A stretch of 63,682 nucleotides of DNA. It comes from Planctomycetota bacterium. GTDB taxonomy: Bacteria > Planctomycetota > B15-G4. Of this stretch, positions 1 through 63,682 are shown one piece after another (positions within the stretch are counted from its first letter, which is position 1; the number at the start of each line of letters is the position of its first letter). Made by a program: the position numbers and the translations under genes. The notes below the pieces were generated by a model that saw only the letters and a program-made list of their open reading frames with translations, searched no databases and had not been told where the DNA came from. Where the stretch lies: assembly GCA_038212275.1 (NCBI GenBank), contig JBBQUR010000025.1, positions 1 to 63,682 of the forward strand, written 5' to 3'.

Positions 1-141
1 CGCGGTCCGTCAGCCGGACTTGCTCGTGCTCTGGAGCCTCGGAGCGCGACCAGCGGCTGGATAGGAAGAGCCGGATGACGCGAGAGTGTCACGTCCGGTT
101 CCGTGAGAGCCTGAGGGTGAAACTCCCTTGGGCTACTCGAC
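1..141 (+). mobile_element. 3' end of a group II intron (domains V-VI; bacterial class D-like)
   Basis: 68-141 reads GAGCCGGATGACGCGAGAGTGTCACGTCCGGTTC (catalytic domain V hairpin), then CGTGAGAGCCTGAGGGTGAAACTCCCTTGGGCTACTCGAC (domain VI, ending AC). It follows the stop codon of an IEP-like tail. Confidence 0.9.
2..64 (+). CDS. C-terminus of group II intron reverse transcriptase/maturase (5'-truncated by window)
   Basis: Frame from position 2 gives AVRQPDLLVLWSLGARPAAG*. This resembles the P-x-L-F/L-x-H/L-W tail of En-less class D IEPs, and the stop lies just before domain V. Confidence 0.7.
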   Translation, partial: AVRQPDLLVLWSLGARPAAG

Positions 142-322
142 GTCAGCGCGGCCTCCACAGCATGACAATTCGCCTTCGGACGCGACGCCGATGGGGGTCG
201 TCAAGCGGGCGACGGGACTGCGATATCGCCAGAATCAACGAGACATTTCACCGCGAACAGACCATCTCCATGAATCCGGCTGACGATACACAGAGTTGTC
301 GACTCAAGCCGCGCGGCGGTAC
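142..322. repeat. Copy A of ~190-bp rve-transposon 3'-end unit (interrupted at its left by the group II intron)
   Basis: Ungapped alignment to 12480-12660, about 144/181 identical by manual count. On the minus strand the right part reads ...YRRAA*, like the transposase C-terminus. Confidence 0.9.
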
Positions 323-426
323 GTGTGACGAAGTCTCTCTCAGCGCGTGGGTTACTTTGCGGGGGTTACGTCACTCCGGACCGATGTCGCTGATAACCCA
401 ATCCAGAAATTCTCTGTTCGCAGCAG

Positions 427-1212
427 TCAGTCGCCGCGCTTGCGTGCCACGACGGCCACAGTGAGTGCGGTGAGTCGCCCCGCCCGCGTCGCCATGACAG
501 CCCGCGTGAGCCGATCCGCCGCCGTCTCCATCGCCCTCGGCAGCGGAGGCCGCTGAGGCAGCCTCACGCCGAGTCTCCCCATGCCCGCGCGCACACACCG
601 ATACGCCAGACTCGGGTGCATCCAGTCACCAAAGACATCGAGCACGTCGAAGCCCGCACTCGTCACCAGCGCCTGCAACTGCCCCGGTGTGTACTGGGTC
701 TCCCAGCCGGCAAACCAGCGGTCCGCCGCGATGAGTGTCTTCTTGATCAGGGTCCACGCATGAAACGTCTGGGGCACGTCCACCAACAGCATGCCGCCGG
801 GCCGCAGCAGGCGCCGGTTCTCGAGCAGCAACGGCATCGGATCGCGAAAGTGCTCGAGCAGCCCCTGGTGGTAGACGAGGTCGAAGCGGCCGTCGGCAAA
901 CGGCGTGTGCAGGCCATCGCCTTGGAGCAGGCACAGGCTGCCGGCCAGGGGAGCCGCTCGCGGCACCGCGAGGCCGCGCTCAATGAGCGCGAGCGCCTCG
1001 GCCGAGCTGTCCAAGGCGACGACGTGCGCCCCGCGCGCCGCCAGCGCGAGCGCATCGCGCCCGGTGCCCGGCCCGATCTCGAGCACGCGGCAGCCGGGCG
1101 TGAGGTGCGTCGCCAGACGTTCGACCAGCCGAGGGCTGGCTGCACCGAAGTCATCGGGCCGCGCGCGTGCGCGCCAGAACCGATCCCACGTGGCGACGTC
1201 GCTGACCCTCAT
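427..1212 (-). CDS. Class I SAM-dependent methyltransferase (Methyltransf_11-like)
   Basis: Motifs VLEIGPGTG, VVALDSS, QGDGLHTPFADGRFDLV and LLRPGG. Probable start MRVSD at 1212. Confidence 0.9.
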   Translation of the reverse strand: MRVSDVATWDRFWRARARPDDFGAASPRLVERLATHLTPGCRVLEIGPGTGRDALALAARGAHVVALDSSAEALALIERGLAVPRAAPLAGSLCLLQGDGLHTPFADGRFDLVYHQGLLEHFRDPMPLLLENRRLLRPGGMLLVDVPQTFHAWTLIKKTLIAADRWFAGWETQYTPGQLQALVTSAGFDVLDVFGDWMHPSLAYRCVRAGMGRLGVRLPQRPPLPRAMETAADRLTRAVMATRAGRLTALTVAVVARKRGD

Positions 1213-1325
1213 CGGGCGCCGAGCATAGCGGAGACTTGGCGACTCGTGAAAGCACAGCATCGGGCGCCTGTGGTAAATGTGTGCGCCTGACGGAACCAGT
1301 GCCGAGAGGCCGGGGCGGAGTGACG

Positions 1326-3953
1326 ATGGGGCAAGCAGGGTTGACGTTCTGGCAGCGGCGCTACCTCACGGCGTACTACAGGGACTGCGATGACGCGACG
1401 CTGGCGCTGGGGAGCGGTCTGTCCACGCTGCGCGTGACCGAGTACCTCGCGCGGGTGGGCGGCACGCGCTCGGCGGGCGACCTGAGGCGCATCGCGGCGG
1501 CGGGAGTGAAACCTGCCCCGGAGATGTTCACGCCGGAGACGGCACGCCGGGCAATGACCCGGCTGCAGACGCGGCCGCTCCGTGGGATCGATGGGCTTCT
1601 CATCGCAGCGATGTTTCTTGGGAGCGCGGTCCTCTACGCGCTGACCTGCGCGCGCACGGTGACCGGCGAGGATGCCGGCGAGTTGCTCGCTGCCGCGCAC
1701 GGCTTCGGTGTGCCGCACCCGCCGGGCTACCCGCTGTGGCTGCTGCTGTCCTGGGCCGCCGATCACGCCGTCCCGTGGGTGTCGGTGGCGTGGCGCGTCT
1801 CGATGGTTTCGGCACTCGCGTCGGCCGCCGCCAACGGGCTGTTCCTGGCCGTCCTGCTCAAGACGCTGCGCTCACGCCTTGCGGCCGTCACGGCCGCTGG
1901 CCTCTTCGCGGTCTCGCTGACGCACTGGACGCAGGCCGTGATCCCCGAGGTCTACGGCCTCAACACCTGTTTCATTGCGCTGCAGACGCTGCTGCTCGTG
2001 CGCCTCGCCGAGCGACACACCGCCGGCCGACTCCTCGCGCTGGCTGCCGTCAGTGGGCTTTCGCTCGCCAACCACACCTCGGCCGCGCCCCTCGGGGCGG
2101 TGTTCGCGCTGGGCGCGGCGCTCGTGGCCCCGGAGCTGCTGCGCTCGCCGCGCGTCGTGATCGGCGCGCTCGCCGCAGCCATCCTCCCGCTGGCACTGTT
2201 TCTGGTGCTGCCGCTGGCTGCGGCCCGCCACCCGTATGCCAACTGGGGCAATCCGGAGACCGCCGAGGCGCTCTGGAAGCACATCACGCGCGAGCAGTAC
2301 GCCGGCGTGCAAGCCGAGCAGCAGGCCGCTGGCGGCTACGACGACTACCTGGCCCGCCTCGCGATCATGACCCATTGGGCGACGCGGCAGTTTGGGTCGG
2401 GCTGGGTGTTGCTGCTCGCGGCGCTCGGCGTCCTCGGGCTGTTTCTGCGGCAGACCGGATTGTGGCTGGCCATGCTCGCGGTGGGCTGGATCTGCTCGGT
2501 GGGCGTCACGCAGTTCACGGCGTTTCCGTTCGAGCGCGAGCACCTCTACGCGGTGCAGATCTTCTGGATCCCGGCCTGGCTCGTGCTGGCGTGGTGGATC
2601 GGCGGGGGACTCGATCTGCTGCTGGACGGCATGCAACGCCTGCATGCCGGAGCGCGCAGGACGGCGCACGCCGTCGCGGCCGCCGCGTGCGTGGCGCTCG
2701 TGGCGTGGCCGGCCAGCGCGCACTACGCGACGGCGGATCGCAGCCGCACGACGCTCATCGCGGATTACGGTCGCGCGATCCTCGACGCCATGGACCCGGG
2801 CGCGCTGTACTTTCCCAGCAGCGATCACAGCACATTCTCAGTGCTCTACCAGCAGGGCGTGCTGGGCTATCGCACCGACGTCACCATCGCGGACAAGTAC
2901 GGCCAGCTCGACGAGTCGCTCGCCCTGCCACTGCTGGAGAGCGGCGAGCGGCAGCTCCTGAACGCGCTCCCGAGTGGCGGCCGGCGTGCGCTGCTGGAGT
3001 CGGTCCTGATCCGCAAATGGCCGGGCCCGGTCTACTGCGCCAACCGGCGCGAGCTGGGCGACATCCCGCAGCGCACGCTGCAGCCTGTCGGGCCGATTTA
3101 CAAAGTGATGACGGCGGACGAGGCCAAGGCCTGGTGGACCCCAGGGGCTCAGCGCGCCGCGCCGGGGCTGCAATCCTGGGATCGCTGCGCAGCACTCCTC
3201 GAGGTGGATGACCGCCAGCGCCTCGACTTCACGGTGCAGATGGTGCTGGCGGAGTTGCTCGGGATGCGCGGCTTCGCGTTGCTCGATGCCGGGCAGCTCG
3301 ACGAGGCGAAGCAGGTCTGGAGCCGGATCGAGGCCGACCTGGCGCCGCTCAAGCAGACCTTCAACAACATCGGCGCGGCCCTCGCCGAGCACGGCCAGCC
3401 CGAGCTCGCAGTGGCGTATTTCGCTGCGGCGCTTGCCGAAGATCCCCGCTACTTGCTGGCGCTGCGCAACGAGGCGCTCGTGCGCCGCGATCAAGGGCAA
3501 CGGCCGCTGGCAATCACGCTGCTGCGGCAGGCGCTGGAGGTCACGCCCGGCGAGCGCGTGCTGCGCTTGCAGCTGGCCCACCTGCTGGAGGACGACGACA
3601 AACTCCTCGACGCGCTGGCCGAGTACGAGACGTTGGCCGCCAGCGACGGTTCCGACCCCGTGCCGTGGCGCGATGCCGGACGCCTGCTCGAGCGCGGCGG
3701 TGACCTGCGCAAAGCCGAGCAGGCCTACGCGGAGAGCCTGCGCCTCGATCCCGGGCAGCAGGACGTGGCCGAACGGCTGCAGCGCCTGCGCCTGGGGCTC
3801 ACCGATCCCGGCGATGAAGCTGTCGCGCAAGCCGACAACGACCACGATCCGGAAAGCGCCGCGCTGCCGCGTTTGCCGCGCCTGCCGGGCGACCCGGTCG
3901 TTGGCCAGCGCTTTGACAGCATGGGCCACGTGGCCGGCCCCGGCCGCCCGTAG
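1326..3953 (+). CDS. DUF2723/TMEM260-like (GT117, GT-C fold) membrane glycosyltransferase with C-terminal TPRs
   Basis: Signature GEDAGELLAAAHGFGVPHPPGYPLW, WTQAVIPEVYGLN, GLSLANH and NWGNP. Multiple TM helices, followed by TPR-like repeats (FNNIGAALAEHGQPELAVAYFAAALAEDP). Confidence 0.88.
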   Translation: MGQAGLTFWQRRYLTAYYRDCDDATLALGSGLSTLRVTEYLARVGGTRSAGDLRRIAAAGVKPAPEMFTPETARRAMTRLQTRPLRGIDGLLIAAMFLGSAVLYALTCARTVTGEDAGELLAAAHGFGVPHPPGYPLWLLLSWAADHAVPWVSVAWRVSMVSALASAAANGLFLAVLLKTLRSRLAAVTAAGLFAVSLTHWTQAVIPEVYGLNTCFIALQTLLLVRLAERHTAGRLLALAAVSGLSLANHTSAAPLGAVFALGAALVAPELLRSPRVVIGALAAAILPLALFLVLPLAAARHPYANWGNPETAEALWKHITREQYAGVQAEQQAAGGYDDYLARLAIMTHWATRQFGSGWVLLLAALGVLGLFLRQTGLWLAMLAVGWICSVGVTQFTAFPFEREHLYAVQIFWIPAWLVLAWWIGGGLDLLLDGMQRLHAGARRTAHAVAAAACVALVAWPASAHYATADRSRTTLIADYGRAILDAMDPGALYFPSSDHSTFSVLYQQGVLGYRTDVTIADKYGQLDESLALPLLESGERQLLNALPSGGRRALLESVLIRKWPGPVYCANRRELGDIPQRTLQPVGPIYKVMTADEAKAWWTPGAQRAAPGLQSWDRCAALLEVDDRQRLDFTVQMVLAELLGMRGFALLDAGQLDEAKQVWSRIEADLAPLKQTFNNIGAALAEHGQPELAVAYFAAALAEDPRYLLALRNEALVRRDQGQRPLAITLLRQALEVTPGERVLRLQLAHLLEDDDKLLDALAEYETLAASDGSDPVPWRDAGRLLERGGDLRKAEQAYAESLRLDPGQQDVAERLQRLRLGLTDPGDEAVAQADNDHDPESAALPRLPRLPGDPVVGQRFDSMGHVAGPGRP

Positions 3954-3976
3954 GGCCCCTCCGGGGCCTCTCGTTT

Positions 3977-4402
3977 CTAGCCCTCCGCTTGGAGTTCGGG
4001 CGGGTCGCTCCGCGGCAGCACCAGCAGGCGAGCCGCGGGCCGGCTGCGGCGCTTGCGCTGCGAGCGCTTGGCCGCTGGTCTGTGATGCCAGTGCCAGACG
4101 TCGTGGTCGACTTGGGCGCGGAGCCAGTCGTGGGGCGCCAGGTCGAGGAGTCGCCCGAGGCGGCACGCCATGTCCACCGTCAGCGCGCGCCGTCCACAGA
4201 TGATCTGATTGATGCTGCGCAACGAGCATTTCAGGGCGCGGGCGGTGGCCGATTCGGACAGGCCGCGCCGGGCGAGCAGGCTGCCAATCGCGGCCCCGGG
4301 GTGGCCGGGTGAGGGCTCGCGCGGTGCTGCCCGGCGTGTGCGGGCCTTGCGCTTGAAGGAACTGTGGCCGCTGGCGGCCGTTTTCGATGGGCGAGGTGCC
4401 AT
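3977..4402 (-). CDS. higA: HigA-family XRE HTH antitoxin/regulator (orphan)
   Basis: HPG...LARRGLSESATARALKCSLRSINQIICGRRALTVDMACRLGRLL...WLRAQ matches the HigA pattern. Start at ATG 4402. Confidence 0.8.
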   Translation of the reverse strand: MAPRPSKTAASGHSSFKRKARTRRAAPREPSPGHPGAAIGSLLARRGLSESATARALKCSLRSINQIICGRRALTVDMACRLGRLLDLAPHDWLRAQVDHDVWHWHHRPAAKRSQRKRRSRPAARLLVLPRSDPPELQAEG

Positions 4403-4749
4403 GCGCGCTCCCCTGTGCTGGCGGTGGGTGAAGACCTTCCCGTAGACACAGCGAGCGAAACGGCTGGTGTGGGACAACAAAAATCGGGGCCGCCTGCGGA
4501 GGAGAAATCGGCGTCCGAGCATGTGTTGGGGGTGGGCATGCACAGAACCGCTTGGCACTCACAAGCGTCGAAGTATGGACGCGCGGCGTCCAAGTGAGTC
4601 GTTTCACACGGGAAATAACACAAGGTTTGGTGACAAGGAATTCTTGGCGTCGGACCCCCTTTCCGAAAGAAACGCGCGTAATCACCGAGAAAAATGTGTC
4701 GCTGAAACCATGACTTGGACGCCGCGCGTTCATAGACAAGCCGGTTGGT

Positions 4750-6138
4750 GTGCGCATAGAGTCCGACATCGCCTTGCGGGAGAGCGTGCGCGTGGTCGGA
4801 CGGGACGGCGTCAAACTCGGGAAAGAGCTGCATCGAGCGGCGCGTGAAGCAGTCGGCGTGCACGCCGACTGTGCACCGCGCGCGCTTCGGATCCTGCTGC
4901 TCAACGAGCGCTGCCATGCCCATCCGCTGTCGGGCGGCGCGGAGAGCCATCTGTTCGAGATCTTCTCGCGGCTCGCCGCGCGCGGCGTGTCGGTCGAGCT
5001 GCTGTGCTCGGGCTTCGCCGGGAGCGCGCCGCGTGACCTGCATCGCGGCGTGACGATCACGCGGCTCGGGACGCGGCTGTCGTTCTACGCCAAGGTTGCG
5101 GGCGAGGTCCGCCGTCGCGTGGCGGCCGGCGAGCTGGACCTGATCGTCGAGGCGCACAACAAGGTGCCGTTCCTGACGCCGCTCTACGCGGGCCGCGTCC
5201 CGGTGCTGGTGATCCACCATCACCTGCACGGGCTGACGGCGTTTCGGCAGGTCTCGCCATGGATCGCGGCCGCGTCGGTGGCGCTCGAGCGCACGATCCC
5301 GTGGGTCTACCGGCGCGTGCCGTTCCTCACGATCAGCAAGAGCAGCAAGTCGGACCTCATCCGGCGAGGCGTGCCCGAGGAGTCGATCGACGTGGTGCCG
5401 TGCGGGCTTGACCACGACGTGCACCGCGCGGCGCCGACGGCGGGACGGGCGCGGCTCGTGGTGTCGCTCGGGCGCCTTGAACCCTACAAGCGCATCGATC
5501 TGCTGCTGCGCTGCTGGCCTGCGGTCCTGGCACAAGTGCCCGACGCGCAGCTCGCCATCGTGGGCCGCGGACAAGAAGAGCGCCGGCTCCGGGAGCTGGC
5601 CGAGAAGCTGGGCATCGCCGACAGCGTCACGTTGACCGGGTTTGTGTCGGAGCCCGAGAAGGTCGCGTGGCTCCAGCGTGCCGCGCTCATGGTGCAGTGC
5701 TCGACCCGTGAGGGTTGGTGCCTGGGCGTCACGGAGGGGAATGCGACCGGCACGCCGGTCGTCGCGACCGATGTGCCGGGCCTCACCGACAGCGTGCAAG
5801 ACGGCGTGACGGGTATCTTGGTCCGCAAACCGGCTCCCGGGCCGCTGGCCGCCGCCATCGCCAAGCTGCTGCTCGACGAAGAGACGCGCGTGCGCCTGGC
5901 CCAGCGAGCGCTGTCCTGGTCGACCCATTTCGACTGGGAGGAGTCGGCCAGCGCCGTGCTCCGCGCGGCCCGCCGCGCGACCTCCCCGGCAGCCGAACCG
6001 GCCGCAGAACCGGCCGCAGAAGTGGCCTCGGCGCGCAGGCGCGCCGCTCCCCAACATTCTTCTGTCCGCCCCGCGCCGGCCCCGGCGCATGCACATCTCG
6101 TCCGTCCGGCCGCGCCGGTGGACGCAGGAGTCGTGTGA
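4750..6138 (+). CDS. Glycosyltransferase family 4 (GT-B)
   Basis: Motifs GGAESHL, LGRLEPYKRIDLL and EGWCLGVTEGNATGTPVVATDVPGL. The true start may be downstream (about 4858). The stop overlaps the Rhs start (TGATG). Confidence 0.9.
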   Translation: MRIESDIALRESVRVVGRDGVKLGKELHRAAREAVGVHADCAPRALRILLLNERCHAHPLSGGAESHLFEIFSRLAARGVSVELLCSGFAGSAPRDLHRGVTITRLGTRLSFYAKVAGEVRRRVAAGELDLIVEAHNKVPFLTPLYAGRVPVLVIHHHLHGLTAFRQVSPWIAAASVALERTIPWVYRRVPFLTISKSSKSDLIRRGVPEESIDVVPCGLDHDVHRAAPTAGRARLVVSLGRLEPYKRIDLLLRCWPAVLAQVPDAQLAIVGRGQEERRLRELAEKLGIADSVTLTGFVSEPEKVAWLQRAALMVQCSTREGWCLGVTEGNATGTPVVATDVPGLTDSVQDGVTGILVRKPAPGPLAAAIAKLLLDEETRVRLAQRALSWSTHFDWEESASAVLRAARRATSPAAEPAAEPAAEVASARRRAAPQHSSVRPAPAPAHAHLVRPAAPVDAGVV

Positions 6139-9100
6139 TGAACACTCTGCAACGCCGCCGTCGACTGGCCCCGGTGATCTGGCTGCTGATTTTCGGACTG
6201 GCCCTGCCGCCCGGTGCCATGACCTCCGTGTTCGCGGTGACCAACCGGCGCCTCAACACGCTCTCGCGCGACACCAAGCTCGAGACCTTCCGCAATCCGC
6301 AGTTCAGTGGGGCGCAGGGCAGCCGGTTCCTGGGGACCATGGGGCCGCAGGCCCTGGTCGGCTCGGGCGGCGACAACTTCAGTGACCCCGACAGCCGCGG
6401 CTACGGCAGCATCGCGGAGCCGGCGGCGCACTGGATCTCCTACAAGGGTCGCGTCGAGTGGACCGACAACGACCTGATGATGCCGGGCGTCGGCCTGCCG
6501 CTCATCTTCCAGCGCATCCATCGCGGCTCGGTGTCGAGCTATGACGGGCCCTTGGGTGCACAGTGGGAGTTCAACTGGAACAAGCGTTTCAAGTACGACA
6601 CTTCGGGCGGCGCCACACGGGCCTATTTCCACGAGCTCGGGCGGCGCGAGGAGTACCCCTACACCGGGAGCGCCTACACCTCGCCGATCGGGCGCTACGA
6701 CACGCTCGTGCGCACGGGCACGCCGGAGTACATCCGCACGGACCGCAGCGGTATCCAAGAGACCTACGCGCAGGAGCCGGCGGACGCGACCTGGTTTCGG
6801 CTCAAAGAGATCAAGGACCTCAACGCCAACACGCTGAGCTTCAGTTACGACAGCAACAGCCTGCTGACGAAGGTCACCGACACGCTGTCCCGCCACACCA
6901 CGCTGGCCTACGACGGCAACGACCGCATCACGAAAATCACGGACAGCGCCAGCCGCGAGTGGCTCTACGCCTACGACGGCAGCAACCGACTCAGCTCGGT
7001 GCGCACCCCGACGGTGGATGAGATCGGTACGGACGACGATTACACCTCGGGCAAGACCACGACCTACAAGTACGACAGCAGCGATCGCCTCACGGAGGTC
7101 GCGCGTCCGGGAGACGGCGGCACGGGCAAGTGGCTCTGGGCCTACGACGGCAGCGGGCGCATCACGAAGGAAACGCGCGCCGGCAACGACCTTTCGCTGA
7201 CCTACGACGACACCAACGCCAAGGTCACGGTGGTCGATCGCGAAGCCAACCAGACGGTCTATTGGTACGACTCGGGGCACGAGGGCAACCTGATCACCAA
7301 GCGGCAGGTGTACTGGGATGCCAGCAACTACTACGAGTCCACGTTCGCGTACGACGCGGCGGGGAACGTGACCAACGCGATCTTCCCGAAGGGGAACCGC
7401 GTGGGCTACACCTTCGACGGCAGCGGCAACGTGCTCACAGTGGAGTTCAAGAAGGACGGCAGCGACGGCGCGCCGCTCAAGTGGATCTACGCTTGGGCCA
7501 GCAACGCCCGGCTCTCGACGTTGAAGGATCCCAACGGCAACGTGTGGGACCACGACTACGACGGCGCCGGGAATCTGGTCACCAAGACGGCGCCGGCTGT
7601 GACGCTGCCCAACTCGACGCACGGCACGATCCGCGAGCTGTGGGCCTACAACGGCAGTGGGCAGGTGACGCGGTACACCGATCCGGTGGGGACGTTCACG
7701 GACACGACCTACAGCACGGTGAACAGCAAGTCGGCCTACGCGAACGCAGTGACGCGCGACTCGGCAGGGCTGGCGCTGATCACGCAGTACGCCTACGGCG
7801 GTGCGGGCAACGTGACTTCGGTCACGGATCCCAACGGCAACGCGACGACCTACACGGTCAACGCGCTGAACCAGGTCATCGCGACGGTCGAGCCGCTGTC
7901 GGTGACGCGCAAGACGCACTACGACAGCAATGACCGGGTGATCCAGACCGAAGTGAGCAACGACAGCACGGTGGGCAACGGCTGGTTTGTGACGGATCAC
8001 GACTACGACGCTCAGGACAACCTGACCCGGGTGCGGGCCGATCTCACCGGCAGCACGAGGATCACGACGGCCTATGCGTTCGACAAGAACGACCGGCTGA
8101 CGACGGTGACGAGCCCGGTGGGCAATGAGACGACTTACGCCTACGACGTGCGCAACCTGCAGACGTCCGTGACGCGCAAGGCGGCGAGCAGCCCCGACGA
8201 CGCCATCACGGCGACGACCTACGATGCCAACGGGCTGCGGATCACGACCACCAGTCCCCGCGGCTATCTCACGCTCTACGCCTACGACGGCTACGACCGG
8301 CTGACGAAGACCACGCAGCCCGAGGGCGAGTACACCACGTCCGTATTTGATGGCAACGGCAACGTGGTCACGAGCAGCCGTTACAACGTGGGCGCGACGC
8401 AGCTGGCGCAGACGGTGATGAGCTACGACCAGGCCAACCGGCTGTACCAGACGGATGTGCTCGCGAAGCAGGCCGACCTCTCCACGAACATCGGCGACGG
8501 CGTGCAGACCAAGACGATCCACCGCGATGAGGCCGGGCGCGTGCTCGAGCACAGCGGCGACATCTGCGGCTGCAGCAATTATGTGCACGTCTACGACGCG
8601 GTGGGGCGGCAGGTCACGAGCAAGGACCCGATGGGGGCCACGGACGGCACGCGCAATCTCGTGCTGTCGCTGTACGACAAGAACGGTAATGTGACCAAGT
8701 CCACGCGCAAGGAGCGCAGCCAGGACACGGGGGTGGAAGCCGACAAGGACATCGTCACCGAGATGGTGTTCGACGCCAGAAACCGCATGGTGACGCGCAA
8801 GGAGCGGCTCGACGTGTCCACCACGATGGACACGGTCTACAGCTACGGCCTGCGGGATCAGGTCACGAAGGTCGTGGACGGCAACGGCGACGAGCGCCGC
8901 ATCGAGCACAACGAGCAGCTCTGGAAGGCCAAGGACATCCTCGAGAACGGCGCGGCCGACGTGATCACGGAGTACAGCTACGACAGCGACGGCCGGCTGG
9001 TCACGTACCTCGCGAAGAACAGCACCACCGGCGACCAGGACACGGTCTACACCTACGACAAGCTGGATCGCGTGGTGACGACGACCTGGCCCGATGCAGG

Positions 9101-11168
9101 CACCCACGTCAACACGTACGACAAGGCGAGCAACCGGCTCTCGACGACCGACCCGAACGGCACGGTCGTGGTGTGCGCGTACGACAAGGACAACCGCCTG
9201 ACGTCACGCGCGATGACGCTGGCCAGCAACGTCGTGGGCGCGACGTCGCACGGCTTCGGCTACGACGGCCTGGGTCGCATGACCTCTGCGGACAGCAACG
9301 AGGGCGGGGCGTTCAGCACGGTCATCGAGCGCACCTACAACACCTTGGGCAAGCTGGAGACCGAGAAGCAGGTCATCGATGGCTACAATTCCGGCAACGG
9401 GCGCACGATCAGCTACGCCTACGACGTGGAGGGCGACCGGACGTCCACGACCTACCCGGTGGGTGGGACGGTGATCAGCTACACGCGGGATGCCTTGGAC
9501 CGGGTGGACAAGATCAGCCGCGGCAGCGCAGAGGTGGTGGACTACACGTGGAGCGGCAGCCGGGTCATCAAGAGCAGCTATCCGGGCAGCCACACGACGA
9601 TGCTGTATGACGGGTACGGCCGGCTCACGGACATGCACCACAAGGACACGTCGTCGGGGAATAGCTTGGCGCGGTTCACGTACGGCTACGACGCCAGCAG
9701 CCAGATCATCGCCTGGGACAAGTATTACTACGACGATGTCCAGAACACCCGGATTACCGGCGCCAATCTGGATGAGGGCGGGCAGTACGGCTACGACGGG
9801 GCCAAGCGGCTGGTGACCGTGCTGCGCGGCATCGCTACCGCGAACATCAGCAACACGATTTCAGCCAATCTGGCGGCGTCGCAGGCAGCCTACCGGAACA
9901 TGGTGGAGTACAAGCTGGATCAGACCGGAAACCGGATGACCCGCCAACTGGACGGCTCAAACGACGTGACGTACGCTCACAACGACGTGAACGAGATGAC
10001 CACTGAAGGCGCAACGACCCTGACCTACAACGCCAATGGCGCGTGGACGGGGACCAGCGACGAATACCGCTACACGTGGAACGACCAGTTTGGGCAGTAC
10101 ATCAAGGCGGGGTCACCGGCCGTGACGCACACGTGGCACTACGACGCGTTGGGCCGACGAGTCCAGTTCAACGACAGTGCTAACCCGACGCGTGTGCAGC
10201 GGTACTATTACGACGGCGACCAGATGGTCGAGGTCGCGCGCTGGAGCGGGTCGGCTGAGACGGCGCTGAAGCAGTTTGTTTTCGGGGACCGGATCGATGA
10301 CTTGGTCATGTACGTGGACGTCGCGGGCAGCTTGTCGTACTACGCGCACAAGGACCATCTCGGGTCGGTGCAGGTGCTCGTCAATGGGAGCGGGGCGATC
10401 CAGGAGGGCTACCGCTACAACGAGTGGGGCGCGACGACGATCGTGGACAGCTCGTTCGCCAAGCTTACCACGACGCTGACATCACCCGTGGGAAACCCGC
10501 ATCGGTACACAGGGCGCGAGCAGCACAACTCGGTCGGTGGATATGGCGATGATTGGTACTACGTAAGGGCGAGGGAGTATCGGGCTGCAGCCGGCCGCTT
10601 TATTTCGCCTAGCGAGCATGGCTATGGACTACGTCGCTATGATAATAATGTGAATAGACCGACGCCGTATGGCTCCGCAGGCACGTATGCGGACGGAACT
10701 GAGTTTAATGCGGACGCGGACGAAAAGAAATGCAAAATTGACCCGTTGCCCCTACCTAGTGGTCCTAGTGGTGCCTGTGTAAATCCCGCATGGGTCGAAT
10801 GGGCAAATGCTTATCAGCAATGCGTGAACACTTCGGCGGGAACCTGTCATGATACATATCAGCACAGTTATGAGCACTTTAAAGGTCTCCTAGATACTGA
10901 CTGTCACAAGGCAGACCATACAATTGGTGCATTTATCGTGTATTCAGTCATTCCTGGAATTCTTTCCGCGGCTGCAAGTGCAGTCTCTGGGCCAATCGGG
11001 GGGATTGCAGTAGTGGCTGCATATAAGGCAGTCACTACTCCTGCTTACGACCTTTGCATGGCCGAGGGGCACAGTAACGTTAAAAACATGGCATGCGCGA
11101 CAAAAATTATATGCTGTGAGGGACTGAAAGAAGAGCCCCCTATATTTCTTTCAGACTCATGCAAGTGA
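6138..11168 (+). CDS. Rhs/YD-repeat polymorphic toxin-like protein with N-terminal signal peptide and DUF6531-like domain
   Basis: MNTLQRRRR plus a hydrophobic signal; DLMMPGVGLPLIFQR...GPLGAQW (DUF6531-like); dozens of YD repeats; core YYAHKDHLGSV...YRYNEWG...RYTGRE; low-GC C-terminal tip. Confidence 0.92.
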   Translation: MNTLQRRRRLAPVIWLLIFGLALPPGAMTSVFAVTNRRLNTLSRDTKLETFRNPQFSGAQGSRFLGTMGPQALVGSGGDNFSDPDSRGYGSIAEPAAHWISYKGRVEWTDNDLMMPGVGLPLIFQRIHRGSVSSYDGPLGAQWEFNWNKRFKYDTSGGATRAYFHELGRREEYPYTGSAYTSPIGRYDTLVRTGTPEYIRTDRSGIQETYAQEPADATWFRLKEIKDLNANTLSFSYDSNSLLTKVTDTLSRHTTLAYDGNDRITKITDSASREWLYAYDGSNRLSSVRTPTVDEIGTDDDYTSGKTTTYKYDSSDRLTEVARPGDGGTGKWLWAYDGSGRITKETRAGNDLSLTYDDTNAKVTVVDREANQTVYWYDSGHEGNLITKRQVYWDASNYYESTFAYDAAGNVTNAIFPKGNRVGYTFDGSGNVLTVEFKKDGSDGAPLKWIYAWASNARLSTLKDPNGNVWDHDYDGAGNLVTKTAPAVTLPNSTHGTIRELWAYNGSGQVTRYTDPVGTFTDTTYSTVNSKSAYANAVTRDSAGLALITQYAYGGAGNVTSVTDPNGNATTYTVNALNQVIATVEPLSVTRKTHYDSNDRVIQTEVSNDSTVGNGWFVTDHDYDAQDNLTRVRADLTGSTRITTAYAFDKNDRLTTVTSPVGNETTYAYDVRNLQTSVTRKAASSPDDAITATTYDANGLRITTTSPRGYLTLYAYDGYDRLTKTTQPEGEYTTSVFDGNGNVVTSSRYNVGATQLAQTVMSYDQANRLYQTDVLAKQADLSTNIGDGVQTKTIHRDEAGRVLEHSGDICGCSNYVHVYDAVGRQVTSKDPMGATDGTRNLVLSLYDKNGNVTKSTRKERSQDTGVEADKDIVTEMVFDARNRMVTRKERLDVSTTMDTVYSYGLRDQVTKVVDGNGDERRIEHNEQLWKAKDILENGAADVITEYSYDSDGRLVTYLAKNSTTGDQDTVYTYDKLDRVVTTTWPDAGTHVNTYDKASNRLSTTDPNGTVVVCAYDKDNRLTSRAMTLASNVVGATSHGFGYDGLGRMTSADSNEGGAFSTVIERTYNTLGKLETEKQVIDGYNSGNGRTISYAYDVEGDRTSTTYPVGGTVISYTRDALDRVDKISRGSAEVVDYTWSGSRVIKSSYPGSHTTMLYDGYGRLTDMHHKDTSSGNSLARFTYGYDASSQIIAWDKYYYDDVQNTRITGANLDEGGQYGYDGAKRLVTVLRGIATANISNTISANLAASQAAYRNMVEYKLDQTGNRMTRQLDGSNDVTYAHNDVNEMTTEGATTLTYNANGAWTGTSDEYRYTWNDQFGQYIKAGSPAVTHTWHYDALGRRVQFNDSANPTRVQRYYYDGDQMVEVARWSGSAETALKQFVFGDRIDDLVMYVDVAGSLSYYAHKDHLGSVQVLVNGSGAIQEGYRYNEWGATTIVDSSFAKLTTTLTSPVGNPHRYTGREQHNSVGGYGDDWYYVRAREYRAAAGRFISPSEHGYGLRRYDNNVNRPTPYGSAGTYADGTEFNADADEKKCKIDPLPLPSGPSGACVNPAWVEWANAYQQCVNTSAGTCHDTYQHSYEHFKGLLDTDCHKADHTIGAFIVYSVIPGILSAAASAVSGPIGGIAVVAAYKAVTTPAYDLCMAEGHSNVKNMACATKIICCEGLKEEPPIFLSDSCK

Positions 11169-11223
11169 GGTGATCCGTTGTTTGCCTGTGAATAAATCAC
11201 CTTAGGGGCTTTCCGCGACCGCT

Positions 11224-11263
11224 GTTTGGTTGGGAATGGCCAGGTTTGGTGGGGAATGGCCAG
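11224..11263. repeat. 20-bp tandem direct repeat x2
   Basis: GTTTGGTTGGGAATGGCCAG followed by GTTTGGTGGGGAATGGCCAG (1 mismatch). Confidence 0.85.
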
Positions 11264-11566
11264 TCGCCGGTGGGTCGTCGATGAAATCTTAGATCACCGG
11301 AGATGAAAAGGTGCCTAGACGCCAACTTGCTTGGTCAAGTAAATCGTGGGAGTTCCAGTTCGTGAGAGTTATAATTCGAGCTGCCGGTCTGTTGACATAC
11401 GCTGCGGCGCTTTCGCTGAAGTATGGCCGCGACAGTGCTGATACTACGGTCCGCAGATTTTCTTCGTCGGCAGCCTTGCATGGCCTTGGCCGGCCGTGGG
11501 CGCAGTCCATATTGTAATATATGGTAGAAATTATGGGACTTCTCCAACAACCACAGGAACAATGAT

Positions 11567-12172
11567 ATGCGCCGTCGATTTCCACAGTTCGCGACGCTAG
11601 TGTTGGCCGGGATGACTCTTCTCTGCCAGAGTTGCGCGCACCTCATGGCGTACGGCGAGGATCGCGTGCGCGACATTTCTGACGTTATCGATGTCCGGTA
11701 CGGCACCGGCTTCGGACTTGGCGTAAGCGTGCAGTGGACCGAACTTCTTGGCACCGGCCTCGGTTGCTCAACGGAGTGGTACCAACGACAGTGGTATGGC
11801 CGGAAGTCAATCGAAGTCCGCGACGGCCTTTTCGCGCAGGCGCTCATCTTCGGCGTTGATGGGGACTATGTGCGGCGCGAGGCGCAAGGCGCAAATTACT
11901 GGGAATGCATGTCATCCACCGGCAACACGACTTGGTTCATTTTTAGGCTCACCGGCATATCCAGGGAAGGGTGGGGCAACGAGGAGTGGTTTACTAAGCC
12001 GGGAGGCGTTGCTCCGAGTGCTGAGTTCGCTCGCATCGGCGGGGCCGTCTTTCTCCCGGGCGTGAATGGAGGGATCTACGTCAACCTCGGGGAGGTCATC
12101 GATTTCGTCTCTGGTTTGTTCGGCTACGACCCGATGAATGACGATGACTACCCCAAGTTCTCCACTGTGTGA
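11567..12172 (+). CDS. Hypothetical lipoprotein, candidate Rhs immunity protein
   Basis: Basic N-terminus, hydrophobic stretch and lipobox-like LCQSC. Lower GC, and the first convincing gene after the Rhs tip. Confidence 0.65.
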   Translation: MRRRFPQFATLVLAGMTLLCQSCAHLMAYGEDRVRDISDVIDVRYGTGFGLGVSVQWTELLGTGLGCSTEWYQRQWYGRKSIEVRDGLFAQALIFGVDGDYVRREAQGANYWECMSSTGNTTWFIFRLTGISREGWGNEEWFTKPGGVAPSAEFARIGGAVFLPGVNGGIYVNLGEVIDFVSGLFGYDPMNDDDYPKFSTV

Positions 12173-12262
12173 TGCTTTGGTTGTGCTGCTGTGGGTGTCG
12201 TAGTTCAATAGTCGCGCGGTATCGAAACGAGGTCGTCTGATGGTCCAAGGAGAGGCTACGGC

Positions 12263-12468
12263 TGTCCCTCCCGAGAACTCCGCGCGATCCTCGGAGCATG
12301 ACAATTCGCCTTCGTACGCGACGCCGACGGGGGGCGTCAAGTAGTCGCGAGCCGTCCGTAACCACCGCGAATGCCGCGCGCGCGGCATCAGCCTGCGCAG
12401 TGGGCGGAGCATCTCCATGAATCCGACTGACGATTCACAGAGTTGTCGAGTTAAGCCGCGCGGCGGTA
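12263..12468. repeat. Copy B of ~190-bp unit, with intact TGT terminus and a non-homologous 68-nt core
   Basis: Begins TGTCCCTCCCGAGAACTC. Shares GCATGACAATTCGCCTTCG...GTCAAG and CATCTCCATGAATCC...CACAGAGTTGTCGA...GCCGCGCGGCGGTA with copies A and C. Confidence 0.9.
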
Positions 12469-12660
12469 GGTCCCGAGAAGTCAGCGCGAGTCTCGGAGCA
12501 TGACAATTCGCCTTCGTACGGAACGCCGAGTGGGGTCGTCAAGCGGGTTACAAGGCCGCGAGATCGCTCAGATCGACCAGGCCTTTCACTGTGCACAGAC
12601 CATCTCCGTGAATCCAACTGGCGATTCACAGAGTTGTCGAGTCAGGCCGCGCGGCGGTAC
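12469..12660. repeat. Copy C of ~190-bp unit, contiguous with transposase 3' end
   Basis: Tandem to copy B; its right end overlaps the transposase codons YRRAA-stop (12642-12659). Confidence 0.9.
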
Positions 12661-13670
12661 TCGTGGTGCAACCCACCGAGTACCGGCACGGAAATGACTT
12701 CTTCGACGGGAGTGGTCTCCCGTGTGCTCGGCTCCGGCGCGTCGCCATCGAGTGACTGATGGCAGCGACTCGAATTGTAATAGCGCTGGAATTCTCGGAT
12801 CAGGGCCAGCAAGTGTCGCTCGCCCGTGACGATCACATGGTCCGTGCACTCGCGGCGCACCGTACCGATCACTCGCTCCACGAAAGGGTTGGTCCAGGGA
12901 GCGCGCCGACCACTCAGCAGCTCTCGCAGTCCTATCGCACGGATCTCGTCGCGGAACGTGTGGCCGTAGATGCCGTCGCGATCGCGCAGCAGGTATTTCG
13001 GCTCGGTCCCGTCGCCGGGGAACGCCTCCCGGATCTGCCGTGCCGTCCACTGCGCGGTGGGGTGGGCCGTCACGCCGACATGCACGATCCGTCGTCGGTC
13101 ATGGCTCAGGACCACGAACGCGTAGAGCATCTTGAAAGTGAGTGTCGGCACCACGAAGAAGTCGCACGCCGCGGTCACCTTCATATGATTGCGGAGAAAC
13201 GTGGACCATCGCTGGCCCTTCTCTGGGTCGCGTCGCTTGACCATGTACTTGTCCACGGTGGACTCGACGACGTTGTGCCCGAGCCGTACGAGCTGCTGCT
13301 GGATCATGGGCGCACCCCAGGTCACGTTCTCGACGGACATGCGCCGGATGAGTCGCATCAGCTTCCAGCCGATCGACGGCGCCCCGCGCTTCGCCGTCCG
13401 GGACTTGCGCGCCCAGTACCAGGCCGCGCCCTTGCGGTGCCAGCGGATCAGGGTCTCGGGCTTCACGATGAGCAAGGTGCTCTTCCAGTCGGCGAGCAGG
13501 CGGTGCATCAAGATGAGAAATGCCCGGTCGCTGTCCTCGATCCGGGGCCGCGACACGCTGCGCTTCAGGATGATGACCTGCTGCCGCAGGACGGCGTTCT
13601 CGAGCATCAGCTTCTGGCGGTCTTGCAGCGCTGCGCGCAGCATCCCGAAGAGCACGGTGGCGGTAAGCAT
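12642..13670 (-). CDS. Integrase-core (rve) DDE transposase, IS3/IS481-superfamily-like
   Basis: LENAVLRQQ, IVKPETLIRWHR, NVTWGAP, catalytic AACDFF / LLRDRDGIYG / NPFVERVIGTVRREC, and C-terminal GGLHHEYRRAA. Confidence 0.92.
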   Translation of the reverse strand: MLTATVLFGMLRAALQDRQKLMLENAVLRQQVIILKRSVSRPRIEDSDRAFLILMHRLLADWKSTLLIVKPETLIRWHRKGAAWYWARKSRTAKRGAPSIGWKLMRLIRRMSVENVTWGAPMIQQQLVRLGHNVVESTVDKYMVKRRDPEKGQRWSTFLRNHMKVTAACDFFVVPTLTFKMLYAFVVLSHDRRRIVHVGVTAHPTAQWTARQIREAFPGDGTEPKYLLRDRDGIYGHTFRDEIRAIGLRELLSGRRAPWTNPFVERVIGTVRRECTDHVIVTGERHLLALIREFQRYYNSSRCHQSLDGDAPEPSTRETTPVEEVISVPVLGGLHHEYRRAA

Positions 13671-13754
13671 GGGGCGGGAGGGTAGCGAGGGGCGCTCGTT
13701 CGTGCGAGCCGGACGCCCTCAGTGGGCGGCTTGCGTCGCAGTCCCACGCCGCCG

Positions 13755-14048
13755 TTATCGGAGCACGTCAGCGATGTCGCGGTATCCGCTGATCACACGA
13801 GCAATCTGAATCGGCTCGACTTCCGCCAGGTACACGATCAGGTAGCTGTGAACGGGCCAGAAGCGCACGTCGTCCTCGGCCACGTCGCGCCGGACGTGGC
13901 CCATGCGCGGCATGTCCGCCAACTGCACCATCGCCGCGTCGAGGTCGGCCAAGACGCGCTGAGCTGCCGAAACACTGTCCTGTGAGATGAAGTCGACGAT
14001 CTCGTCGAGATCGCGCTCGGCATCCTCGGACAGCGCATAACGCCTCAC
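13755..14048 (-). CDS. parE: RelE/ParE-family toxin
   Basis: YALSEDAERDLDEIVDFI...LADMPRMGHVRRD...YLIVY...IARVISGYRD; overlaps the antitoxin stop. Confidence 0.92.
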   Translation of the reverse strand: MRRYALSEDAERDLDEIVDFISQDSVSAAQRVLADLDAAMVQLADMPRMGHVRRDVAEDDVRFWPVHSYLIVYLAEVEPIQIARVISGYRDIADVLR

Positions 14049-14317
14049 CGACTCGGGCGATCCTTCTCGAGCTTGGCGAGTCGCGCCTGCAGGCGGGAGA
14101 TCACCTCATCGCCACTCTTGAGGCGTCCTGCCTTCGCAGAGGTGACTCCTTTGGCGACCTGCTGCCGGAGCTCGGCCACGCGAGTCTCGCGCAACTTGTC
14201 GCTGTCGGCGAGCAGCCGCAGCGCCTCGCGCACCACCTCGCTCGCGGAGGTGTACATGCCCGAAGCGACCTTGTCCTCGACGAGCTTGGCGAGTTCCGGG
14301 GTCAGTGAGACATTCAT
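14045..14317 (-). CDS. parD: ParD-family antitoxin (RHH)
   Basis: MNVSLTPEL...VASGMYTSASEVVREALRLL. Confidence 0.93.
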   Translation of the reverse strand: MNVSLTPELAKLVEDKVASGMYTSASEVVREALRLLADSDKLRETRVAELRQQVAKGVTSAKAGRLKSGDEVISRLQARLAKLEKDRPSR

Positions 14318-14404
14318 GGAGGAGACTCTAGCGCCGATAGCCAGTTATGTCAAAGCCTGTTATCGGCTGAGCGACCGTGCATCCGAAGGCCATCTGATGC
14401 GAAT

Positions 14405-14710
14405 TCACTCGGAGTCGTGCAGGGTCTCCGCAAGGTCCCGCCAGCCGCTTACGACGCGCAGGATCTGCAGTGGCTCCGTCTCGGGCCGGTACACGATCAA
14501 GAAACTGTGCACGGCCTAGAAGTGGACCGGCCGGGGCGTGAGATCCTCGCGGGCGTGGCCCGTGGCCGGCATCGCTGCCAATTGCTGCGCTGCAGCGAGC
14601 AGGTCTGCCCGCACTCCTTCGGCGCGTCGGAGGCTCCCGCTTTCGGCGACGTAATCCAGGATCTCGGCGAGGTCGGCCTCGGCGAGCAGCGACAGCCGAA
14701 AGGAACTCAC
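14405..14710 (-). pseudogene. parE: ParE toxin with in-frame amber stop
   Basis: ...PRPVHF*AVHSFLIVYRPETEPLQILRVVSGWRDLAETLHDSE*. The TAG at 14516-14518 aligns with the Trp in the paralog (VRFWPVHSYLIVY). Confidence 0.88.
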
Positions 14711-14985
14711 TTGCGCGGTTTGCGCCGCGCGTCGAGCCGCTCTTCAAGCCGCTTGAAGGCCTCCTCGCCGTCCACGAGCTGGCCGTTCGTGGCCTGATCC
14801 CAGCCGGCATCGATCTTTCGGCGCACCTCGTCGCGCCATGCCTGGAAGCGCCGCTGTTCGTTGGCCTCGTGATCCATCAGCAACCGGATGCCTTCTCGGA
14901 CCACTTCGGCGGCCGTCTGGTAGCGACCGGTCTTCACCTTGTCCTCGATGAAGCGGACCTGCTCGTCGGTGAGAGAAACGTTCAT
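14707..14985 (-). CDS. parD: ParD-family antitoxin
   Basis: MNVSLTDEQ...VKTGRYQTAAEVVREGIRLL; paralog of 14045-14317. Confidence 0.92.
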   Translation of the reverse strand: MNVSLTDEQVRFIEDKVKTGRYQTAAEVVREGIRLLMDHEANEQRRFQAWRDEVRRKIDAGWDQATNGQLVDGEEAFKRLEERLDARRKPRK

Positions 14986-15192
14986 GGCGGGAGGGTCGCT
15001 CCGATGTCCAGATATGTCCACTTCTGGCCATCGACTGTCGCTGGCCAGGACTTGGGGGTAAGGTCAGGCATGGCAGGTGGGCCCGGCGGAAGAGGAGCCC
15101 GTCGGGAGTGCTGCTACGCGGGTGGAAACTCTCCCGGCATCGCGCCGCCGCGGGTTGTTCGAGCTCGACAGCGGCGCGGCGCCTCAAGGCGG

Positions 15193-15273
15193 GAAGGGGC
15201 GCTCCGACCTCGAAATCGCCGTATGCTCTCGGCGGCGGGCAGTTTCCGCCTTGGACCCATTTCTGGTGTACCA
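15193..15273 (+). repeat. 81-bp non-coding dispersed repeat, copy 1
   Basis: Ungapped 66/81 identity (manual count) with 56372-56452. Confidence 0.85.
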
Positions 15274-15766
15274 ATCGAGCGGATGGAGCGGGCGGGGCCG
15301 ACCCCGGCAGCGAGGGTGATGCCAGGGGCGCCATGGCGCTCAGCGTCGAAACGGTTCGCACGAATGGCCACGGAGGGCCGTTCGGCGCAAGGCTGCCCGT
15401 GTCTGCCGAAGAGCTGCACCGGGCGGGCCGGCATGCAAATGGAGAGCGCGTGGAGGACCGGCGAGGCTGCCCACCGGGCGTTTCTGCTCTCAGGCTCTCA
15501 GTCGCACGGATCGAAGCGCACCGTTCCCGGCCCGCCCCACAGTGACACCTCACGTGAGCAGATCCGCGTCTGCCGCCTGCATCATCGGGAGGGTGCGACC
15601 GATGTGCATCGCGTACTCCGGGATCATCTTGGCGTCGCGTCAAGGACGCCTGGCTGACACTGGGATGACTACGGACCTCACGCGCGAAAACGGGCGAGCG
15701 AGAAGCAGGCCAGCCGCGAGTGGTAAGATCGCACCCCAATCCGATAGGACTCTCGGGGATGTGGGT

Positions 15767-16435
15767 ATGGCGCTATTCGGCAGCGATAAGAGTGTGTCGC
15801 TGATGACAAATGCTCTTTCGCGCTCGGAGATTATCCGGCGAGGTCGCATTGCAATTCTGGACGACGACATCCCAGAGATGTTGAAGGACCTGCGAAGTCA
15901 TGGCTTGTCGATAGATCATTTGGTGTCTACCGACGACCCCGCCTTTGGACGCCTTAGTGAGGCATTCTACGATCTTCTGCTCTTGGATTACGGAGGGATA
16001 GGATCCAAGTTCGGCGACGATGAAGGGCTGGACGTACTTCGATTTCTGAGGCGAGTTAATCCGGGGCTGCGTACCCTCGCATATACGGCCCGAACCTTCG
16101 ATTCCTCGAAGGGTGATTTTTTTCGACTATGCGACGGTATCGTGAAGAAGGATTCTGGAATACGGGAAACACTTGAGCAGATTGAGTTTCACTTAGGGCA
16201 GGTACTTACGCCTGCATATCAGTTCGAGGCACTGGCTCGCACGATTGGCTTGACGCGCGACCAACGTGAGCAAGTTGAACGGTCGTTATCCAAGGCTATT
16301 GCTAGCCCGCGGAGAAAGGAAAAGGCTCTTGAAGTTGCGAAGAAGTTTGCAAAGACAGGGAGCGAGAAACTATTGGAGACCGTGGTAGCAAAGGTGATCG
16401 AGTTGGGTATCGCGTCTGCGACGGGCGGGTCGTAA
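15767..16435 (+). CDS. Response-regulator receiver protein with non-HTH helical C-terminus
   Basis: IAILDDD, YDLLLLDYG (phosphoacceptor Asp), EGLDVLRFLR, LAYTA and VKK. Lower GC than flanks. Confidence 0.8.
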   Translation: MALFGSDKSVSLMTNALSRSEIIRRGRIAILDDDIPEMLKDLRSHGLSIDHLVSTDDPAFGRLSEAFYDLLLLDYGGIGSKFGDDEGLDVLRFLRRVNPGLRTLAYTARTFDSSKGDFFRLCDGIVKKDSGIRETLEQIEFHLGQVLTPAYQFEALARTIGLTRDQREQVERSLSKAIASPRRKEKALEVAKKFAKTGSEKLLETVVAKVIELGIASATGGS

Positions 16436-16437
16436 CG

Positions 16438-17526
16438 ATGACGGTCCTTGATCAGATTGCTGCGGCGTCATCCCCCTTTCCCCTTGCTGATCTAACGACA
16501 CCAAGGATTCCGCAGGATGGAAAGTTTATTCCGACGCCGCGGACGTGCAAGAAAGTATTTCACGAGGGTAAGTGCGCTGAATTCTATCGATCAGTTGCGA
16601 CATCCAACGGCCGACGTGAGTGCCCGTACGGCTTTTCAGTCTGGCCCTACCAGTTTGGGGAAACGCGCATTGCTGTAACCGGTTTAATTGGCAGTCCGCG
16701 CCTGAACAGTGGTCAGGAGCGGATCCGAGCAAAGGAATATCCACGCAACCATGTCGCAGCCGATGCGGTCGAGCATTGGGCGTCAACGATGGCTGGTGTC
16801 TTGAGCGCGGGGAACTTGGCCAGAGACCGGGAGTTCTCTCGGCGGCTTGACGCGCTGCACGAGATCCGCAAGTTCAACTCCATCGTAAAAACAAATATGG
16901 AGCGCATCTGTACGCGGCAGAGTCCGAGTGATCCCGACGAGGCAGATCCGGACATGGTGCGCGCGCTGCGTGCATCATCATTGATCTCTGTTCAGCTTGA
17001 TGCCCTAGATATTCTAGCCAACGCGGGTACATCGGCGGCGATGTCAAACCCACGCAAGTGGGTCTTCTACCGAACGGTAGACAAGATAGTACGCCTGTAC
17101 AGGGTGCTCGCGGATAGCCGTGGCGTGAAGCTGCGTCTCAGCGGAAGCTCGAATGCGACAGCACGAGTGGATGAGCGAACGATTCACATAATTCCAAGCT
17201 GCCTTGTCGACAACGCTATCAAGTATTCACCACGAGATGGAATCATCGACGTTTCGGTGACAGACGAGACTGTTGACGGCCGACCTGTGATTGTGCTCCG
17301 CGTTCGAAGTGAGGGCCCGCCAGCCACGGCCGAAGAGGAAGGGGTCTTGTTTGTTGCGCGAGGCCGTGGGCAAGCGGCGCGGGCAACTGCAGAAGGGTCT
17401 GGCGTGGGGCTCGCAATAGCTCATATGGTTGCTAGCGGGCACGGAGCAACCATCGACGCCAAGCAGCGGAAGGTTTCCAGTTCGCTCTCTGAATGGGTCT
17501 TCAGGGTAGTGCTGCCGGTAGGATGA
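16438..17526 (+). CDS. Soluble sensor histidine kinase with Cys-containing N-terminal domain
   Basis: H-box ALHEIRKFN, N-box LVDNAIKYS, G2 EGSGVGLAIA. No TM segment. N-terminal C-x8-C-x15-CPYG. Confidence 0.85.
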   Translation: MTVLDQIAAASSPFPLADLTTPRIPQDGKFIPTPRTCKKVFHEGKCAEFYRSVATSNGRRECPYGFSVWPYQFGETRIAVTGLIGSPRLNSGQERIRAKEYPRNHVAADAVEHWASTMAGVLSAGNLARDREFSRRLDALHEIRKFNSIVKTNMERICTRQSPSDPDEADPDMVRALRASSLISVQLDALDILANAGTSAAMSNPRKWVFYRTVDKIVRLYRVLADSRGVKLRLSGSSNATARVDERTIHIIPSCLVDNAIKYSPRDGIIDVSVTDETVDGRPVIVLRVRSEGPPATAEEEGVLFVARGRGQAARATAEGSGVGLAIAHMVASGHGATIDAKQRKVSSSLSEWVFRVVLPVG

Positions 17527-17658
17527 TGTATGGGCCTTCAATGCTAGGTGGTAAGTGAAGCGTTGGGAGTACCTCCCGCGTCGCTGAGGCGTCGCGGTGG
17601 GCTGCGGTCTTCCTCGCAACGAGCGCCCGTTCCCGAGAGGTGCTCCTGGAGACGCAAG

Positions 17659-18367
17659 TCAGGGCCCCGCCGGCATCAGCACTCCGCTCTGGACCAGCCA
17701 TCTCAAGTGCCTCCCCGTCTCTCCGGGCTCTGGTCCGCCGCGAACGAGCAGCCCCAGTTCCATGTTCAGTTCGAGGGCATTCTGGCTGAGGTTGGCGCTC
17801 GAGACGAAGAGCAGGCGATCATCGGCCAGGGCGCACTTTGCGTGGAGCAGGCCCTTGCGGGTGCCGCTCAGGGGGCGCTTTGACTCCGGCCAGACGTATA
17901 TGGAGGCTGCCGTCCGCATGGCGGGATCAAGTGCCGCAGTGCCTTCGCTTGTGAGACGGCCACCGCTCTCGTCGCTCGTTTCCATCACGAAGTGCACGCG
18001 AACCTTCCGGTCGATTGCCCTGCCCAGGGCACGGTTGATCATGTTGAGCCGATAGACGGCGAAGCAGACGATCCAAAGCTCGGACTGCGCGGCCTCAATG
18101 ACTTCGAGCAGCGCCTGGTCGGTGCGTCGAAGCGTTGACGAGGCCGGCTTCGGACCAGTCCACACGACCTCGAGAGTCTGTCGCTCGCGCCACAGCCGCT
18201 CGACGGCGCCGGCTGATCGCAAGGCCGCCGCCAGCGCATCCGCCCTCGGACAGGTTGCCGAGGCGCACCACTCTTGGATGAGCGCCTCAGCGTTTCGTTG
18301 GCGTGCCGCATCTTGAAACGCTGCCGACCCCGCGGACAACAACTCCAGCGACGTCGCTTCGCCCAGC
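17659..18367 (-). pseudogene. drmC: DISARM phospholipase D-like nuclease DrmC, 5' end removed by IS66
   Basis: EVVWTGP, RRTDQALLEVI, and PLD motif LHAKCALADD...SSANLS...NMELGLL. The frame stays open up to the IS66 left IR at 18368 with no ATG start. Confidence 0.8.
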
Positions 18368-18434
18368 GTAAGCGTCCGGGCAGGCTTTCCGCAGGCAGTT
18401 GAGGCGCCGACCTGCGGTCGTCCTACTGGTGCGC

Positions 18435-18761
18435 ATGAAGACCAGGACCGTGCGCCGATCGTCCCGCGAGAGTGAGAGCTACCACCGGACGCTGCTGCGC
18501 GAGCAGGCGCGCAGCGGCCAGAGCGTGCGCGGCTTCGCGGCGACCCGCGGGCTGTCGGCGGCGACGCTGTACTCCTGGCGTCGCCGGCTGGGGCTGACGC
18601 GGGGCCGCCGCCTGATCGAGGTCGCGATCACGGACAGCCCGCCGCGACCGTCGCGTGGCGGCTTGGTACTGCAGCTCTTCGGTCGGCACCGTCTCGAGCT
18701 GCCGGCAGATGTCTCCGACGACGAGCTGGCGCGGCTGCTGCGCGTGCTCTCGTCGTGCTGA
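18435..18761 (+). CDS. tnpA: IS66 accessory protein TnpA (HTH)
   Basis: SGQSVRGFAATRGLSAATLYSWRRRL. Confidence 0.85.
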   Translation: MKTRTVRRSSRESESYHRTLLREQARSGQSVRGFAATRGLSAATLYSWRRRLGLTRGRRLIEVAITDSPPRPSRGGLVLQLFGRHRLELPADVSDDELARLLRVLSSC

Positions 18762-19111
18762 GCCTCGATCGCGGGCAGCGCATCTTCCTGGCGGCAGGTC
18801 CGACAGACATGCGCAAGTCCTTCGACAGCCTGTCGGGTCTGGTGCGCGAGGAGCTGCGTCGCGATCCGTTGTCGGGCGAGCTCTTCGCCTTCTGCAACAA
18901 ATCTCGCAACCGTCTCAAACTGCTGCTTTTTGAGGGCGCCGGCCTGTGGGTGCTGGCCAAGCGGCTCGAGCGCGGCACCTTCGCGTGGCCCGCGCCACCT
19001 GCCGCGGGCCGGCGTGTCGAGCTGACCGCGGAGGAGCTCGCGCTGCTGCTCGGCGGCCTCGACGCGCGCGAGCTTCGCCCGCGACGCTGGAAGCGCACGC
19101 GAGTCGCGTGA
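18755..19111 (+). CDS. tnpB: IS66 accessory protein TnpB
   Basis: PTDMRKSFDSL...DPLSGELFAFCNKSRNRLKLL...KRLERGTFAWP. Confidence 0.95.
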   Translation: MLSLDRGQRIFLAAGPTDMRKSFDSLSGLVREELRRDPLSGELFAFCNKSRNRLKLLLFEGAGLWVLAKRLERGTFAWPAPPAAGRRVELTAEELALLLGGLDARELRPRRWKRTRVA

Positions 19112-19171
19112 GGTGCGAACACTCTGCATCGAGACTTGAATCGCGCCGCGCCGCGGGCACACTTTCGCGCC

Positions 19172-20773
19172 ATGTCGACGACGCTGATTCAGCGCGAGAA
19201 CGCAACGCTGCGCGTGACGCTCACGCGACATGAGCAGCGCATCGCCGCGCTCGAGCAGCAGACCGTGCTGCTCGAGCAGGCGCTGGCTACGGCGGCGCGC
19301 GAGAAGCAGCTGCTGGAGTCGGCGCTCAAGCAGGCGCTGCGCCGGCGCACGGGACTGGACCTCGACGCGCCCGGTCAGGCGCGGCTGCTCTTCGGCGAGG
19401 ACAGTACGCCGGAAGAGATCCCGCCGCACGCGGGCGAAGCACCCGACGGCGAGACGCCGAACGACCAGATCCTGTCGCGTCACCGACCCAAGCGAGCTGC
19501 GCGCACACTGGCTTTCGCCGCGCTCCCGCACGAGCACGTGATCCACGAGCTGCCCGCGGACGCGCGGACCTGCCCCGTCACGCGGCACCCGCTGGTCGAA
19601 GTCGGCGAGACGCTCTTCGAGGAGCTCGACTACCGGCCCGCGAAGCTCACGGTGCTCGTGCACCATCGCAAGGTCTACGGCCTGGCTCCCGAGCACGCCG
19701 CGGTGCAGGTCAGCGAGCCGGTGACCGCGCCGCTGCCGCCGCGCGCGCTGGAGAAGTCCCCGGCCAGCGCGGGCCTGCTGGCCTGGATGCTGGTGCAGAA
19801 GTACCGCCATCATCTGCCGCTCTACCGGCAGGAGGAGATCTTCGCGCGCGAAGGACTCCAGATCCCGCGACAGACCCAATGTGATTGGGTGCTCGCCTGC
19901 GCCGAACTGCTCACGCCGATCCAGGCCGCGCTGAGGCGCCAGCTTCTCGACAGTCGGCTGCTGCAGATCGACGACACGCCGGTGCAATGCCAGCACGGTC
20001 GCGGCGGGCACAAGACGCAGGCCTATCTGTGGGTGCTGCTCAGCCCGCTTGTGGAGGGCGTGGTCTACGACTTTACGCCGGGGCGCGGGTACGACCACGT
20101 CCACGCGCTCGTCGGCGAGCTCCAGGGCGTGCTGGTGGGCGACGGCTACGCCGTGCACGGCAAGCTCGCGGACACCTCTCGCGGCACGCTCGTCACGGCG
20201 GGCTGCTGGAGTCACGCGCTGCGCAAGTTTCGGGACGCGATCGCCGAGTCTCCGCGCGCGGCGGCGGCGATGGTCGTCTCGATCGCGGCGCTCTTCGCCG
20301 TCGAGAAGGAGGCCGACAAGCTTTCGCTCGCACCTGCCGAGCGACTGTCGCTGCGCACCGCGCGCGGCCCTGCGCTGCTCGCCGAGATCGACGGCCAACG
20401 CCGTGCGCTGCTCGGCACGACGAGCGACAACGGCCCGCTGGCGAAAGCCTTGACCTACCTCACCAACCAGTGGCCGAGCCTCGTGCGCTTCCTCGCTGAC
20501 GGCCGGATCCCGATTCACAACAATGCCTGCGAGAGCGCCATCCGACCGATCGCGGTCGGCCGCCGGAACTGGCTCTTCGCCGGCAGCGAGCGCGGCGGCC
20601 GCGCCGCCGCGACGATCTACACGCTGATCCAGTGCTGCAAGGCCGCCGGCGTCGACCCGCACGCGTATCTGGCCGACGTGCTCGTGCGGGTGGCGTCGCA
20701 CCCCACCCAGCGCCTCGACGAACTGCTGCCCGCGAACTGGAAGCCGGTCGCCGGCCAGCAGCCGGCGCGCTGA
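19172..20773 (+). CDS. tnpC: IS66 DDE transposase TnpC
   Basis: KYRHHLPLYRQ, LQIDDTPV, LVGDGYAVH, AGCWSHALRKF, IPIHNNACESAIRPIAVGRRNWLFAGS and LDELLPANW. Confidence 0.96.
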   Translation: MSTTLIQRENATLRVTLTRHEQRIAALEQQTVLLEQALATAAREKQLLESALKQALRRRTGLDLDAPGQARLLFGEDSTPEEIPPHAGEAPDGETPNDQILSRHRPKRAARTLAFAALPHEHVIHELPADARTCPVTRHPLVEVGETLFEELDYRPAKLTVLVHHRKVYGLAPEHAAVQVSEPVTAPLPPRALEKSPASAGLLAWMLVQKYRHHLPLYRQEEIFAREGLQIPRQTQCDWVLACAELLTPIQAALRRQLLDSRLLQIDDTPVQCQHGRGGHKTQAYLWVLLSPLVEGVVYDFTPGRGYDHVHALVGELQGVLVGDGYAVHGKLADTSRGTLVTAGCWSHALRKFRDAIAESPRAAAAMVVSIAALFAVEKEADKLSLAPAERLSLRTARGPALLAEIDGQRRALLGTTSDNGPLAKALTYLTNQWPSLVRFLADGRIPIHNNACESAIRPIAVGRRNWLFAGSERGGRAAATIYTLIQCCKAAGVDPHAYLADVLVRVASHPTQRLDELLPANWKPVAGQQPAR

Positions 20774-22100
20774 GCGACTGCCGCGGTCGAGGCGGCTGCG
20801 CGGAGATCTCGAGCCCTCCGGCGCAATCAACCCACCGAGCGCAGATCAACCCGCTGCCGGAAGCTCGGTCGGACGCTTACATTTCCACGATGCAGAAGCT
20901 ATTCACCGGGTCGAACTCACCAGCTAAAAGCGCTTCGCCGAGGCTGGAAACGCGGTCGATTGGCTTGTCCGATGGATGTGGCGGGCGCCCTGCGCGCGAT
21001 TGGGCGAACGCGAGGCGAGGCAGGGGAGCGTGATCCGTTGCTGATTGTGTTGTCGCGCCAGCCATGTCGTTTCAACTCATGAATGCGTGGCGGGCGGCGC
21101 CACTGGAATGAGACCAGGAGCCGTTCGACGCCCGACGGGCAGACCAGTGCGCGAGCAGAGACAACTCCGGGTGCTCCATTCCTCGCGGGGCCTGGGGAAC
21201 CACGGTTCGGGAGCGTGTCGTGGTGGAAGGGACAGAGTCGACAGGAACAGAGGTCGATGAATTTGAGAAGCAGCAGGATGAGACGCATGGACTGGCTGAG
21301 GCGCGCAGGGGAGCGGACACTGCAATGGATGCCCGAGTGCGCCGGTCTTGCGCGCGCTCAGCCCCCGCAGAGGAACCCGGTCTGCCGATGGCTTCGCGGG
21401 CGGCGCGCTTGGGCCTCTCGAGGTGTGCGCGTCGGAGCGATACGCTGAAGTGCATTCTCCAGGCACTTCTCGAGCCATCGCGTCGATGACTCTTCAGGGC
21501 GATCGCCGGAGAGGGTGATCCGCGTGTCGACCGTGCTTGCCGGCAGTTGAGCTGTCCACTCATGGCAACGACGAAGCCCGCGGCGATCGCGCAAGCGAGC
21601 AACGGAATGGGGCCGAGGCCCTGCATGGAATCATTTCCTGCCTGCACCGGACGCGACGTGAAGTCCAAGGGCGCGATGGACATCCGGGCTGCGCGCCGGC
21701 GGTCAGTGAGTGGTGGCGCAGGCCACCGAACACCGGCACTGCCTCGGATGCAGAACGAACGTGCCACCCGGCGCGTGCAGTGGCGGCGCATCGCTCTGAG
21801 TGACCTGCCCCACTGCAGGGGCGGGTCGGGCGGCTCGTCGGCACGCGAGGTGGAGCTGGCGTTCTCGGAGGGGAAGCCGGACGTACCGCGACAAGCAGCC
21901 GGACTCCGCGCTGCGCAATCTGTGATAGAGTTCGCGCGCCGGTTCCGACGGAGTGACGACCTCGGGGTACCTCGGAGGCCGGCGGGGTTCGGGACAGCCA
22001 GAAGCTGTAACGAGCGTTGCCGCAGCGTGAATCGAAAGCTGCGAGACGACATGCGCCGAGTTCACACCGCACATAGGTCAGCGGGAAAAAGGAGCGTTTC

Positions 22101-23507
22101 ATGTTCGATGACAGCTGGAGCAAGAGGCTTCTGTGCGTGGTCTTCCTGTCGTGCTGCACCGAGGGGGTGTTCTCGCAGACACCGTTGCCGCAGACTCCGA
22201 TCGGCGACACCGACGTGAGCGTGAAGACGCCGGTGCGGCCCAATGTCCTTTTCATCCTGCTCGACGAATTGGGCGTCGACATGGTGGATGCGTACGGGGA
22301 GTCGCCTTCGGCACCGACGACACCCGTGATCCAGTCGATCGCCGATCAAGGCCTCCTGTTCCGCAACGCGTGGGCGACGCCCGGCTGCTCTCCGACGCGC
22401 GCGCTGGTCCTCACCGGCCGCTACGGCTTCCGCACCGGAATCGGCCGGGCGATCGCGTACGGCAATTCGGACGTGGAACTGTCCGTCGACGAACACACCA
22501 TTGCGGACAGCCTGCGCGCCATCAACTACCGCACCGCGGTCGTGGGCAAGTGGCACCTGGGAAGCGCCGCGATCAGTGGCCCGACCCACGCCCTGCAACT
22601 CGGCTTCCAGCATCACTTTGGCGCCATCGAGAATTTCCCAAATCAGGACGGCGAAGGCGCCTACTACGATTGGGAAAAGGTCTCCGACGGCTCCATCTCG
22701 CAATGCTTCACCTACGCGACGACGCAGGAGGTGGACGATGCCGTCGACCTCATCGAGGGCTGGGGCGACAAGCCGTGGTTCCTCTGGCTTGCCTTCAACA
22801 GCGCGCACGCGCCCTATCACAAGCCGCCTTCGAAGCTGCACACCTATCAGCTCCCGGCAAACGTCCAGAACAACATCCCGATTCACGCTCGCGCGATGGC
22901 CGAGGCCGCGGACACCGAGATCGGCCGGATGCTCGACTCCATGGCGCCCGAAGTCCTGGCGCGTACCTACGTCATCATCTGCGGCGACAACGGAACGCCG
23001 GCGGAGTGCGTGCTGCCGCCCTTCGTGTCCGCCCATGGCAAGGCGACGCTCTACGAAGGCGGAGTCAACGTGCCGCTCATCATGTCGGGGCCGGGCATCG
23101 TCGCCGGACAGGAATGCGATGCTCTGGTGAGTCTGGTCGACCTCTTCGCGACCATCGCCGAGCTCACGGGCTGCTCGGCGACCGCAGCGATCGACTCGAT
23201 GAGCCTCGTGCCGTACCTCGGCTCCCCGGGTCTGCCGTCCATTCGCCCATGGGTCTACTCGGAGGCCTTCGGCCCCAATGGGCTGCTGCCGTCGTATGCC
23301 GACGACCGGCGCGCCGTGCGCGACGAGCGCTACAAGCTCATCGTCTGGATGCAGGGGCAGCCGCAGCCCGTGAAGCAGGAGTTCTACGACCTGTGGGCGA
23401 GCCCGTGGGAACGCACCCCGATCCCGCTCGACCATCTCACGCCGCAGCAGCAGGAAGTCTACGACGGCTTCATCACGATCATGGGCAACCTGAAGCCCTG
23501 GTACTGA
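22101..23507 (+). CDS. Secreted formylglycine-type sulfatase
   Basis: Signal peptide, RPNVLFILLDELG, CSPTR (CxPxR), VGKWHLG, GDNG and KATLYEGGVNVPLI. Confidence 0.93.
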   Translation: MFDDSWSKRLLCVVFLSCCTEGVFSQTPLPQTPIGDTDVSVKTPVRPNVLFILLDELGVDMVDAYGESPSAPTTPVIQSIADQGLLFRNAWATPGCSPTRALVLTGRYGFRTGIGRAIAYGNSDVELSVDEHTIADSLRAINYRTAVVGKWHLGSAAISGPTHALQLGFQHHFGAIENFPNQDGEGAYYDWEKVSDGSISQCFTYATTQEVDDAVDLIEGWGDKPWFLWLAFNSAHAPYHKPPSKLHTYQLPANVQNNIPIHARAMAEAADTEIGRMLDSMAPEVLARTYVIICGDNGTPAECVLPPFVSAHGKATLYEGGVNVPLIMSGPGIVAGQECDALVSLVDLFATIAELTGCSATAAIDSMSLVPYLGSPGLPSIRPWVYSEAFGPNGLLPSYADDRRAVRDERYKLIVWMQGQPQPVKQEFYDLWASPWERTPIPLDHLTPQQQEVYDGFITIMGNLKPWY

Positions 23508-23626
23508 GTTCGCGCGGCCGCGTCAGCGGTCCCGAGTGAGCGCCGCCGCTCCGGGGTGTCGCCGTCGCGCGACTGGTGATCTGCCGGAGCGGGACGGCGC
23601 GCGGGTGCCCGCCCCGGCGGCGCAGC

Positions 23627-25783
23627 TCAGGGAAAGGTCCACGCGCCCGGATAGTTCGGCCAGCTGCGGCCGGCTTCGAGCGCGGCACGCGAGGCTGCAT
23701 CGAGCGCGGCGTCGTCACGCTCGTACGTGTCGTCCGCCGACAGCGCACCGTCCGCGGCGGCCTGCTCGAAGTGATGGCGACAGGCCCCGGCGCCGTGCAG
23801 CGTGTCGATGAGCAGCGCGGATTGTCCGACGTCCGCCAGCGCGGCGGACAGCCGCGCCGCGGGTTCGATCTCGGAGAAGCCCCAGCCAAGTCCGAAGGCC
23901 ACGTCGGCGCGGATGGCGCCGGGCAGCCGCGCGAGCACGTTGCGCACGCGTTCGACGTCGGCCGGCACGCCGCGCGCCAGCAGGCGACCGAGTTGCACGC
24001 CCAGTCCGCGCCGGTACGCGAACAGCAGGCCCGGCGGCACGACGTCGGCAAGCGCGAAACTCATCTCCAGGCGGTCGGCGGTGTCGCGCGCCAGGGTGTA
24101 GTCCTGATCGAGGCACATGCCCTCGATGAGCGCCGGTGCCAGCGGATGATTGCGGCGCTCGAGACGCAGCAGCAGCGTGCGCAGCACCTCGCGTTCGGCA
24201 GGAGCTCCACGTGCCAGGGCCCGCAGAGCCGAGCCCAGCCCGCGCGCGAAGGCGTACTGCACGGCGGGCGGGCGGGCTTCGAGCAGCGTGCCAAGGTCGA
24301 TCAACTCGCCCGTCTTGATGGCAGCCGCGCCGCGAGACTCCACGCGCGTCTCGGCAACGTAGTACGCGACACCGCTCCAGGCGTCGAGCGCATGTCTGGG
24401 CGGCAGCCCGCGCAACCAGTGCGTGATCTCCGCATCGTCGGGGACCATGCCACCCGTCGCGGGATCGCGCGATGCATGCGCCATCATGACCAGTCCGTAG
24501 TACGGGAAGTGATGCCCCTCGTAGCGCAGGCCCGCGCCGGCCGTGCCCGGCCAGGGTGTGGCGATCGGCAGCGTGTCGAGACACGGCAGCAAGGCCACTC
24601 CGGCCAGCGCTCCTGCCGCGAGTCTGCCGGCGCCGCCGCGCGCCGCCAGCATCGAGACGGCCGCACCGATCAGCATCGCTGCGAAAGCGAAGTGCGTGAC
24701 GAAGTAACGGAACTGTCCGACCTCGAGCGGATGACCGTAGGCATCGAAGTCCCAGTTGCCCAGTCCGATGACGAGCAGGAAGACCGGCAGGTAGAGCAGC
24801 AGCGGCGCCACGCGCCAGACCGACCAGTCGCGGCCGCGTGCACGCAGCAGCGCGAAGCTCACGAGCAGCCAGGCAACGACGAAGGCCGTCAGCTCGAGGT
24901 GCTCGGCCCAGAGGGCTGGCAGGCGGCCGAGGGTTTCATAGGCGCCGGCTCGCGGCAGCAGATCTCCCAGCATCGTGGCGAGATTCCTGCCCAGCCGCGG
25001 CAGCACGCCGTCGCCCTTGCCGGCCAGGCTGTGGCTCGTGTAGTCCAGCGAACGTCCGCCGACGGCGATGTTGGTGACGATGAGCGGCATGAGCCCGAGC
25101 AGGAATCCCGCGATCGCCAGCGGGAGATCTTGCAGCGTGCCGCGAAGGCCGCGCAGCACCACGTGTACCGTCGCGAAGACGATCACGGTGACGACGGCTC
25201 CGGGGTAGACCCAAAGAGAGCAGCCGGCCGCCGCTCCGAGGGCGGCGAGCCTCGGCCCGCGTCGGCCGTCGCGATGCACGGCCGCGAAGGCCGTGTAGAG
25301 CAGCAGCGCGCAGAAGACGTGCTCGAAGTGATTGCCCGAGGCCAGAAGCGAATACTTGGTGAGCGTCGGCGGTCCCACGACGAAGAGCGCCGCCGCCACG
25401 GAGGCGCCGAGAAGCCCGAACTCGCGCGCCATGAGTCGCCACAGCAGCACGAGCGCCGCCAGTCCGAGCAGCATCGGCACGAGCTTGAGCACCAGATAAC
25501 TGTCGCCGAACAGCGCATAGAGCGGCGCTGCCAGCAGCGCCACCAGCTGCTGTCCGCCCGCATTGTCGTAGTGCTGCCACAGCGGTGGTCCGGGCGCGCC
25601 GGACGCGAGCACGCGCGCCAGGTTGCCCATGTTGTGCACCTCGTAGATCGGCAGCGCGACCGCGTCGAAGGCAAACCACAGCACGATGCCGCGCAGCAGC
25701 AGATAAGCGGCGCAGAAGACCAGCAGCAGCACGAGCGACAGGCGCCTGCGCTTCGGGTCCGAAGCTGCGGTCGAGAGGTTCAT
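23627..25783 (-). CDS. Polytopic membrane protein, ArnT/PMT-like (GT-C) glycosyltransferase candidate
   Basis: About 10-12 hydrophobic helices, LYALFGDSYLVLKLVP pattern and a soluble C-terminal domain. Start uncertain. Confidence 0.6.
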   Translation of the reverse strand: MNLSTAASDPKRRRLSLVLLLVFCAAYLLLRGIVLWFAFDAVALPIYEVHNMGNLARVLASGAPGPPLWQHYDNAGGQQLVALLAAPLYALFGDSYLVLKLVPMLLGLAALVLLWRLMAREFGLLGASVAAALFVVGPPTLTKYSLLASGNHFEHVFCALLLYTAFAAVHRDGRRGPRLAALGAAAGCSLWVYPGAVVTVIVFATVHVVLRGLRGTLQDLPLAIAGFLLGLMPLIVTNIAVGGRSLDYTSHSLAGKGDGVLPRLGRNLATMLGDLLPRAGAYETLGRLPALWAEHLELTAFVVAWLLVSFALLRARGRDWSVWRVAPLLLYLPVFLLVIGLGNWDFDAYGHPLEVGQFRYFVTHFAFAAMLIGAAVSMLAARGGAGRLAAGALAGVALLPCLDTLPIATPWPGTAGAGLRYEGHHFPYYGLVMMAHASRDPATGGMVPDDAEITHWLRGLPPRHALDAWSGVAYYVAETRVESRGAAAIKTGELIDLGTLLEARPPAVQYAFARGLGSALRALARGAPAEREVLRTLLLRLERRNHPLAPALIEGMCLDQDYTLARDTADRLEMSFALADVVPPGLLFAYRRGLGVQLGRLLARGVPADVERVRNVLARLPGAIRADVAFGLGWGFSEIEPAARLSAALADVGQSALLIDTLHGAGACRHHFEQAAADGALSADDTYERDDAALDAASRAALEAGRSWPNYPGAWTFP

Positions 25784-26013
25784 GCGCCGGCATGCTAGCA
25801 GGAGGGGCGTGGGGCCCCTTCGCGCCGCCACGTCGCTCAGCCCGCGGAGCTCGAGCTTCATCCCGAGGTGACCTCAGGGAGTAACATGGGCAGGCCATGC
25901 CGTGCGGTGCTTCGTGACCAGTCGTGTCGGCACCTGCTAACGCGTGCTGCCGGGGCAGCCGCGAGGAGGCTGCGAGCGCGCTGCGCCAGCGAGTTTCCGA
26001 CGCGAACAGGAGC

Positions 26014-27924
26014 ATGAGACGCATGATGACGGTCAGGATGCTCCTGCTCGGTGTCGCCCTGTGCTGTGTCACGGCAGGCACCCATGCGCATGGCACGATC
26101 TCGAATCCGCAGCCTGCGAGTGGCCCGCCGATGAGCGGGCCCACGCAGAGCCCATCGGGTCCCGGGGGGGCTCCCGCCTCCCACAAGAAGGCGGCCACTT
26201 CCGGGGCGTCATCGCCGTCCACCGCTCAGGCCGGCGACTCCAAGGGGCGGGCCAACGGGGCCGGGGCCACGGGAGCGGGGGCCATTTCCGGCAGCGCCAT
26301 GAGCACGAATGCCTGGGAGCTGTGGTGGGACCACAACAAGGATCCGTTCGTCATGCGGCGGACGACCGCGCGACGGACCAGCAGCGGCTCGAGCGGCGCC
26401 CTCACGTCCCGCGGGCGCCGCAGCGCGGCGGGCAACGAAGATCTGGAACTGCTGCGCGCGCAGATCATCGCGGCGATGCAGCAGGTTCTGCAGCAGGAGA
26501 CCGACCCCGAGCTGTGCGACTCCGCAACCCTTGCCCTCGCGCGGGTGTCGGCCGAGAACCTCGCCGAGTCCGTCGACCCCGACCTGCGCAAGGGGCTCCT
26601 GCACGACACGCTCTCGGTGCGCACGTCCGCAACGCTCTCGCTGGGTGTGCTCGGCGCGCGACGCTCGCTGCCGCTGCTGAACTCGCTCATGGCGGATACG
26701 TCGGCAGGGCGGGCGGCGATGGGAGGCGGCTCGGTGCCGTGGAGCGTGCGTGCCTATGCGGCTCTCTCGCTCGGCCTCATCAATGCTCCGCTGGCCATCG
26801 AGCCGCTGCTGGATGTTGCGCGCTCGGCGCCGGCGTCGGAACGCGAGGTGCGCGCCACGGCCGTGACCGCGCTCGGACTCATGCAGTGCGACGATGCCGC
26901 CCAGGTCGTGACCGGCCTGCTGTCCATCGTGAGCGACGAGAAGATCGATCCGGTGGTGCGCGCCTGCGCCGTCACGTCACTCGGCCGCCTCGGCGACATC
27001 GCGGCGCTGCCCGCGCTTCTCAAGGCCTTCCGCGACGACGCGACGGAACAGGTCGTGCGGCAGTCGCTTGCCCAGGCGCTCGGCATTCTGGGCAGCCTGC
27101 GGCAGACGGAGCCCGCAGCATCGCTCGTGGCCTGCGTGAAGAAGGAGTCCGACGCGACAACCCGGCAGTTCGCGTGGATCGCGCTTGGCCGCCTGGGCGC
27201 GCGCGACGGCGGTCCCGACCTGTCGCAGCCGCGCGACAATCTCGTGACGCTCATGCGCAACGGCCTGCTGAACCCCGAGCACTCCGCCGACGTCAGCTGG
27301 GCCGCGCTGGCAGCGGGGCTCTTCGGCGCCGGCCAGCCGGCTGCGGCGCCGGCGCTGCTGGCACCCTTGACCAGGGTCTACACCGGCGCCTCGGATCCTT
27401 CGACGAGATCGGCGTGCGCCGTCGCGCTCGGGCTCTGCGGCGCCGACAGCATGGCGGACCTCCTGCTCAAGGACCTGGTCGAGTCGACGGATGCCTCGGT
27501 CCGGGGTTATGCCGCGGTGAGCCTCGGGCTGCTCGGAGAGACCCAGGCGGCTTCCGCGATGGTGGACCTCTGCAAGGACAGGTCGATCAGCGACACGGTG
27601 CGTCAGCAGGCCGCGAGTGCGATCGCGATGATCGGCGATGCGTCGGCCGCGCCGGCACTGCTCGCCGAGCTCACCGAGTCGAAGTCGCTGGAGTACGCGT
27701 CCTCGATGAGCCGCGCGCTGGGGCAGCTCCGCGACCCGCGCATGATCGGGCCGCTCATCGCGCTGGCGCAGGATCCCGGGGCGCGTGTCGTGGCGCGCTC
27801 GTTTGCCTGCGTGGCCCTCGGCCTCGTGGGCGACAAGCTCGACCTGCGCTTCAACACGCGCATCGAGCAGGACTACAACTACCTGGCCGGAGTCGCCACG
27901 ATCGACGAGATCGTCAGCCTCTAG
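26014..27924 (+). CDS. Secreted HEAT-repeat protein
   Basis: AGGAG RBS, signal peptide (THA-HG), low-complexity linker, WELWW motif and repeated VR..A..ALG.LG units. Confidence 0.85.
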   Translation: MRRMMTVRMLLLGVALCCVTAGTHAHGTISNPQPASGPPMSGPTQSPSGPGGAPASHKKAATSGASSPSTAQAGDSKGRANGAGATGAGAISGSAMSTNAWELWWDHNKDPFVMRRTTARRTSSGSSGALTSRGRRSAAGNEDLELLRAQIIAAMQQVLQQETDPELCDSATLALARVSAENLAESVDPDLRKGLLHDTLSVRTSATLSLGVLGARRSLPLLNSLMADTSAGRAAMGGGSVPWSVRAYAALSLGLINAPLAIEPLLDVARSAPASEREVRATAVTALGLMQCDDAAQVVTGLLSIVSDEKIDPVVRACAVTSLGRLGDIAALPALLKAFRDDATEQVVRQSLAQALGILGSLRQTEPAASLVACVKKESDATTRQFAWIALGRLGARDGGPDLSQPRDNLVTLMRNGLLNPEHSADVSWAALAAGLFGAGQPAAAPALLAPLTRVYTGASDPSTRSACAVALGLCGADSMADLLLKDLVESTDASVRGYAAVSLGLLGETQAASAMVDLCKDRSISDTVRQQAASAIAMIGDASAAPALLAELTESKSLEYASSMSRALGQLRDPRMIGPLIALAQDPGARVVARSFACVALGLVGDKLDLRFNTRIEQDYNYLAGVATIDEIVSL

Positions 27925-27995
27925 GGTCTCCGGCGGACGGCACGGACCTTTCCGCTAGACTCGGCACCCGTGACCACGGCCGGGAGTCGACGCAC

Positions 27996-28148
27996 ATGAA
28001 CTGGATTGCGCTCGTCGTCGTCATCCTGGGGATTGTCCTGGTTCTCAAGGTGGCGGGCTTTCTGTTCAAGCTGCTGCTGCTCGTGATCGTGCTGGGTGGG
28101 GTGTATTGGTTGCTCGCCCCGCATGTGGGCCTGCCACTCCCGATGTAG
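27996..28148 (+). CDS. Small 2-TM membrane protein (50 aa)
   Basis: GGGAG RBS and MNWIALVVVILGIVLVLKVAGFLFKLLLLVIVLGGVYWLLAP. Confidence 0.75.
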   Translation: MNWIALVVVILGIVLVLKVAGFLFKLLLLVIVLGGVYWLLAPHVGLPLPM

Positions 28149-28422
28149 GAGATCGCGTCCATCAGGGCCGTCCGCCGACGAACTCCGCTCGGGCGCCGAG
28201 ATGCCAATTGTCGCCGGGATGGCGACAGGGCGCTCGGGCATCGGTGTTCGCTCAGTCTCAGCCGGATCAGCCCTCCGCCGGGCGACGTTGACAGAGTTCC
28301 CTGATCCACTAGACTCCTGAGGCTCAGGGGCCGAGTTTCGATTGTCGAGTGAACGGGTGGATATCCATCGCGTGAAGGGCAGTCCACGGCACTTGGCCAC
28401 ATCGAATTGAAGAGGACCCACC

Positions 28423-30453
28423 ATGAACTTGCCCCGTCTCCGTGAAGTCACCACGTTGCTGCTCGCTCTGGGGATGGCTGGTGTGCTCGTCGAGCGTTCC
28501 GCCGGTCAGGTCGTCAGCCTGCCCTTCCAGCTCACGGACGTGGCCGGCGACCCCCTCGCGCAGGACTTCTGCGGTGTGGACTTCAGCTTCACGGACCCGG
28601 ACACGTTCAACGCGCTCGACGCGGGCGGCGTGAGCATTGCCGACTTCGACAACGACGGCCTGCAGGACCTCTTCTTTCCGGCGAGCACCGGAGCCAGCAG
28701 CAAGCTCTACAGGAACCTCGGCAACATGAACTTCGTCGACGTGGCTCCCGCGAGCGGCGTCACGGATCCGGCCTCCTGCTCCGCAGCGGCGCTCTTCATC
28801 GACTACGACCATGACGGAGACCTCGATCTCTTCGTCGTGTCGCATCTCGGGAAGCCGGGCTTCCCTCTCGGGCCGCGCTTCAAGCTCTTCAGGAATCGGG
28901 GCGCCGTCGCGAACTACGCATACACCGACGTCACGTCGACGGCCGGATTCGCCCTTGGCCCGACGAGCAAGCTGACCAACTGGGGCCTCGTGAGCGGCAT
29001 CTGCGCCGGCGACTTCAACCACGACGGATGGGTCGACCTGTTCGCGGCCTGGAACGCCACCAACGTGTCCACCCAGGACCAGTGGCGGCTCATGCGCAAT
29101 GCGCCCAATCCGACGCCGGGAGATCCGCTCGATCCCAACTACACGCCCCGCATCTTCATCGATGCGACGCCGTCTTCCGGCATTCAGGGCGAGTTCGGTG
29201 GCGAGCCGTGGCAGGCGATGTTCTGGGACGTGAACCGTGACGGCTGGCCCGACCTGCACATCCCGCACGATTACACGACCGACTTGATGTTCATCAACAA
29301 CAAGAACGGGACCTGGACGAACGTGGCCACGTCCGTCGGCCTCAACGGCAACCCGGTCGAGAATCGCAACGAAATGGGCTCCGCCCTGGCGGACCCGGAC
29401 AATGATCTCGACGAAGATCTGCACATGACCAACCGCGACTTCCTGGATCGTTTCTATCGCAACGACTCCATCGGCACGGTCCTCAGCTTCACCGACGCGG
29501 CCACGTTGACCGGTCTCAACGACTCGTCCTTCGGCTGGGGCACGACCTTCCTCGACCTTGACAATGACGGCGACCTGGATCACATGTCGGTGACGTCGTC
29601 CGTGCATGACCTCAGCAAGAAGTCCTCCAATCCGGTGCAGCTCAACCTGTTCCCGCAGCGGCTGCGTGACGGCCTGAACGTGAAGTGGCAGACGGTCACG
29701 AACCTCCTGCCCGAGTTCAGCCTGGTGAACACGACTCAGGGTGACTTCGCGCGCGGGCTGGCGGCGGGCGATCTGGACGGCGACGGTGACATGGATTGCG
29801 TCGTCACGCGCGACTTCGAGCGGGCCCGAGTGATGAAGAACACGCTCGTGTCCAGCAACGCGTGGATCGAGGTGGACCTGGTGAATTCGGGCGGCAGCCT
29901 CGACAACACGGGCGTGCGCATCTATCTGCGGGATGATGGCGTCACCCAGCTCCGCGAGGTCTTCACCGGCTCGAGCTTCCTCTGCCAGGAATCGCCCCGC
30001 CTGCATTTCGGTCTGGGCAAGCCCTCTCTTCCCTTCGGAACGGCGGACGTCTCGCCGGGTGCCATGTCGGGCGAGCTGCTCGGAAGCGAGTCGGTTGGCA
30101 GCCTGCCGCTGCAGCCCGCGAGGTCTGCCGACGGGACCGGCATCAACAAGCAGGTCGATCCGCTCTGGGTCGTCGTCCGCTGGACGGACGGCTCCTGCCA
30201 GATCGTGAACGAACCCGCGAGCAACTCCATTCTCACCATCGTGCGTTCGTTGGTGAACGACGTCGGTGATCTTGACGCCGACGGCCATCTCACCGTCCTG
30301 GATCAGGGACTGCTGCTCCTCGCCACGCAGAATCTGGCCGCCTATGAGGCTCTGTATCCGCGGTCTCCGGCTGTGGTCGTGGGCGACGTGGACAACAACG
30401 GGCTGCTCAATGGCGATGACCTCACGGCCTGGGCGGCGTTGCCTCCGCACTAG
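28423..30453 (+). CDS. CRTAC1/ASPIC-UnbV-like FG-GAP repeat protein with C-terminal dockerin/EF-hand-like motifs
   Basis: Repeated DFDNDGLQDL-type motifs; TQLREVFTGSSFLCQESPRLHFGLG (ASPIC/UnbV); GDLDADGHLTVLD and GDVDNNGLLNGDD. Confidence 0.88.
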   Translation: MNLPRLREVTTLLLALGMAGVLVERSAGQVVSLPFQLTDVAGDPLAQDFCGVDFSFTDPDTFNALDAGGVSIADFDNDGLQDLFFPASTGASSKLYRNLGNMNFVDVAPASGVTDPASCSAAALFIDYDHDGDLDLFVVSHLGKPGFPLGPRFKLFRNRGAVANYAYTDVTSTAGFALGPTSKLTNWGLVSGICAGDFNHDGWVDLFAAWNATNVSTQDQWRLMRNAPNPTPGDPLDPNYTPRIFIDATPSSGIQGEFGGEPWQAMFWDVNRDGWPDLHIPHDYTTDLMFINNKNGTWTNVATSVGLNGNPVENRNEMGSALADPDNDLDEDLHMTNRDFLDRFYRNDSIGTVLSFTDAATLTGLNDSSFGWGTTFLDLDNDGDLDHMSVTSSVHDLSKKSSNPVQLNLFPQRLRDGLNVKWQTVTNLLPEFSLVNTTQGDFARGLAAGDLDGDGDMDCVVTRDFERARVMKNTLVSSNAWIEVDLVNSGGSLDNTGVRIYLRDDGVTQLREVFTGSSFLCQESPRLHFGLGKPSLPFGTADVSPGAMSGELLGSESVGSLPLQPARSADGTGINKQVDPLWVVVRWTDGSCQIVNEPASNSILTIVRSLVNDVGDLDADGHLTVLDQGLLLLATQNLAAYEALYPRSPAVVVGDVDNNGLLNGDDLTAWAALPPH

Positions 30454-30490
30454 AGTCCAGAGGAGCGCACCATCGGGCGACGATGTCCGT

Positions 30491-30546
30491 GGCATCGTGC
30501 CGGTGGCATCGTGCCGGCGGCATCGTGCCGGCGGCATCGTGCCGGT
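30491..30546. repeat. 14-bp tandem repeat x4 (GGCATCGTGCCGGY)
   Basis: Four consecutive intergenic units, each containing the mini-palindrome GGCA-TCG-TGCC. Confidence 0.92.
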
Positions 30547-30667
30547 GAATCCGTGGCCGGCGCCTCGGCTGGCGCGGCCTGAGGGCCCGTCAACCGGCGC
30601 CTGAAAATTCCGGACCTGCAGGCGAGCAGGTATTCGATGATGCCTGCGGCCAGGATCCGCCTTCCGC

Positions 30668-31654
30668 ATGCCCTCACTTCAGCCGTCGCCCGTTGTGCCC
30701 GAACAGCCGCTGCCGCAGTTGTCGTGGCGGTCGTTCCTCTTCGCGCTGGCGGTGACGCTGGCCATCTTCTTCGGGCTCCACCCGCTGTGGCTCCCGATGG
30801 ACATGGACGCGATGGATCGCAACATCGCGTGGAGCTACGCGCCGATCCCGCTGCTGGTGCTCGTGCTGCTCGCCGTCGAGCGCAAGCTGCGCTGGGCCAC
30901 CTTCCTGATCGAGACGGTGAGGCTGACGCTCGTCAAATTCGTGCTCACCTTCCTCGTCGCCAACATCCTGTGGGCGGTTGTCGGGCCACCGGCCGCGGCC
31001 AGCCCGCTGCGCGCCAGTCCCCTGGCGGTCGATGCGACGGGGCGCTTCGAGGTGCGTGACGCGCCGCCGGCCACGCCGATCGATCCCGCCCTCACCGGCC
31101 GCCTGTCTGGTCTCGTCACGGACGCCGGGGGTGCGCCGCTGGCCGGCGTCTTCGTCGCGGTGACCGGCGGCCTCGACGACGTGGTCTTCGCGCCGCCTCC
31201 CGGAGGTCTCGTGCTGACGCACGACGGCAGCGGCCTGCAGCCGGAGACCGCCGTCGTGCAGGTGTACGAGCCGCTCGTCCTGCGTGGCGTGGCGGGCGCC
31301 TTTCACACCGTCTGCGCGATCGACGACGCGCATCGGCCGCTCTTCAACGTGCCGCTCGTGTCGGCGGCCGAGCGCACGCTCATGTTCCATCGCGCGATGG
31401 GTCGCGTCTCGCTCACGTGTTCGGTGCACGGCCACAGTGATCACGTCACCGAGCTGGTCGTCGTCACCAACCCGTTCGGCATGTGGACCGGCGCCGACGG
31501 CCGCTTCGCATTCGACGGCGTGCCGGCAGCCGATGGCGCGCGTGACGGACGCCTGCAGATCACCGCGCGCGGTCCGACCGGCGCGCAGGCGCAGCTCCTC
31601 GTGTCGCTTGCGCCCGGCGACTCGCTGGGGGACCTGCGCCTCTCGCTGCGCTGA
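30668..31654 (+). CDS. Membrane protein with carboxypeptidase-regulatory-like/cupredoxin-like soluble domain
   Basis: Three N-terminal TMs; GRLSGLVTDAGGAPLAGVFV; LTCSVHG; TGADGRFAFDGVP. Confidence 0.65.
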   Translation: MPSLQPSPVVPEQPLPQLSWRSFLFALAVTLAIFFGLHPLWLPMDMDAMDRNIAWSYAPIPLLVLVLLAVERKLRWATFLIETVRLTLVKFVLTFLVANILWAVVGPPAAASPLRASPLAVDATGRFEVRDAPPATPIDPALTGRLSGLVTDAGGAPLAGVFVAVTGGLDDVVFAPPPGGLVLTHDGSGLQPETAVVQVYEPLVLRGVAGAFHTVCAIDDAHRPLFNVPLVSAAERTLMFHRAMGRVSLTCSVHGHSDHVTELVVVTNPFGMWTGADGRFAFDGVPAADGARDGRLQITARGPTGAQAQLLVSLAPGDSLGDLRLSLR

Positions 31655-31725
31655 GGCGCCCAGCCTTCCGGCACGAGGCGCGCGTGCCGAGGGCTGTTAT
31701 TCTCTCGACGGTCAGGAGTCCCGCC

Positions 31726-32466
31726 ATGCGCACCCGAAAGCCGACAGTCCCCGCGACGCCGGGCGTGCGCAGCGCGTCTTGGCTGTACGTCGTCCTCGGC
31801 CTGCTGTTCCTCGTGGAGTTCGTCGTCCTCGCCTGGCATCCGACGTCGCGCTCGGACTGGCTGCTCGAGAACGCGCTCTCGCTGGCGCTCATCGGGTTGC
31901 TGCTCGTCACGTACCGGCGCTTCCGGCTGTCGAAGCTCTCCTACGTGCTCATCTTCTGCTTCCTCACGCTGCACGAAATCGGCGCCCACTACACCTACGC
32001 AGACGTTCCCTACGATGCGTTCTTCAGGCGCACGATCGGCTGGTCGCCCGACGCGACCTTCGGATTCGAGCGCAACAACTACGACCGCCTCGAGCACTTC
32101 TCCTACGGCCTGATGCTTGCCTACCCGATCCGCGAGGTCTTCCTGCGCATCGCCGACGCGAAGGGCATCTGGGGTTACGTGCTCCCTCTCGACGTGGCGA
32201 TGTCCACCTCGGTGATTTACGAGCTCATCGAGTGGCGGGCCGCCGTGGTCTTCGGCGACGGACTCGGCGCGGACTTCCTCGGATCGCAGGGCGATGTCTG
32301 GGACGCGCAGTGGGACATGGCGCTCGCCGCGCTCGGCGCCTTCCTGGCCATGGCCATCACCGCGGCCGTCAACGCCTCGATGCAGCGCGACTTCGCGCGC
32401 GAGCTGGCAGAGAGCCTGCGGGTCAAGCAAGCGGAACCGCTGGACGAGGTCAACGACGGTCCTTGA
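31726..32466 (+). CDS. DUF2238 (YjdF-like) inner-membrane protein
   Basis: DWLLEN, LHEIGAHYTYADVP, ERNNYDRLEHFSYG, YELIEW and FLGSQGDVWDAQWDM. Confidence 0.9.
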   Translation: MRTRKPTVPATPGVRSASWLYVVLGLLFLVEFVVLAWHPTSRSDWLLENALSLALIGLLLVTYRRFRLSKLSYVLIFCFLTLHEIGAHYTYADVPYDAFFRRTIGWSPDATFGFERNNYDRLEHFSYGLMLAYPIREVFLRIADAKGIWGYVLPLDVAMSTSVIYELIEWRAAVVFGDGLGADFLGSQGDVWDAQWDMALAALGAFLAMAITAAVNASMQRDFARELAESLRVKQAEPLDEVNDGP

Positions 32467-32470
32467 GCCT

Positions 32471-34111
32471 TCAGGGCTTCCGCGTCAGCACCACGATGTT
32501 CGGCCAGTAGCGATCGGGAGAGGTCGGATCTAGCCACAGCGGCGCTCGCGAGCCGTGCGCCGGCCCGAAGCGCTCGACCTCGTAGCCTGGCGGGCCGTCG
32601 AACAGCGCGCTCACGAAGCGCCGCTGTTCGGCAGTCCAGCGCCAGCCTTCGTCGGCGGAGAGGACGATCACGGGCGGCGCGCGTTGCGCCACGCCGGCCA
32701 GGCTCATGTCGCGCGCCTGCGCGACGTGCAGGCCCACGGCATCCAGGCCGGGGAGGTGATTGGGGTCCTGGTAGGTCTCGACGGTCGTGCCTGGCGCGAT
32801 GCGCGTCGCGATCCACGTCTGCGCGAGCCGTCGCGAGTCTCCCGTGAGCGCCCAGGCCACCTGCGCGGCGTGCGCGAAGGCCGCGAGCAGCAGCAGCGCA
32901 CCTGCCGCGCGCACGAGTCGCACAGGCGTGCGCGTTGCACGCCCAGCGCCGGTCGCAGCGCCGAGGCTCCCGGCGGACAGGCCGTCGAGCAAGGCATCGG
33001 CGCGGCAGGCGACGAAGAGGCACGTGAACATCACGGCCGGCATGACATAGCGCGGTTGCTCGAAGCCGAGCCAGCCCATCAGCAGCACGAGGTAGAGCGC
33101 CGCGAGGCCCAGCCAGACGAGCCCGGTGCGCGAGCGCACGAAGGCGAAGGACAGCAGCCCCGCCAGCGTGGCGATCGCCAGGGCCGGAGAACCGACGAAA
33201 AGAATGTCGCGCAGCGAGTTGCGCGCGAGGTCCAGCACAGTGACGTGCGTCGCCGCGATGTCGGCGAAGTGCGCGAGGTCCGCTCGCCACGCGGCCTGCC
33301 GTCGGACCCATTGCGCCGGATCACGGAGCAGGTCCGAGGTGAGTGCCCAGGCCAGCAGGCCGGTGCCCGCCGCGAGGGCGAGGTCGAGCAGCGCGCGCTT
33401 CCTGTCCTTCGCGCGAGCCGTCCACGTGAGCGCCGGCACGGCAAGTGCGAAGGGGATGATCGCGAAGATCAGTTGATCCTTGGTGCCGAGTCCGGCGACC
33501 GCGATGAGCGCGAGGACCAGGAGCCGTCCGCGCGAGGGCTGTTCCTTCACGCGCAGGAACTGCAGCACGGTCGCCGCGAGCCAGAAGCACATGGGTACGT
33601 CCACGTTCGAGCTGCGCGCGAAGAGCGCGACCACCGGGGCGAGCCCCCAGAGCGCCGCGCCGAAAAGCGCCGCCTGCGGATGGCGCACCAGCCGCCTGGC
33701 CGCGGCCCACAGCAGCAGCACGCTGCCCACGTGCAGCGCGACGGTCACGCCGCGTGCGATGAGCAGGATCGTCGTGAGCGCCCCGGTCGGATCGGTGAAA
33801 ACGGAGGCGCCCACCGTCTCGAGCGACGTGCCCGCCAGGTGCAGGCCGCCGGTCAGGGAGAGCCAGCCGAGGTACGGTGCGTACGCCGCGCCCAGCAGCA
33901 TGAGGTGCACCTTCGGATACTTCGTGTCGCTCAGGAAGAAGTGCCGCATCGCGTCCAGCGCAGGCTTGGCCGCATCGTCCACGTGCGGCGCCACGCCGTG
34001 CGGCAGGCCCCAGGAAAAGCCGGTCAGGTCGAGGGCCAGCACCGCCAGAAGCAGTGCGACGAGTGCAATGCGCGGGGTGGCGGCACGCGGCGGCAGAGCG
34101 GATGCAGGCAC
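32471..34111 (-). CDS. GT-C (family 39/ArnT-like) membrane glycosyltransferase
   Basis: WGLP...HVDD after TM1, NVDVPMCFW, GLGTK, PRYVMP, and DSR..AQTWI...IAPG C-terminal domain. Probable GTG start at 34111. Confidence 0.75.
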   Translation of the reverse strand: MPASALPPRAATPRIALVALLLAVLALDLTGFSWGLPHGVAPHVDDAAKPALDAMRHFFLSDTKYPKVHLMLLGAAYAPYLGWLSLTGGLHLAGTSLETVGASVFTDPTGALTTILLIARGVTVALHVGSVLLLWAAARRLVRHPQAALFGAALWGLAPVVALFARSSNVDVPMCFWLAATVLQFLRVKEQPSRGRLLVLALIAVAGLGTKDQLIFAIIPFALAVPALTWTARAKDRKRALLDLALAAGTGLLAWALTSDLLRDPAQWVRRQAAWRADLAHFADIAATHVTVLDLARNSLRDILFVGSPALAIATLAGLLSFAFVRSRTGLVWLGLAALYLVLLMGWLGFEQPRYVMPAVMFTCLFVACRADALLDGLSAGSLGAATGAGRATRTPVRLVRAAGALLLLAAFAHAAQVAWALTGDSRRLAQTWIATRIAPGTTVETYQDPNHLPGLDAVGLHVAQARDMSLAGVAQRAPPVIVLSADEGWRWTAEQRRFVSALFDGPPGYEVERFGPAHGSRAPLWLDPTSPDRYWPNIVVLTRKP

Positions 34112-34405
34112 GCCGCTCAATGTATCGCAGCATGCAGCGGCCTGGAGGCGCGCGCCGGGCGATCCGCTCGACTCACGCGACGAAGGCGCAGGATTCCGCT
34201 GAGGGGGTAGGAAAAGTCTGCTCCACCATGGCGCCTTGGTCATGCATCGGTGCCGCGCGCCACGGGTTGAATCCGGGACACAGTTTTCCAGCGGTCCCGG
34301 GAACCGCACCGGTGGCTTGTGCGACCTGGACGAGTGTTCCCGGAGCACAGGCTTCGCCTCCGGTCGAACTGCCCCGGCCCGCGCGTCCGAAAGAGGATTC
34401 TTCCC

Positions 34406-35236
34406 ATGATGTACCGCACATGCTGCCCGCCCCTGATGCGTCGGCTGCTCCTCGTGCCGCTTGCCATGCTCGCACTGCTGATGGCAACGCCCTCCGCGCA
34501 CGCGACCAACGGCATCTTCTCCACGTGGAAGTCCAAGTATCCGACCTCGACCAGCGACGACAATGTCGTCACGGGCACCGGCACCGGCTGCGCGCTCTGC
34601 CACGTGAGCAGCTCGGGCGGCGGCAACTACAACGCCTACGGCTACAAGCTCCGTGAACTCATCCAGGCGGGCAACACCAGCACGAATGCGATCACGCTCG
34701 CCGCCACGTTCAATTCGGACGCGGACCCGACGGCCTCGAACAATCTGGACGAGATCAGCGCCAACTCGCAGCCCGGCTGGACCAAGGGCGCGACCAACAC
34801 GACCTACAACAATTCCGGCACGCCGACGCCGGGCCAGAACCCGCCCGCCATCGCCGGCGACTTGAACCCGGTGTGGGTCGATCTCGGCCTTGCGCTGCCA
34901 GGAACGAGTGGCACTCCGAAGCTCGCCGGCACGGGCACGCTGGTTGCCAACACGGCTCTGACCCTGACTCTCACTTCAGCGCTGCCCAATGCGCCAGCGT
35001 TCTTCATCGTCGGCTTCGCCAACCTGAATGCGCCGTTCAAGGGCGGAACGCTGGTGCCATCGGTGACGCTCAGCGTCGCCCTGACCACGGGGCCGACGGG
35101 CCAGATCGTGCTGCCGGCGACATGGCCTGCGGCCGTACCTGCCGGCTTCCCGATCTACCTGCAGTACTGGATCAAGGACGCAGGCGGCGCGAAGGGCTTC
35201 TCGTCGTCGAACGGCCTGAAGGCCATCGCGAACTGA
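34406..35236 (+). CDS. Secreted monoheme c-type cytochrome with ~120-aa C-terminal beta-rich module
   Basis: Signal peptide (AHA), CALCH heme motif, NAYG and C-terminal WVDLG..LPG...YLQYW...SNGL. Confidence 0.75.
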   Translation: MMYRTCCPPLMRRLLLVPLAMLALLMATPSAHATNGIFSTWKSKYPTSTSDDNVVTGTGTGCALCHVSSSGGGNYNAYGYKLRELIQAGNTSTNAITLAATFNSDADPTASNNLDEISANSQPGWTKGATNTTYNNSGTPTPGQNPPAIAGDLNPVWVDLGLALPGTSGTPKLAGTGTLVANTALTLTLTSALPNAPAFFIVGFANLNAPFKGGTLVPSVTLSVALTTGPTGQIVLPATWPAAVPAGFPIYLQYWIKDAGGAKGFSSSNGLKAIAN

Positions 35237-35255
35237 GCTGACTCTTCGCGTTCAG

Positions 35256-35298
35256 GCGCGCACGCGGCGGGACCATCGGTGTCCCGTCGCGTGCGCGC
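35256..35298. terminator. GC-rich hairpin between convergent genes
   Basis: GCGCGCACGCGGCGGGAC-CATCGGT-GTCCCGTCGCGTGCGCGC: 18-bp stem with one G-T pair and only a weak U tract. Confidence 0.55.
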
Positions 35299-35376
35299 GC
35301 TGCTTTCCGGACCGGTTCGTGGGGCAGTGGTGCGGCCGTCGCTCGTGGCAGCGCCGGCTCGCAGGCGCGGGACCGC

Positions 35377-38079
35377 CTACTGGACCGTGACCTGGATGGG
35401 CTGCGCCACCGACGAGCCGTCGGGGAGAATCGCGTAGATCTTCGCGCTGCCGATGCCGACGGCGTCCAGCACGGCCGACGCGTTGACGGTGACCACGCCC
35501 GACTTGGCGGAGTGCCAGTCGAGCAGCGTGGTCACGTCGAGCGCGCTGCCGTTGGAAAACAGGGCTATCGCACGCAGGCCGATGCGCTCACCCGGCGCGA
35601 GCAGCGGCTGCTTCGGGTCGATCTGGATGGACGTGAGCGTCGGCGGGACGCCCTGGACATGATCGAGCAGGCCCGCGGCATCCTCGGTGACCGTGATGCT
35701 GGTGGGAAACACGACCCACTTGCTGCGCTTTGCCGCCGTGGCGATGCCGCCGTAGCCGCCGACAGCGCCTCGGCCATTGAAGTATTCGTACTGGCCGGTG
35801 GCGAGGCAGTAGTCGATGCGCTTGCCGTTGGTGCCGGGCGCGATGGCCGAGAAGCAGTTCAGCAAGCCCGGGATGCCGGCCCAGAAGCCGGTCTTTGCGG
35901 GCAGCGTGTAGGTGATGCCGCCCTCGTGGATGTTCAACGGCGCGGGGCCGTGGTTCACGTAGATGCGCAGGCCGTTCGCGAAGGCCATCGCGACCGGGAT
36001 GTGCCGGAAGGTCTCCGTGCTCTCGGACACCGAGATCACCGACTCGAAGGACTTGAAGCTGCCGTCGTGCAGGTAGCGGATCGTGATCACGGGTGAGGTG
36101 AAGTAGTAGGTCTGGAGCGCATTGCTCATGAAGTACGTCTGCGCCGAACCGGGTCGCGTGATGTAGCCCTCGGTGGCCTGCTGCGTGCCGTTGGTCGTCA
36201 CGTAGCCGGCGTGCCCGTACGTGATGTTGAAGGCCTGATACAGGTCCATCGCATCCTGCGTCAGCGGAAAGATCGGCTGGCCGGTGCTCATGTTCACGAT
36301 GCCCGGTCCATCGCTCGGCCCGAAGAACCGGTCGTGGAAGCCGTTGCCGTGGTTGACCTGCTTCTGCGCGGCCACGCGCCATTCGTACTCGGGAATGATG
36401 GGCCAGTTCGTCGGAGCGCTGGGCGACCCTGCGGGCAATTGGCTGGCGCTCGTTCCCGCGCCCGTGTTGATCACGCGCTGCACGCTGTCCACGTAGCCAT
36501 ACCAGAGATATTCCTGGTTGCTGTTGACCGTGCCGATGGAGCCCTCTCCCAGCAACGGGCCTTCGATCAGGTCACGCGTGTTCCGGAAGCAGGACTTCTG
36601 CGCCGCGAAACCCTGCTTCAGCGTCTTGGCCCACGGCGAGCCGGACTGCTGATCCATGTGGTCCCCGTCCGGCGCCTTGCTGATGTTGCCGTAGGTCTGG
36701 ATGTCGACATAGGCCGCGCTCGCGCCGAGTTGCTTGAGCTCGCCGATCTCGGACTCGGCGTACTTGGCCGCAGCCTCGATGCCCAGCAGCGGGAAGCCGA
36801 GCGAGCCGTAGAGCTTCACGGTGCCGAAGGCATCGCGCACGAAGTCGTTCGGATCGTTGAAGGCCGGCGGCGCGTTCGGAGGAGCGCAGTTGAATGCGGT
36901 GTACGCGCCGACCAGGGCGCCGAACATCCGGCCCTTCGTGAGCATGGCCGCGAAGCCGGCCTGGTCCACCGCGGGCAGCCAGTCCGGCCCGACGTTGATC
37001 GTCGCGGGCGCATCGATGCCCGCGTTCGACCAGTTGAAGAGATAACCGGTGAGGTTGTACATGCCATTGGCGATGTACAGGTCGAACATGCCGCTGTAGT
37101 AGCTCCACACGTGTTCGGGCCCGTTGAAGAACATGCGGTTCACGAGCAACGTGCGATAGGGAGACGGCGGGGCCGTGGAGGTCAGCAGCACGTCCTTGAT
37201 CCTGTGCGAGACGACGACCAGGTAGGTGTCGTCGAGCGGCGCGGCGAGCAGGCCGTTGGACATCGGCTTGTACAGCGTGGAGGTCGTGTAGTAGCTGACG
37301 ATCGAGTCGGGGCCGATGCTCGGGTTGTTGAGCGTGAAGACGCCATAGTCCGCCGTGTTGCACTGGAACATGTCGAGCGCGTTGGCCATGAAGTAGTGGT
37401 CGTTGCCGAAGCTCGTCGGTTTGCGGAAGAGCACGATCGGCCAGGCCTGCGCGCCCTGCATGCGGATGAGCTTCGGCGACTCGACGCCGGTGGAGCTGCC
37501 GTAGTAGATGCCGGAGAAGTTCGCGGAGGCCACAGTGTTGAGGGTCGGGTCGAGCATGCGGACCCGCAGCGCCTTGCCCTCCTGCGTGATTTCGTAGCGC
37601 ACCGGGTGCGAACCGTAGAAATCCAGCCGGTAGTCGAGCGTCACCGTCTTCCCGCTGAACGAATGCCCGACCAGCGTGGTCTTCTTGTAGTTGTCCTTGG
37701 GAAACCAGAACAGGCCGCCCGGGTCCTTGAAGACGAAGCCGGCGCCGTCCATCGGCCAGGAGTCGCTGGAGAGCTCGCGGATGCGCAGCGAGCCGCCCGC
37801 CGTCTGCGGGTCCGACAGATCGATCTGCCAGGTGAGCACCTCGTCGCCGGAAAAGCTCAGCGAGTAGATGTTGTTGGCGAAGCTGATCGAGGTGCTGCCG
37901 GCGGCGTCGGCACCGGTGAACTGCAGCCGCTCCGCGGAGAGGTCGGTGGCGTGCGCCAGGCCCGGAAGCATGAGGAAGAGGGCGACGAGCCAGGAGAGTG
38001 CGGCAGAAATCTTCAACGGTTGGCTCGCATCAAGGGGGGAGGCCGAGGTGATTGACCTCCGCTGCGGGAAGGAGGTCAC
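35377..38079 (-). CDS. Secreted protein, possible TIM-barrel glycoside hydrolase, with C-terminal Ig-like (Big_2) domain
   Basis: Signal peptide (AHA). AYVDIQ and LLGEGS resemble GH101/129-like catalytic motifs (tentative). C-terminal LTSIQIDP...DVTTLLDWHS...VVTV...AVGIGSAKI. Confidence 0.6.
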   Translation of the reverse strand: MTSFPQRRSITSASPLDASQPLKISAALSWLVALFLMLPGLAHATDLSAERLQFTGADAAGSTSISFANNIYSLSFSGDEVLTWQIDLSDPQTAGGSLRIRELSSDSWPMDGAGFVFKDPGGLFWFPKDNYKKTTLVGHSFSGKTVTLDYRLDFYGSHPVRYEITQEGKALRVRMLDPTLNTVASANFSGIYYGSSTGVESPKLIRMQGAQAWPIVLFRKPTSFGNDHYFMANALDMFQCNTADYGVFTLNNPSIGPDSIVSYYTTSTLYKPMSNGLLAAPLDDTYLVVVSHRIKDVLLTSTAPPSPYRTLLVNRMFFNGPEHVWSYYSGMFDLYIANGMYNLTGYLFNWSNAGIDAPATINVGPDWLPAVDQAGFAAMLTKGRMFGALVGAYTAFNCAPPNAPPAFNDPNDFVRDAFGTVKLYGSLGFPLLGIEAAAKYAESEIGELKQLGASAAYVDIQTYGNISKAPDGDHMDQQSGSPWAKTLKQGFAAQKSCFRNTRDLIEGPLLGEGSIGTVNSNQEYLWYGYVDSVQRVINTGAGTSASQLPAGSPSAPTNWPIIPEYEWRVAAQKQVNHGNGFHDRFFGPSDGPGIVNMSTGQPIFPLTQDAMDLYQAFNITYGHAGYVTTNGTQQATEGYITRPGSAQTYFMSNALQTYYFTSPVITIRYLHDGSFKSFESVISVSESTETFRHIPVAMAFANGLRIYVNHGPAPLNIHEGGITYTLPAKTGFWAGIPGLLNCFSAIAPGTNGKRIDYCLATGQYEYFNGRGAVGGYGGIATAAKRSKWVVFPTSITVTEDAAGLLDHVQGVPPTLTSIQIDPKQPLLAPGERIGLRAIALFSNGSALDVTTLLDWHSAKSGVVTVNASAVLDAVGIGSAKIYAILPDGSSVAQPIQVTVQ

Positions 38080-38238
38080 GAGTCGGGCGCCCGCACAACA
38101 GCGCCCGTATGCCCGGGTTGCGCCGCGCGCCGAGGCGGGTCGTCGCGTTGACGCTGCCGCGCGGCCGTCCTATGTTGCGGCGTCGGCTCGTTGTGGCCCG
38201 CCTTGCACGCACAGAACGCCCATCCGAATCGCATTTGC

Positions 38239-40614
38239 ATGAGGACTTGCCTTCCCGCCGCCGGCCCTCGGGCGCTGCTCGCGCTGGCGTGCTTTCTGGT
38301 GCCGCCGGCCGCTGCCCAGGATCCGGGAATTCCCGGCGTCACCGCGCCGTCGGGCGGGCTCAGCCGCGAGGCCATGTGGCCCGCGCCCACCGCGGAGGAC
38401 TGGAAGCGCCCGTGCCTCATCCGCTGGCAGCGCAGTTACGAGGATGCGCTGGCCGTGTCGCAGGCCACCGGCAAGCCGATCATCGTCTGCGTGAACATGG
38501 ACGGCGAGATCGCCAGCGAGCACTACGCCGGCATCCGCTACCGCCAACCCGAGACCGCAGCCCTCTACGAACCCTACGTGTGCGTCATCGCGTCGGTCTA
38601 CCGGCACAACCCGCGCGACTACGACGAGCTGGGTCGCCGCATTCTCTGCCCGCGCTTCGGCAGCGTCACCTGCGGCGAGCACATCGCCATCGAGCCGGGC
38701 CTGTTCGACAAGTTCATGGACGGCAAGCGCATCGCGCCACGCCACATCGGCGTGAACGTGAAGGAAGGAAGCGCCGAGCTCTACGACGTCTACTACGCCT
38801 GGGACACGGACTCGGTCTTCACGGCCATCCGCGAAGGCAGCGAGGGTTTCCCGAAGCCGCCGCCCGACGACAAGGGCGATCGTTCGCCGGTCGAACTGGT
38901 GGAGAGCCCCGACAACGACGACCGCGACGCCGTGGAGGCCGCCTTCCAGCGCGGTGATGGCAGCCTGCGCGTGCGACTGCTCACGGCCGCCGTCGGGCTC
39001 GGTGCGCGCGCGCCGCTGGACCTGCTGCGGCTCGCGATCTTCGACGCCGAACCCGGGCTGGCCGCGCTGGCGCGCCAGGCGCTCGTGCAGTCGGAGTCTC
39101 CCGCCGCCATCGACCTCATCGCGGAGGCGTTGCGCACGCCGCTGGATCCGGCCGATCGCGAGGCGCTCATCGCCGCGCTGGAGCGGCTCGGCTCCACGAT
39201 GCCCCGGGCGCACACGCTGGCCCTGGTGCAGCGGGGCCTCGCGACCCGCTCGACCGCGGTGGACGGCGCGGAGTGGTCGTCGGCACTGGGCATGGTGGGG
39301 CCGCCTGCGCCCGGCCTCGACGCTGCCGTCGCCGAGGCGCGGCTCGATGACCAGGATCGCGTGCTGCGCTCCGAGGATGCGCAGGCGCACCTTCAGCTTG
39401 CCGAGGCCTTCGTCGCGCAGGCCCACTCGCTCCATCCCGACACCGAAAAGGAGTTCGTGCGCCTCGCCTGGATGGACGCGCGCCAGGCCGCGCTGGAGGC
39501 CGAGCAGCTGGGCGCCACGGGCGGTCGCGTGAGCGCCGTCATCGCACTGGCCGACGTGGCGCTCGGCCAGCGCGACGAAGCTCTCGGCCGGGCCGAGGCC
39601 GCCCTCTCCGAGCCGCTCGCGGAGCCGCTGAGCGCCGACGCGGCGACGTTGCTCGCGCTCTTCGCCGAGTCCCGGCAGCAGGCCATCGCCGCGGCCGTGC
39701 AGGCCCGCACCGACTGGCCCGCGCAGTGGCTCGCCGACGTGGACGCCGCCTACTCCGTGCTCGCGCAGCATCCCGAGGGCACCGACGTGCAGGTCGCGAT
39801 GCACTGCGACATCCTGGCGTGGCTCGGTGCTCCGGGTCAGGCCGCCCGCGCGCTGGACGAAGGCCTGCAGCGCTTCCCGGACTCGCCGCTGCTGCACGAG
39901 CGCCTGCGACGTCGCGTGCTGCAGGAGAACCGGCTCGGCGGCATCGAGGCGGTCTACGAGTCGATGCTCGCGTCCCGGGCAGCCGAGGCCGCGGCAACGC
40001 CGGGCGGCGCACCCTACGCGACCTCGACTGCGGTGCCTGGCGCGGGCCGCGACCTGCAGTGGTTTGCGGGTTACGCCTCGCGCGAGGCCGCGGAGTATCA
40101 CCGCCGCGCGGGTCGCGTCGACGAGGCGCTGGCCGCCTATGATCGCGACATCGCGCACTTCGAGCAGTTCATCGCCACGGAGCCCGAGCGCCGTGCGAGT
40201 GCGGATGCCGAGATCGCGCTGGCGCTTGCCGGTCGTGCGCGCCTCGCCTTCGAGCGCGGCGACGACGAGGCGGCGCTTGCGGCGCTGCTGGCCAGCTTCG
40301 AACGCTCGCCGGAGTCGGCTGGAAACCTCGATGGCCTCAACACGTCGGCGGCGGACACGTCGCGCCTGCTGATGGCACGCCTCGAGCAGAGCGGCCAGAG
40401 CGATAGCGGCCAGAGCGAGAGCGGCCAGAGCGAGAGCGGGCAGGGCGAGAGTGGCCAGGCCGGTCGCGACGATCTGCGCGCGACGCTGCAGGCCGCGCTC
40501 GGCCGGCTCGACCCGAAGGTGCTCGCGCCGCCCGAATACGAGCGCGTGATTCCAGGCACGCCCGGCAACGACGGCCGTCCGCCGCGCCGCCGGGGCGTCC
40601 GACCGGGGGGCTGA
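38239..40614 (+). CDS. Secreted hypothetical protein: thioredoxin-like N-terminus plus helical (HEAT/TPR-like) repeats
   Basis: Signal peptide; IRWQRSYEDALAVSQATGKPIIVCVN (thioredoxin-like pattern); Ala-rich helical repeats. Confidence 0.65.
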   Translation: MRTCLPAAGPRALLALACFLVPPAAAQDPGIPGVTAPSGGLSREAMWPAPTAEDWKRPCLIRWQRSYEDALAVSQATGKPIIVCVNMDGEIASEHYAGIRYRQPETAALYEPYVCVIASVYRHNPRDYDELGRRILCPRFGSVTCGEHIAIEPGLFDKFMDGKRIAPRHIGVNVKEGSAELYDVYYAWDTDSVFTAIREGSEGFPKPPPDDKGDRSPVELVESPDNDDRDAVEAAFQRGDGSLRVRLLTAAVGLGARAPLDLLRLAIFDAEPGLAALARQALVQSESPAAIDLIAEALRTPLDPADREALIAALERLGSTMPRAHTLALVQRGLATRSTAVDGAEWSSALGMVGPPAPGLDAAVAEARLDDQDRVLRSEDAQAHLQLAEAFVAQAHSLHPDTEKEFVRLAWMDARQAALEAEQLGATGGRVSAVIALADVALGQRDEALGRAEAALSEPLAEPLSADAATLLALFAESRQQAIAAAVQARTDWPAQWLADVDAAYSVLAQHPEGTDVQVAMHCDILAWLGAPGQAARALDEGLQRFPDSPLLHERLRRRVLQENRLGGIEAVYESMLASRAAEAAATPGGAPYATSTAVPGAGRDLQWFAGYASREAAEYHRRAGRVDEALAAYDRDIAHFEQFIATEPERRASADAEIALALAGRARLAFERGDDEAALAALLASFERSPESAGNLDGLNTSAADTSRLLMARLEQSGQSDSGQSESGQSESGQGESGQAGRDDLRATLQAALGRLDPKVLAPPEYERVIPGTPGNDGRPPRRRGVRPGG
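40390..40458 (+). repeat. In-frame 15-bp tandem repeat (SGQSE-like, ~4.5 copies)
   Basis: AGCGGCCAGAGCGAK units. Confidence 0.85.
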
Positions 40615-40623
40615 GGCGCGGCC

Positions 40624-40872
40624 TCATCCGCTCCAGCCGTGCTCGGCGATCAGCGCGAGGACGCGGCGTCGCACCTCGTCGCGGATCGCGCGCACCGCGT
40701 CGGCGCCCTGGCCCCCGGGATCCTGAAGCGGCCAGTCGTCGCGCTGCAGGCCGGGCACCACGGGGCATTGCTCGCCGCAGCCCATCGTGACGAGCGGGCT
40801 CGCGCCCTGCGCGAATTCCGCGGTGAGGCGCTGCGGTCGAGCGCCCGTGCATCGAACGGACACTCCGGACAT
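40624..40872 (-). pseudogene. arsC: Arsenate reductase/LMW-PTP (ArsC-like) C-terminal fragment
   Basis: LVTMGCGEQCPVVPG...DDWPLQDP...VRAIRDEVRRRV is present. The N-terminal C-x5-R P-loop is absent and there is no room for it before 40932. Confidence 0.78.
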
Positions 40873-40931
40873 GGAACCGCGGAATCATCGGGCAGGCGCC
40901 GGATGATTCCGCGGTTCGTGAGCGCCGGGCC

Positions 40932-43262
40932 TTACGGGCCGAGCGTCAGTCGCAGGCCGTCGCTGAAGGCGAAGCCGAAGTGCGCGGCCGGGTCGCTCTG
41001 CACGGACTGCAGATAGACGGACAGGCCGGAGAGCACCGGGTCGTTCGGCACGGCCCACAGCAGGTTCAGTCCGCTGGGCGGCATCGGCAGCGCCAGCGAG
41101 AGCAGGAGCTCGGTCAGCAGCGCGCCGCCCTTGTTCGTGGGCAGGTTGGCCTGCTCCGTCGACATGAGCAGGAAGACCGACGCATTGTTGCCCGAACTGT
41201 TGCCCAGCAGGAGGCTCACGCTCGTGCCGAGCGACGGATTTCCCAGCGCGATGAACGCCGGCACGGCGCCGTTGGTGCCCGGATAGCCGAAGCCGTAGTT
41301 GCCCCAGTTGGCCTTGCGCGTGACCGTCACCGTGCCGAGGTTGCTGTCGGTGAAGGTGTCGAAGGCCGCGTAGGTGAAGGTGTCCGTCCCGGCGAAACCC
41401 GGATCCGGGATGTACGTGGCGAGAGAACCCGAGAGCCCCACGCGCCCGTGGCTCGGCTGGCGCACGATGCGCCTCGTGAGCGCATTGCCGTTCTGGTCCG
41501 TTGCGGAAAGCGTCAGAGCCACCGGAACATCGGCGACGGTGATCGCTGCATTGCTCACGATGGCCGGCGTGTTGGGCGATGCGTTCTCGCTGCCCGGGCC
41601 GTTGTGGCACGAGTAGCAGCTCACACGGAAGCCCTGCCAGAAGTTCTTCGTGCCGAAGGCGTTGAACGTCCGGTTGCCCTTGGTGGCGGAGAGCAGCGTG
41701 CCGCGATAGTCGGCGCCGTGACACTTCGCGCACTGCGCCGCGCCGCCGTTCTCGACGATGTCACCGTGGCCGCTGACCCAGCCGCTGCCGGTGGGGTGCA
41801 TGCCGTGCGGGCCGCCCGTCACCGTACTGGGCTGCGTCGCGTGGCATGCGGTGCAGTCGGTGATCACGCCGTCGTGGCCCTGCAGCGCGATCACGCCGAG
41901 GTTGTCGTTCGGATGGGCGGCGGGATATTCCGCGTGCGTCGAGCCGTGGCAGCTCTCGCAGAGCAGGCCGCCATGGCCTTCCGAAAGCTTGTAGAGCGAC
42001 TTGCCCGGCAGCGGCGTGTTCGGGTTGGTCGCGAAGGTCTGGTCCACGGCGACGCGCGGCAGGCCGTTGGTGTCGAAGGCATCGGTGAAGACGATCTGGC
42101 CGTTGTTGTGCGTGGCCGTGCCCGTGTGGCAATTCTGGCAGCTGGGCTCATCGAGCCAGCCATCGCGCGCCGGTGCGCCGACGGTGTTCATGCTGCCGTG
42201 GCAGCTCTGGCACTGCATGGACAGCTCGCCGTTGGGAGCGACGGCTGAACCCATGACGCCGCGCAGGCAGCGCGTCGAGGAACCCGGATGGCAGCGGTAG
42301 CAGGCCTCGCGATTCTCGTTGGCCTCGAGCGTCATCCCGTTGGTCGGGTCGAGCACGAAGGCGTGCCCTGCGTGCATGGCCGCCGTCAGCTTGGAAATGG
42401 GCGCGATGCCCGTGCCCGGCAGCGCGTTGCTGCCATGGCAGCTTGCGCAAAGAACGGGCTTGGCCAGGGCCACGACGCTCGCTTCGAGGCCGGCCGAGCT
42501 GAAGCCTGCCTGCGCCAGCGACGACGTGTAGAGCGGCGTGCCGAGCTGGTACTCGTCGTGCAGCCGCAGGATGTTCAGCCGGAAGTCGCGCTCGCTCTTG
42601 TTGTCGTAGACCCAGCCGGTCGACGGCATGGCCGCGGGGCCGGAGCCGCTGGCGTGACAGGCGCGGCAGTCGAGCTCGTCCGAGACCGGCAGGACCGGCG
42701 TGGTGCTCGCGATCGCGACGCCGCTGTTGTTGCGCGCGACGATCTTCATCAGCGGGTAGGTGCGCTTGTGGCCGAGGTCGTCGTACGGCGAGAGCGGCAC
42801 GCCCACGGCGGTCCACGCGCTGGCCGTCGCATCCCAGGTCATCGGCTGGGGCGTGTTGCCGGGACCCGGCATGTTGTGGCCGGCCAGGCCCGTGTTGGGC
42901 ACCGGCGAGGCTCCGTAGAGCTGCTGCGACCAGAGCCAGAAGTTGGTCTTGCCCACGGAGGTGGTGTTGATCGAGCCGGTCGGGTCGGCGACGGCTTCGT
43001 AAGTGAGCGTGTAGCCGGCCGGGTTCGTGATCAGGTTGCCCGATGAGTCCATGAGCTGGGCGTAGACATTGTTGAACGGCGGCAGGATGGAGAAGACCGA
43101 GTAGTCGCTGTCCATACAGTGCATGCCGAGGTCATTCCAGGCCACGACCTTGAAGCCCGCAGCCACAGCCGGCAACGGCGCCGACGCAGCAAAGAGCGGG
43201 AGACTCCCCAGTGCGATGGTCGCCAGGGCCAGCCTGAATGACAGCGAGTTCATGAACTTCAT
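40932..43262 (-). CDS. Secreted nonaheme c-type cytochrome with Ig/cadherin-like and C-terminal beta module
   Basis: Nine CxxCH motifs (CRACH, CASCH, CYRCH, CQSCH, CQNCH, CESCH, CTACH, CAKCH, CYSCH); N-terminal WNDLGMHC...FSILPP; ATYIPDPGFAGTDTFTY. Confidence 0.92.
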   Translation of the reverse strand: MKFMNSLSFRLALATIALGSLPLFAASAPLPAVAAGFKVVAWNDLGMHCMDSDYSVFSILPPFNNVYAQLMDSSGNLITNPAGYTLTYEAVADPTGSINTTSVGKTNFWLWSQQLYGASPVPNTGLAGHNMPGPGNTPQPMTWDATASAWTAVGVPLSPYDDLGHKRTYPLMKIVARNNSGVAIASTTPVLPVSDELDCRACHASGSGPAAMPSTGWVYDNKSERDFRLNILRLHDEYQLGTPLYTSSLAQAGFSSAGLEASVVALAKPVLCASCHGSNALPGTGIAPISKLTAAMHAGHAFVLDPTNGMTLEANENREACYRCHPGSSTRCLRGVMGSAVAPNGELSMQCQSCHGSMNTVGAPARDGWLDEPSCQNCHTGTATHNNGQIVFTDAFDTNGLPRVAVDQTFATNPNTPLPGKSLYKLSEGHGGLLCESCHGSTHAEYPAAHPNDNLGVIALQGHDGVITDCTACHATQPSTVTGGPHGMHPTGSGWVSGHGDIVENGGAAQCAKCHGADYRGTLLSATKGNRTFNAFGTKNFWQGFRVSCYSCHNGPGSENASPNTPAIVSNAAITVADVPVALTLSATDQNGNALTRRIVRQPSHGRVGLSGSLATYIPDPGFAGTDTFTYAAFDTFTDSNLGTVTVTRKANWGNYGFGYPGTNGAVPAFIALGNPSLGTSVSLLLGNSSGNNASVFLLMSTEQANLPTNKGGALLTELLLSLALPMPPSGLNLLWAVPNDPVLSGLSVYLQSVQSDPAAHFGFAFSDGLRLTLGP

Positions 43263-43453
43263 GATGTGTGTCCTTGGATCGAGTGAAGTGGGCGAGCGCA
43301 GGACGTGCGAACAACAAGAGATGAGCAAGCCGCGTGCCGTCGCGGCGCCGTGGGCGACACGGCATGCGGCTTGCTCACCTCTTGTTGTCTGCCTCGCGCC
43401 GCGGCGAGCTCTCCGCCGCGCGGTGCCCGGCCCCTCCCGAAAGCGTGATCCCC

Positions 43454-44641
43454 ATGCTGTCCCGCCCCGTGCGTCTCACGGCCCTTGCCCTTCTCCTTGC
43501 CCTGGTTTCGGCGCTGCAGGCGCCGCGCGTCGCGGCCGCGCCGTTGATTGCGCCGTTGATTGCGCCGCTGACCGCGCCGTTGATTGCGCCGCTGACTGCG
43601 CCGCTGACTGCGCCGCTGACCGCGCCGTTGACCGCGCCGTTGATTGCGCCGCTCACCGCATGGACGGCGTTGCCGCCCGCGGAAGGTGTGCAGCCCTCCG
43701 AGGCGAGCCTCGGCACGCAGCTCACCATCACCGGCTCGGGCTTCGGCCTCGCCAAGCCGAAGGTGCTGCTGCAGTCCACGACCACGACGAAACACCCTGC
43801 GCTCAAGGTGCTGAGCTTCAACGACACCACGGTGGTGGCGCGGCTCGACAAGAAGGTTGCGCCCGGCACGTGGGACGTCGTCGTGCAGCCGAAGGGCAAG
43901 GGCAGCCAGCCCGTCGTGTTCGCGAACGCGCTGAGCATCCGCGCGCCGCAGTTCCTGGCGCTCGATCCGCCGGAAGCCGCGCCGGGGGACACGGTCGCCC
44001 TGCACGGCCGCTACTTCGGCACGACCAAGGGCAGCGTGAAGATCGGCGGCAAGGCGGCCAAGGTCCTGTCGTGGACGGACACGCAGGTGAATTGTCAGGT
44101 GCCTTCCAAGCTGACGCCCGGCGGATGGGACCTGCTGCTGAAGAACAAGCTCGGCACGTTCACGGAACCGTGCGCTCTCATCGTGCCCGGCGCAGGCGGC
44201 TTGTTCGGCGCGTGCCCGGACAAGGTCACCGCGCTGCTCGGCAGCACGCAGTTCTCCGCCTCGGGCTTCCTCTCGGTGTTCGGCTTCGGCGTCATGGGGG
44301 TGCCCGACCAGCTCATCGTCGTCGGCGTCCAGGCGGGCCCGCCGCGCATGCAGCTGCAGCTCGTCATACCCTTCGACGTGACGATGCCGCACACCGCCAG
44401 CATCGCGGGCGACCTGCACGGCTTCCTGCGTGTGGAGCAGGGCGGCGGCCTCTTCGATCCGGCCACCACCGTGTGGACCACCGAGGGGCAGGGCAACGAC
44501 TACGCCGTGGAGGTCACGGGCGTCGCGGGTGGCAAGGTCACGGGTCATCTGCAGGGCCTGCTGATGCGCGTGCAAGGCGCCGACGGAGCGCCGTCGCTGC
44601 AGATCCCGGATGGCACGTTCCGCGTGACCATCGGCCCGTGA
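43454..44641 (+). CDS. Secreted IPT/TIG-domain protein
   Basis: Signal peptide and two IPT-like units (GTQLTITGSGFG; PGDTVALHGRYFGTTKGSVKIGG...SWTDTQVNCQVP). Confidence 0.8.
   Translation: MLSRPVRLTALALLLALVSALQAPRVAAAPLIAPLIAPLTAPLIAPLTAPLTAPLTAPLTAPLIAPLTAWTALPPAEGVQPSEASLGTQLTITGSGFGLAKPKVLLQSTTTTKHPALKVLSFNDTTVVARLDKKVAPGTWDVVVQPKGKGSQPVVFANALSIRAPQFLALDPPEAAPGDTVALHGRYFGTTKGSVKIGGKAAKVLSWTDTQVNCQVPSKLTPGGWDLLLKNKLGTFTEPCALIVPGAGGLFGACPDKVTALLGSTQFSASGFLSVFGFGVMGVPDQLIVVGVQAGPPRMQLQLVIPFDVTMPHTASIAGDLHGFLRVEQGGGLFDPATTVWTTEGQGNDYAVEVTGVAGGKVTGHLQGLLMRVQGADGAPSLQIPDGTFRVTIGP
43538..43657 (+). repeat. In-frame 12-bp VNTR x10 (APLI/APLT)
   Basis: Ten 12-bp units of consensus GCGCCGYTGAYY. 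Confidence 0.95.
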
Positions 44642-44696
44642 CCTGACCGGCCGGACGGAGCGGAATCGCCGCGCGAGTCGCTATCCTCGCGCGGCG

Positions 44697-46511
44697 ATGG
44701 AAGCGCTCGCGACAGCCGCCGACTATGAACGCCGCCTCCAGTCGTGGCGCGCTCTGGTCGCGGTCGATGAGCGCCGGCAGGAGCGGCTCGGCCTGGTGCG
44801 CCTGCTGCTGTTCTTCGCGACCCTCGGCGGCGCCGTCTGGGTGCTGCGACTGCACCCGGACTTCGCGGCCTGGTTGCTCGTCCCCGTGGCGCTCTTCGCC
44901 ATGCTCGTCGTGCTCCACGCGCGTTGCGGCGAGCGGCTGGTGCGTGCGCGGCGCGGCATCGTCCATCACGAGCGCAACCTGGCGCGCCTCGCGGGGCGCT
45001 GGGCCGGCTACGGCCCGACGGGCGAGGCCGGCCTGCCGGAGACGCACCTCTATGCGCGCGATCTCGATGTCGTCGGCGACGGCTCGCTCTTCCAGCTGCT
45101 GAACACCACCGTGAGCGGCGCCGGCGCGAGCACGCTGCTTGCCTGGCTGCTCCACACGGCGGACGGCCCGAGCATGCTCGGGCGACAGCAGGCCGTGGCC
45201 GCGCTGTCCCCTGACGTGGACCTGCGCGAGGCCGTCGCGCTGCTTGCGGACACGGAGGCCGAACGCCCGCATGCGGCGCAGCTCCTCGCGTGGGCCCGCG
45301 CCAGGCCGGTCGTTTTCGGAGCCGGCGTGCGACTGACCGCGCTGGCTTTCGGCCTCGCCGCGCTTGCCGCCGCGGGAGCGTGGAGCTTCGACGTGACGGG
45401 CCCGCTGCCGCTCGCCCTCGTCGGCGCGTGTGCAGCCGTGGCCGGACAGTTCAGCAAGCGGCGCATCCAGGAAGTGGAGGCCCTTGCCGAGTCCGGCGAA
45501 CACGAGCTGCGCCTCCTCGCGCCGCTGCTCGCCTTGCTGGAGGATCGCGCGGCGGCCGCCGGCGCGCCCCCGGCCCTGGCCGCGCTCGGCGCCGCGGTGG
45601 CGACCGACGGCGTGCCGGCCTCCGCGCGGCTGCGCCGTTTCCAGTCGCTCGCGCTGTCGCTCATCGACAGCCGGCGCAACGGCGTGTACGCGTTCTTCGC
45701 CTTCATGCTGCAGCTGCGCGTGCACCGCGCGCACGCCGTCGAGACCTGCCGCGCGCAACTCGTCTCCGTGCTGCCTGCGTGGCTCTCGGCGGTGGGCGAG
45801 TTCGAGGCGATGCTCGCCGTGTCGGGATACGCGCACGAACACCGGGACGATGTGTACCCGGAGCTCGTCGACGTCGGCCGGACGGACGGCCCCTGCCTGC
45901 ACCTGACCGGCCTCGGACACCCGCTCATCCCCGACGAGCGTTGCGTGCGCAACGACCTGTCCCTGGACCGCTCGCACGCACTGCTCATGATCTCGGGCTC
46001 CAACATGTCGGGGAAGAGCACGCTGCTGCGCTCGGCGGGCCTGGCCGTGGTGCTGGCGGGCGCGGGGGCCCCGGTGCGCGCGCGTTCGGCGCGGCTCTCG
46101 CCCTTCGCACTGGGCGCGTGCCTCGCCGTGCACGACTCGCTGCGCGAAGGAGCCTCGCGCTTCTGGGCCGAAATCACGCGGCTGCGCGCCGTGGACGAAC
46201 TCTCGCGCGGCTCGCGCCCGGTGCTCTTCCTGCTGGACGAGCTGCTCTCCGGCACGAACAGCCACGACCGGCTCATCGGCGCGCGCGCCGTGCTGGGGCG
46301 GTTGCTGGAGCGCGGCGCGCTGGGCCTCGTCACCACGCACGACCTGGCGCTGGCCAGCCTGGCCGACGAGCTGGCGCCGCGCGCCGTCTCGGCCCATTTC
46401 GCGGACAGCGTCGCCGACGGCACGATGTCCTTCGACTACCGCATGCGCCCGGGCGTCGTGCAGCGCGGCAACGCGCTGGCGCTCATGCGCTCGCTGGGAC
46501 TGGAGGTCTGA
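44697..46511 (+). CDS. Membrane-anchored MutS-related ATPase (MutS domain V only)
   Basis: N-terminal TMs, YARDLDVVG.GSLFQ, GHPL, ISGSNMSGKSTLLR, SRFWAEI, LLDELLSGTNS and VTTHDL. Confidence 0.9.
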   Translation: MEALATAADYERRLQSWRALVAVDERRQERLGLVRLLLFFATLGGAVWVLRLHPDFAAWLLVPVALFAMLVVLHARCGERLVRARRGIVHHERNLARLAGRWAGYGPTGEAGLPETHLYARDLDVVGDGSLFQLLNTTVSGAGASTLLAWLLHTADGPSMLGRQQAVAALSPDVDLREAVALLADTEAERPHAAQLLAWARARPVVFGAGVRLTALAFGLAALAAAGAWSFDVTGPLPLALVGACAAVAGQFSKRRIQEVEALAESGEHELRLLAPLLALLEDRAAAAGAPPALAALGAAVATDGVPASARLRRFQSLALSLIDSRRNGVYAFFAFMLQLRVHRAHAVETCRAQLVSVLPAWLSAVGEFEAMLAVSGYAHEHRDDVYPELVDVGRTDGPCLHLTGLGHPLIPDERCVRNDLSLDRSHALLMISGSNMSGKSTLLRSAGLAVVLAGAGAPVRARSARLSPFALGACLAVHDSLREGASRFWAEITRLRAVDELSRGSRPVLFLLDELLSGTNSHDRLIGARAVLGRLLERGALGLVTTHDLALASLADELAPRAVSAHFADSVADGTMSFDYRMRPGVVQRGNALALMRSLGLEV

Positions 46512-47275
46512 TGTCGAACGGACGGCGCAGCCGGGACCGCGTGCGCGTGGAGGTGGCCGTCGAGTCGCCCGACGGCGCGGCCGCCGCCGTGGAGGGCGGC
46601 GCGGATCGCGTGGAGCTCTGCGCCAACCTGTCCTGCGGCGGCACGACGCCCTCGCTCGGCGCGATCACGGCCACGCTCGAGCAGGCGCTCGTGCCGCTGG
46701 TCATGCTCGTGCGCCCGCGCGCCGGCGACTTCCTCTACACGGTGCGCGAGCTGGATGTCATGCGGCGCGACATCGAGGCCGGCCTGCGCGCCGGCGTGCA
46801 CGGATTCGCGCTGGGCGTGCTGCTGCCCGACGGGCGCATCGACATTCGGCGCACCGCGCTGCTGATCGAGACCTGCGGCGGCCGGCCCGTGACCTTCCAT
46901 CGCGCCTTCGATCAGGTGCCCGACGCCCCGGCCGCGCTCGAGGAGCTGGCGCAGCTGGGCATCGCGCGGCTGCTCACTTCGGGACAGGCGCGCACGGCGG
47001 AGGAGGGCGCGACGCTCATCGCGCGCCTCGTGGATCTCGCGGCGGGACGCCTCGCGATTCTCCCGGGCGGCGGCGTGCGTCCGCACAACATCCGCGCGCT
47101 GGTGGCCGCCACCGGCGTCCGCGAGCTGCACTTCAGCGCCGGGCGACGGCAGCCCAGCCCCATGCTCCCGCGCTCGTCCGCGGTCTCGCTGCAATCCACC
47201 GAGGTCGCCCGCGACGACGAGTTGCTCCAGACCGATCCCGAGCTCGTGCGCGCCTGCATCGAGGCGCTGCCCTGA
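46511..47275 (+). CDS. cutC: Copper homeostasis protein CutC
   Basis: GADRVELCANLSCGGTTPS, LVRPRAGDFLY, VTFHRAFD, LLTSG and ILPGGGV. TGATG overlap with the MutS-like gene. Confidence 0.93.
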   Translation: MSNGRRSRDRVRVEVAVESPDGAAAAVEGGADRVELCANLSCGGTTPSLGAITATLEQALVPLVMLVRPRAGDFLYTVRELDVMRRDIEAGLRAGVHGFALGVLLPDGRIDIRRTALLIETCGGRPVTFHRAFDQVPDAPAALEELAQLGIARLLTSGQARTAEEGATLIARLVDLAAGRLAILPGGGVRPHNIRALVAATGVRELHFSAGRRQPSPMLPRSSAVSLQSTEVARDDELLQTDPELVRACIEALP

Positions 47276-47293
47276 GCGCCCGCCTTGCCGCGG

Positions 47294-49186
47294 TCAGCGC
47301 GTGCGCAGGAAGAAGACGAGCTGCTGCATCTCGGCGTTGCGGCCCAGCGCGATGATGTCGGAGCGGCCGTCGCCGTCGAGGTCCTCGATGCGCAGCTGGA
47401 CATCGCTGCCGGGGAAGGGGAGGGGCACCGTGACATCCGGCGCGCGGCTTTTCACGGCCTGGCGCAGGTCCCAGCCCGGCGTGACCAGCAATGTCCTGAT
47501 GTCTTCGAGGCCGATGGACAGCGTGCCGCCGTCGTCGAGCTGGTCGAGCTTGCGTGTGGCGTAGTCTTCGAGCAGCTCGTCGATGTCGAAGGATTCGAAG
47601 CGCTGTCTCACCGTCTGCTTGAGGTCCGCGGGCGCGCTGTTCTTCCAGATCGCAAGGCTGTCGCCGCGCACGTCCACGACGTCGTTCATCAGGCCGTCGG
47701 CATCCAGCGCGGCGGCCTGCGCGGGCACGGCCTTGCGCTTCTCGTAGTCCGTCTTCATCTCATCCACGGTGGAGATGAAGCCGAGCAGCGCAGGCACGCG
47801 CAGCGAGACCGTGGCCTTGGTGGACGGCTTGCGGCTGAAGACGGCGCGGTCGCTGCCGTCGCCGCCGGCCGCGAGCTCGTCGCGGTAGGTGAAGATGTCG
47901 AACTCGAGCGAGCCCGGCACGACGAGCAGGCGCAGCGCGTCCGTCAGGCTCACCGTCTCGGCGCGCAGCAGCTGCAGGTCGGGGCGGCCGTCCTTGTCCA
48001 CGTCGCGCAGCAGGAAGTAGAGCACGTTGCCGCTGGCCTTCAGCACCTGGTCGGGCGCGTCCAGCTTCGGGCCGCGCGAGCCGCCGAGGTAGATGCTGAA
48101 CTTCCCGCCCTGCTGGATCACCAGGTCGTTCGGCGGCACGCCGTCGAGATCCGCGGTCTTCCAGTTCACCTGCGGCTCGACGTTGGCGATCAGGTTGTCG
48201 AAGTCGATGCCCTCGGGACGGGCGATCTCGGCGCGCAGCTCCGCGAGGTCGAGGTGCCACGTGGGCGCTTCGGGAAGGCCGGGATCCGCGATGTGGAAGA
48301 GCGTCTCGTCCTCGGTCTGCGAGATGAGGTCCGTGCGGCCGTCGCCATCGAGGTCCTGCAGCGAGAACCACGGGATGCGGATGTCCTCGGCGAAGCGCGC
48401 GTCGAGGCGAGCCGGGTTGCCCAGCTCGAGGCTGAGCGAGGGGCGGAAGCTCACGGTCAGCGGTTCGGTCCAGCGCGGCTCGGAGCCGGCCGCGTCGCTC
48501 GCGTCGGCCGCGTCGGCGGCGTGCTGCAGGTGGATGCGGAAGCGGCCCGCGCCGGGGAGCACGAGATCGGGCAGGCCGTCGCCGTTCACGTCGCGCACGA
48601 TGTTCACGCGACGGATGCCGCGCGGCAGGAAGCCGGACGCGTCGGTGAGCACCTCGCGCGGCGGCAGGAAGGCGCCGGCGGCATCGCCGGCCACGGAGAG
48701 CACGCGGCTGCCGTCTACCAGCAGCACGACCTCGGTGCCGCCGTCGCCGTCGAGATCCGCGAGATACCAGCCCACGGTCTCCGACGGCCAGGGGAAACGG
48801 CCGCTCGGCTCCTCGGGATACGCGCCCTCGTCGGTGAGCAGGCGCAGCGACAGGCCGTCGAGTCCGATGCCGATCAGGTCGCGCCGGCCGTCGCCGTTCA
48901 CGTCGCGCAGGGCAAAGCGCTGCGAGGCGTCGGGCACGAGCAACAGGCTGCTCGCGAAGTCCTGCGCGGCGGCCCGCGCCGGACACAGGGCCAGCGCGAC
49001 AGGCAGCAGGGCGACAGGCAGCAGGGCCACCGTCGCCAGGCGGCGCGCGGCGCGCGCGGCGACACGCCGCTCCCGCTTGCCCGCGGCGCGCGCGGCGGCA
49101 CGCTGCTTCCGTCCGCTCGCGGCGCACGTGGCGACACGCTGCTCCCGTCCGCTCGCGGCGTCGACACGGTGATGCGATGTGTTCAT
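47294..49186 (-). CDS. FG-GAP/VCBS repeat secreted protein
   Basis: Multiple DxxGDGxxD motifs and a signal peptide (AAA-QD). ATG overlaps the upstream stop. Confidence 0.85.
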   Translation of the reverse strand: MNTSHHRVDAASGREQRVATCAASGRKQRAAARAAGKRERRVAARAARRLATVALLPVALLPVALALCPARAAAQDFASSLLLVPDASQRFALRDVNGDGRRDLIGIGLDGLSLRLLTDEGAYPEEPSGRFPWPSETVGWYLADLDGDGGTEVVLLVDGSRVLSVAGDAAGAFLPPREVLTDASGFLPRGIRRVNIVRDVNGDGLPDLVLPGAGRFRIHLQHAADAADASDAAGSEPRWTEPLTVSFRPSLSLELGNPARLDARFAEDIRIPWFSLQDLDGDGRTDLISQTEDETLFHIADPGLPEAPTWHLDLAELRAEIARPEGIDFDNLIANVEPQVNWKTADLDGVPPNDLVIQQGGKFSIYLGGSRGPKLDAPDQVLKASGNVLYFLLRDVDKDGRPDLQLLRAETVSLTDALRLLVVPGSLEFDIFTYRDELAAGGDGSDRAVFSRKPSTKATVSLRVPALLGFISTVDEMKTDYEKRKAVPAQAAALDADGLMNDVVDVRGDSLAIWKNSAPADLKQTVRQRFESFDIDELLEDYATRKLDQLDDGGTLSIGLEDIRTLLVTPGWDLRQAVKSRAPDVTVPLPFPGSDVQLRIEDLDGDGRSDIIALGRNAEMQQLVFFLRTR

Positions 49187-50919
49187 CGGGGGCCTTCCGC
49201 GCGGCGCGAGATCATGAGCGTGAGCGAGGTCTCGGCGGGATTCACGAGGTCGGCGATGCCGTCGCCATTGATGTCCTCGAGCAGCAGCTTCTCCACGCTG
49301 CTGCCCATGTCGAAGCGCTTCCAGGCGTCGGTCTCGATGCGCCAGTCGCCGCTGCCGAAGAGGCTGCGCTCGCGCAGGATGCGCCGCACCGCGACGCGCC
49401 CGGAGAGGTCCAGCTCGACGAGGTCGGCGGTGCCGTCGCCCGAGCAATCGGCCGAGATGTAGCGCAGCACCAGGGCGTCCTGCAGCGAGTCGAGCGTGAA
49501 GGACTGCTCGTCGCGCAGCGAGGGCTTGCGCTCGAAGGGCGGGCCCGAACCGCGCCCGCTGGCGAAGTAGACGAAGGAGCCGCGCTGCAGGTTGAAGCCG
49601 GTGACGAGATCCTGCACGGAGGGCAGCGTCCACTTGGTGAGCACCAGGTCGGGGCGGCCGTCGTGGTCCACGTCCGTGACCTCGGCGCGTGTGCCCGAGG
49701 CCTCCAGCCGCAGCACCTGCTGCGCCTCGAGCGGCAACAGGCGCTCGCCGTCATTGATGAGCACGAAATAGGTGAAGACCACCTGCTGCAGGCGCTTGGA
49801 ATCCGGCGAGGAGCGCGCGAGCAGGTCCACGTCGCCGTCCCCGTCGAGGTCGGCCAGGGTCAGCTCCAGCTTGCTGTCCGGCTTGTCGAGCCAGTCCGGG
49901 ATCGGCTCGCTGCGCGACCAGTCCGGGGCAAGGCCGTCGGCTGTGCCGAGCGCGACGCGCAGGGAGTTGTTCTCGCGCAGGATGAGGTCGTCGAGGCCGT
50001 CGCCATTCACGTCGGCCAGCGCCGGCGCGCGGTAGCGCACGTCGGCCTCGAGCATGGCGGAAAAGGCGGCGGGCGCCTCGCCGAGGAAGAGGCTCTTGCT
50101 GTCGCTCGAATCGATGCTGATGCGCGCGCCGCCGCTGCTCACCGAGATGGCGCCCGGCGCCTTCACCGAGAAGAGCGAGGCCTTGCCTGCGTCGCCCCAG
50201 CTGCCCCGCTGCGAGTAATCGCCGGCCGTCGCGGCCGTGGCCTGCGCGCCGCTCGCTTCCTCCGTGGTGCGCGGGCCCCAGAGCGCCAGGCTCGTCGTGC
50301 CCGGCAGCAGCAGCAGGTCGCGGCCTCCGCGCGGCAGCACGTAGGACCAGCCGGGAAGCTGGCGCTCGTCGGGCACCTGGAAGAGCAGGTCGTCGGTCAC
50401 GAGGCGGCGGATGTTGTTGCGGTAGCCGTCGAGCGTCGGCGAGTAGCTGAAGGCCCCGGTGCGCGTGAGGAAGAGCAGCTCGTTGCCGGGTTCGTCGCGC
50501 ACGTCGGCGACGCCGTAGATGATCACGTCGTCGAGCACGGGCACGACGAGGTTCGGGGCCACGTCGAAGACGCCGTCCGCCGTGCGGTGGTGAATGTGGA
50601 TCTCGCGGTGCGAGACCTCGCCCGGCCGGCGCGTGCGCACGGCGAGCACCAGCTCCGTGAGGCCGTCGCCGTCCATGTCCACGAAGCGCGTGTCGAGCAG
50701 CTCGCCGCCGACGTTCACCTGGACTTTCGTGAAGCTCACGCCGTCCGCGTCGACATCGCCCGCCGCGGGAGCGGGCGGCGCCGCGGCGAACACGAGCGTC
50801 GGCGGGGTCAGCGCGGCCAGCGCGGCCAGCGCCGGCATCGCCGGCATCGCCGGCAGCGCTGGCAGCGGCGCGGCGAGCAGCAGCGCGACGGCGACGGGGG
50901 CGTGACTGCCGGAACTCAC
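49183..50919 (-). CDS. FG-GAP/VCBS repeat secreted protein
   Basis: DMDGDGLTEL, DVNGDGLDDL, DLDGDGDVDL, DVDHDGRPDL and DINGDGIADL. GTG overlaps the upstream TGA. Confidence 0.85.
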   Translation of the reverse strand: MSSGSHAPVAVALLLAAPLPALPAMPAMPALAALAALTPPTLVFAAAPPAPAAGDVDADGVSFTKVQVNVGGELLDTRFVDMDGDGLTELVLAVRTRRPGEVSHREIHIHHRTADGVFDVAPNLVVPVLDDVIIYGVADVRDEPGNELLFLTRTGAFSYSPTLDGYRNNIRRLVTDDLLFQVPDERQLPGWSYVLPRGGRDLLLLPGTTSLALWGPRTTEEASGAQATAATAGDYSQRGSWGDAGKASLFSVKAPGAISVSSGGARISIDSSDSKSLFLGEAPAAFSAMLEADVRYRAPALADVNGDGLDDLILRENNSLRVALGTADGLAPDWSRSEPIPDWLDKPDSKLELTLADLDGDGDVDLLARSSPDSKRLQQVVFTYFVLINDGERLLPLEAQQVLRLEASGTRAEVTDVDHDGRPDLVLTKWTLPSVQDLVTGFNLQRGSFVYFASGRGSGPPFERKPSLRDEQSFTLDSLQDALVLRYISADCSGDGTADLVELDLSGRVAVRRILRERSLFGSGDWRIETDAWKRFDMGSSVEKLLLEDINGDGIADLVNPAETSLTLMISRRAEGPR

Positions 50920-52097
50920 GCGCCCAGTTCGCCTTCGCCGGACGAGAAGCTGAACACATGCCAGCCGAAGAGATTCAGCAGGGTGTAGTGGCGCTCCTGC
51001 TCCTCGCGCTCGAACTGGAACAGGCAGATCACCCACAGGTCGATCACTTCGAGGTTGGTGCGCGTGCCGTCCGGCGCGGCGTCGTAGCTGAAGAGCAACG
51101 GCACGTTCAGACCCGTGACGCGCGTGGGCTGATCCTGCAGCGTGACCTCGACCTCGCGCGTTCCGTCACCCGGGGGGGCGCCAGCCTGGATCGCGCCAGT
51201 CTGGATCGCGTCGGCCTGGATCGCGTCGGCCTGGATCGCGTCGGCAGGCGTGTTGCGGACGGTGAATCGGACCGTCGTGCCGGGGGCGAGCGCGACGAGG
51301 CGGCGGATGAACTCGCGGTCGCTGACCACGCTTTCGCCGTCGAGCGCGATGACGACGTCACCGACCTGCAGGCCGGCGGCGCTGACCGGCGCGTCGGGCG
51401 CGACGCTGGCGAGCAGCACGCCCTGCGGCGTCGTGACCCAGCCCGCGCGCGTGCGCGACGGATCGAGGCGAAAGCGGGGCTCGGCCGGTTCGGCGGCGGC
51501 GCCGCCACCGCCCATCGCGGCCAGCGTGACGGGCACGTCGAAGACCGTGTCGCCGCGCTGCACGGAGAGTACGATGCCCGCGCCGGGCCCGCGGCGCGCG
51601 ACGAGCGCCTCGAGCGCTGCGGGGTCATTCACGGCCTGCGTGTCGAGGGCGAGGACGATGTCGCCCGCGCGCACGCCCGCCGCCGAGGCCGGCGAGTTCT
51701 CGATGACGCGCGACACGCGCGCGCCGGGCAGGAAGAAGAGCGCGTCCAGCGAGCCGCTGTCGTTCTCCACGGTCTTCAGGCCGAGGAAGGCGCCGGACTG
51801 GCCGGCAGCCTGCCACTCCAGCGTCTCCGGCAGCGGCTCCGGGATGGGCGCGAGCGGCACGGTCGTGCAGCCGATGCTTGCGCCGACGCCGGCGACGGCG
51901 AACGCGGCGAGCAGCGCCAGGCGCCGCACGCCGCGGGAGTGTCGACCCGGTGTACGGCAGCGCTCGCTGCTTCCGGCGCTGTCCGGCGCGCTGTCCGGCG
52001 CGATGCTCTGCGCGATGCTCTGCGCAATGCCCGGCTCGATGCCCGGCGCGCTGACGTGCGCGGAGTGTGTCAAGCCGCAGGTCGTGACCACGTTCAC
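50916..52097 (-). CDS. Tandem PDZ-domain lipoprotein
   Basis: Lipobox-like ASIGC; AFLGLK...VIENSPASAAGVRAGDIVLALD; second PDZ VAPDAPVSAAGLQVGDVVIALDG. Confidence 0.82.
   Translation of the reverse strand: MNVVTTCGLTHSAHVSAPGIEPGIAQSIAQSIAPDSAPDSAGSSERCRTPGRHSRGVRRLALLAAFAVAGVGASIGCTTVPLAPIPEPLPETLEWQAAGQSGAFLGLKTVENDSGSLDALFFLPGARVSRVIENSPASAAGVRAGDIVLALDTQAVNDPAALEALVARRGPGAGIVLSVQRGDTVFDVPVTLAAMGGGGAAAEPAEPRFRLDPSRTRAGWVTTPQGVLLASVAPDAPVSAAGLQVGDVVIALDGESVVSDREFIRRLVALAPGTTVRFTVRNTPADAIQADAIQADAIQTGAIQAGAPPGDGTREVEVTLQDQPTRVTGLNVPLLFSYDAAPDGTRTNLEVIDLWVICLFQFEREEQERHYTLLNLFGWHVFSFSSGEGELGA
51184..51243 (-). repeat. In-frame 15-bp tandem repeat x4 (DAIQA)
   Basis: GCCTGGATCGCGTCG-type units on the + strand. 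Confidence 0.85.
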
Positions 52098-52963
52098 AGC
52101 GACCTCCTCGAGGTGATCCAGATGGCGAGCAGGAGCAGGAGCAGCGCCTGCGGCCAGGGCAGCCACAGGTTCTGCGCATACAGCGACTCGCTGTAGCCCG
52201 CATCCGAGAAGCCGCGCGCCACGCCGGCGAATTGCTTGAGGCAGGAGCGGTCCACGAAGCTGGGATTGAACGACGCGAAGACCCAGTACTGCGCCTGGCC
52301 GAGCACGTCCTTGAACAGGTCGAAGCCCAGCCAGGTGGCCAGCGCCACGGAGACCGCGCCGATGCCCGAGCCGAGCAGCGCCGACACGGCGAGGCCGAAG
52401 CTCCACGTGGCGAGCAGCGCGGGCAGCGTCGCGGTCACGGCGCGAAGGAACTCGTCGCGCAGCTCGGCGCTGGAGAGAATCTCGAACTTGTCCTCGACCA
52501 GCGGCCCGAACTGGAAGAGCGCCGAGGCGGCGAGCCACGCGGCCAGGCCCGTCACGGCCATGACGAGGAGCACGAGCAGAACGCCCTGCAGCATGCGGCC
52601 GAGGACGAGCCCGGCGCGTGAGACGCTGCGCGTGCTGGCCAGGCGCAGCAGGCCGGACTCGCGGTCCGCGGCCAGCGTGCGCGCCGACGCGATGAGCAGC
52701 AGGATCGTCCCCACGGTGAGGCCCGCGAGCCAGCCATCGGCGAAGGGCGCCCACGCATTGCCCGGGGGCGGCATGGGCGGGACGGCCTTGCCCGCGGACA
52801 GCGCGCGTTGCGCCGCGGCCGCATAACTGGACATGTCGGCCGCGTGCGCCCCCAGCACGCGCAGCGCCGAGACTGCGGCGAGAAACACGCCGGCCAGCGC
52901 CACGGTGCGACTGTGCGAGAGGCGGTAGGCCTCGGCCCTGAAGACGCGCAGGGCGCCGCTCAT
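52094..52963 (-). CDS. ABC-2 type exporter permease
   Basis: FRAEAYRL, LAADRESGLLRL...VSRAGLVLGR and about 6 TMs. Confidence 0.85.
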   Translation of the reverse strand: MSGALRVFRAEAYRLSHSRTVALAGVFLAAVSALRVLGAHAADMSSYAAAAQRALSAGKAVPPMPPPGNAWAPFADGWLAGLTVGTILLLIASARTLAADRESGLLRLASTRSVSRAGLVLGRMLQGVLLVLLVMAVTGLAAWLAASALFQFGPLVEDKFEILSSAELRDEFLRAVTATLPALLATWSFGLAVSALLGSGIGAVSVALATWLGFDLFKDVLGQAQYWVFASFNPSFVDRSCLKQFAGVARGFSDAGYSESLYAQNLWLPWPQALLLLLLAIWITSRRSL

Positions 52964-53895
52964 GCCGGCACCACGAGGCCGCTCGCGCGCGCCTCGCCCA
53001 CGAGCGATTCGAAGACCGATTGCAGCGTGAGCTGTTCGACGGACAGCGCCGAGACCTCGCAGCCGCCGGAGACGAGCGCGCGGTTGACGGCTGCCGCCGG
53101 CACGTCGCCGGGCCACACCTCGAGCATCGTGCCTGCAGGTGCTGCCAGCTCGGCGCGTTCGATGCCGGGCAGGGCGCGCAGCAGTTCCAGCGCGCGGGTG
53201 GCCGGCGTCACGGACAGCGCAAGGCGCGGGCGCCGTCCGCTCAGCAGCTCGTCCAGCGTGGCCTGCCGCACGAGGCGCCCGCCGAGCAGAATCGCCACGC
53301 GGTTGACGATGGTCTCCATCTCGTGGAGGCGGTGGCTGCTGATGAGCAGCGTCAGGCCTTCGGCGGAGAGCGCGCGGAACAGCTCGAGCATGGCGCTCAC
53401 GCCGACGGTGTCGAGGCCGGAGAGGGGCTCATCGAGGAGCAGCAGCTCGGGGCGGCCGAGCAGCGCGCGGGCGATGGACAGCCGGCGCCGCTGTCCAAGC
53501 GAGAGCCGGCCGGCGCGGCGGTCGGCGAGCGCCTCGATGCCGGTGAGCGCCAGCACTTCGGAGTCGCTTCGGCCGCCGCTGTGACCAAGCAGTCGCCGTG
53601 CATACTGCAGGTTCTGGCGGCAGCTGAGGTTGTCCACCAGCGTGGCGCCGTCGAAGACCACGGCGACGCGGCCGGCGGTGCGGTGGATCTGCGCGGCCGG
53701 CACGCCGAGGATCTCGATGCGGCCGCTGTCGAAGCCCAGCAGTCCCAGCGCGCAGGCGAGCGTGGTGGTCTTGCCGGAGCCGTTGGGGCCGAGCAGGCCG
53801 TAGACGTCGCCGCGCTCCACCGAGAGCGAGACGTCGTCCACGGCGCGCGTGGCGCCGTAGCTCTTGCACAGGGATTGCACGCTGAGCACCGACAT
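52960..53895 (-). CDS. ABC transporter ATP-binding protein
   Basis: GPNGSGKTT, LSLGQRRR, LLLLDEP and ISSH. Confidence 0.95.
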   Translation of the reverse strand: MSVLSVQSLCKSYGATRAVDDVSLSVERGDVYGLLGPNGSGKTTTLACALGLLGFDSGRIEILGVPAAQIHRTAGRVAVVFDGATLVDNLSCRQNLQYARRLLGHSGGRSDSEVLALTGIEALADRRAGRLSLGQRRRLSIARALLGRPELLLLDEPLSGLDTVGVSAMLELFRALSAEGLTLLISSHRLHEMETIVNRVAILLGGRLVRQATLDELLSGRRPRLALSVTPATRALELLRALPGIERAELAAPAGTMLEVWPGDVPAAAVNRALVSGGCEVSALSVEQLTLQSVFESLVGEARASGLVVPA

Positions 53896-54074
53896 GGGGC
53901 GGCAGCCTAGCAGGCCCGCGCCGCCGGATCTGCCGAGGACCGTGGGCGCAGCCGTGGCATCTGCGGCGCCCGATCGCAGCCGGCTCGACCTGCGCGCCGG
54001 GAGCACGCGGCCGGGCAGCCTCGCCGGCCGTGCCCGCGCACCTTCGCCGCGGCGGCATCACCGCGCAGCCGGCT

Positions 54075-55958
54075 TCAGGTCGTCTGCGGGTGGTGGCGTT
54101 GTTCGCGGCGGAAGGCCAGCACGCGGGACAGCAGGTTGCGGGCGCCGATCGGCTTGTGGCCGGCGGCGCGGTTGCTGGCGCCGATCGCGAACACCATGGC
54201 CCATTGTGCGAAGAGCGTGCGGTAGGCCACGAGCGGCCCGCGCAGCCGACCGAAGGCCGGATCGTAGATGTGCGTGGCCTCGGCGGTGGCGCCGTTGACC
54301 TCCACGATGCGGAAGTCCTCGCCGCGCTGCAGCGCTCCGAGTTCCGGCGCGCGCAGGTCGAAGCGGCCGATGTGCAGGCCCGGGTAGCCGTCGGCCAGCA
54401 TGTCGAGCCGGTCGCGCAGCGCGTCGGTGCCGAGGCGCGCGCCGTCCTTGAAGAGCGTGCCCTGGCAGTGATTGCCCGAGGTCACCAGCGGGAACTGCGC
54501 GCCGATGCCGGGAACCCAATCGAGGATCTCGGCGTGGCGCTTGAAGAAGGTCTTCGCCTGCAGCACGGCGCGCGGGTGCAGCACGATGAGTTCCTCGAGC
54601 GTGTGCGTGCCGTCGCCGACGACCGAGGTGAAGAACTTCTCGGTGACCGAGAAGATGCGGCCGCGCACCTCGCCCGGCGCGCGCACCCAGTACACGCCCA
54701 GCTCGTGCGGCCCCGGCGCATACTCCTGCGCCACCAGCGCCAGCGGCATGTCGCGCAGGTACGTCCGCGCCTCGTCCTCGGTGCGCACGAGCCGCACGCC
54801 CGAGCCGCGCTGCCCGACATCGGGCTTCAGCACGATGGGGAAGTTCACGCCCTGGTTGGCCATCCAGGCCTGCAGCGGCTCCAGCCGCGCCTCGCCGGCG
54901 GCCGCGGCGTTGGCGGCGGCGTCGGCATCGACCTCGAAGCCGGCCCCGGCCCCGGCGCGCGGCAGGCGCAGCGTCCGGGAGACGAAATGCTGCGCCTCGG
55001 CGCGGCCGGCCACGAGGTCGTCGAGGATCTGCCCCTTGCTCTCGCCGATGAAGCCGCCGCCGTCCATGCCCGGGTTGGCGACGGTGGGCAGCGTGAGGCT
55101 GCGGTGCCGCACGGCCAGCGCCATGTACCAGAGGAAGGTCGGCACGTAGAAGGTCCACGCCGGCCAGAATTCCCAGGTGATGCGGCGCTTCCAGCGCGCG
55201 ACGAGCAGCCGGCGCCCGCGCCATGTGGACAGAGATTCGAGCAGGCGCAGCACGATCACGAGCACGAGCAGCGACAGCACCGGCGGAAGCAGCTTGGCCG
55301 CGCCCGGCAGTTGCGCGAAGCGTGCGACGGCGGCTTCCACGTGCGGCGCGAGCAGGACCGCGCCGCCGATGAGCAGCGGCGTCCAGAGCAGCGCCGCGAG
55401 CAGCGCCCAGCCGAGAAACCAGCCGGCCTGGGCGCCGAGCACGCCGGCCGCGAAGAAGGCCGGCAACCGGCTGCCCGGCAGGAAGCGGCTGACGAGCACG
55501 ACGCGCAGCCCGCGCGTCTGGAACCAGCGCTCGGCGCGCGCCAGTTGCGCGGGGCTGATCATGCGCCGCAGCAGCGGGAGCTTCAGCGCAGGCTTGCCGA
55601 CGACGCGCCCGATGAGCCAGAGCAGCCCGTCGCCGAGCCAGATGCCGAGCGTGCAGCCGACGAGCGCCGTCACCCAGTCCAGTTCGCCCTTGGCGACGAG
55701 CAGGCCGGCGAAGATGGTCGTGAGGTCTTCGCTGATGAAGGTGGCCGCGGCGAGGCCGGCCGCCTTGCCGATCAGCGACAACCCCGCGAGCCAGGCGGCC
55801 AGTTCGCCGACGCCGCTTTCGACGAGGCCGGGGGCGGCCACGAGCGGGTCATCGGCAAGCAGCGCGTGGGGCGGGGGCGGCAACACGGGGGCATGGCTTA
55901 CTCCGTGGCGTCCGGGAATGCCAATGGGGGCGAGCCTTGCGCCCGTACCCGACCGCAC
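54075..55958 (-). CDS. DedA/VTT (SNARE-associated) membrane domain fused to ATP-grasp domain
   Basis: ATFISEDLT, GIWLGDGLLW, SRFLPGSRLP; then WEFWP, ANPG, GESK, FPIVLKPDVGQRGSGV, GNHCQG, GRFDLR and IVEVNG. Start uncertain (possibly 55886). Confidence 0.85.
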   Translation of the reverse strand: MRSGTGARLAPIGIPGRHGVSHAPVLPPPPHALLADDPLVAAPGLVESGVGELAAWLAGLSLIGKAAGLAAATFISEDLTTIFAGLLVAKGELDWVTALVGCTLGIWLGDGLLWLIGRVVGKPALKLPLLRRMISPAQLARAERWFQTRGLRVVLVSRFLPGSRLPAFFAAGVLGAQAGWFLGWALLAALLWTPLLIGGAVLLAPHVEAAVARFAQLPGAAKLLPPVLSLLVLVIVLRLLESLSTWRGRRLLVARWKRRITWEFWPAWTFYVPTFLWYMALAVRHRSLTLPTVANPGMDGGGFIGESKGQILDDLVAGRAEAQHFVSRTLRLPRAGAGAGFEVDADAAANAAAAGEARLEPLQAWMANQGVNFPIVLKPDVGQRGSGVRLVRTEDEARTYLRDMPLALVAQEYAPGPHELGVYWVRAPGEVRGRIFSVTEKFFTSVVGDGTHTLEELIVLHPRAVLQAKTFFKRHAEILDWVPGIGAQFPLVTSGNHCQGTLFKDGARLGTDALRDRLDMLADGYPGLHIGRFDLRAPELGALQRGEDFRIVEVNGATAEATHIYDPAFGRLRGPLVAYRTLFAQWAMVFAIGASNRAAGHKPIGARNLLSRVLAFRREQRHHPQTT

Positions 55959-56005
55959 GAGTCGCCCTGCGCATCGGCGCCTTGAGCAAGGAGTGGAGCA
56001 TCGGG

Positions 56006-56110
56006 AAACACGAAACGCTCAGGATCTAAGTCGCTGCCAACCCAATCCGCGAGTTCGCTGCGGCGCAGATGAGCGACCCCATTCAGTGCAGCGAATAGTT
56101 CGGCGTAGCT
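56006..56110 (-). pseudogene. Remnant resembling C-terminus of plasmid pRiA4b ORF-3 family protein
   Basis: SYAELFAALNGVAHLRRSELADWVGSDLDPERF resembles the recalled pattern Y-E-L-x-A-L...H...E...W-x-G-x-F-D-P-E-x-F. The rest of the gene is absent. Confidence 0.5.
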
Positions 56111-56371
56111 TTGGTGCACTAAAAGGCCATCAGCATGGGGAGGTTCGGGCCAGAACCGGCTATTCCCGGGTACTGGCATGAGCGGCCAGTTCTTGGACGG
56201 TAGCGACGACAGCCGTATCGGGATACTTGGGGATCTTGGCGCCGGGCGAGGAGTGACGGCCTTGGAACCTCGGGGACAAGCAGGCCCGGGGGCTGGCGGG
56301 GCAACCATGACACCCATCCTGCCGCAGCGATGGCTCGCTCGGGCCAAACGCCGTACTCCGATTCGGGCCGT

Positions 56372-56452
56372 GAAGGCGAGTTCCGGCCTCGAATTCGCCG
56401 TATGCTCTCGACCGCGAGCGCTTACCGCCTTGGAGCGACCTCTGGTGTACCA
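56372..56452 (+). repeat. 81-bp non-coding dispersed repeat, copy 2
   Basis: 66/81 ungapped identity with 15193-15273. Confidence 0.85.
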
Positions 56453-56558
56453 CTGGCCTTGACTGCCCGCGGTAAACTGTCGCGCCGAGCAAGGGCTGTT
56501 GCCGCGGGAATGCAAGCTGTTTCCCACGGAAGTCCCGCTGCCGGCCCGGAGTGCAGTG

Positions 56559-58250
56559 ATGAGGTGGACGCAGTCGTTGGGGGCTCTCGTCTTAGGGGGC
56601 ACTCTCACTGGCGGGGTGAACGCGCAGCAGCCGCTGCTTCAACTCCAGGGCCAGCCGTATTTCGGCGGCAGCATGACGCTGCACGTGACGGCGCCCGGCG
56701 CACTCGGTCAGCCCGTGACACTGCTGATGGGCGTGAATCCGCTCCCGGTCGACGGGCCGGTCGCCACCGCCAAGGGCAACTACTACGTCGGCACGCTGCT
56801 CTCGGTCATTCCCATCGGCGTCATTCCGGCAAACGCTGTCCTGACGCTTCCTTTCGTGATGCCTCCCCACGACCCGGTGCTCGTGGGCCTTACCCTCGCC
56901 CTCCAGGCTTACCTGCCGGGCATGCTCAGCACGCCTGCAACGCTGCCGCTGGATGCGCCCTATCTCGTCAATGCGACAAGCCTCCACATCGAGTCTCCGG
57001 AGCCGGAGGTGCAGGCGCTCTTCGGCGATCAGGTGGCGATGGGCGATCTAAATGCCGACGGGCACAACGACGTGATCGTCGGCGCATGGTTCCAGGACGT
57101 CGGCGGCCACGACAAGGCAGGCGCGGCCTTCGTCCTGTGGGGGCCGACGTTCACAACGCACACGTCGCTGAAGCCGCCGGTCGCTCGGCCGAACGGGAAC
57201 TTCGGTCTCAGCCTCACCGTCGAGGACTACGATCGCGACGGCATCGACGACCTCGTCGTCGGCGAGACCACCGGATTGCCGGCGTTGCCGGGAGTGCACG
57301 GCCAGCTGCACATCTACTGGGGCGGCAGCACGTTTCTCGCGCAGCCCGGCCTCAGCGTCGCCAGCGCTGGCGACGGGGAGACCTATGCCGGCTTCGCCCG
57401 CTTCATGACCAGCGGGGACCTCAATGCCGATGGCTGGCCCGACCTTGCGGTGATGGTCCCCGCCGAGGTCCTCGGGCTGGCCAGCGCCGGGCGTGTGGAC
57501 GTCTACTGGGGCCCGGGTTTCACGACCCTTTCAGAGGTCATCAGCCCGGACAACAGCTCCTTCTCCTACTTCGGCACCGAGCTCTCGGTGGGCGACGTGA
57601 ATGGTGACGGGATGGACGACCTCGTCGAAGGCTCAGGACGCGACGATGTCGGTGGCACGGTGAACCTCGGCAGCGTCCACATCTTCCTCGGTCCGGATCT
57701 CCAGTGGTTCAAGACCATCGCCGCGCCTGCCAACTACGGCTTCAACACGCGCTTCGGCGAGGGTTTGCATGCCACGGATCTCGACGGCGATGGAAAAGCG
57801 GAGGTCATGGTGTGCGACCTTCGGAACAACGTCTACGTCTTCGACGTTGCCGACTCGGTGAGCTGGGTCAAGGCGACGAAGCCCCCCATTAACGGAGCCA
57901 TGCCGCCGCTGACAGGTGACATCTTTTTCGGTGAGCTCTCACTGACAGCCGCTGCAATCGGTGGAGACGCCCTGCCTGACTTGGTGATTCCCGATTTTGC
58001 CGAAGGGCTGGTAGCTGGTTGTGGAGTCATAGGAAAGGGTGGAAGAATCTACTTCGCGCTTCAACCCTACTTCAACACATACCATGTGCTGGACAATCCG
58101 GCACCGCAGTGTGGTGATCAACATGGATGGTGGAGCTGTTTCGGTCAGCTCGATGACGATGCCTCGCTAGAAGCCGTGCTGGGAAACCCGACGTCGGACG
58201 AGCTTGTGCCGAACGGCGGAAACATTGTCCTTTACAACGTTAACGGTTAG
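56559..58250 (+). CDS. Secreted integrin-alpha-like FG-GAP repeat protein
   Basis: Signal peptide (VNA-Q); FGDQVAMGDLNADGHNDVIVGA...AGAAFVLWG repeats. Confidence 0.88.
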   Translation: MRWTQSLGALVLGGTLTGGVNAQQPLLQLQGQPYFGGSMTLHVTAPGALGQPVTLLMGVNPLPVDGPVATAKGNYYVGTLLSVIPIGVIPANAVLTLPFVMPPHDPVLVGLTLALQAYLPGMLSTPATLPLDAPYLVNATSLHIESPEPEVQALFGDQVAMGDLNADGHNDVIVGAWFQDVGGHDKAGAAFVLWGPTFTTHTSLKPPVARPNGNFGLSLTVEDYDRDGIDDLVVGETTGLPALPGVHGQLHIYWGGSTFLAQPGLSVASAGDGETYAGFARFMTSGDLNADGWPDLAVMVPAEVLGLASAGRVDVYWGPGFTTLSEVISPDNSSFSYFGTELSVGDVNGDGMDDLVEGSGRDDVGGTVNLGSVHIFLGPDLQWFKTIAAPANYGFNTRFGEGLHATDLDGDGKAEVMVCDLRNNVYVFDVADSVSWVKATKPPINGAMPPLTGDIFFGELSLTAAAIGGDALPDLVIPDFAEGLVAGCGVIGKGGRIYFALQPYFNTYHVLDNPAPQCGDQHGWWSCFGQLDDDASLEAVLGNPTSDELVPNGGNIVLYNVNG

Positions 58251-58281
58251 CTTGCCCATTTTGCGAGGGAGGAAGATAACA

Positions 58282-59892
58282 ATGACTCGTCATGCTGCGC
58301 GTCTCACTTGGACTTTTCTGTCGCTCTGTTTAGTTCCCAGCGCAAGTGCGGGTGACATTTGGGTGGACGCCGTCAACGGTAGCGATGGACAGTCCGGAGC
58401 GTCGATTGGGTTGGCAAAGAAAACGATCACGGGTGCAATGGCCGCAGCGAACTCCGGCGATGTCCTGCGAGTCGTTACTGGAACCTACGACGTCGCCTTG
58501 GGCGAGTCCTTCCCCGTTCCGATCAAGCACAACGTTGATATTATCGGCGCGGAAGTAAATCCAGAGGACTGGCCTCGCATCGGAGGCGACGTCAATACGG
58601 CCGATTCATCGGTCGAGGCGCTCTTCGAGGTGCAGGCGACTGCCGGAAGCAAGACGGGCATCGACATCCGTAACCTGTTCTTCATTGGAGAGAACAGCGA
58701 AGACCGCGATGCGCCCAGCTCGCTGATCGTTCGCGTGAGTTCCGGGTATACGGCAGAAGTTAAGTTCGAGGAGAACGTCTGCACCCGCCCATTCATGAGC
58801 GATGCGGAAAATGACGACAGGTCAACGATCCTCATCGAGGGCGGCTGGGGGCTCACTGACGTCACCATCCTGAACTGCCCGGGTATCGAGCCGTCGCGCC
58901 GCGGCGCCATCGAAGTCCGCAACGGAACTGACACGACCGAATCGCATCAGGCCATCGTGGAAATCAAGGCCCGAGGCAACCGCATCTCCATTGCCGACCT
59001 GCACGATATCGGCGACTTCGGATTCGCATTCCTTGGATCGGGTGAGGAATGGGTGGAGCCGCGGATCTCGCTGCAGGGCAACGTGATCGACACGGCCATC
59101 AGTGTTGCTCATGATGGAATCCGGGATGGCGTCTACATCGAGTTGCTCGCGGAAGGCGACGGTGACATCCGCCTCCAGGACGAGAGCTTTCACGTCGTCA
59201 ACAACACCGTGCTCGGCTGCAGGAATGCCGCCTTCGTGTTTCGAGACATACCGCTGTCCGATACGGCGACTCACGGGATTACCCTCACGGACTTCGAGCG
59301 AAACACCGTCAGCGGCATGACCGCGCAGGGATTCACGACTTATGGGTTGCTCATCGAGCAGTCGAGCTCGCTGAATGCAGAGTACGGTGGCGACATCACG
59401 ATCAACTCACGCAGCAACATGTTTGTTCAATGCGACACGGGCGCCAGGCTCGTGAATGCCAACGGAGGCACTGGGGAGAAGCACTTCACGAACGACACGA
59501 TAGCGGACAACTATTCCTACGGGATTGTGTTAGCCGGTGACGACGCGTGGATCGATTCCCTGGTGAACTGCATCGTGTACTTCAACAATGCCAATGGCGA
59601 CCAATGCGATCCCGGGTCATCCGGATGGAGTCCCGGCGCCGTCACGTTCGAGCACTGCGACTTCTTCGACTTCTCGGGCGGGCAGAACAACATCGACGGT
59701 GATCCCCTGTTCGTGAACGCGGGCGCAGGCAACTATCACCTTGCTTCGAACTCGCCCTGCATCAATGTCGGCGACAACACGCCGGATTCCGGGATCTCGG
59801 TGACGGAGTTCGACATCGATAGAGATGACCGCATCGACCTGTCAGAACCACCTCGGATCATCGACATGGGTGCGGACGAGTACATGCCATAG
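58282..59892 (+). CDS. Secreted DUF1565/right-handed beta-helix protein
   Basis: GDIWVDAVNGSD...KTITGAM...SGDVLRVVTGTY...GESFPV; C-terminal NIDGDPLFVN...YHLASNSPCINVG...IDMGADE. Confidence 0.82.
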   Translation: MTRHAARLTWTFLSLCLVPSASAGDIWVDAVNGSDGQSGASIGLAKKTITGAMAAANSGDVLRVVTGTYDVALGESFPVPIKHNVDIIGAEVNPEDWPRIGGDVNTADSSVEALFEVQATAGSKTGIDIRNLFFIGENSEDRDAPSSLIVRVSSGYTAEVKFEENVCTRPFMSDAENDDRSTILIEGGWGLTDVTILNCPGIEPSRRGAIEVRNGTDTTESHQAIVEIKARGNRISIADLHDIGDFGFAFLGSGEEWVEPRISLQGNVIDTAISVAHDGIRDGVYIELLAEGDGDIRLQDESFHVVNNTVLGCRNAAFVFRDIPLSDTATHGITLTDFERNTVSGMTAQGFTTYGLLIEQSSSLNAEYGGDITINSRSNMFVQCDTGARLVNANGGTGEKHFTNDTIADNYSYGIVLAGDDAWIDSLVNCIVYFNNANGDQCDPGSSGWSPGAVTFEHCDFFDFSGGQNNIDGDPLFVNAGAGNYHLASNSPCINVGDNTPDSGISVTEFDIDRDDRIDLSEPPRIIDMGADEYMP

Positions 59893-60197
59893 CAGCCAGT
59901 GGAGGTAGCGCCTTCTCGCGCCGACTCACGCCGCGACGAATTGCGGAGCGGGTGCGCGTGGATTCCGCGAGTGATAGATCGCGAGCAGTGGCGGCGTGAT
60001 CCGGAGCAGCAGGAGTGCGATGAGATGCGACCAGAGGGCGCGCACAAGGCCGGCAAGGCCGCCCTGCAGGCTCCTCGGCGTCCCGCATCCGGTCAGCCGC
60101 GCATCACCAGCCCCAGGTTGAAGGTCAGGCCGGCAAGCAGGCTGCGCATGTGGACTTCGTCGGTGCCTCGGGCGTGGACTCTTCGCATGCAACCTGT

Positions 60198-60266
60198 CTC
60201 ACCCACCAGCACGCCCTGGAGATCGCCGACGAGCGCGTGGACGTGCTCGTACCCACGACCCGGTGT
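60198..60266 (-). pseudogene. Isolated fragment of IS66 tnpC
   Basis: Translates TPGRGYEHVHALVGDLQGVLVGE versus TPGRGYDHVHALVGELQGVLVGD in TnpC at about 20075-20143 (20/23 identical). Confidence 0.85.
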
Positions 60267-60540
60267 CGATCGTCAGCGATGTCCGGGAACTCACGCTGCA
60301 CGGCGGGAAGGCCCGCTTCCACGCACAAGTGCAGGCGCGCCAGCAGGCCCTGCTCGCGCTGCTCGCCGCCAGGCCGGCGTAGTCAGCCACTCCGCAGCAG
60401 CCTCCCGCCTGCAACCCAAGGTCCACCCGCGATCCATGTGGGCGTCACGCAACGACTACCCGCAGCGGGTCTGTTCCGTCGGCGCGGCCGAATCCTTATT
60501 CTCTCCGCCGAGTCTGCCCTGACCCCGGAAACCGGCACGC

Positions 60541-61530
60541 GTGAGCAAGGAGAGCCAGCTCTTGGTCCCAGAGGTCGGCATGCCGCTGGACGAGGAGCCG
60601 CCGCAGCAGGTGCCGGGCAGCTTCCTGTCCGCGCTTCCGCAGTTCTTCGTGTTCCCGGCCATCCTGGTCATCACGCTGACGGTGGCGTACTTCGGGCTTC
60701 GCATGCTGATCGGCTTCGAGCCGGACTCGGCGCGCGAGCTGCTCGACGAGATCCGCACCGCCAGCGGCCCCGGTGCGCGCTGGCAGAGCATGCACTCGCT
60801 CGCGGACGGCCTCCGCCGTGGCCAGCTCAGCCTGGACGAGGTGCCGGCCACGGAGCTGGCCGCGCTCTACGGCGCCTACGCGGGCGACAGTCCCCAGTCC
60901 AGGCAGTTTCTGCTGCAGGTGCTGGGATGGAAGCAGGCACCTGAGCTGACGATGCTGGCCGTGGGCGCGCTCTCGGATGCGGATCCTGACGTGCGGCTCT
61001 CCGCGCTCTACGCGCTCTCGCAGGCCAAGGATCCGGACGCGGTGCCGGCGCTGATCGAGGTGCTGAACGGCGCCGAGCCGACGGAGCGCTTCCTCGCACT
61101 CGGAGCATTGGCCGCCACCGGCACGCCCGCGGCGCGGGACGCCGTCGCCAGCCAGCTGCCCTCCGAAGACGGCATCCTGCGCCGCAACGCCGCGCTTGCC
61201 CTGGCCGCAGCCGGCGATGTCCGCGCCGCGCCCTACCTGCCGGGCCTGCTCGTGCGGGCCAACTACGACAGCGACCCCGCTCTCGGCGACAGCGACCCGA
61301 CGCTGGACGAAGCCTCCCGGACCGCCAAGCGGCAGGACGTCGTCGAGCAGTTCCTGGTCAGCGCCGCCCGGGCCGCCGGGCGCCTCAAGGACGAAAAGCT
61401 TGCTCCCTTGCTGGAGCAGATGCGTGCGAATGATCCCTCCCTGAAAGTAAGATCCGCCGCGATCAACGCCCTGCACGACATGGACGCCGCCGCTGCACCC
61501 GGCAACGTGACCCCGAACCCACCCAAGTAG
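60541..61530 (+). CDS. Membrane-anchored HEAT-repeat protein
   Basis: One TM (FFVFPAILV...) followed by DVRLSALYAL, ERFLALGAL and LRRNAALAL repeats. Confidence 0.85.
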   Translation: MSKESQLLVPEVGMPLDEEPPQQVPGSFLSALPQFFVFPAILVITLTVAYFGLRMLIGFEPDSARELLDEIRTASGPGARWQSMHSLADGLRRGQLSLDEVPATELAALYGAYAGDSPQSRQFLLQVLGWKQAPELTMLAVGALSDADPDVRLSALYALSQAKDPDAVPALIEVLNGAEPTERFLALGALAATGTPAARDAVASQLPSEDGILRRNAALALAAAGDVRAAPYLPGLLVRANYDSDPALGDSDPTLDEASRTAKRQDVVEQFLVSAARAAGRLKDEKLAPLLEQMRANDPSLKVRSAAINALHDMDAAAAPGNVTPNPPK

Positions 61531-61551
61531 ACGGGACAAGACCACCCAGAC

Positions 61552-62124
61552 ATGGCCACCACGCAAGCATCGCAGCGCGCCATCGGCGTGCAGAACCCGG
61601 CCCGCACGGATGGCGTCACGCGCCGCGGTTTCATCGGTTCGCTCGGCATCGGCTGGGCCATCTTCGCCATGGGCGCGGGGGCCGGCACGCTGGGCATCGT
61701 GCGCTTCCTCTTTCCCAACGTGCTGTTCGAGCCGCCGACAACCTTCAAGGCCGGCCAGCCCAGCGACTTTTCCATGGGCGTCGACGAGCGCTTCAAGGAG
61801 ACCAACGGGACGTGGCTCGTGCGCACCGACAGTGACCCGCTCTCCGGGCGCCCCGGCGTGCAGGGCATCTACGCGCTGTCCACGACCTGCACGCACCTCG
61901 GCTGCATCCCCAACTGGCTCGCCGCGGACCAGAAGTTCAAGTGCCCGTGCCACGGCTCGGGCTTCCGCATGAGCGGCATGAACTTCGAGGGCCCCGCGCC
62001 GCGCCCGCTGGAGCGCTGGCGCATCACGCGCGCCGACGACGGCCAGGTGCAGATCGACAAGAGCCAGAAATACCAGTGGGAAAAGGGCCAGTGGATCGGC
62101 CCCGAGGCCTTCCTGAAGGTCTGA
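61552..62124 (+). CDS. qcrA: Rieske 2Fe-2S subunit of cytochrome bc complex
   Basis: Tat-like TRRGFIG, CTHLGC, CPCHGS and GPAPRPL. Confidence 0.95.
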   Translation: MATTQASQRAIGVQNPARTDGVTRRGFIGSLGIGWAIFAMGAGAGTLGIVRFLFPNVLFEPPTTFKAGQPSDFSMGVDERFKETNGTWLVRTDSDPLSGRPGVQGIYALSTTCTHLGCIPNWLAADQKFKCPCHGSGFRMSGMNFEGPAPRPLERWRITRADDGQVQIDKSQKYQWEKGQWIGPEAFLKV

Positions 62125-62287
62125 TCCGCACAGGGCTCCACACCTCGCGGCGCGTGAAGGCAGCACGCGGAACGAGGTTCGCAGTCCGCTCTCGCACAGC
62201 AACCGCCACGAACCGCGCCTCGCAACGCGCACCGAACCGAACACGACAGGCGCCCCCCGCGGGGCGATTCGCAGAAGGAGAACCCTC

Positions 62288-63001
62288 TTGGGTCTGAAAC
62301 AGAAGATCGCGGAAACGCAGATCTGGAGATCGATCTTCAGGCACGGCTACCCGAACACGCCGCGCAACCGCGCCCTGGCCGCGCTGTCGAACATCTTCCT
62401 GCACCTGCATCCGGTGAAGGCGCGCAAGAGCGGCATCCGGCTCTCGTTCACGTGGTGCATGGGCGGGATCACGTTCTTCCTGTTCCTGCTCGAGACGATC
62501 ACCGGCGTGCTGCTGATGTTCTATTACCGGCCGACGATCGAGTACGCCTACAACGACATCATCGCGCTGCGCGAGCACGTGCCGCTGGGCATCATGCGCG
62601 AGCTGCATCGCTGGGGCGCGCACATGATGGTGCTCGCCGTATGGCTGCACATGCTGCGCGTCTTCCTCACCGGCAGCTACAAGCCGCCGCGCGAGTTCAA
62701 CTGGAACATCGGCGTCATCCTGCTGCTGCTCACCATGCTGCTGTCGTTCACGGGCTACCTGCTGCCGTGGGACCAGCTGGCCATGTGGGCCGTCGCCGTG
62801 GGGACGCAGATGGCCGGGTTCACACCCGTGTTCGGCCAGCAGGTCCAGTTCGTCCTCTTGGGCGGCGTGGAGATCGGCCCCGAGACGCTCCTGCGCTGGT
62901 ACGTCCTGCACGTCCTCGCCCTCCCGTTCGTCACCACCCTCTTCCTCGCGGTCCACTTCTGGCGGATCCGCAAGGACGGCGGCATCTCCGGTCCCCTGTA
63001 G
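62288..63001 (+). CDS. qcrB: Cytochrome b (b6-like N-terminal, 4-TM) subunit
   Basis: WCMGG, TGVLLMFYY, RELHRWGAH, LHMLRVF, TGYLLPWDQ, LHV...HF and GISGPL. TTG start after AGGAG. Confidence 0.95.
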   Translation: MGLKQKIAETQIWRSIFRHGYPNTPRNRALAALSNIFLHLHPVKARKSGIRLSFTWCMGGITFFLFLLETITGVLLMFYYRPTIEYAYNDIIALREHVPLGIMRELHRWGAHMMVLAVWLHMLRVFLTGSYKPPREFNWNIGVILLLLTMLLSFTGYLLPWDQLAMWAVAVGTQMAGFTPVFGQQVQFVLLGGVEIGPETLLRWYVLHVLALPFVTTLFLAVHFWRIRKDGGISGPL

Positions 63002-63013
63002 GAGGCGCGACAC

Positions 63014-63682
63014 ATGGCTGAAGAAGTCCAGATGGACCAGGCGGTCTACGACAAGCTGATCGCCGAGGGCAAGAGCGAGCGCATCGCCAGGGCGAAGGCC
63101 AAGGCTGCCACCGTGCGCGCCAAGAAGGAGGCGGCCGGGGCGGACCTCGGCCCCAAGTCCTTCGAGGAGCAGAAGGCGGCTGCCGCTGCCGCTGGTGGCG
63201 GCCCCTCCGGCGGCGGCGGTGGCGCGGCCACTGCTGTCGCGGAGGCAGCCGACGCCCCCGGCATGATGTCGGCGGAGGAGCGCCAGAAGCGCGTCGCCGA
63301 GGCGCTGAAGCGCCGGCAGGGCGGGGTGTCGGACCTGCAGCAGCCCGAAGCCAAGCTGGCCGGGCAGAAGCACACCCACCGCCTGCTCGCGATGGTGCCG
63401 CCCAGCGGCATCCAGCAGATCCGTGGCAAGCAGGAGGACAAGGTCTACACCTGGCCCCACCTGCTCAGCTCGGAGCTGATCTGCCTGCTGGCCGTCACCG
63501 CCCTGCTGCTGCTGATGTCCGTCGTGCCCGCGTTCCCGCTGCGCGAGTTGGCCAACCCCAACCAGACCCCCAACCCCTCCAAGGCCCCCTGGTACTTCCT
63601 GGGCCTGCAAGAGCTGCTGCGCTACTTCCACCCCATGGTGGCCGGCGTGACGATCCCGGGCATGGGCATGTTCGCCCTCATC
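63014..63682 (+). CDS. Cytochrome b subunit IV (PetD/QcrC-like) with long N-terminal extension, 3'-truncated
   Basis: From ATG 63014: ...DKVYTWPHLL...ANPNQTPNPSKAPWYFLGLQELL (PEWY-equivalent). The frame runs off the window. Confidence 0.88.
   Translation, partial: MAEEVQMDQAVYDKLIAEGKSERIARAKAKAATVRAKKEAAGADLGPKSFEEQKAAAAAAGGGPSGGGGGAATAVAEAADAPGMMSAEERQKRVAEALKRRQGGVSDLQQPEAKLAGQKHTHRLLAMVPPSGIQQIRGKQEDKVYTWPHLLSSELICLLAVTALLLLMSVVPAFPLRELANPNQTPNPSKAPWYFLGLQELLRYFHPMVAGVTIPGMGMFALI

Follow-up and report, generated by a model that had tools for sequence, protein, structure and literature searches.

The window analysed here, a stretch of 63,682 nucleotides from a Planctomycetota bacterium (contig JBBQUR010000025.1), contains an intact transposase gene (12642-13670, minus strand) and three short repeats, units A (142-322), B (12263-12468) and C (12469-12660), which are homologous and lie in one shared orientation. 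The contig begins within a group II intron, the 3' end of which occupies positions 1-141, and the roughly 12 kb between units A and B include genes for a GT-C-like glycosyltransferase and an Rhs protein. The first-pass annotation had placed three same-orientation copies at these positions, and a repeat search and a whole-genome blastn search agree that they are there.

The transposase is encoded by a single open reading frame whose translation gives 342 uninterrupted amino acids with an rve_3 integrase core, the sole Pfam match (PF13683, E 3.4e-12). The NCBIfam matches are to IS3, IS481 and IS21, the first at 70.5 bits (cut-off 160) and the second at 68.9 bits (equivalog cut-off 224), both below the cut-off. 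Relatives are 336-343 amino acids long, and dN/dS is ~0.15 against four close relatives and 0.12-0.17 across all pairs. The genome (4.65 Mb, 91% complete) holds this one intact copy and seven fragment matches. A scan for relatives with the single protein as query found none; when rerun with an alignment as query, it returned 80 loci. The rve_3 IS family is very large, with more than 6,900 proteins matched and relatives in many phyla, and in PGAP and other sources these relatives are annotated only as ‘integrase core domain-containing protein’ or ‘transposase InsO family’. A plasmid search for relatives gave generic annotations only, and a literature search retrieved comparators and found no paper on the family itself.

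In the repeat search, 139-327 matches 12477-12665 at 79% identity over 189 nt, and the left and right blocks of the units each form a three-copy repeat family (83 nt at 71-84% and 76 nt at 82-86%, respectively). Whole-genome blastn aligns A with C at 81.7% over 186 nt (E 1e-42), A with B at 74.7% over 178 nt (E 3e-24) and B with C at 74.8% over 206 nt (E 2e-28). Translation confirms that the right block reads YRRAA-stop on the minus strand, which is the tail of the transposase frame. Units B and C are directly adjacent, and a contig from an independent second sequencing run (X2) bridges their junction, covering 12425-12713 with zero differences; the tandem is thus not an assembly artefact. Pairwise divergence among A, B and C is about equal, so the tandem is not accounted for by a recent local duplication, nor can a succession of events be read from it. 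A small ORF within the unit was considered and rejected, since 1- and 2-nt gaps between the aligned units disrupt all frames.

Unit A (minus strand) comprises the last five codons of the transposase, the 3' non-coding region and the inner part of a right inverted repeat, the tip of which is missing because the repeat is interrupted by the group II intron. The intron end (1-141, plus strand, domain V/VI) is recognised by Rfam RF00029 at 66-141, with 58.1 bits against a gathering score of 40 (E 1.9e-9), and its insertion point lies in the inverted-repeat part of the unit. An identical 141-nt intron end, with the same final base, is present on contigs C4 and C12, where the DNA that follows it is unrelated. 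The low-coordinate edge of unit A, at 142, is where the intron ends and is not a point of decay. A genome pattern search for the missing outer half of the repeat returned only chance matches and unit B itself, and an all-against-all comparison of contig ends recovered many other repeats and no continuation past the contig end at A. On the other side of the unit, positions 323 to ~357 (minus strand, alignment A5) have ..GAAGTC and AGCGCG in common with the start of C, separated by a 6-nt insertion, and no homology beyond AGCGCG. With moderate confidence, these ~30 nt are probably the stub of a further IS right inverted repeat (323-357), which would adjoin A as the repeat of C adjoins B.

Unit B (minus strand) begins at the Tyr codon of the transposase tail. 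Its right inverted repeat is complete, with a tip, TGTCCCTCCCGAGAACTC at the low-coordinate end, that matches the family consensus drawn from 29 clean copies; the unit carries the TGT-starting terminal sequence TGTCCCTCCCGAGAAC. The 18-bp palindrome reported earlier in its variable spacer (12371-12388) is exact, both on reading the sequence and as an inverted self-match, and is absent from the aligned position in relatives. Unit C supplies the 3' non-coding region and right inverted repeat (12469-12641, minus strand) of the resident IS copy, its tip reading ..GGGACCTACC where the closest relative reads ..GGGACCCACA. The stop-proximal conserved block of C (12595-12633, minus strand) contains a hairpin at 12604-12633, found in both MFE and centroid folds, and then a GGTCTGT motif at 12595-12601. 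A motif of the form G[GA]TC[CT][GA][TC] occurs no more than 95 nt past the stop codon in 23 of the 74 relatives listed and, on a by-eye reading of the listing, 30-46 nt past the stop in ~14 of those 23, mostly relatives with at least ~54% identity. Upstream of the gene, positions 13671-13716 (minus strand) hold the 5' leader and probably the degenerate left end of the resident IS, which is not clearly recognisable. Homology on this side, seen in alignment A4 with the relatives L031 and L034, extends ~46-50 nt 5' of the ATG, at which point both relatives have (C/T)TGTC.. in place of the GCGTCC of the window; the boundary is accordingly uncertain. The sequence CTACCCTCCCGCCCC is conserved immediately before the ATG, where the CTACCCTCCCG box lies.

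In relatives of the 342-residue transposase, ~135-260 nt of non-coding DNA follow the stop codon and end in a conserved right inverted repeat, ...TTTTCGGGAGGGACA, which is mirrored by a left repeat, TGTCCCTCCCGAAAA. The terminus ..TTTTCGG(G/T)AGGGACA, or a variant of it, lies ~170-210 nt past the stop in all 11 of the family-level relatives listed, and many of these also have the mirror-image TGT(G/C)CCTCCCGAAAAC, 72-145 nt upstream of the ATG. When only loci that pass the tip patterns and reach at least 16 of 25 positions are counted, there are 29 copies, from several phyla, whose inverted-repeat pairs match at 16-21 of 25 positions and all start with TGT; the elements measure 1124-1413 bp. 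In close relatives, with transposases 82-84% identical, the unit is present and can be aligned over its full length. Against family-level relatives (transposase identity of 68% or less), blastn of the units finds no match outside the window's own locus, and homology at that distance is detectable only as short terminal motifs.

Each unit is an IS right end. The first-pass annotation had read the units as transposase 3' ends, from an element of the rve (DDE) kind whose termini are of the TG(T) type, a reading upheld by the 29 TGT repeat pairs and by the presence of the terminus in relatives across phyla; it had also allowed that they might be simple IS debris, and a 3' non-coding region followed by a right inverted repeat is indeed standard in those relatives. 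The units are very probably right-end segments of a ~1.3-kb IS481/IS3-like IS, and as such ordinary mobile-element debris rather than a new RNA or cassette system. The IS itself would consist of one rve_3 DDE transposase gene between 25-bp terminal inverted repeats beginning with TGT, with ~135-260 nt separating the stop codon from the right repeat.

This layout resembles that of the IS481 family in its single rve-type DDE frame of ~340 codons without a frameshift, its length and its TGT inverted repeats, but the score lies far below the IS481 cut-off and the long 3' non-coding region is a trait of the family described here. IS3 elements have two overlapping ORFs with a -1 frameshift, whereas there is one ORF here and, again, a score below the cut-off. 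In PMC10045372, the transposases of IS3, IS481 and the IS1202 group are described as resembling one another, and IS481 target duplications are given as 2-15 bp, mostly 6 bp. Neither a 6-bp duplication nor any other consistent one was seen among 25 copies of the present family: 20 of them had none of at least 4 bp, and the other five gave short matches (4-6 bp) once the boundaries were moved by as much as 3 nt; duplications of 2-3 bp are indistinguishable from chance. As a result, the insertion chemistry and the exact tips of the IS can be given only provisionally.

Extra right tips in the same orientation are found up to 1 kb downstream in four of 49 distinct copies. There are no inverted tips downstream and no upstream tips in the same orientation, one inverted tip lies upstream, and a reversed-sequence control gave none, from which it follows that pile-ups of right ends recur in the family. 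IS30 inserts at its own inverted repeats, and head-to-tail dimers of IS elements of the IS3, IS30 and IS256 type occur. The arrangement in the window is like that of such nested or tandem elements in that a right repeat lies head-to-tail against the sequence of another copy. It is unlike them in that the junction partner is the transposase tail and not a left repeat, and no intact dimer is seen.

The seven units that were aligned are 72-88% identical in the proximal block and 79-89% identical in the distal one, rising to 97-99% for L031u2, L032 and L033, which are near-identical metagenome copies. The core between the blocks is a different matter. Units A and C match at 32 of 49 positions, unit B and L031u1 at 31 of 59, and other pairs at ~30%, pairs of metagenome copies aside. 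The core of B, described earlier as unrelated, is not wholly so, being weakly homologous to that of L031u1, a metagenomic relative. The conserved flanks diverge by 11-28%, less than the transposase genes of the window and of relatives, which differ by 40-46% at synonymous sites; core divergence equals or exceeds the synonymous rate. To judge from these rates, the variable core behaves as an unconstrained spacer. It would separate two selected blocks: a distal one formed by the terminal repeat and ~40 nt of subterminal sequence, cis-acting and under selection while copies are active, and a proximal one formed by the transposase tail, the hairpin and the GGTCTG motif, which may likewise act in cis.

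A quite different meaning had been proposed for this pattern, namely that the 3' region encodes a structured non-coding RNA with a variable segment. Used by the transposase and with that segment guide-like, such an RNA would be laid out like the bridge or seek RNA of IS110/IS1111 or the omega RNA of IS200/605. It is true that a non-coding region of ~135-260 nt is a conserved family trait, that its two blocks evolve more slowly than synonymous sites, and that one hairpin is retained, in which two closely related sequences differ from the rest at both members of a single base pair. Folding, however, is no better than that of shuffled sequences (z-scores of 0.17 for the transposase strand and -0.83 for the other strand, against 200 shuffles), covariation is negligible, the RNAalifold term of +1.19 kcal/mol being a penalty, and the proximal motif is limited to nearer relatives. 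An Rfam 15 scan of positions 1-15000, with E up to 1, gave only group II intron matches at 65-141 and nothing in the units. Nor does the variable core match its own flanks better than those of other loci: in a simple exact-match test on 25 copies, the longest spacer match averaged 6.80 nt in a copy's own flanks and 6.87 nt in those of other loci. L031u2, L032 and L033 share 57-60 of 60-61 core positions and yet lie in three different flanks, so near-identical cores occupy different insertion sites. IS110/IS1111 elements, with their bridge or seek RNA (PMC11187229), are alike in being ISs with a sizeable non-coding region beside the transposase gene. They differ in having a DEDD transposase and an RNA with loops complementary in sequence to the target and the donor. 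The enzyme in the window, by contrast, is of the rve DDE type, neither DEDD nor TnpB-type, and acts with ordinary terminal repeats, and the spacer shows no flank match or structural signal. A guide RNA of this kind is thus highly improbable.

How the units came to be truncated is less straightforward. Six other truncated copies have scattered breakpoints. The second copy at L031 breaks at transposase residue ~295; at L033, a stub retains the last ~100 nt, and in L033:1-144 residue ~127 is fused to the last ~70 nt; the copy at C15:117648 has an internal deletion, that at C15:121317 is ~78 nt long, and that at C28:28568 has a tandem-repeat core and ends ~40 nt short of the stop. Units A and B, on the other hand, start within a few bases of one point, the Tyr codon of YRRAA, and each has IS right-repeat sequence immediately before it. 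A breakpoint common to A and B is not predicted by plain random decay. A search for the tail motif in 123 fetched loci and the whole genome gave 41 matches, 39 of them tails of full genes on a by-eye reading of the translations; A and B are the only solo copies.

One explanation would be that the end of the transposase gene, its last codons (TACCGCCGCGCGGC), stands in for a left end, making A and B non-autonomous, MITE-like elements of ~200 bp, and that the transposase sometimes excises or copies the segment from the tail to the right repeat, with head-to-tail joining as in IS circle or dimer junctions. The left boundary of A and B, common to both and directly adjoining right-repeat sequence, would fit, and 9 of 14 positions of the tail (counted by eye) agree with the GC-rich region at the left end of the closest relatives, but a match of this size is weak in DNA of 70% G+C and the unit start is unlike the family repeat consensus. 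MITEs have inverted repeats at both ends, target duplications and many dispersed copies, whereas the unit has a right repeat only, its other end being transposase tail, and no target duplications are seen for it. The genome has just two such units, full-length and solo, alongside partial pieces with other boundaries, and a search of the other loci gave no more. These observations make a mini-element an unlikely account.

The position of A and B on either side of ~12 kb of glycosylation and Rhs genes had led to the further suggestion that repeated right ends form a site of cargo capture or accretion. They would then bracket and mobilise the intervening DNA, as in one-ended transposition with alternative right ends. 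The right ends do all point in one direction, a left end near 13716 and the right end of A could in principle define a 13.6-kb unit, and right-end pile-ups recur in the IS family, as described above. Against this, window positions 1332-13706, which include the glycosyltransferase, Rhs and transposase genes, are collinear with 21391-9267 of contig C113 in G006, a genome of another genus, where there is no counterpart of A. Over 30 kb of that contig, two right-end copies lie beside the transposase and none at the far side. In a further genome, G004, the Rhs core and the transposase are kept at the same spacing. Collinearity ends near 1330, before a methyltransferase gene and A, and the repeat of A is itself broken by the intron, with its outer flank beyond the contig. 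A cargo-capture cassette is not supported by this synteny and must be regarded as most improbable. Contigs from the sequencing runs contained no credible joint between copies, all of the joints listed having only 21-25 letters on the shorter side, too few to bear on excision.

The same comparison bears on the place of the resident copy at the Rhs locus. The transposase and right-end remnants are found at the variable end of this locus, that of the toxin tip and immunity genes, in three genera of one planctomycete family, and short same-orientation right-tip stubs are present at the orthologous loci in G004 and G006 as well. At the locus the transposase has a complete or almost complete reading frame, and it has diverged roughly in step with RpoB. 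The transposase could be more than a passing parasite here, either as a master copy that has persisted for long and inserts time and again at its own right end or as an enzyme recruited for turnover of the Rhs tip and immunity region, although this is unlikely. In E. coli, H-repeat (ISAs1-type) elements occur inside Rhs loci. The parallel is that the variable distal end of an Rhs locus, in three genera in the present case, holds an IS-like transposase gene, but the transposase families differ, and a functional link between transposase and Rhs would be conjectural in both cases.

Read as IS debris, C is the right end of the resident copy with its intact transposase gene, and B the remnant of an older, diverged copy directly outside the end of C. 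In a likely history, whose order is conjectural, a copy inserted into the tail of another or beside it, and the body of the older copy was then lost by recombination or by an adjacent deletion made by the transposase. Unit A would be another solo right end, adjoined by the stub of a further end and later struck by the group II intron.

Conserved flanks around a variable middle, beside a transposase gene, can mimic a guide RNA or a cassette; here the pattern would reflect selection on IS ends around a neutral spacer. The analysis also describes how a very large, poorly classified rve_3 IS family is built and how its elements end, and it documents one IS copy that has stayed in synteny with an Rhs locus in different genera, where pile-ups of right ends recur. 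Should the transposase at this locus prove to be a master copy or a recruited enzyme, it would work at the two conserved blocks of the 3' region, the stop-proximal and the distal one.

Three units of about 190 bp, A (142-322), B (12263-12468) and C (12469-12660), had been described in the same orientation by the first-pass annotation, and all three were recovered at these positions. A repeat search of the window aligned 139-327 with 12477-12665 at 79% over 189 nt and returned both flanking blocks as three-copy repeat families. In a search of the whole 4.65-Mb genome, A and C matched at 81.7% over 186 nt (E 1e-42), with A/B and B/C at about 75% (E 3e-24 and 2e-28, respectively). A contig of a second sequencing run agrees with the window at every base of 12425-12713, so the tandem arrangement of B and C is real. 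The right-hand block had been read, correctly, as the YRRAA tail of a transposase: the minus-strand ORF at 12642-13670 encodes 342 amino acids ending in YRRAA, of which A and B retain the last codons only. The low-coordinate end of B is the exact terminus of the family, TGTCCCTCCCGAGAACTC, and thus the unit is the ordinary 3' non-coding region of an insertion sequence (IS) together with its right inverted repeat. What was called the left block is right repeat plus subterminal sequence, and the right block is transposase tail plus post-stop sequence. A, B and C are very probably ordinary IS right-end remnants, the element being of a known kind and poorly classified.

The transposase has an rve_3 integrase core (PF13683, E 3.4e-12). 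The closest known elements are IS481-type ISs, which like this one carry only one rve ORF, measure about 1.3 kb and have TGT ends, although the transposase falls under the curated NCBIfam cut-offs for both IS3 (70.5 versus 160) and IS481 (68.9 versus 224). The element is not of the IS110/IS1111 kind. No consistent target duplication was found for copies of the family; for IS481 members, a published account gives duplications of 2-15 bp, mostly 6 bp (PMC10045372).

The family is very large, with 6,919 of 8,000 scored candidates matching at E <= 0.001; its proteins are mostly of 336-343 aa, many of them on contigs of 1-2 kb. Matches at E <= 1e-30 occur in 19 of the 41 genomes searched (that of the window and 40 related genomes), and relatives are encoded at 580 of the 608 places hit by a pattern search of species-representative genomes, under record titles naming Planctomycetota, Acidobacteriota, Myxococcota, Rokubacteria, Proteobacteria and others. 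All 11 family-level relatives whose post-stop DNA was inspected share the terminus ..TTTTCGG(G/T)AGGGACA, in this or a variant form, some 170-210 nt after the stop, and many carry its mirror image, TGT(G/C)CCTCCCGAAAAC, at 72-145 nt upstream of the ATG. Where a right tip was found, the first one mostly stands about 135-260 nt past the stop. A scripted search identified 29 copies of 1124-1413 bp bounded by 25-bp inverted repeats with 16-21 positions matching, a count that takes in only loci passing the chosen tip patterns. Directly before the ATG (13671-13690) is a box, CTACCCTCCCGCCCC, conserved at the same place in relatives and resembling the inverted-repeat core TGTCCCTCCCG; it is a candidate internal, autoregulatory transposase-binding site. 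Two related genomes have this transposase clustered, with three to seven copies, full or partial, within 6-16 kb (G005:C30:3085-9322; G007:C3:430320-445905). Several members or fragments also adjoin tRNA genes, at C7:167647-168300 of the window's own genome (CAT anticodon) and in loci L003 and L010, which may point to a preferred kind of site in some lineages.

The middle of the unit had been described as a swappable core, unrelated in B. The unit is also present in four close relatives from a metagenome, whose transposases are 82-84% identical. In an alignment of seven units, the proximal (stop-side) block is 72-88% identical and the distal (right-repeat-side) block 79-89%, with values up to 97-99% among the near-identical metagenome copies L031u2, L032 and L033. 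Transposase synonymous sites differ by 40-46% between the window and relatives (dN/dS 0.12-0.17 over all pairs), so the flanks evolve more slowly than neutral sequence, as expected of cis-acting IS ends. The core diverges at or above the synonymous rate: A and C match at 32/49 positions, B and the metagenome unit L031u1 at 31/59, and other pairs, excluding those among metagenome units, at about 30%. Some 12 nt present in other units are missing from A and C. B carries a lineage variant of the core rather than a swapped-in module. Elsewhere in the genome, at C28:28568-28800, a decayed right-end unit has a spacer grown to about five tandem repeats of about 21 nt.

A structured RNA with a variable segment, also proposed for the unit, was not borne out, nor was a guide. 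Rfam gave no match within any unit, even at E values as high as 1, unit C folded no better than shuffles on either strand (z 0.17 and -0.83), and the RNAalifold covariation term for the seven units was +1.19 kcal/mol. L031u2, L032 and L033 have 57-60 of 60-61 core positions in common, yet their flanks differ. Across 25 copies, the longest exact match of a spacer to its own flanks averaged 6.80 nt, against 6.87 nt for the flanks of other loci. A single robust hairpin lies directly after the stop; in two closely related sequences, one of its pairs has both partners changed. In nearer relatives only, a hairpin and a GGTC(T/C)G motif occur at a fixed distance after the stop, and we read the two as a putative subfamily cis element. 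Because the aligned units carry 1-nt and 2-nt gaps, a conserved small ORF in the unit was ruled out.

The common breakpoint noted for A and B stood, but it does not extend to other truncated copies. Both units start at the transposase Tyr codon and are directly preceded by right-repeat sequence, B by the repeat of C and A by a stub of about 30 nt at 323-357. The tail-codon pattern, searched in the 123 loci collected and in the whole genome, gave 41 matches, of which 39 are full-gene tails by reading of the translations; only A and B are solo. The coincidence is real. Random breakpoints had been named as a refuting condition for the special reading, and six further truncated copies are each broken at other places: the second copy of L031 at transposase residue ~295; a terminal stub of ~100 nt in L033; residue ~127 joined to the last ~70 nt at L033:1-144; an internal deletion at C15:117648; ~78 nt at C15:121317; and the copy with the tandem-repeat core at C28:28568, which stops ~40 nt short of the stop codon. 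The shared boundary could go back to a single ancient junction, copied afterwards, or mark a site preferred in this lineage, at the palindrome GCCGCGCGGC. The three units are about equally diverged from one another and so show no order of origin.

On its left, A is cut off by a group II intron (RF00029, 58.1 bits), whose 3' end forms the edge of the unit. The same end (1-141 in the window) is found at C4:1-141 and C12:748-888 of this genome, with the same last base and different downstream DNA. The intron is multi-copy and, in the window, is inserted into the inverted repeat of A; since the contig starts inside it, the outer repeat half of A and its flank lie outside the data. The tip of C reads ..GGGACCTACC versus ..GGGACCCACA in the closest relative, and the resident copy has a degenerate left end. 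Judging from this, the resident copy may no longer be mobile by means of its own ends, and the intact tip of B may serve instead.

The 12 kb between A and B, first taken for cargo bracketed by them, encodes a methyltransferase, a GT-C-like/TPR protein, an Rhs protein and unassigned ORFs. Window positions 1332-13706 are collinear with 21391-9267 of G006:C113, from a related genome of another genus, through the GT-C gene, Rhs and the transposase, and this collinearity is lost near 1330, short of A. Over 30 kb of that contig, only two right-end copies turn up, both beside the transposase. Another relative, G004 (C42; L121 6390-10820), retains the Rhs core and transposase at the same spacing. This stretch is an old gene neighbourhood, not cargo enclosed by A and B. 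Beyond the transposase, a ParE/ParD toxin-antitoxin pair (13755-14317, minus strand) precedes a neighbour gene. In metagenome contig L034, which has the window's upstream neighbour at 81% nucleotide identity, that gene is only 84 nt from the transposase, and the pair therefore looks inserted in the window. A ParD gene also lies about 2 kb upstream of the transposase copy in G001. Transposase identity to the window (G001 68%, G012 65%, G004 64%, G006 59%, G007 57%) roughly tracks that of RpoB (91%, 87%, not found, 89% and 84%, respectively), which fits long residence; the alternative is recurrent re-insertion.

Among 49 distinct copies, counted where a tip was recognised and without duplicates of a tip, four have extra same-orientation copies of the 22-nt tip within 1 kb downstream. 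The corresponding numbers were zero inverted downstream, zero same-orientation upstream, one inverted upstream and zero in a reversed-sequence control. Stubs of 6-24 nt of inverted-repeat tip also sit directly outside real tips, and some copies have them at both ends: in the left flanks of L020, L022, L058 and L089, and in the right flanks of L004, L048 and L086, where they follow at 24 nt (L004, L048) and 51-124 nt (L004, L086). A comparison is IS30, which targets IS ends.

The placement of the transposase at the Rhs locus is conserved. In three genera it is found at the variable end of the locus, about 2.1-2.5 kb beyond the conserved part of the Rhs gene, and right-end stubs are piled up there in each; H-repeat elements similarly sit in the Rhs loci of E. 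coli. Right-end pile-ups recur in the family, and they would arise if a copy inserted close to a resident right end and one of the two bodies was then lost.
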